Positions 1 through 28,109 of a stretch of 28,109 bases of DNA are shown in pieces. The notes beneath the pieces are model-generated. The model saw only the letters and a list, made by a program, of their open reading frames with translations. It was not told where the DNA came from and did no database searches. Positions within the stretch are counted from its first letter, which is position 1; every line of letters starts with the position of its first letter. The position numbers and the translations under genes were made by a program. Source of the stretch: Candidatus Krumholzibacteriia bacterium (GTDB taxonomy: Bacteria > Krumholzibacteriota > Krumholzibacteriia > WVZY01); the NCBI GenBank assembly GCA_036478295.1, contig JAZGDW010000171.1, positions 1-28,109 of the forward strand, in the 5' to 3' direction.

Positions 1-1092
1 CCTCCCCGCGCTCGCAAAGTGCTCCTCGACATAGGCCAGTTTCCGGAAGTACTCGTCGAGCGCTTCGTTTTCCTCGGTGCCCGGCGAGGGATCGCGTCGC
101 TGCCAGAACTCGAACCACAACCGCCCGCGCTCGCTCGCGCTCGCCTCCTTTAGTTCCTCGATCTCACCCCGGCGGGCGATCAACGACAACACCTCCAGGG
201 TGTTTTCGAAATGTCGTGTGAGCATCGAACGGGTGAATCCAAGATCGAAATCGAGCATCGATGTGGTAGCGCGCGGTGGATCGAGCAACGCGACCTTCAC
301 ATGAAAACGGTAAGCTCCCGGGTCCCAGTCGTCCACGTTCACCGGTATGATGAAACGATCTTCCGAGCCCGACAGGACGACCTTTTTCTTGCCGTAGAGA
401 ACCTGTGACTTGTCCTGGGCGATAATCTCGTAGGCCACGTCGCAGGCTACCGAATCGCCAAATCTTGTCTCCAGGTAAACATCGAACTCGAATGCCGGTT
501 GTTTGTCGAGTTCGGCGAAACTCCCGGACTCTTTCTGCTCGAGCGTCCAATCGTTTCGAGTCCGTGTCAACACGTCTTCCGAGTAGTAATCACCGATCGG
601 CGCCGCGAAGAGCCTCGGCTTGCTCAACCCCACGCCAGCCTCAGCCAGGTCGGGGACGTTCACCTCTGTTTCCTTGCTGTAGACCAGGTGCGTGGCCTTG
701 ATCTGGATCGTGCATTGCACAACGTAATCGCCCGGCGCGAGCTCGAAACTTCGCGAAAGATTGGATGCACGCTTGTGCGAGCGGGTTTGCTGGTAATCGT
801 CGACGATGACGGTCTCGTTCACAACTGCCGTATCCACCAACTTCTTGCGCTTGGCTTCTATGACCCGGATGTACACCCGGTACTTTGCCTGGTAGGCGCC
901 GTCCACGCGCAGAAAGACGAGTTCGGAATTGGGGATGCTGGCGCTGACCTTGACGGATGACCGGCGATCGGCCATCACGAGCGAGCGCGCATAGAGGGAG
1001 AATCCCGCCGAGTCCGACGGCCCGGCCACCACCGTGAGCGCTGCAAGCGCCCAGAAAAAGCAGCCGCGAAAGCGTTTTTCGATACGATACAC
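1..1092 (-). CDS. GWxTD-domain-containing exported protein, 3'-truncated by the window edge (absent from ORF track)
   Basis: Manual translation gives an open frame from GTG at 1092 (GGGGGA just upstream) to base 1, 364 codons with no stop. It begins MYRIEKRFRGCFFWALAALTVVAGPSDSA (signal-like) and ends ...LWFEFWQRRDPSPGTEENEALDEYFRKLAYVEEHFASAGR, the FW-x3-DP-x-P-x-T-x2-NE segment that precedes the GWxTDRG motif in this family. The motif itself would lie just outside the window. Confidence 0.88.
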   Translation of the reverse strand, partial: MYRIEKRFRGCFFWALAALTVVAGPSDSAGFSLYARSLVMADRRSSVKVSASIPNSELVFLRVDGAYQAKYRVYIRVIEAKRKKLVDTAVVNETVIVDDYQQTRSHKRASNLSRSFELAPGDYVVQCTIQIKATHLVYSKETEVNVPDLAEAGVGLSKPRLFAAPIGDYYSEDVLTRTRNDWTLEQKESGSFAELDKQPAFEFDVYLETRFGDSVACDVAYEIIAQDKSQVLYGKKKVVLSGSEDRFIIPVNVDDWDPGAYRFHVKVALLDPPRATTSMLDFDLGFTRSMLTRHFENTLEVLSLIARRGEIEELKEASASERGRLWFEFWQRRDPSPGTEENEALDEYFRKLAYVEEHFASAGR

Positions 1093-1154
1093 AGCGCATC
1101 CCCCGGTTAGTAAATCTAGTATACCGCTCGTCCGGCGGGCAAGACCTATCCCTT

Positions 1155-2408
1155 CTATTCGTAGCGAAGGGCGTCGACGGGATTGAGGCGGGCGGCCCGT
1201 CGGGCAGGATAAATCCCGAATATGATACCAATGAGAGCGGAGAATACCACCGCGATAATCGTCCACCCGATCGAGAACTGGAACGGGAAATGGATACGAT
1301 TCGAGATCAGCAGCGCGGCGCCGACGCCGAACGCCGTACCGATCAGGCCCCCAATGCCTGTCAGGGTCGCCGATTCCATCAGGAACTGCTGTATGATGTC
1401 CTTCTTGTTGGCGCCCAGCGCCATGCGGATGCCGATCTCCCTCGTGCGCTCCGCGACCGAAATCAGCATGATGTTCATCACACCAATGCCGCCGACCAGC
1501 AAGCCGATCGAGGCAATGATAACGAGAATGAAACTGATCGCAAGCGTGACGCCACCGATGATTTCCAGAAAGGCGGTACTGGAAGTCACATGAAAATTGT
1601 TTTCTTCGCCGGGTCGTACGTGCCGTCGGACGCGCATCACGTGCGTTATCTGTTCCTGGGCCTCCTCGAGCGTATATCCTTCACTTACGTTGGCGGCGAT
1701 CGATGTGTCGTCATCATCCCTCTGAAAATCCTTGTGGTATGACGTGTACGGGATGAGCGCGAAATTGTCGGAAATCGACCCGATAAAATGCTCGCGGTTG
1801 GCGAACGTCCCTAACACACGATAGCGCTGACCGAGGATGTTGACGTACTTACCTATCGGGTTCCCGTGCGGGAACAGATCCTCGGCCGGTCCGTAGCCGA
1901 GCACCACGACCCTCTCGCGATGTAGCTCTTCGAGCCGGGTGTAGGACCTGCCATGCTCGATCGGTAGCGAGAATATCTCCGGAAACGTATAGCCCGATCC
2001 GTCGAGCTCGAGCGGCGCCGTGTGCTCACCCTTGTAGTAGATGACGGCCGGATCATCGTACGTAATGAAATAGCACACCTTGTCCAGCGCCGGACATTGC
2101 GCGTCCAGCGCCGTCGCGTCACCAGGCTCGAGCTTCTTTCGCCGCATGAGTTCCTCGTCGTTCCGACCCGACACGAAGAAATCAAAACGCGTAACGAAGA
2201 TGTAGGGACGGTTGGCCGATTCGAGATCCTTGTTGATCTTTGTGACCAAGCCGGACATGACCGTCACCATCGCAAGGATGGTGGTGATACCGATGGCAAC
2301 GCCCAGAATCAGTAGGCCCGAGCGCATACGGTGCGCGTGGATGATGGCCAGTGCCTGACCCAGGTTTTCCCGCCACAGGTTCTTGGCCGAAACGTGCTTG
2401 TTAGCCAT
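1155..2408 (-). CDS. MacB/FtsX-family ABC transporter permease (no fused ATPase)
   Basis: 417 aa. N-terminal RSGLLILGVAIG TM helix, large periplasmic domain, C-terminal VGGIGVMNIMLISVAERTREIGIRMALGA and PARRAARLNPVDALRYE signatures. Confidence 0.95.
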   Translation of the reverse strand: MANKHVSAKNLWRENLGQALAIIHAHRMRSGLLILGVAIGITTILAMVTVMSGLVTKINKDLESANRPYIFVTRFDFFVSGRNDEELMRRKKLEPGDATALDAQCPALDKVCYFITYDDPAVIYYKGEHTAPLELDGSGYTFPEIFSLPIEHGRSYTRLEELHRERVVVLGYGPAEDLFPHGNPIGKYVNILGQRYRVLGTFANREHFIGSISDNFALIPYTSYHKDFQRDDDDTSIAANVSEGYTLEEAQEQITHVMRVRRHVRPGEENNFHVTSSTAFLEIIGGVTLAISFILVIIASIGLLVGGIGVMNIMLISVAERTREIGIRMALGANKKDIIQQFLMESATLTGIGGLIGTAFGVGAALLISNRIHFPFQFSIGWTIIAVVFSALIGIIFGIYPARRAARLNPVDALRYE

Positions 2409-2440
2409 TGGTCACTGATCCTTTGGCAATCTTTTGTCAC

Positions 2441-2519
2441 TCGCGGGTCCTGTCAGCGAACAGCCCGTCCGTGCTCGCAAGCTGCGCGCGGCCGGGCGCC
2501 CGTTCGCTGCCACCCGCGA
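2441..2519 (+). repeat. Long imperfect hairpin containing a REP-like palindrome (CGCAAGC apex)
   Basis: TCGCGGGT (2441-2448)/ACCCGCGA (2512-2519), CAGCGAAC (2454-2461)/GTTCGCTG (2502-2509), GCCCG/CGGGC and CCGTGC/GCGCGG pair around an apical cGCAAg. Confidence 0.65.
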
Positions 2520-2631
2520 TCGCCCCGGCACAACGTTTCAACCGGCGTCGTGCTTGACGAAGCGGCGACGGCCCATCAACAATTACCAGTGGCAAGTCCC
2601 ACCTCGTACCGGCGTTCTCCCTATCCCAGTT

Positions 2632-2755
2632 GGTGGCGTGGGGAGACAGGTGTTCTCAGGCGAGTTCCGCAGGCGCGCAATCGACTGGGTACGAGCACCT
2701 GGTTCGTGCGCCGAGGACTGTCTGAGCATGAGAACACCTGTCTCCCCGCGCCGCC
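2632..2755 (+). repeat. ~125-nt structured hairpin element, copy 1
   Basis: 19-bp perfect inverted repeat 2640-2658/2729-2747, extended by G-T pairs to 2632/2755. Core GTTCTCAGGCGAGTTCCGCAGGCGCGCAA-N21-GTTCGTGCGCCGAGGACTGTCTGAGC is shared with copy 2. Confidence 0.9.
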
Positions 2756-2873
2756 CCGGAGCGCTAGGCTTGCGGCGCGCGGGGCCGGAAACAGTTTGCC
2801 AGCGGCAGGTTCCACCTCGCAGCCGCCCCCGCGCTCTAGCGCTTGCGGAGCGTGGGCCGGAGACGATTTGTCA
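2752..2873. repeat. Degenerate ~72-bp-period direct repeats with REP-like palindromes
   Basis: 2752-2801 aligns with 2824-2873 (cgcccc..gcgctag-gcttgcgg.gcg.gggccgga.ac..tttg.ca). 2796-2821 also matches 2583-2608 (21/26, all mismatches transitions). Confidence 0.7.
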
Positions 2874-2893
2874 AGCACGACGCCCTTCCACGA

Positions 2894-4129
2894 CTAGCGC
2901 TCGTGGCGCAGGGCGTCGACCGGGTTCAGCATCGACGCGCGGACCGCCGGGTACGTCCCGAAAACCAGCCCCACCGCGATGGTAACTGTAAAGGCCAGCA
3001 CCACGATGACGCCGTCGATCGCATACGGGATCGGGGTTAGCACGGAAACGATGAGCGCGATCAGGAACCCGATCAGCATTCCAAAGACTCCGCCGAAAAA
3101 CGACAGGGTCGACGACTCCACCAGGAACTGCCATACGATGTCCCGACGGCGCGCTCCGAGCGCCTTGCGGATACCGATCTCGTTTGTCCGTTCCGTAACC
3201 GCGACCAGCATCGTGTTCATCAGCACGATTCCGCCAACTATCAAAGACATACTCACCAACACGTAGAGCGCCATCATGATCCCGCCGCTAATCTGTTTCC
3301 AGAGATTGACCAGCTGTTCGCTGGACGACAGGAAGAAATCGTCGTCCTGCGCTGGACGCAAGTGATGCCGCGTGCGCATTGCCAGGCGCGCCTCTTCCAT
3401 TGCCTCGGGCAGGTCGCCCACATCGGCGGTCTTGATGCGGATGTCGACCGACTGTTCGGCACCGAACACTTTCTGGTATGCGCCTATGGGCACGATTACG
3501 AACCGGTCCTGACTCTGCCCGAGTACGGAGCCCTTCTTTTCCGCCACACCGACAATCTGAAAGTGCCGGCGTCCCAGTTTGATCAACACGTCGAGGGGGT
3601 CTCTTGGTTCGACCAGGCCGGTATATACCTCCCACCCCACCACGGCCACTGAGGAGTTTGTCGCCACATCGATGCGGTTCAAGTGCCGGCCGGCGGAAAG
3701 GTCGACATTGTCCAGAAACGGGTAATACTCATCCTGTCCCTTGACTTGGATGTTGCGGAGCGTCTGGTCGCCCAAACTGACCGCAAGGTTGCCCGAAACG
3801 GCCGCACTGACGTACTGCGGAGTGTGAAGCTCGCCTCGAAGCACCTTCACGTCTATGCGCCTTATCGGGGGGTTGTGCCGGATTGCCTTCAGAAAACCGT
3901 CGAAGTCGGTGATGGCTTCCAGGTGGTTGAATCTCTGGACCTTGAAGACATTACTGCCTTCCTGGGCGACCTTCTCGCGGGCGTACCTGTCGATGCCTCT
4001 CAGCAGAGAAGCGACCGTGATGACGGACATGATGCCCACGATGTTACCGAGGAGGGTAAGAACCGTTCGCAGCTTGTTGCCGGCGAGCGCCGTGGCTGCG
4101 ATTCTTATGCCCTCGACAAGGAGCCGCAT
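2894..4129 (-). CDS. MacB/FtsX-family ABC transporter permease (no fused ATPase)
   Basis: 411 aa. NKLRTVLTLLG, VGGIVLMNTMLVAVTERTNEIGIRKALGA and YPAVRASMLNPVDALRHE motifs. Confidence 0.95.
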   Translation of the reverse strand: MRLLVEGIRIAATALAGNKLRTVLTLLGNIVGIMSVITVASLLRGIDRYAREKVAQEGSNVFKVQRFNHLEAITDFDGFLKAIRHNPPIRRIDVKVLRGELHTPQYVSAAVSGNLAVSLGDQTLRNIQVKGQDEYYPFLDNVDLSAGRHLNRIDVATNSSVAVVGWEVYTGLVEPRDPLDVLIKLGRRHFQIVGVAEKKGSVLGQSQDRFVIVPIGAYQKVFGAEQSVDIRIKTADVGDLPEAMEEARLAMRTRHHLRPAQDDDFFLSSSEQLVNLWKQISGGIMMALYVLVSMSLIVGGIVLMNTMLVAVTERTNEIGIRKALGARRRDIVWQFLVESSTLSFFGGVFGMLIGFLIALIVSVLTPIPYAIDGVIVVLAFTVTIAVGLVFGTYPAVRASMLNPVDALRHER

Positions 4130-4132
4130 GCG

Positions 4133-5362
4133 TCACTCGTCCGAGGCGGAGTCTTTCTCCGTCTTGACCGGATCCCCGTCGTGAAGTTCGTTGATGGCTT
4201 TGAAGGGACCACTGACCACAAGTTCACCGATCTGCAGTCCTTTGGTCACCTGGAAATAGTTGCTGCCCGCGATACCGATCGTCACCGGCCGGTAACGGGC
4301 GGTGCCGGAGGCCACAACGAAGACTCCCTCCAGCTCTTCGTTCTTCTCGCCCCCCGCATCCACGTCTGTCGAGTCTGCGGCGTTCTCCATTTCGCTTCGC
4401 TTCCTGACCGTCAGGCATTGAATCGGGATCGAGACCACGGCGTTTTTTTCGGCGACCTTGATTTTTGCGCTTGCGGACAAGCCCGGACGGACGTTGGGGA
4501 TGCGGTCGCTCAGCGTCACCACGACTTTGAAATCAACGGACGACTGCCCCAACCCCACCTGTGTGCGAATGGCGCTGTTTCCCACTTCCGTGACCGTGCC
4601 GCTGAACGAGGTGTCCGGATAGGCGTCGAGCGTGATGATCGCCTCCTGACCCACCTGAATCGACACGACCTCGGTCTCGTCGACTTCTACCTCGGCCTCT
4701 ATTTCAGACAGGTCGGCGACCGTGAGAAGCACCGTTCCCGGGTTGTTCAGCGTCCCCATGATGGCGTTCTCGCCTTCCTCGACGTTCAGCGCGGTGATCA
4801 CACCGGAGATATCGGCCGTTATCCTTACTTGCTTCAGATCGTGCGCCGCCTTGCGAAGGGTCGCTTCGTACTGCGCCAGGGTTTCTTGCGCCGACTTGCT
4901 TTTTGCGCGCGCGATATCGACATTCAGCCGCGCCGTTCTGAGCTCCTGCTCAGAAACTACTTCCTGCTCGCGCAGGGTTACCACCCGCTCGAGATCGTAG
5001 TTCACCTTGCTCAAGTTCGCCTGCTCCATTTCCACCGTGGCCTCGGCGGATCGAATGGAGGCTTCTAACTGGTCGAACATCGACTGGTACTCCGTGGGGT
5101 CGATCTGAAGCAGAAAATCGCCCTTTCGGACACGATCGCCTTCTTTGACGGCAAGTTTGGTGACCTTGCCGATGGCAGAAGCGCTGACGTCGACCTGGCG
5201 TTTGGGTTGGATGCGTCCGGAGGCGGTAACGTACTTGATGATATCCCGCTCTATTACTTCGGACACGCGCACCTCGACCCTGGAGCCTTCCCTGCGCAGG
5301 TTCAACACGACGAGTAGTCCAATCACGGCAACAACGGCGATGATGATCAGACCTTTCTTCAC
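4133..5362 (-). CDS. Efflux periplasmic adaptor / membrane fusion protein (MacA/HlyD family)
   Basis: N-terminal TM anchor, lipoyl half-motifs (GKVTKLAVKEGDRVRKGDFLLQID; ADISGVITALNVEEGE) flanking a coiled coil. Start moved to GTG 5362 because AGGAGG lies at 5368-5373 (ORF track start 5380). Confidence 0.93.
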   Translation of the reverse strand: MKKGLIIIAVVAVIGLLVVLNLRREGSRVEVRVSEVIERDIIKYVTASGRIQPKRQVDVSASAIGKVTKLAVKEGDRVRKGDFLLQIDPTEYQSMFDQLEASIRSAEATVEMEQANLSKVNYDLERVVTLREQEVVSEQELRTARLNVDIARAKSKSAQETLAQYEATLRKAAHDLKQVRITADISGVITALNVEEGENAIMGTLNNPGTVLLTVADLSEIEAEVEVDETEVVSIQVGQEAIITLDAYPDTSFSGTVTEVGNSAIRTQVGLGQSSVDFKVVVTLSDRIPNVRPGLSASAKIKVAEKNAVVSIPIQCLTVRKRSEMENAADSTDVDAGGEKNEELEGVFVVASGTARYRPVTIGIAGSNYFQVTKGLQIGELVVSGPFKAINELHDGDPVKTEKDSASDE

Positions 5363-5379
5363 GGAAGCCTCCTCTATCA

Positions 5380-6069
5380 CTACGGCGCGCTGCCCGTGCG
5401 GGTGTCTGAATCGACCTTCCCGTCGAGCATACGTACGATCCGCCGGCTATATTTGGAAATCTCAGCTTCGTGGGTGACCACGATAATCGTGTTGCCCTGT
5501 TCGTGCAGTCCCGTCAACACGTCCATAATCTCGGCGCTGGTCTTGCTGTCGAGGTTTCCCGTCGGCTCGTCGGCCAGGAGGATAGAGGGGTTGTTGACCA
5601 GCGCACGGGCGATCGCAACGCGCTGCCGCTGCCCGCCCGAGAGCTCGCTGGGACGGTGCTCGGCCCGGTCTTCCAGACTCACCGAGCGAAGCGCCTCCCA
5701 CACGCGCTCGCGCCTCCGCGCGCCGCTGACACCGGCGTAGACCAACGGCAGCTCGACATTGCGGAAAGCCGTCGAACGGGGCAGCAGGTTGAAGGTCTGA
5801 AAAACGAATCCGACCTCTTGGTTGCGGATACGAGCGAGCTCGCTGTCCTGCAGCTGAGTGACGTCGCGACCGTTCAGCTCGTACGTGCCCGACGTGGGGG
5901 TGTCGAGACAGCCGATGATGTTCATGAACGTGGTCTTGCCCGAACCGGAAGGACCCATCAGCGCCACATAGTCGTTGCTCTCGATCTCGAGATCGACGCC
6001 GTCGACCGCGCGGATGGTCTGGGTGCCCATGTTGAAGAACTTGCAGATTGCCCGCATGCGTATCAGCAT
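5380..6069 (-). CDS. ABC transporter ATP-binding protein (MacB/LolD-like)
   Basis: Walker A GPSGSGKT, signature LSGGQRQR, Walker [14 protein letters not shown]-loop VTHE. Start uncertain (6099, 6069 or 6057). Confidence 0.95.
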
Positions 6070-6115
6070 AACCTCGACGAACGCCGCGCATCCACCCATG
6101 CCGCGGGCTTTCTGG

Positions 6116-7450
6116 TTAGTCGGTAGTTACAGGGCGACCGGTCGCTCTTAGCAAGTCCGCCTTCGAGATGAGGTAGTCGATCCGGGCCTCGATCAGTGAA
6201 GACTGCGCCTCCGTAAGCGAAACGCCCGCCTCGATGGTTTCGAGTATGGTTCCGGCCCCCACGCGGTAGCGCTCCTCCGCCAGCCGCAGGTTCTCCTTGG
6301 CCTGTTCGACCGTCTCGCCGGACACCCTCATCCGTTCGTCCGCCTCCCTCAGTCCCAGAAAGATGGTCTTGGTCTCGAGAATGGCGTCCAGCTTGGCCTG
6401 CTGGAGGTTGTACTCCGCGATGCGGCCCTGCGCCTGCGCGTCGAGTATCGTCGACTTGGTGGCGAAACGGTCGAAGATATTATAATTCAACACGACACCG
6501 ACATTCCATGAATAATCGTTCTTGAAGAAGTTTGAGTTGTCAGGGTACCTGCGATCGTTCCAGCCGTAGGACATCGTCGCCGCGAGTGTGGGCCAGCGGC
6601 TGTTACGCGCCGCGGCCGCGTTGGCGTCCGCCGCCCTCACCCGCTGACGACTGGCCAGGAGGTCCGAGCGGTGGACGAGCATGTACTCGACCTCGCTTTC
6701 GAATTGCGGGGTCACCTTGCGTATTTTGATCGTGTCCGACACCTCGAAGGCCCGGCCCAGGCCGAAGTTCAGACGCGACGCCAGTGTCGCGCGGGCGATC
6801 TCCTCGTTGTTCTTCGCCGTGATGAGCATCAGCTGCGTGTTGCCGAGGCGCACCTTGGCCTGGAGAACGTCTGCACGGGTATTGGAGCCGATCCTGAAAA
6901 ACGCCTCCACCTGCTCGAGGTTGCGCCGGGCCGCGGCCACGCTCTCTTCCTGCACCGCCGTCAGGTTCTTTGTTCTCACGGAGTTGTAGTATTCGCGGAT
7001 GACCAGAGCCGTCACGTTGTCCCCCTGGTAGGCCAGGTCGTACCCCGCGGCCTCCGCTGAGCGCTTCGAACTGCTCAGCGACTTGACGTTCACGCCCCAG
7101 TCGAACAGGTTCATGTTCGAATTGATGGAGAACGAATAGGACTCGAAATCGAAACCGGTCTGGTCGATCGGACGACCCTGGGCATCGACGGCGACCGACT
7201 GAGTCGGTCCGACGAAGGTGCGCCCGGCGTACGTGCTGACCGTTGCGTTGGGCAGAAACCGCCCGTAGTTGCTGAGGATGCTCTGACGGGCCGACTGCAA
7301 CCGCTCCCGCGCGATGCCGACGACGGTCGAGTTATCCTTGGCGATGCGGACAGCGTCCTCCAGGGACAGGATATCCCCCTGCGCGAACGCCGTGGACGAG
7401 AAAACCAATAGACCCAGAACAAGTGTCAGATACAAGAGACCGCGTTTCAT
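6116..7450 (-). CDS. TolC-family outer-membrane efflux protein
   Basis: Signal peptide ending [18 protein letters not shown], two OEP-type repeats, [14 protein letters not shown]. Adjacent to ATPase, adaptor and permeases. Confidence 0.93.
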
Positions 7451-7535
7451 ATGCTCACCTTCCGGAGATTTGGTTAAAGCGAGTAGCCAGGGTAGTTACA
7501 GAGGAAATTACGAAAAGTCCCTTTGGCAGGTTGCA

Positions 7536-7565
7536 ATTATAGGCCTCGGGGGGCCGGAATAGGAA
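7536..7565 (-). promoter_or_regulatory. Possible sigma70 promoter for the tolC efflux genes
   Basis: Perfect TATAAT (7541-7536) in an AT-rich spacer. The -35 (TTCCTA, 18-nt spacing) is only 3/6. Confidence 0.4.
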
Positions 7566-7606
7566 GAAAAAATCGGATTTGCGGGGTGCCGGACACGCGG
7601 CGCGCT

Positions 7607-8236
7607 CTAATGCAGCCTGAAAATGAACGGAATCATCACGTGCGCCTTGACCGGTGTCGTACGCTGTTTGGCCGGGCTGAAACGGCACCTCCTGGCCGCC
7701 GCTAGCGCGGATTTCACCATGGCGGGAGTGACGTCCGAGCTGATCAACTCGGCTGTAAGCACCTTTCCATCCTCGGCAACGAGAACTTTGATACGGACCG
7801 TCCCTTCGATACCCGCCTCCCGTGCCAGGTCGGGATACTCCGGAACCTCGAAGTGGGTCAGCCGCGGCGGCTCGTCGAACGCAAGAAATACGCCCCCTCC
7901 ACTTCCACCGGGAGGCGGAGGTGGGGGCAGGTCGTCGAAAGTGTCGAAGCTCGTCTCCGGCAGATCCTCGGATTCATCGGCTTCGTCGTCCGCGGCCTCC
8001 ACGGGAACCTGGGGCATGGCCACTTCTTTTGGCGGTGGAGGAATCTCGATATTGTCCGGGATGTCGACAACCTCGAACCTTTCCTCGTTCAGCCTGTACG
8101 GCTTGAAGGTGAAGGGAGGCGAGAGCACGAAGAGGAGAACATGGAAAATGACGGCCCCGTACAGCGCGTTCCGGACGTACTTCGAGTATTTCTGCTTGAA
8201 CTCTTTGTTCGCGCTTATCTGTATCGCGATGGCCAC
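7607..8236 (-). CDS. tonB: Energy transducer TonB
   Basis: N-terminal TM with conserved His (GAVIFHVLLF), Pro-rich linker (IEIPPPPKE, LPPPPPPGG), C-terminal YPDLAREAGIEGTV...FSPAKQ TonB_C domain. GGAGG RBS. Confidence 0.93.
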   Translation of the reverse strand: MAIAIQISANKEFKQKYSKYVRNALYGAVIFHVLLFVLSPPFTFKPYRLNEERFEVVDIPDNIEIPPPPKEVAMPQVPVEAADDEADESEDLPETSFDTFDDLPPPPPPGGSGGGVFLAFDEPPRLTHFEVPEYPDLAREAGIEGTVRIKVLVAEDGKVLTAELISSDVTPAMVKSALAAARRCRFSPAKQRTTPVKAHVMIPFIFRLH

Positions 8237-8240
8237 GTGC

Positions 8241-8654
8241 CTAGCCTCCGGATTTTTCCGGGTCCGCCGTAAAGGATACCCTCACCGCGTTCGCGCTCTT
8301 GAGCTGCTCCATCACTTCGGACACGATTCCGTTCGGTGTCCTCTGATCGGCGTTGAAGGCGACGATGAGCAGCGGGTTTTCGCGCAGCGCGCTGGTCACG
8401 ATGTCCGCAATCTGTGGCGTCTGGACGATCTTGTCCTGGATCGCGATGTTACCTATTGCATCGATCCACACCCGCATGGTCCGTTCACGCTTTTGCTTGG
8501 CCGCGGTCTCCGCCCGCGGCAGCGTGATGGTCAGACCGTCCTCCATCTTGAAAATAGTGGTCACCATGAAGAAAATCAACAGCAGGAACGCGATATCCGC
8601 CATGGAGGACGTCGGCACGTTGTTTTCGATTTTTGACTCTCGTTTGAATCTCAT
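8241..8654 (-). CDS. exbD: ExbD/TolR biopolymer transport protein (second copy)
   Basis: SSMADIAFLLLIFFMVTT TM with the essential Asp; C-terminal ADQRTPNGIVSEVMEQLK. Confidence 0.92.
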   Translation of the reverse strand: MRFKRESKIENNVPTSSMADIAFLLLIFFMVTTIFKMEDGLTITLPRAETAAKQKRERTMRVWIDAIGNIAIQDKIVQTPQIADIVTSALRENPLLIVAFNADQRTPNGIVSEVMEQLKSANAVRVSFTADPEKSGG

Positions 8655-8664
8655 GGCTGGGATC

Positions 8665-9069
8665 CTAGATTTTCATGGTTTTCAACGATATTCGCCGCGC
8701 GTTTGCCAGGCGCAGCTCGTCGAGGATATCGACCATGATACCGTACTCGCTGTCGGGATGGGTCTCGATGACGACGATGAGCTTGGCGTTCTCGGCGAGC
8801 CTGCGCTCGATGCGCGGGCGCACACCGGCGAGGCTGACCTGCTCGTCATCCACCGTGATGGCACCGTTCGCGTGCGCCTGAACGACGAGTATGTTCTTGC
8901 GCTTCACCTTGACGTTTGTCGACTGTTTTCCGGGAAGCACCAGGGGAATCCCTTCCTCCAGCGCAAAAATCGTCGTCACGAGAAAGAAGATCAGCAGCAG
9001 AAACGCAATATCCGACATGGATGCTGCCGGTATATCCCCTGACGCTCTTTTTCGCGCGTGGTGCTTCAT
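8665..9069 (-). CDS. exbD: ExbD/TolR biopolymer transport protein (first copy)
   Basis: ASMSDIAFLLLIFFLVTT TM with the essential Asp; YGIMVDILDELR. Confidence 0.92.
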   Translation of the reverse strand: MKHHARKRASGDIPAASMSDIAFLLLIFFLVTTIFALEEGIPLVLPGKQSTNVKVKRKNILVVQAHANGAITVDDEQVSLAGVRPRIERRLAENAKLIVVIETHPDSEYGIMVDILDELRLANARRISLKTMKI

Positions 9070-9072
9070 GTG

Positions 9073-9942
9073 CTATTCGCTCCGTGCCTCGATCTCGACC
9101 AGCTCGTTGACCAGCTCCGCGGCGGCCTCCTCCATCTCGGTGATGAAACGGTCGATCTGCGAGACAAAATAGTTGTGCATGATATTCATCGGAATGGCGA
9201 CGATCAGTCCCGTCGCCGTCGTAATGAGCGCCTCCTGAATACCCTTGGCCACCAGTTTGGCGCTGACCTGCTCCGCCTGCGCGATCGCTGCGAAAGCGCT
9301 GATCATACCGGACACCGTGCCGAGGAACCCGAGGAGCGGCGCCACGTTACCCACCGTGGCGATCGCGACCAGTCCTCTCTCCAGAAAGGACATCTCGATG
9401 GTACCGGCGGTCTCGATGGCTTTCTCCACCGCTTCAGGTCCGTGGCCGGCCCGCATGAGACCGGAGTGAAGAATGGCGGCGATGGGTCCCCGCGTTTTCT
9501 CACACTCGGAGAGAGCGCCCTGCACGCCAGCTTGGCGCAGAGAGCGGATCGTGCGCCCCATGAGACTGCGTACGTTGGTCCGCGCCCTCGACAGCGTCCA
9601 CAGGCGTTCGATGATGAACACCAGGCCGATGATGGAACAGAGCAGGAGCGGATACATAAACAACCCACCCTTTACATAATTCTGGCCAATACCGCTCTGT
9701 TTCACCCGATAGACAAAACCGCTCTGTTCTTTCTTGATGATGGCCTGGATCTCCGTAGCGATCGCCACGGAGTCGTTCGGAGCCATTGCGAGCGAATCGG
9801 TAACGAGAATGCCCGTCGCTGCTACCGTAGTGTCCGCTCCCTCGGCACCCTCTTGAGCCGGCGCGGTTGTGCCTAAGGTCACAAGCAGCAGTACAAACGC
9901 AACCAGCGAGAGCGTCCTCTTCACAAATGAACTCGTGTACAT
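9073..9942 (-). CDS. exbB: MotA/TolQ/ExbB proton channel protein with N-terminal signal-like extension
   Basis: GGLFMYPLLLCSII, APLLGFLGTVSGMI, GIQEALITTATGLIVAIP motifs. ATG 9942 follows AAGGAG at 9952-9957 (ORF track start 9963). Confidence 0.92.
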   Translation of the reverse strand: MYTSSFVKRTLSLVAFVLLLVTLGTTAPAQEGAEGADTTVAATGILVTDSLAMAPNDSVAIATEIQAIIKKEQSGFVYRVKQSGIGQNYVKGGLFMYPLLLCSIIGLVFIIERLWTLSRARTNVRSLMGRTIRSLRQAGVQGALSECEKTRGPIAAILHSGLMRAGHGPEAVEKAIETAGTIEMSFLERGLVAIATVGNVAPLLGFLGTVSGMISAFAAIAQAEQVSAKLVAKGIQEALITTATGLIVAIPMNIMHNYFVSQIDRFITEMEEAAAELVNELVEIEARSE

Positions 9943-10043
9943 CGCAAAGAACTCCTTTGCCATAATAGGTGGATGTTTAGGGAATGATTGTCGCCGAAAT
10001 GTTTCGCTAACGATAGACCCAACATATGGTTAAGTATCCGTAG

Positions 10044-10072
10044 ACTATAAGTGACGCCGCACGAAGTGTCAA
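10044..10072 (-). promoter_or_regulatory. Sigma70-type promoter for exbB-exbD-exbD-tonB
   Basis: TTGACA (10072-10067) - 17 nt - TATAGT (10049-10044) on the minus strand in an AT-rich intergenic region. Confidence 0.8.
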
Positions 10073-10139
10073 TCAAAAATGGAAATCGGTGGGGTCCTGC
10101 CAGCGTGGTGGTGAGGTCAGCTAACCTGATGAAACTTCG

Positions 10140-11666
10140 TTACTTATTCGACAGCGACGAGCTACTTTCCAATTTATACCTCCCGTATCCTTCCCTGTCA
10201 ACGAAAATAAACCGCTGGCCGATATCCTGCTCGAGTGACACGTCCCTTTTGAGAAGGGGTTTGCCCTGACCGTTGTACACCCACAACTCGTACGGGTAGG
10301 CCACGTCGCCGCCTTCACCCACGTTCCCCAGACGTCGCGGGTCGATCACGATGTTGCGGCTGGGTCTCGCGTAATCGATGCGGCCGCCGGTGTTGCTGAA
10401 GTTGACCACGTGAAACTTATCTCCGACCTTTTCTAGCGCGTCGGACACCGATTCGCGGTTGAGCGGCATGACGTCCATGATGATCTCATCCGGGGGGCCG
10501 AGTTTCAGGTAGATCAGTCCCCGGTCCGTAAAGATGCCGAGCTGGTAGTCCGTGAATCTGGCGTTGACGTACTCCAGGCGTTCCTGAAACTCTTCGTACG
10601 CCTCGTTGACACCGGTCAGCGGGTCGGGGTCGGCCTCTTTCCACATCGCCTGCAGGGTCCTTTCTTGTTCGCCGACGCTCTTCGACGCAAAGTCTTCAAA
10701 ATCGTCCGCTTCCAGGAGAAAACGCGCTTCCGCGATGAGATTACGCCTGGACGTCTCCCACGTTTTCATGTCCCACGCGACGTTGAAGCGGCCCGCAACA
10801 ACGCGCACCAGCAGCTGATCCTCCAGACCAGCGTTGAGGTAGAGCGCATACCTACCCGCGGGAAAACGGTTGAGGTCCTCGTTGATGACCACGCGGTAGG
10901 TAATGATCCCCGTCCCCGGGTCGGTGGCCGCTTGGGAAACCCGGGCGGACGACTGGGTGACGACATCACCTTGCTCGTTCAGGATGTGCGTTTCGAGTTT
11001 CAGATTTCCCCGTTGCGCGATTTCCGCCGGTACGTACGCCTCGAAATAAACCTGCAAAGAATCGCGGTGCAGCCCGTATAACCGGGACGGGTTGGGATGG
11101 TGGATCACGCTGCCGCCAGTGAGCTTCTCGGTCCTCCAAACGAACTTCGCGTCACTCAGCGCCATCGTCTCCCCCGTGAAGTCCGGCACCTCGATAGGAA
11201 CGCGATCCACGAGCGATTTCCTCAGCTGGCCCTTTACCATACCGAGAACAGTCATCTTGGGGGCATTCAGGTCCTCCACGGCACACGAGATGTCGTAGCT
11301 GCCCGGCGCGAACTTGAATTTCTTGATCAGCGTCTGGAACCGTAGCGGGTCCCGCGCGTGGTTTTCGCTGTCCGCGTACATTTTGAACTCGGCGCTTTCC
11401 TTCAGCACCGTTTGCCGGCTCGCGTCCCGCACGCGAAACGAGATGCGCGCCCTTGCCTGCAGTCGGCCGTCGACCTGTTTGAAGCGCACCTGAGCATTCG
11501 GAATGCGGAGATAGACTTCCTCGAGGGTCGAACCGTCCTCCATGCGGAATCCTGCCGTGTCTAGATAAAAGTCGAAGTCGCCCTTACCCACTCCCTCACC
11601 AGCACTCGCCCGGGACGTCACCACAGCTAGTAGGGCAAGCAATATGACAGCACAGGTACGGTTCAT
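10140..11666 (-). CDS. GWxTD-domain-containing exported protein
   Basis: 508 aa. Signal peptide (ASA-G), beta-rich N-terminal region, then MWKEADPDPLTGVNEAYEEFQERLEYVNARF...GIFTDRGLIYLKLGPPDEI...PYELWVY...FIFVDREGYGRYKL. Confidence 0.88.
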   Translation of the reverse strand: MNRTCAVILLALLAVVTSRASAGEGVGKGDFDFYLDTAGFRMEDGSTLEEVYLRIPNAQVRFKQVDGRLQARARISFRVRDASRQTVLKESAEFKMYADSENHARDPLRFQTLIKKFKFAPGSYDISCAVEDLNAPKMTVLGMVKGQLRKSLVDRVPIEVPDFTGETMALSDAKFVWRTEKLTGGSVIHHPNPSRLYGLHRDSLQVYFEAYVPAEIAQRGNLKLETHILNEQGDVVTQSSARVSQAATDPGTGIITYRVVINEDLNRFPAGRYALYLNAGLEDQLLVRVVAGRFNVAWDMKTWETSRRNLIAEARFLLEADDFEDFASKSVGEQERTLQAMWKEADPDPLTGVNEAYEEFQERLEYVNARFTDYQLGIFTDRGLIYLKLGPPDEIIMDVMPLNRESVSDALEKVGDKFHVVNFSNTGGRIDYARPSRNIVIDPRRLGNVGEGGDVAYPYELWVYNGQGKPLLKRDVSLEQDIGQRFIFVDREGYGRYKLESSSSLSNK

Positions 11667-11684
11667 TGATTCTCCCCAAAATTA

Positions 11685-11711
11685 CAACGGGCACCCGCCG
11701 GGTGCCCATTG
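11685..11711 (-). terminator. Stem-loop between the PorV-like and GWxTD genes (weak terminator or mRNA stabiliser)
   Basis: GGGCACCC-gcc-GGGTGCCC (11689-11707), followed on the minus strand by GTTGTAATTTT. Confidence 0.5.
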
Positions 11712-11742
11712 CTCGAAACATCTGTCGATACCCGGCCCGGGC

Positions 11743-12690
11743 TTAATAGCTGAACCCGAGGCTAAACCTGTGGGAATTCCCCAGGAAACCAAGGTCTTCC
11801 CACGCGTAGTCGAAGTTCAGGTCGGAGGTCTGTGTGGTATCGAACCGGAGCCCGAAACCGGCGGCCGCGCCGGCGGCGTCGTAATCGACGTTGTAGCCAC
11901 CGCGGAGATAGAAGAACTGGTTAAAGGAGTACTCACCACCCACGTTGACCCTTTCCGTGTTGTCCGACGGGTGGGCGAATTCCCCGACCGTGCTCAAACT
12001 GTGCACACCTCGCTGGTATGCAGCCACCGAGACGCCGATTTTGAACAGCGTGGGTATTTTCGACTCACGGCTGTCGTAATCCACCTTGCCGCCCAGACTC
12101 TGGATCATCATGCCCAGCCTCATACCCCTGAACCCGATTCGGTAGATCAAGCCGAAATCGACCGCGTAGGTATTGACACTCTTCTCGGCAAGACCCGAGT
12201 GAATGAAATGCACTGTGCCACCGGCCGAGAACTTGTCCGTGAAGAACTGGGCATAGGACAGCCCAAAAGACATGTCGCCCGCGTCGAACTCGCGACCGGT
12301 CCCGTTGGGCAGAAAGATCGTGCGCTCCGTCTGTGGATCGATCGACAACGCGCGCGCAGAAACACCCCAGGTGCCCGGCGCGAACGGTACGGTAAATATG
12401 GCTGCCGCGAAGTCCAGGGACACGTCGGCGGGCCAGAACACATGTTCCAGCGCCACGGCCGTGTTGGTCACCTCGACGATGCCCGCCGGGTTCCAGTAGA
12501 CGGCCGATGCATCGTTGGCGAGTGCGGTGTACGCACCCCCCATGCCCGTTGCACGCGCGGACGGGCCGATCTTCAGAAACTGAAGCGCAAACGTGCCCAC
12601 CTTCGCGAACGGTTCCGTTGCGAACGACTGAGCTGGCAGCAAAGACGCCACGACAATCGAAACAATGACTAATCCGAACTTGGAACGCAC
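11743..12690 (-). CDS. PorV/PorQ-family (FadL-like) outer-membrane beta-barrel protein
   Basis: Signal peptide, then FLKIGPSARATGMGGAYTALANDASAVYWNPAG, typical of PorV/PorQ-like barrels; ends HRFSLGFSY (beta-signal). GTG 12690 is 7 nt from GAGGAGG (ORF track start 12696). Confidence 0.88.
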   Translation of the reverse strand: MRSKFGLVIVSIVVASLLPAQSFATEPFAKVGTFALQFLKIGPSARATGMGGAYTALANDASAVYWNPAGIVEVTNTAVALEHVFWPADVSLDFAAAIFTVPFAPGTWGVSARALSIDPQTERTIFLPNGTGREFDAGDMSFGLSYAQFFTDKFSAGGTVHFIHSGLAEKSVNTYAVDFGLIYRIGFRGMRLGMMIQSLGGKVDYDSRESKIPTLFKIGVSVAAYQRGVHSLSTVGEFAHPSDNTERVNVGGEYSFNQFFYLRGGYNVDYDAAGAAAGFGLRFDTTQTSDLNFDYAWEDLGFLGNSHRFSLGFSY

Positions 12691-12782
12691 AGTCAAACCT
12701 CCTCAGACTCCGTTGCCCGCGTAAGACGCACGTGGGGATTCACTCGTACTTTCGATTCTCATTGTCCACAACCTGTTAACAT

Positions 12783-15700
12783 TTAGAATTCAAACCCAAA
12801 ACCGATCCGCCAGATCCGGTGCTGCTCGAACACGGTCGGGTCGGTGACCGGCACAAAATCATCACGTCCATCGTCGTCTATATCTTGCAGGTACGCACCT
12901 CCGAAGCGGCCGGTCTCGGTAAGGTATGAGCCTCCATCCATCTGAGCCACTGCCATCTGGGGGAAGACCCCCGGTGCATCCTGGCCGGGCAGTATAATAT
13001 CCTCATCCAGCAGGTTCCGCCCCTCGAAGAAGAGCGTCAGATCACGCCCGTAGATGTTGAACTTCTTGCGTCCCTGAATGCTTACGCGGTGCGACGACTC
13101 GAAACGGTTGGCGTTTTCTTGCAGCGGATCCTGCAGGCGCGCGAACCGGTCTATCGGGGTCCACGGAAGCCCGCTGCCAAACTGGTAGATCGCGGTCGCG
13201 CCCCAGTTGTTGCGCTCCCGCATGCGCAGCGTCACGTTGAACGTATGCCGTTGATCCCAGTCCAGGGGACGCTCATCCGTCGGCAGGTGAGTCAGGCCTT
13301 GCGCCGAGCGGCCAAAGTCCGAGTCGCTGGACACGCCATCGGCGAACGAATACGTGTAGTAGGCCTCGAACCCGAAGCGGCGTGACAACCGTTTCTCCAG
13401 CGAGAGCTCCAATCCTCTGGAACTCGCGTAGGTCTTATTGATAAACCGCGTGCTCTGGATACCCGTCGAGTCGTCGGTGACGAGGGTCGACGATATCAAT
13501 CCGTAGATATCCTTGCTGAAGACCACGAAGTTGCCCGCCACATCCTCGCTGAACTGGTGCGAAATACCCGCCTGGTACGAAATTGTCAGCTCAGGTCCCA
13601 GGTCCGGGTTGCCCAGAGTCCCGATCGATCCGATGGCGTCCTGGGTCGCGAAGAGAAAGGTGCGGCTCGGCCACTGGGTGAACCGGCCGTAATGGAAAAA
13701 GAATTTGTCGCGGTCGGTGATCGGAAACGCGATTCCGAGTCTCGGCGACACGTTTTGCTTGAACGTTTGGACCTCTTTGGGGATTTCCACGTTATTGATC
13801 AGGCTCTCGTCGTTGTTTCCCGTCGAGAAGAACTCCCACCGGACCCCCGCATTCACGACCATCCCTTCGTATTCCCACTTGTCCTGCGCGTAGACGGCAC
13901 CCTCGGGGTTGAAGTTGTGGAACAAGTTGACGTTCCGGCCCTGCTGCGAGGTGCCCTCTGACGGGTTCTCCCGGGTTTGCGCCGGGAACACGCGTGTCTC
14001 CTGATTGAGGTCATTGTAGATGAACTGCACCCCGGCCTTCATCCGGTGACCTTTTACCCGCTCGGACGTCAGGTCTCCCTTGATCAGGTACTGCACCGTT
14101 TGCCGGTCCTCGAAGAACGGCGAGTCATACGCGGTGACGAAATATGGAAAGTCGGGATCCGTGTACCATGTCGCCTGACTGACACCTCCCTGCAAGAAGG
14201 TACCCGACGGCAGCTGCGTCGGCAGGCCCGCCGAAGTGAACTGCCCGGGCGCTTTGCCGTTAACGGTCTGGGTCCGGTTGAATGCCAGGCGGCTAAAGTT
14301 AACGGAATAAAGGATATCATCCGCAATGTTATGATTGAAAGACAGCTTGAGCTGCAGGTTTTGATTCTCGATTTCCGGTGTTCGCGATGCCGAATTGAAG
14401 AAGACGAACGAGGAATCGGACGCATCTCCGGCCGGCGTCGCCCGGAAATCGCTGAACGGGAACTGGAATCCCTCGAAGAGAATCCACGACCGGCGTCCCC
14501 CCGTTGGCTGACCGCCGGCGTCCACGAGCGCCTCGTCCCACAGGATCGTCTGGCCGTTGACATCGATCGCCCGGAAGTTGAAGAACTTGCGTTCGGTCGC
14601 AATCCCGTCCGGGTCGCGTACGATCTGCACGACCTCGACCGTTCTCGGGTTGGGTTGCTTGGCTGGATCGTTCACGGCGTCGAGCCACGGTCCCTCGAAC
14701 TGAACCGAGATACCACCGAAGGAGAAAACGTCCTGACCCGTACCGGTCGGGATCAGGCGCTGGAAGTAATAGACCTTCTGTACGGAACCCTGGAGGTTCC
14801 AGTTGTGCCGGTACAGTTCGCGCCTGGAACGCTGGACGATCGCCTCGCCGGTGACTTTGAACGGCGCATGGTTCCACGAGAGCTTCGTCTGCACGTTCAG
14901 CGAGTGACTCATCCGATCACGAGCCTTTAGCCAATTCGTGAGCTTGTGCTCCGTCCTCTGCTCTATGGAAACGTTCTCCCCGTCCAGAAACGTGCCCTCT
15001 GCGGATACGTAGTAGCGCACGCTCTTCCATGGGGTCGGCCCGCCGAATCCCAGGCTTACGCGGTCGAAGTTGGTGAACGTCTTATCCTGGCGCCCGAAGT
15101 CGTCGGTCATGTAGCGAAACTCGCCACCAAAAACGTTGCCGCCTTCCTTGGTGCTAATATTAATCACACCTGATTGGGCGTTGCCGTACTCGGCGTCCAT
15201 ACCGCCGGCAATAAAGTCGGACCCGGAGACTCCCAGGAGCCCGACGTCCATCGCGGCTCCACCGAGCGGGTCATCGACCGGAACGCCGTCGATCTGCATC
15301 TGGATCTCTCCCGACCGGCCGCCGCGGGCGTGAAGCTCGTCACCGGTTTTCACGATTCCCGTCTTGAGCGCGATGGCCTCGATGGCGCTATCGACCGGCA
15401 TATCCAACATTTGCTCGTCGGTCACGGATGAGCGTACATCGGACGACGTAACGTCGATCATCTTGCGTTCGCCGGTGACCTCGATGACCTGGGTCTCCGC
15501 GACAATCGTTTCTACCAGGGTAAAGGTTACCTCAGTCGCCCGGTTAGCGTTGACGGCGATCCTGGCCAACTCGACCGTCTTGTAACCCATCATCATCGCC
15601 TTAACGGTGTAGGTGCCCACCGGCACGCCCTCAACCGCGAACTTGCCGTCGTCGAGACTCATCGCACCCTTGTTGGTGCCGACGATGATCACGTTGGCGA

Positions 15701-15854
15701 AACCGAGAGGCTTCTTGGTCTTCTTATCGATTACCCTGCCGGTAATCCGGCCGGTACCCTGGGCTTGCAGGAGAGTGGGGCTTGAAACACACAGAAGCGC
15801 GAATGCGAGCAAGGCACCGACGAAAGGCATTCTCACCCTTGCGTTTCCAAACAT
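12783..15854 (-). CDS. TonB-dependent receptor with N-terminal carboxypeptidase-regulatory-like domain
   Basis: 1023 aa. Signal peptide, GRITGRVIDKKTKKPLGFANV domain, plug (RGGRSGE...IDGVPV...GGMDAEYGNAQSGVINISTKEG), SPRLGIAFPITDRDKFFFHYGRF, GNPDLGPE, terminal GFGFEF. Confidence 0.95.
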   Translation of the reverse strand: MFGNARVRMPFVGALLAFALLCVSSPTLLQAQGTGRITGRVIDKKTKKPLGFANVIIVGTNKGAMSLDDGKFAVEGVPVGTYTVKAMMMGYKTVELARIAVNANRATEVTFTLVETIVAETQVIEVTGERKMIDVTSSDVRSSVTDEQMLDMPVDSAIEAIALKTGIVKTGDELHARGGRSGEIQMQIDGVPVDDPLGGAAMDVGLLGVSGSDFIAGGMDAEYGNAQSGVINISTKEGGNVFGGEFRYMTDDFGRQDKTFTNFDRVSLGFGGPTPWKSVRYYVSAEGTFLDGENVSIEQRTEHKLTNWLKARDRMSHSLNVQTKLSWNHAPFKVTGEAIVQRSRRELYRHNWNLQGSVQKVYYFQRLIPTGTGQDVFSFGGISVQFEGPWLDAVNDPAKQPNPRTVEVVQIVRDPDGIATERKFFNFRAIDVNGQTILWDEALVDAGGQPTGGRRSWILFEGFQFPFSDFRATPAGDASDSSFVFFNSASRTPEIENQNLQLKLSFNHNIADDILYSVNFSRLAFNRTQTVNGKAPGQFTSAGLPTQLPSGTFLQGGVSQATWYTDPDFPYFVTAYDSPFFEDRQTVQYLIKGDLTSERVKGHRMKAGVQFIYNDLNQETRVFPAQTRENPSEGTSQQGRNVNLFHNFNPEGAVYAQDKWEYEGMVVNAGVRWEFFSTGNNDESLINNVEIPKEVQTFKQNVSPRLGIAFPITDRDKFFFHYGRFTQWPSRTFLFATQDAIGSIGTLGNPDLGPELTISYQAGISHQFSEDVAGNFVVFSKDIYGLISSTLVTDDSTGIQSTRFINKTYASSRGLELSLEKRLSRRFGFEAYYTYSFADGVSSDSDFGRSAQGLTHLPTDERPLDWDQRHTFNVTLRMRERNNWGATAIYQFGSGLPWTPIDRFARLQDPLQENANRFESSHRVSIQGRKKFNIYGRDLTLFFEGRNLLDEDIILPGQDAPGVFPQMAVAQMDGGSYLTETGRFGGAYLQDIDDDGRDDFVPVTDPTVFEQHRIWRIGFGFEF

Positions 15855-15994
15855 ACATTCACCCCTTTCGATGGCGTAACTGCACGATATATCGCGTGGG
15901 GACGACTCTAGGAACAGGTGACGTTCTGCCCCGGTAAAGCAGGTGGGGGTTACGATAACATACCTTGGGCAGGATTGGCAATACTGCTGACTTC

Positions 15995-16015
15995 CTGTAA
16001 AAATATATTTTACAG
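15995..16015. promoter_or_regulatory. Palindromic operator-like site overlapping the -10 box
   Basis: CTGTAAAA-atata-TTTTACAG, a perfect 8-5-8 inverted repeat. Confidence 0.65.
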
Positions 16016-16030
16016 CCCGACGCGTGTCAA
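16002..16030 (-). promoter_or_regulatory. Sigma70-type promoter for the TonB-dependent receptor operon
   Basis: TTGACA (16030-16025) - 17 nt - TATATT (16007-16002) on the minus strand. Confidence 0.8.
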
Positions 16031-16082
16031 CGAAATAATCGTGCCCGGTGACCCCCAGCCCGCCCTGAAGGGTTCCTCGGCG

Positions 16083-17126
16083 TTACAACGCCGCCCTCCG
16101 CTCAACCGCCGGCGGTCCCCGGAGAGGGGCCCCCGCCTCATCCTCGTACAGCCAGCAGCTCGTACTGTGCCCGGGTCCGACCTCACGCATCGCGGGTACC
16201 TGGTTCCGGCACACGTCCATCACATGGGGGCAGCGCGGGTGAAACGGGCACCCCGAGGGTACCTGCGCCGGGCTGGGAACGTCCCCGGAAAGGACGATGC
16301 GCTCGCTCTTGCGCCCCGGGTCCAGACTCGGGATCGCGCTTATAAGCGCTTGTGTATAAGGGTGTTTAGCCTCCTCGTAGAGCCGGGCCGCGTCGGCAGT
16401 CTCCACGATCTTGCCCAGGTACATCACGGCGACACGGTCGCTAATGTATTCGACGACCCCAAGGTCGTGAGCGATGAACAAGAAGGCCAGCCCGAGATCA
16501 CGCTGCAACTCCTTGAGCAGGTTGAGGATCTGAGCCTGAATCGACACGTCCAGGGCGCTGACCGGCTCGTCGGCGATAATCAACTCGGGACCCACCGCCA
16601 GTGCCCTCGCGATACCGATTCGCTGTCTTTGCCCGCCGGAAAACTCATGCGGATACCGGTTCATATGGTCCGGCGGGATGCCCACTCGATCCAGTAACTC
16701 GGCTACTCTCTTGCGGATACCATCCCCGGAGGCCAGTTTGTGGATCTTGATCGCCTCGGCGATCATGCTGCCCACCGTCAGCCGCGGGTTGAGCGAGCCA
16801 TAGGGATCCTGAAAGATAATTTGGAGGCGTTTCCGCAGCCTGCGCATCGCTTTGCCGTTCAACGAAAACACGGGGATGTCATCAAAGAACACTTCGCCAC
16901 CGCTGGGTTCGATGAGGCGCAGGATGGTCCTGGCCAGGGTGGTCTTGCCGCACCCGGACTCGCCCACCAGGCTCAGGACTTCACCCCGGCTCACCTCGAA
17001 GCTGACACCGTCGACCGCTTTGGTGTGGCCGACCACCCGCGAGAAGAACCCCTTGCGGATGGGAAAATATTTCCGCAGGTCCCGCACGGATAACAGCGTA
17101 CCGTTGGATTCAGGGGATGGTGTCAT
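16083..17126 (-). CDS. oppF: Oligopeptide/dipeptide ABC transporter ATP-binding protein (OppF/DppF type)
   Basis: [38 protein letters not shown] and C-terminal GCPFHPRC...C...C. True start is likely ATG 17126 just after the oppD stop; the ORF-track extension overlaps oppD. Confidence 0.92.
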
Positions 17127-17127
17127 A

Positions 17128-18120
17128 TCATTCCACGATTTCCGTTCGCGCGACGTCCTTCCAGCAGCGGACCCGGTGGCCCGGTGCCCCGTCACGCATC
17201 TCGATGTCGCCTTCCGTACAGCGCGCTTCCGCATGCGGGCAGCGGTCCGAAAACCTGCACCCAGGCGGCAGGTGAAAAGGATCCGGCAACCTGCCGGGTA
17301 TGACACTAAGTTCGCGACCGCGATGAACCAGACGAGGAATCGACTCCTGCAGGCCGATGGTGTACGGGTGACGGGGACGATGGAACAGGTCACCGACCTC
17401 CGCCTCTTCCACGACCTGGCCGGCGTACATGACGACGACGCGCCGGGCGGTTTCTGCGATGACGCCGAGGTCGTGCGTAATCATCAAGACCGCCATGTTG
17501 AACCGTTCCTGGAGCGACTGGAGGAGTTCGAGTATCTGAGCCTGGATCGTGACGTCGAGCGCCGTCGTGGGCTCGTCTGCGATCAGGAGACTCGGATGGC
17601 AGGACAGCGCCATGGCGATCATCACCCGCTGTCGCATGCCACCACTCAACTGATGGGGATACGACTTCGCGCACTGCCTGGGGTCGGGAATGCCCACCAG
17701 GCCGAGCATCTCCACGGTGCGCTCCAGGGATTCTTTCTTGCCCACGCCCTGGTGTAGCAGCACCGCTTCCTGGATCTGGTAGCCGCAGGTAAACACAGGG
17801 TTGAGAGTGGTCATCGGCTCCTGGAAGATCATGGAGATCTCGTTGCCCCGCACCTTGCGCATGTCGGATTCGGACAGACCGAGCAGGTTGCGTCCCTTGT
17901 AGAGGATCTCCCCACCGTCGATCCTCCCCGGCGGCATCTGGATGAGGCGCATGATAGCGAGCGCGGTGACCGTCTTGCCACAGCCGCTCTCCCCGACCAG
18001 CCCGAGGGTCTCCCCGGGCCGTACCGAGAAACTGGTGCGGTCCACCACCCGCGCCACTCCCTCCTCGGTCCGAAAGCTGCAGCTAAGGTCTTTGATTTCA
18101 AGAAGCGTTTCCATCGACAC
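17128..18120 (-). CDS. oppD: Oligopeptide/dipeptide ABC transporter ATP-binding protein (OppD/DppD type)
   Basis: [46 protein letters not shown]. Start 18120 or 18114. Confidence 0.92.
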
Positions 18121-18179
18121 TCAAGGCGAATTTAGGCGCAAGGCGGAGATTCGATCAAGCCAAATCAGAACACGGCCCC

Positions 18180-19262
18180 TCACGCGCGCTTGACGTCCAT
18201 CGCGTCCCGCAGCCCGTCGCCCAGCAGGTTGCACGCGACCACCGCCAGGACCAGCGCCAACCCCGGGAACGCCGATACCCACCAGGCGGACAAGAGAACG
18301 TCGCGGCCCTCGAAGACCATGCTTCCCCAGCTCGGTGTCGGCGGCTGCACGCCGAGACCCAGGAACGACAGGTAGGATTCGAGCAGTATTATCGTTCCCA
18401 CACGCAGGGTCGCCGCCACCACGACCGGACCCGCCGTATTGGGGAGGAGATGTTTCAAGACCACCCGCAGGCGCCCCGCTCCCGAGGCGTGCGCCGCCTG
18501 AACGAAATCCCTCTTTTTCAACGACAGCACTTCGGCTCGCACCAGGCGGGCGATTCCCATCCATCCTGTGGCGGCAAGCAGCGCCACCACCACCCACAGC
18601 GCATGGGCGAAAAACGCGAGCAGGGTAAGCATCAGCAACAGTCTTGGAAACGCGAGCAGCCCGTCGACCACGCGCATGGCGACATCATCCACCCACCCAC
18701 CGAAATACCCCGAAAAGGCACCGAAAAACAGACCGAGGAAGGAGGCGAAGACGACGGCGGCGACCGACACGGTCAGCGATACCCGCGAGCCGTACAAGAC
18801 ACGGCTGAAAAGGTCGCGGCCGAACTTGTCCGTGCCCATAGGGTGCTGCAGCGACGGAGCCTGGTAACGGTTGAGCGCGGGGTCGTGCTGTGCCGCGGGG
18901 TCGTAGGGCGCGATAATCGGTGACAAGAGTGACAGAACCAGGGCCGCCAGAAAAAACCACAGACCCACGACGGCGAGGCGATTCGTTCGAAAACGACCCT
19001 TCCAGGCGGCGAGCCGCCTGCGGTCGGGTTCACGACGGAGAAGTGCGGGGAACACGGCAGCCACATAAAGCAACACCGCGCCGATCATAATGATGAGCGC
19101 GCCGAGTCGGTTCTCGACCAGGGGCGATGCCGCCAGGTCGAGGAGCACCGGCAGCCTCACCAGGCAAACGGCCATATAGAGGAAGAAAAACAACCCGCCC
19201 GCCCGGCCCCACTCTGCACCGGGAACGAATCGCAGCCACTTTCTTTTAGAACTCTCGGACAT
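18180..19262 (-). CDS. oppC: Peptide/nickel ABC transporter permease (OppC/DppC type) with N-terminal extension
   Basis: HPMGTDKFGRDLFSRVLYGSRVSL, EAA-like FVQAAHASGA, LSFLGLGVQPPTPSWG, NLLGDGLRDAMD. Confidence 0.92.
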   Translation of the reverse strand: MSESSKRKWLRFVPGAEWGRAGGLFFFLYMAVCLVRLPVLLDLAASPLVENRLGALIIMIGAVLLYVAAVFPALLRREPDRRRLAAWKGRFRTNRLAVVGLWFFLAALVLSLLSPIIAPYDPAAQHDPALNRYQAPSLQHPMGTDKFGRDLFSRVLYGSRVSLTVSVAAVVFASFLGLFFGAFSGYFGGWVDDVAMRVVDGLLAFPRLLLMLTLLAFFAHALWVVVALLAATGWMGIARLVRAEVLSLKKRDFVQAAHASGAGRLRVVLKHLLPNTAGPVVVAATLRVGTIILLESYLSFLGLGVQPPTPSWGSMVFEGRDVLLSAWWVSAFPGLALVLAVVACNLLGDGLRDAMDVKRA

Positions 19263-19278
19263 CGCTCCAGCCTCGATT

Positions 19279-20256
19279 CTATCCCGCCCGCGGCTCGCCC
19301 CTCGACATCCTCATCCGCGGGTCGACCCACAGATAGGAAATATCCGCGAGGAGGTTGCCCAGGATTACCATCACCGCCGCGACAAAGTTGGCGGCCAGAA
19401 CCACGGGATAATCGCGCGTAAAGATGGCGTCCACCATCAACGCACCCATTCCCGGCCAGCCGAAGATCTTTTCTATCACAACGGCCCCCGCCAGGAGAAA
19501 AGGGACACTCAAACCAATGACGGTGAACAGCTGCGGCGCCGCGTTCTTGAGTGCGTGCCGCCACAGTATCCGTCCTTCCGAAAGACCCTTGGCCCGAGCC
19601 GTGCGGATGTATTCCTCGTGGAGCTGGTCGAGAAGACTGCCCCGCGCGTAGCGTGCCAGCGCGGCCGCGCTGCCCACTGCAAGAACCGTCACCGGCAGGA
19701 TCATGTGACGGAGGCGATCGGCAAACATCTGCGTGGTCGGCGTATGAACGGAAAACATGCCTGCAGCGGGAAGCCACTGCAGTTTCAACGCAAAAACGGA
19801 GACGAGCAAAAACGCCAGGTAGAACGACGGCAGCGAATACAACACGAGAAATACGACCGAGGCGGAGCGATCCAGCGAGCTTTCGCGCCGCATGGCGGAG
19901 AGCATTCCCAGTCCCATACCCAGGACAATCTGCAGCAGGAGCGCAATGCCGGTGAGCTGCAGCGTGCGCGGAATGGTTTCCTTCAGTATCTGCGCCACCG
20001 GCCGGCGCTGGTGGATGCTGATACCGAAATCTCCGCGGATGAAGCTCTGCAGGGTCTTCGCGTACTGCACGGGAAGCGGCCGATCAAGCCCCAGCTGGCG
20101 CCGCACGGTCTCCATCGCTGCGGGGTCGATGTCGGGGCTGTAGTAGCGGCCCAGCGGATCGCCGGGGGCAAGACGAATGATGAAGAACGTGGCGGTCAGG
20201 GTGATGAATACAAGAATGGCCGCGTGGACAGTGCGACGAAGGAGAAATCGGATCAT
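19279..20256 (-). CDS. oppB: Peptide/nickel ABC transporter permease (OppB/DppB type)
   Basis: LAPGDP, LGLDRPLPVQY, GDFGIS, EYIRTARAKGL, IEKIFGWPGMG, RDYPVV, VDPRMR. Confidence 0.92.
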   Translation of the reverse strand: MIRFLLRRTVHAAILVFITLTATFFIIRLAPGDPLGRYYSPDIDPAAMETVRRQLGLDRPLPVQYAKTLQSFIRGDFGISIHQRRPVAQILKETIPRTLQLTGIALLLQIVLGMGLGMLSAMRRESSLDRSASVVFLVLYSLPSFYLAFLLVSVFALKLQWLPAAGMFSVHTPTTQMFADRLRHMILPVTVLAVGSAAALARYARGSLLDQLHEEYIRTARAKGLSEGRILWRHALKNAAPQLFTVIGLSVPFLLAGAVVIEKIFGWPGMGALMVDAIFTRDYPVVLAANFVAAVMVILGNLLADISYLWVDPRMRMSRGEPRAG

Positions 20257-20300
20257 AGCGTGCTCCCGCTTCGACGTGTCGACCAGGCGCGGTGGCTACC

Positions 20301-20425
20301 GAGGCAAGGCAGGAACAGCGGTTCTCCGGCTCAGACAGTCCTCGGCGCACGAACTTCGTGCCCACGAATTGCTGGGTTGCGCGCCTGCGGAACTCGCCTG
20401 AGAACCGCTGTTCCTGCCTTGCCTC
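20301..20425 (-). repeat. ~125-nt structured hairpin element, copy 2 (inverted relative to copy 1)
   Basis: 26-bp perfect inverted repeat 20301-20326/20400-20425. On the minus strand the core is GTTCTCAGGCGAGTTCCGCAGGCGCGCAA-N22-GTTCGTGCGCCGAGGACTGTCTGAGC, with both blocks identical to copy 1. Confidence 0.9.
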
Positions 20426-20432
20426 CGCCAGA

Positions 20433-21881
20433 CTATGCCTCGGGACAGTTCAACGGCGCGGCGAGGATCGGTTTTCGATTCGCCGTCGCTTCGTCCAACC
20501 GCCGGACCGGGGTATTGTACGGCGCCCCCTTCAACAGGTCCGGATCCTCCACCGCCTCGCGGGCGATCTGTTTCATGACGGTGACGAAGTGATCGAGTGT
20601 TTCCTTGCTTTCCGTTTCAGTCGGTTCGATCATGATCGCCTCCCGGACCACCATGGGAAAGTAGATCGTCGGCGCGTGGTACCCGAAATCGAGAAGACGC
20701 TTGGCGATGTCCAGGGTTCGCACACCGTGTGCCCGGAAGGACTCACCGGAGGCGACGAACTCGTGCATGCAACGCTTGCCATACGGAATTGGAAAGAGTT
20801 CCGCGAGCTCGCTCGCCAGGTAGTTGGCGTTCAGGTTCGCGGTCGCCGCGACGCGGCGCAATCCCTCCGCGCCGTGGCGGACTATGTAACAGAGCGCGCG
20901 CAGGTAAATCCCGAAATTGCCGTAGAAGGAGTGGATGGCTCCGACGCTGTCCGGGTTGTCATCGTCGAACCGAAAACGTTTGCCCACTTTACGCACCCTG
21001 GGGACCGGCAGGAATCGGGCGAGAGATTCTTTTACGCCAATCGGGCCCGACCCCGGCCCACCGCCACCGTGAGGAGTGGAAAAGGTCTTATGCAGGTTGA
21101 CATGCATCATATCGAAACCGAAGTCCCCCGGTCGTGCCCACCCGAGCAAGGCGTTCAGGTTGGCACCGTCCATGTAGCATAACGCACCGCGGGCATGGGC
21201 CAGCTCGAGGATCTCACCGATGCGGCTCTCGAAAATCCCCAGAGTGTTCGGCACGGTGAGCATGAGGACGGCCGTGTCTTTGTCGAGTGAACTATTCAGC
21301 ACGTCCATGTCGACTTCACCGTCTTTCGCTGATGGCACCGCTTGATCGTGGTATCCAACCATTTGTACGCTGGCTGGATTGGTGCCGTGCGCTGAGTCGG
21401 CCACCAGTACTTTGCTGCGAGATTCACCGCGGTCCTGGAAATACTTCTTCGCTATCATCATTCCCACCAATTCACCGTGCGCCCCCGCCGCTGTGTTCAG
21501 CGAGAAAGCGTCCATGCCGACGATACCGCAGAGTTGTTTCTCCAGCGTGTAGATGACTTCCAGCGCACCCTGCACATCGGTTCCCATCTGTTCCGGGTGC
21601 AGGCCTGCGAATCCCTTCATCGACGCGACGTCTTCGTTCACTTTGGGGTTGTACTTCATCGTACAGCTCCCCAGCGGATACAGATTCTTGTCGATGTGGT
21701 GGTTGCGTACGGAGAGTTCCGTAAAATGGCGTACGACGCCCGGCTCGCTGACTTCGGGCAGTCGTGGGGGCGCCTTGCGCAGGTATTCGCGGGCAACGTC
21801 TACCGGGCCCGCGGCCGGCTCGTCGGCAAATCGGAACCCCCTCCGGCCTTTGCGACTCATTTCGAACAGTGTCTTCGACAT
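20433..21881 (-). CDS. gcvPB: Glycine cleavage system P protein subunit 2
   Basis: YPLGSCTMKYNP, SAHGTNPAS, PLP-lysine motif NLHKTFSTPHGGGGPG, MIEPTETESKE. ATG 21881 preferred over GTG 21896. Confidence 0.97.
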   Translation of the reverse strand: MSKTLFEMSRKGRRGFRFADEPAAGPVDVAREYLRKAPPRLPEVSEPGVVRHFTELSVRNHHIDKNLYPLGSCTMKYNPKVNEDVASMKGFAGLHPEQMGTDVQGALEVIYTLEKQLCGIVGMDAFSLNTAAGAHGELVGMMIAKKYFQDRGESRSKVLVADSAHGTNPASVQMVGYHDQAVPSAKDGEVDMDVLNSSLDKDTAVLMLTVPNTLGIFESRIGEILELAHARGALCYMDGANLNALLGWARPGDFGFDMMHVNLHKTFSTPHGGGGPGSGPIGVKESLARFLPVPRVRKVGKRFRFDDDNPDSVGAIHSFYGNFGIYLRALCYIVRHGAEGLRRVAATANLNANYLASELAELFPIPYGKRCMHEFVASGESFRAHGVRTLDIAKRLLDFGYHAPTIYFPMVVREAIMIEPTETESKETLDHFVTVMKQIAREAVEDPDLLKGAPYNTPVRRLDEATANRKPILAAPLNCPEA

Positions 21882-21892
21882 CTCGCAAGCCC

Positions 21893-23236
21893 TCACGTTT
21901 TCCTCAGCAGGTCGCAGAGGCGGTTAAAGTCATCTTCGGTTCGCTTCTCCGTCACCGCGATGAGCAGGTCGTTTCTCGAGTCGTCGCCGAAATACTTTGC
22001 CAGTGGGATACCGGCCAGGATTCCCGAAGCGCGGGCGTCGTCCACGATCAACTGCGCGTCCACCGGGCAGCGGACGACGAATTCGCGAAAGAACGGCCCG
22101 GGGTAACGGAGTGAATACCCCGCACAGGATGTAATCATCGACGCCAACCGGTGCGCTTTTGCGTGACAGATTCCGCCCAGCTGATGGAATCCCGTCTCTC
22201 CCAGCAGCGCCATGTAAATCGTCGAGCGCAACGCCACCAGTCCCTGGTTGGTACAGATGTTCGACGTCGCCTTTCCGCGTCGGATGTGCTGCTCGCGTGT
22301 CTGTAGGGTCAACGTATAGGCCCGCTTGCCGTCGATGTCGCGCGTCTCGCTTACCAATCGTCCGGGCAAGCTCCGGATGTATTTTTGATCGCAGGCCATG
22401 AAACCGAGCAGCGGGCCTCCGAAATTCGGGTGGTTGCCGAGACCCTGCCCCTCTCCGACGGCGATGTCCGCGCCGTACTCGCCGGGGGGCTGGAACAGCG
22501 CCAGCGACAGAGGATCCACCGCCACCACGAGCAGCGCGCCTGCTTCGCGGATTGCGTCACGGTAACGCCAAGGTGACTCCAGCACACCGAAATAGTTCGG
22601 GGTCTGCACGACAACGCCGGCCACGTCGTCACCTAGCGACTTGCGGAGGACCGCGTCGTCGATGCCGCCGTCGGCCGTCGCCGGCAACGGCGTCAGTTCC
22701 AGTTCTTGCTGGGTGACGTACGTGGTCAGCACCTGCTGGTAACGGGGGTTGATGTTCTCCGAAAAGAGAAGTCTCGATCGGCCGGTGGCCTTGGCGGCCA
22801 TGAGGGCTGATTCGGCGAGTGCCGTCGCCGCGTCGTACATCGAGGCGTTCGCGACCGGCAGGCCCGTCAACCGGGAGATCATGGTTTGGTATTCAAAAAT
22901 AACCTGTAGAGTGCCCTGACTGACTTCCGCCTGGTAGGGGGTGTAAGCGGTATAGAACTCCGAGCGCGCGCTCAGATGATTGACCGCCGACGGAACAACA
23001 TGATCGTAAATCCCGCCACCGAGAAAACTCACCATGTCGCCCGCAGCGCTATTGCGGCCTGCCAACGCTTCAAAGTGCCGGATGGTCTCGAACTCGCTAA
23101 AGCCGGGTCCGATCGGCAGGGTCTCGTTCATGCGGTACTTGCTGGGGATCCCGTCGAACAATTCTTCTTCCGATGTGAGACCCATCGCCTGCAGCATGCT
23201 TCGCCGGTCTTCGTCCGTATGGTAGAGGTACGGCAT
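21893..23236 (-). CDS. gcvPA: Glycine cleavage system P protein subunit 1
   Basis: EFYTAYTPYQAEVSQGTLQ, NASMYD, LQTREQHIRRGKATSNICTNQ. Confidence 0.97.
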   Translation of the reverse strand: MPYLYHTDEDRRSMLQAMGLTSEEELFDGIPSKYRMNETLPIGPGFSEFETIRHFEALAGRNSAAGDMVSFLGGGIYDHVVPSAVNHLSARSEFYTAYTPYQAEVSQGTLQVIFEYQTMISRLTGLPVANASMYDAATALAESALMAAKATGRSRLLFSENINPRYQQVLTTYVTQQELELTPLPATADGGIDDAVLRKSLGDDVAGVVVQTPNYFGVLESPWRYRDAIREAGALLVVAVDPLSLALFQPPGEYGADIAVGEGQGLGNHPNFGGPLLGFMACDQKYIRSLPGRLVSETRDIDGKRAYTLTLQTREQHIRRGKATSNICTNQGLVALRSTIYMALLGETGFHQLGGICHAKAHRLASMITSCAGYSLRYPGPFFREFVVRCPVDAQLIVDDARASGILAGIPLAKYFGDDSRNDLLIAVTEKRTEDDFNRLCDLLRKT

Positions 23237-23238
23237 CC

Positions 23239-23625
23239 CTATTCCTTCCCAACCATCTCCTGGTACTCCTCGTGCTTCATCAATCGCTCGAGTTCATCAG
23301 GGTTGGCGATTTGCGCTTTCAAGAACCAACCTTCCTCGTACGGGCTTCGATTGACCATTTCGGGGTTGTCCTCCAGTTCGGCGTTGGCTTGCTTGACCAC
23401 GCCCGACACGGGAGCGAAAATATCGGCGACGGTCTTGACCGCTTCAATGGTGCCCATCTGCTCCCCGGCTTTTATTTCACTACCCACCGCCGGCAACTCA
23501 ACGAATACGATATCCCCGAGTTCGCTGGATGCAAAGTCGGTGATACCGATCGTCACCACATCCGAATCTTCCTCGAACCGCACCCACTCGTGCTCTTTGG
23601 TAAAGCGCACGCGCTCGAAATTCAT
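23239..23625 (-). CDS. gcvH: Glycine cleavage system H protein
   Basis: FTKEHEWV, GITDFA, LGDIVFVELP, lipoyl-lysine IEAVKT, PYEEGW. Confidence 0.97.
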   Translation of the reverse strand: MNFERVRFTKEHEWVRFEEDSDVVTIGITDFASSELGDIVFVELPAVGSEIKAGEQMGTIEAVKTVADIFAPVSGVVKQANAELEDNPEMVNRSPYEEGWFLKAQIANPDELERLMKHEEYQEMVGKE

Positions 23626-23689
23626 CTATTGCTCCTTTTCAATTGCTCTAAAGACGCCAGTTCTGCGCTGCCGCCAGGACAGTGTCGCG

Positions 23690-24802
23690 CTATTTCGCCC
23701 GGCTCTCATAAAATGGCAGCGCCGTCATCCGTGCCGGCAGCGTCTTGCCACGAACATCGATGCGATACTCGGTCGTCGTTTCTGCGCTCACCCGGTCTAC
23801 CAGCGCCATGCACAAGCTCTTCCGCAGCGTCGGCGAAAAGCCGCCGCTAGTCACCCTGCCGATCTCGTCACCATCCCCAAGAACCACGTAGCCCTGACGA
23901 GCGATGCGGCGTCCTTCAATCTCGAAGCCCACCAGTTTCCGGCGCGGGCCCCTCTTTTTTTCTTCGCGCAGCGAGGCCAACCCGCGGAAACTTTCCTTCT
24001 TCAGCTTGACCACCCACCCCAGACCAGCCTCGAGCGGTGTAGTATTGTCGTCCAGCTCATGGCCATAGAGGCAGAACGAGGCCTCGAAACGAAGCGTGTC
24101 CCGCGCGCCCAGTCCGACGGGTTCGATCCCGTGCACACCTCCCACCTTCATGATTTCTTTCCACAGCGCAACCGCGCGGGGAGTAGGCACAAAAATCTCA
24201 AAACCGAGTTCACCGGTGTAACCGGTGCGCGACATCAGGATCTCTCCGCCCTCGCTCACAAAACGGAATCCGTGGTAATACGCCGTATCGGCCAGCTGTC
24301 GCTCGGCCGGCGCAAACGCGGGGCATGAGCGGAGAATCTCGACGCTTCTCGGCCCTTGCACGGCGATTAGCGCGTAGTGCTCGCTCCGGTCGGTGATTTC
24401 GACGCCGCTCATATCGAACGTGCGTATGTGGGCCAGATCTTTCTCGATATTCGCCGCGTTGACGACGAGCATGACGCGGTCCTCGTCGAGCACAAATACG
24501 AGCAGGTCGTCCACCACCGTGCCGTCCTCACGGCACATCACCGTGTACTGCAGATCCCCCGGTGCGAGTTTCGTCGTGTCGTTCGTCACCACTTCGTTGA
24601 CGAACGCTTTCGCCCGGTCACCGGTAACCACGAGCTCGCCCATATGGCTCACATCGAAGAGACCGGCACGCTCACGAACTGCGGCGTGTTCCGCGAGGAT
24701 ACTGCCATACGCGACGGGCATCGCGTAGCCCGCGAAACCCACCATCTTCGCGCCGAGCGCCCGGTGGACTTCGGCGAACGGCGTCTCTTTCAGATCACGC
24801 AT
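23690..24802 (-). CDS. gcvT: Glycine cleavage system T protein (aminomethyltransferase)
   Basis: GLFDVSHMGE, SRTGYTGELGFE, GLGARDTLRFEA, LYGHEL. ATG 24802 follows GGGGAG (ORF track start 24808). Confidence 0.97.
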   Translation of the reverse strand: MRDLKETPFAEVHRALGAKMVGFAGYAMPVAYGSILAEHAAVRERAGLFDVSHMGELVVTGDRAKAFVNEVVTNDTTKLAPGDLQYTVMCREDGTVVDDLLVFVLDEDRVMLVVNAANIEKDLAHIRTFDMSGVEITDRSEHYALIAVQGPRSVEILRSCPAFAPAERQLADTAYYHGFRFVSEGGEILMSRTGYTGELGFEIFVPTPRAVALWKEIMKVGGVHGIEPVGLGARDTLRFEASFCLYGHELDDNTTPLEAGLGWVVKLKKESFRGLASLREEKKRGPRRKLVGFEIEGRRIARQGYVVLGDGDEIGRVTSGGFSPTLRKSLCMALVDRVSAETTTEYRIDVRGKTLPARMTALPFYESRAK

Positions 24803-24867
24803 CGACACTCCCCGGGGACACCTCGCGTCCGGTACGCACCGGCGAACACGACGCCACTACCCTAGGC

Positions 24868-27726
24868 TCAAGCGGCACTCATACCCCTCGGCCTGGCGGC
24901 GCCGTTCGCATCGCCACCCAAGGACCTTAGCATGTCGCCGGTGTGCGACCGCTCGCACTGCATTATATCAGAAGGGGTACCCGCCGCGACCACTTCGCCA
25001 CCCTCATCCCCACCTTCGGGCCCGAGGTCAATGATATGGTCTGAGGCCAATATTACATCGGGGTTGTGCTCAATCACAACCACCGTATTCCCCTTATCCA
25101 CAAGTTTATTGAGCACGTCGAGCAGCATGCGCACGTCCTCGTGGTGGAGCCCCGTCGTGGGTTCGTCGAGCAGGTACAGGGTCTGGCCCGTACCACGTTT
25201 GGAAAGCTCCGCGGACAGCTTGACGCGCTGCGCTTCGCCGCCGGAGAGGGTGGTCGCCGGTTGACCGAGGTGGATATATCCGAGGCCAACGGACTCAAGA
25301 GTCTCACATTTGCGTCTGATCGCTGGAATGTTCGCGAAAAGATCCAGCGCCTCCTCGACGGTCAGGTTCAACACCTCGGAAATGTTGTGACCCTTGTAAG
25401 TAACTTCCAGCGTTTCCTGATTGTAGCGCCTGCCCTTGCACACTTCGCACTTAACGTAGACGTCGGGCAGGAAGTGCATCTCCACCTTGATCAACCCGTC
25501 CCCCTGGCACCGTTCGCAGCGACCTCCGGCGACGTTGAAGCTGAAGCGGCCCACTTTGTATCCTCGTACCCGGCTCTCGGCCAGCTGGGCGAAGAGATCA
25601 CGGATCGGTGTGAACATGCCGGTGTAGGTCGCGGGATTGGAACGCGGCGTCCTGCCGATGGGTGACTGGTCGATATCGATGACCTTGTCGACGTGCTCGA
25701 CGCCCCGGATCGCGCGGTGACTGCCCGGAAACACGTGGCTGTTGTAGAAATGTCTTCGCAGAGCGCGAAAGAGGATGTCGTTGATGAGCGTGCTCTTGCC
25801 CGATCCGCTGACCCCGGTGACGCACGTGAACACGCCGAGCGGCAGCGAGACTTCGATGTCCTTGAGGTTGTTCTCCGAGGCACCGTCGATAACCAGTGTC
25901 TTCCCGTTGCCGGTACGCGCACCGCCCGGGCGGCGCGGCGGCCCATCCAGCCGTAGGTATTTACCGGTAAGACTCTTCTCCGAGCGTTTGATGTCTTCCA
26001 CGCTGCCCTGCGCTACCACCTCTCCGCCGTGGAGCCCCGCGGCCGGGCCCAGATCAACGATGTGGTCGGCGGCCAGGATCGTGTCGCGGTCATGCTCGAT
26101 CACCACCACGGTGTTGCCGAGATCGCGCAACTCCTTCAGCGTCCGAATCAGCCGCCCATTGTCACGATGGTGCAGGCCGATACTGGGTTCGTCGAGGATG
26201 TAGAGAACCCCCATCAACCGGGAACCGATTTGCGTAGCCAGTCGCAGGCGCTGCGCCTCGCCACCCGCCAGGGTGGTCGCGCTCCTCTCCAGCGACAGGT
26301 ACCCCAGGCCAACGTCGTAGAGAAACTTCAGACGCTGCGAAATCTCTCTGAGGATAGTTTCGGCGACGATTTGCTGGTTGTCCTCGAACATCAGACTATC
26401 GAAGAAGGTCCGCACGCTCTTGATGCTCAAACGGCACACTTCGGCGATGTTGTGACCGGCAATCCGTACGGCCAGGCCCTCCGGCTTGAGACGCGAGCCC
26501 CCGCATGCCGAGCACGACTCCGTGCTCATGTAGGATTGAATCCACTTGCGGACGCTTTCCGAACTCGTCTGCCGGTACCGGCGATGCAGCCACGGGATCA
26601 GTCCCTCGTACGTGGACCGGTAGTCTCCCTTTACCTTTTCGAAATCCAACTGGATGACGATGTCCTCGTCCGAGCCGTACAGGACGGCATCGGTGGCCCG
26701 TTTGCTGAGCTTCTCATAGGGCACGTCGAGATCGAACCCGTACTTCTTGCCCAACGCCTTGAGCTGCGACTTGCCCCACTCGCCACGCAGCCTGCCGAGC
26801 GGCGCCAACGCGCCTTCCCCGAGCGACCTCGTGGCGTCGGGCACGAGCAGTTCCATGTTGAACTCCATGCGCGTGCCCAGCCCGCTGCATTCCACGCAGG
26901 CGCCGTAAGGCGAGTTGAACGAAAACAGCCTGGGCGACAACTCGCCGAAACCGACGTTGCAGTACGGACAGGCGAAATGCTGGCTGAACAGTACTTCCTT
27001 TTTTCCCGGCAGCAGGACCCGTACAAGGCCGTCGGAAAACCCGGCGGCGGTTTCCAGAGAATCTGTGATGCGTTTCTTGTTCTTGGCGGAAACGGTCAGA
27101 CGATCCACGACGATCTCGATGTCGTGTTTTTTTTGCTTGCTAAGGGCAGGAGGGTCGTCGATGTCGCAGGTCTCACCGTCGACGCGAACGCGTACGAACC
27201 CCGCCTTCTGAACTCTCGCGAACACCTGGCGATGCTCCCCCTTGCGACCGCGTATAACGGGCGACATGATGGTCACCCGGCTGCCAGCCGGCAGTCCACA
27301 GATCCTCTCGGCCATCGAGGTAACGCTCTGCTGTGAAATCACCCGACCGCACTTGTGACAGTGGGGTGTTCCAACGCGCGCGAAGAGGAGACGCAGGTAG
27401 TCGTAGATCTCCGTCATGGTACCCACGGTCGAGCGCGGGTTGCGCGAAATCGTTTTCTGTTCGATGGAAATGGCGGGGGAGAGGCCCTCGATGCGGTCCA
27501 CATCGGGCTTCTCCATCTGGCCGAGGAACTGGCGCGCGTAGGCGCTCAGGCTCTCGACGTAGCGCCGCTGCCCCTCAGCATAGATCGTATCGAAAGCGAG
27601 CGATGACTTGCCCGAACCACTGAGCCCCGTAATGACGATGAACCGGTTGCGGGGCAGCGACAGGCTGATGTTCTTGAGATTGTGCTCTCTGGCTCCTCGT
27701 ATGACGAGGTCGCGCTTTGCGTGCAT
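24868..27726 (-). CDS. uvrA: Excinuclease ABC subunit A
   Basis: GAREHNLKN, two Walker A motifs ([16 protein letters not shown]), zinc-finger CxxC pairs, [18 protein letters not shown]. True start ATG 27726 ([11 protein letters not shown]); the ORF-track extension overlaps asnS. Confidence 0.98.
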
Positions 27727-27761
27727 GTTCTTGTTTCCCCCGGAGATTGCTACGCGTTGCC

Positions 27762-28109
27762 CTAGGGACTGAGGCGGTTCAACAGTCTCGGAAACGGGAT
27801 GGCTTCTCGCAGGTGCTTGATCCCGCAAATATAGGCCACGGTGCGTTCGAGCCCGAGCCCGAAACCCGAATGCGGCACCGACCCGTACCGTCGCAGATCC
27901 GTGTACCATTTGAACGCCTCCGCGGGCAGGTCGTGCTCCTCTATCCGCCGCTCGAGCAGGTCGAGATCGCTGATGCGCTCACCGCCACCGATCACTTCGC
28001 CGTAACCCTCCGGCGCCAGCATGTCGACGGACAGACAGTAGTCGGCGTTGTCCGGGTCCGGCTGCATGTAGAACGCCTTTATGGCACTCGGGTAGTGATG
28101 AACGAGGAG
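27762..28109 (-). CDS. asnS: Asparagine--tRNA ligase, C-terminal part (5' end outside window)
   Basis: Frame open to the window edge: [19 protein letters not shown]...[17 protein letters not shown]...[22 protein letters not shown]...IPFPR (class IIb motif 3). Confidence 0.9.

Follow-up and report, generated by a model that had tools for sequence, protein, structure and literature searches.

Two hairpins in one contig of a Candidatus Krumholzibacteriia bacterium (the window, meaning the whole 28,109-nt stretch that was analyzed) raise the question of what preserves the core of a repeat when its ends vary from copy to copy and still pair. From sequence comparison we propose, at a probability of roughly 0.58, that the hairpins belong to a dispersed non-coding element that likely folds as single-stranded DNA (ssDNA), with a core module that is probably recognized by a trans-acting, single-strand-specific enzyme that copies it intergenically. 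The features of the window on which the argument draws are these:

1155-2408, minus strand: gene for a MacB-like ABC permease, flanking copy 1
2443-2517, plus strand: 75-nt near-invariant core from a second family of hairpin repeats, located in the copy 1 spacer (36 BLAST rows in the source genome)
2544-2575, plus strand: left half of a 32-nt inverted-repeat pair (84%) around copy 1
2632-2755, plus strand: copy 1, entire hairpin, short form (nhmmer, folding)
2632-2658, plus strand: copy 1 left outer arm, 27 nt, pairing with 2729-2755 including two G·T
2660-2672, plus strand: copy 1 module strand A (GCGAGTTCCGCAG)
2673-2711, plus strand: copy 1 inner stem and variable apex
2712-2727, plus strand: copy 1 module strand B (CGAGGACTGTYTGAGC)
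2729-2755, plus strand: copy 1 right outer arm
2853-2884, minus strand: right half of the 32-nt inverted-repeat pair around copy 1
2894-4129, minus strand: gene for a MacB-like ABC permease, flanking copy 1
19279-20256, minus strand: gene for an Opp/Dpp B-type (OppB-like) ABC permease, flanking copy 2
20301-20425, minus strand: copy 2, entire hairpin, short form, beginning 7 nt past the gcvPB stop codon
20301-20326, minus strand: copy 2 right outer arm
20329-20344, minus strand: copy 2 module strand B
20385-20397, minus strand: copy 2 module strand A
20400-20425, minus strand: copy 2 left outer arm, paired with 20301-20326 over 26 perfect bp
20433-21896, minus strand: gcvPB, flanking copy 2 (above the curated cut-off)

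Both copies are intergenic, mutually inverted and separated by 17.6 kb. They share an exact 29-nt block (2652-2680 and 20405-20377) and an exact 26-nt block (2702-2727 and 20354-20329) spaced by 21 and 22 nt, precisely the arrangement given in the original prediction. The outer stem of copy 1 comprises 19 perfect bp, or 27 bp counting two G·T pairs, and that of copy 2 comprises 26 perfect bp. Folding z-scores of the two hairpins ranged from -5.5 to -11.7 across eight folds, in each of which 0 of 200 shuffles folded equally well. All flanking genes lie on the minus strand; relative to them, the module strand (defined below) is antisense in copy 1 and sense in copy 2, the same assignment that had been made for the flanking operons.

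That the hairpins form a structured family of more than two copies was borne out in the source genome (G000). An nhmmer search returned 27 rows, 22 of them at E<0.05, and the window copies are two of about 22. These 22 copies comprise 10 short forms of the window type, 10 long forms with an additional ~48-nt segment within strand A, and two right halves. When 15 copies were aligned (13 from G000 and two from a related genome, G001), 94.5% of cells were paired and 22 of 39 pairs were altered on both sides; 0 of 500 shuffles reached any of the measures, and slid controls paired at 30-49%. Pairwise, 620 of 872 arm differences were mirrored on the partner arm. Mean identity over the 15 copies was 56% in the left arm and 97% in the core. 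Thus the outer arms, first described as differing between copies while each pairs with itself, do self-pair perfectly over 19 and 26 bp, but are homologous sequences that have diverged. An origin of the arms as target-derived duplications was ruled out, because the arms are homologous among G000 copies and near-identical within G210.

The hairpins are part of a larger mosaic of 97 connected repeat regions. The second family in the copy 1 spacer, which also has mirrored copy-specific arms, belongs to this mosaic, many of whose regions lie at contig ends. Four of the five G000 contigs with two hairpin copies carry them in opposite orientation; replichore bias was not evident from these contig pairs or along the G211 chromosome, where strands alternate. 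In long forms such as L426 (G000:C279:19603-19790) the ~48-nt segment makes a side stem, and it contains -35/-10-like hexamers merely 12-13 nt apart. A unit related to this segment forms tandem repeats enclosed by IS1380-type ends at L275. A variant module with a shorter strand B bulge occurs in the same kind of rod at L319, L286 and G000:C125:23243-23345. Arrays of short TGACAG-type palindromic units were seen in 12 regions of G000 (contigs C69, C80, C124, C203, C314 and C316), one of them adjoining an IS1380-ended copy. On contig C184 of G000 a tRNA-end-like 26-mer and a 23-mer each occur five times, regularly placed, possibly as an integration array.

The conserved letters of the core reduce to strand A (GCGAGTTCCGCAG) and strand B (CGAGGACTGTYTGAGC), and the two identical blocks of the window hold both strands of one asymmetric G·A-rich internal-loop module. 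In its inferred fold, one end would carry tandem G·A and the opposite end GCA/GA, and a segment of CTGTY type, with an almost invariant CTG, would bulge from strand B. Strand B was present in 48 of 208 genomes of the class, many with chance-level single matches, and 16 had at least three matches (controls, 0-2). A scan of species genomes recovered at least 127 stretches with the module pattern. Among the matches listed, 80 records with both strands span, by record title, 12 groups: Pseudomonadota, delta proteobacteria, Nitrospirota, Actinomycetota, Patescibacteria, Omnitrophota, Spirochaetota, Gastranaerophilales, Bacteroidota, Planctomycetota, Gemmatimonadota and Ca. Latescibacterota. By its genes and its strand order, the window would suit the last-named group. 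Five unrelated genomes contained 57, 36, 9, 18 and 3 copies of strand B against 0 in controls. Counts for the family as a whole are drawn from related genomes and are not independent of one another. Conservation figures for the module are inflated upward, because the matches were retrieved with the same patterns.

The arrangement of the two strands is as flexible as their sequence is constant. Among the matches listed, strand A lies downstream of strand B in 77 and upstream in 46 of 136 distinct strand-B matches, giving both circular permutations. Since both orders exist, only the folded strand can present the module in constant form. Modules are stacked as AAA...BBB in L064 and AA...BB in L063, nested in opposite orientation in L138, and set within GC-rich as well as very AT-rich stems. 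At module pair A8:B5, for which the search patterns permitted unpaired combinations, 231 cases comprised 200 C:G, 25 G:C, 5 T:G and 1 C:A, and C:C and G:G never occurred; the swap was seen in a same-order genome, Gallionella, Nitrospirales and a provirus. A plasmid collection gave partial matches only. A literature search by motif strings and by concept, which covered titles and abstract openings with supplements and subscription journals outside its scope, found no description of the module. Thus, the module is nearly invariant across 12 bacterial groups and is apparently undescribed.

The original prediction took variable ends with conserved pairing as a sign of selection. In bacteria, template switching perfects imperfect inverted repeats (PMC5941160), and it is reported to homogenize arms and invert spacers (PMC8604942). 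Mirrored arms, and perhaps inverted cores too, can therefore be mutational in origin, and because template switching mirrors arms, arm covariation by itself is weaker evidence of selection than that prediction assumed. The same process should erase an asymmetric loop. The real evidence for selection is that the module persists in different phyla and in either strand order, and that a swap occurs within it. Selection on the fold accordingly stands by virtue of the module and its A8:B5 swap, whereas the arms are explicable by template switching.

Hairpin copies are gained and lost between relatives, and empty sites, which the original prediction had proposed to look for, were found in related genomes. 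Among 18 G001 loci compared with G000, both flanks were recovered for nine. A whole or partial element was present in G001 only at L244, L249, L251 and L254; L253 and L258 have a different hairpin from G000 at a shared site; and L248 shares its site and subfamily with a copy on G000 contig C30 in opposite orientation. The copy 2 site of G001 (the gcvPB-oppB spacer, L269) holds a remnant, half an element of another subfamily. The copy 1 spacer measures 486 nt in the window versus ~140 nt in G001, which lacks a 341-nt segment with copy 1 inside the 32-nt inverted repeats. Among 28 relatives, 26 have no element in the gcvPB-oppB spacer, the others being G001 with its remnant and G015 with a variant module recognized by eye. 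In G021, strand B lies ~110 nt upstream of the oppB homologue on the other strand. In a ~98% identical strain, represented by a single contig, the copy 2 site shows the module piece inverted and is longer by ~97 nt; no close strain came up when metagenomes were scanned with the OppB protein.

Turnover of this kind might reflect passive cargo, spread by IS-ended miniature elements (MITEs) together with recombination between copies, with template switching mirroring the arms and the module having no recognition role. Such cargo exists within the family. Some members are wrapped in terminal repeats that match a full-length IS1380-family element in G019 (472-aa; NF033539, 230 bits), and a second matching full-length element is present in G075; IS elements with cognate ends lie at L278 (in G019) and L501. 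One or both IS1380-type ends accompany 3 of 19 strand-B sites in G000 (on C30, C253 and C316), 7 of 12 in G001 and 10 of 18 in G011, versus a chance rate of 0.3% per window. At L251 in G001 the element is bounded by a CTAA...CTAA 4-bp duplication, compared with a single CTAG at the empty site in G000. DDE transposition is thus real for the IS1380-ended subset. Template switching, known to act in bacteria (PMC5941160), would supply the mirrored arms, and the opposite orientations at the site shared by L248 and C30 also fit. As a general account, however, passive cargo is unlikely. IS1380-type ends occur at 3 of 24 sites in another family, are missing from 10 of 10 sites in G021 and 5 of 5 in G003, and in other phyla are present at 2 and absent at 134 of 136 (L104 and L111, titled Ca. 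Latescibacterota, are left out of this set). No such ends were found around window copies 1 and 2. Moreover, template switching should erase an asymmetric loop, yet this one scarcely varies from phylum to phylum, whichever strand comes first.

The earlier statement that the hairpins are not MITEs therefore holds for the window copies, around which no IS1380-type ends were found, but not for members wrapped in IS1380-type repeats, one of them with a 4-bp target duplication. The resemblance to IS1380-family MITEs is confined to a lineage-limited subset with such terminal repeats, YTAR flanks and one duplication versus an empty site; such ends are missing from both window copies and from almost every copy in other phyla. 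The 32-nt inverted repeat around copy 1 (2544-2575/2853-2884) was rejected as an IS end, no family of it being found in 36 genomes. The IS1380 transposase of G000 itself is of another subgroup, in an element with different ends; this CTAG-flanked element (L494, G000:C266:132-2003) adjoins the apparent end of another transposase gene. In the order, the ends of the IS1380 elements L278:52-1566 (G019:C82), L501, L504, L505 and L508 also bound many short, varied, non-coding MITEs.

If an enzyme copies the hairpins, its gene might be expected beside them, as the suggestion of a REP/RAYT- or HUH-like substrate implied. No linked RAYT/HUH Y1 gene was found. Y1_Tnp is absent from G000; it occurs in 27 of 208 class genomes, in 1 of the 16 with at least three strand-B matches, where the gene is broken, and in 2 of 5 other module-rich genomes. 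The module strand was present at 0 of 32 Y1 loci. True modules were found at 0 of 17 GIY-YIG or DUF559 loci, one apparent match being a chance variant, and the sole GIY-YIG match in G000, a 112-aa gene, is not flanked by the module. RAYT/Y1, GIY-YIG and DUF559 proteins were accordingly set aside as partners. ORFs near ~190 loci were clustered, and 75 of the 141 small ORFs adjoining copies were scanned against Pfam; this revealed no recurring mobile enzyme and no neighbor protein common to several lineages, in genomes that are mostly incomplete assemblies, which often lose transposases. Neighboring genes are ordinary or small toxin-antitoxin and defense-type cargo.

Comparison with known repeats, like the original prediction, assigned the element to no named family. 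Rfam gave no match at gathering thresholds in the window and none on the module, either in 19 loci searched at E<=5 or in 20 loci searched at E<=1. Like REP, BIME and REPIN elements, which are served by RAYT (TnpA-REP, a Y1 HUH enzyme), these are small, intergenic, multi-copy non-coding hairpins with compensatory changes in free stems, and they form mosaic clusters; the REP group is read as ssDNA substrates, as is proposed here. REPs have a GT[AG]G guide at the hairpin foot (PMC6006769, PMC3733652), and a REPIN ends in conserved, inverted REPs and is linked to a RAYT (PMC3116915). For CGTC repeats, PMC3733652 reports no dedicated transposase. In our alignment, a GTAG/GTGG (or CGTC) tag 0-2 nt 5' of the foot is not conserved; a GTGG at 2633 falls inside the paired arm of copy 1, and copy 2 has no GTGG at its 5' foot. 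Whereas a REPIN has two inverted REPs as its ends, here an internal asymmetric two-strand module lies between variable ends (56% versus 97% for the core), inversion of strand A does not give strand B, and the module is permuted and common across phyla. No RAYT/Y1 gene flanked by the repeat was found in these incomplete assemblies. The element thus resembles REPINs as a mobile DNA hairpin but does not qualify as a REP or REPIN.

Two other systems are instructive. NTS/SRM repeats, targets of the Ssn (GIY-YIG) nucleases, are hairpins read as ssDNA in which two stem halves suffice without the loop (PMC11893778), comparable to a two-strand module. Ssn targets match the SRM motif (PMC11893778); in contrast, the SRM consensus has 0 matches in the spacers of both window copies, and no small GIY-YIG gene flanked by the repeat was found. 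The third point of comparison is the integron. Integron attC sites are structure-read ssDNA hairpins with free stems and strand-specific bulges, and they are resembled by the rod pairs that flank toxin-antitoxin and other small cargo genes in Gallionella and Nitrospirales. Unlike attC sites, the copies are dispersed rather than arrayed, it is the sequence of the bulge and not its shape alone that is invariant, and no integrase was seen next to the copies.

Invariance across phyla and the lack of a linked gene would both be accounted for if the module served a universal host protein of replication or repair, such as primase priming on ssDNA, so that the hairpin spread through host enzymes and needed no dedicated partner gene. 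E. coli primase initiates at CTG, the trinucleotide that is almost invariant in the strand B bulge. Mini-hairpins also occur at primase sites of single-stranded phage origins (PMC13037366). We consider this explanation improbable nonetheless. A universal site should not be so patchy, with any match in just 48 of 208 class genomes and many of these at chance level. Viral contigs, in which priming signals would be expected, are nearly devoid of the module (0, 3 and 0 matches in three scans), and primase specificity varies among phyla.

Whether the selected fold is of DNA or RNA was left undecided in the original prediction; the evidence favors ssDNA. Among 82 apical hairpins of up to 24 nt, 58 have a GNA triloop and none a GNRA or UNCG tetraloop, and two longer apical hairpins scored GNRA. 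GNA mini-hairpins are extraordinarily stable as DNA and their RNA counterparts much less so: d(GCGAAGC) melts at 76.5 C, and the RNA counterpart reported for a related eight-base hairpin at 39 C (PMC13037366). On the module strand, G·T exceeded A·C stem mismatches in four sets (9:2, 57:16, 34:10 and 27:9; sum 127:37), counts that leave out stems scoring under 7 (7 of 64, 4 of 45 and 28 of 79) and, in other phyla, L104 and L111; the bias was not significant in G000 alone (p=0.065). Orientation to genes was balanced, with 22 sense and 27 antisense among 49 co-directional contexts of 125 examined, as judged by a crude composition-based gene caller and again without L104 and L111. Collectively, triloops, wobble bias and the lack of a sense bias point to a fold of ssDNA, not RNA. 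The apices of the window copies are longer and have no GNA loop, so that for them a DNA reading would rest on family-level evidence. Strand-biased deamination could conceivably yield the wobble bias, yet, with orientation to genes free, such a process would need to act selectively on the module strand.

An RNA element under host-level selection, whether mRNA stabilizer, processing site or protein-binding stem, is thus quite unlikely, although several features suit one. Every context seen is intergenic; copy 2 lies on the sense strand 7 nt past a stop codon and would be transcribed; G·U wobbles and tandem G·A pairs suit RNA as well; and the RNA folds are strong. Set against these are the 22:27 orientation count, triloops of DNA type with no RNA tetraloops, the rapid gain and loss at a site, the lack of an Rfam match and, at copy 2, no promoter or terminator-like site.

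We therefore return to the single-strand-specific enzyme as the preferred reading and outline how it might operate. The element would be a non-autonomous ssDNA hairpin replicator that folds when DNA becomes single-stranded, at a fork or during repair or uptake. Only the module strand would fold well, since G·A pairs and GNA loops turn into T·C and TNC on the other strand. A putative enzyme would nick at or near the module, as RAYT does on REPs or Ssn on NTS, although in the genomes tested it would be neither of these. Stems would be free in sequence and held mirrored by template switching together with selection on the fold, and copies that come to lie between IS1380 ends would gain a second, ordinary transposition route as MITEs. 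More tentatively, and at less than even odds, the 29-nt two-strand, permutable and stackable ssDNA module may be the recognition and cutting site of an undescribed replicator, served by a putative family of site-specific single-strand enzymes or, in the extreme case, by DNA catalysis. A module that is itself a catalytic DNA core, self-cleaving or self-joining and spread with host repair alone, is very improbable: an invariant sequence between free stems, found in both permutations and with no partner gene, would parallel the small self-cleaving ribozymes, with their invariant cores between free stems and circular permutations, but we know of no natural catalytic DNA, and the several looser G·A modules in the same rods suit structural or binding motifs.

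A REP-type repeat is usually limited to one lineage and bound to a single transposase. Here one short module hardly changes, whether in Patescibacteria, Actinomycetota or Proteobacteria and irrespective of stems, strand order or GC content, and it offers an entry to the question of how repeats without a RAYT spread. The module is a defined bait, consisting of two short oligonucleotides, and its cultured carriers include Adlercreutzia and Thauera; such a bait could bring to light a new ssDNA enzyme with site specificity, show the module to be a host-protein site or expose catalytic DNA. As a two-strand ssDNA target that can be permuted, the module would have a further use as a tool. Even if the hairpins are no more than MITE cargo, they are a repeat that is widespread and unannotated and that flags where genes have been gained and lost.

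Further observations concern the surroundings of module rods in other lineages and of the hairpins in the window. In Gallionellaceae, Sulfuricella and Nitrospirales, pairs of module rods flank small cargo (L385, L387-L390, L396, L129/L130 and L159/L160), including a PIN-type toxin, an Rpn/PD-(D/E)XK protein, an IS4-like transposase and a McrBC-like pair, the last two labeled by eye. GTAG-type REP-like hairpins directly adjoin rods in Gallionellaceae (L132, L150, L095 and L102); the one RAYT-like gene examined (L384) has no flank in common with these REP-like hairpins or rods. Within the window, positions 7607-15854 and 1-1266 carry an operon encoding a large protein without an NCBIfam match, a PorV/PorQ-family protein and GWxTD-domain proteins, together with ExbB/ExbD/TonB-like genes.
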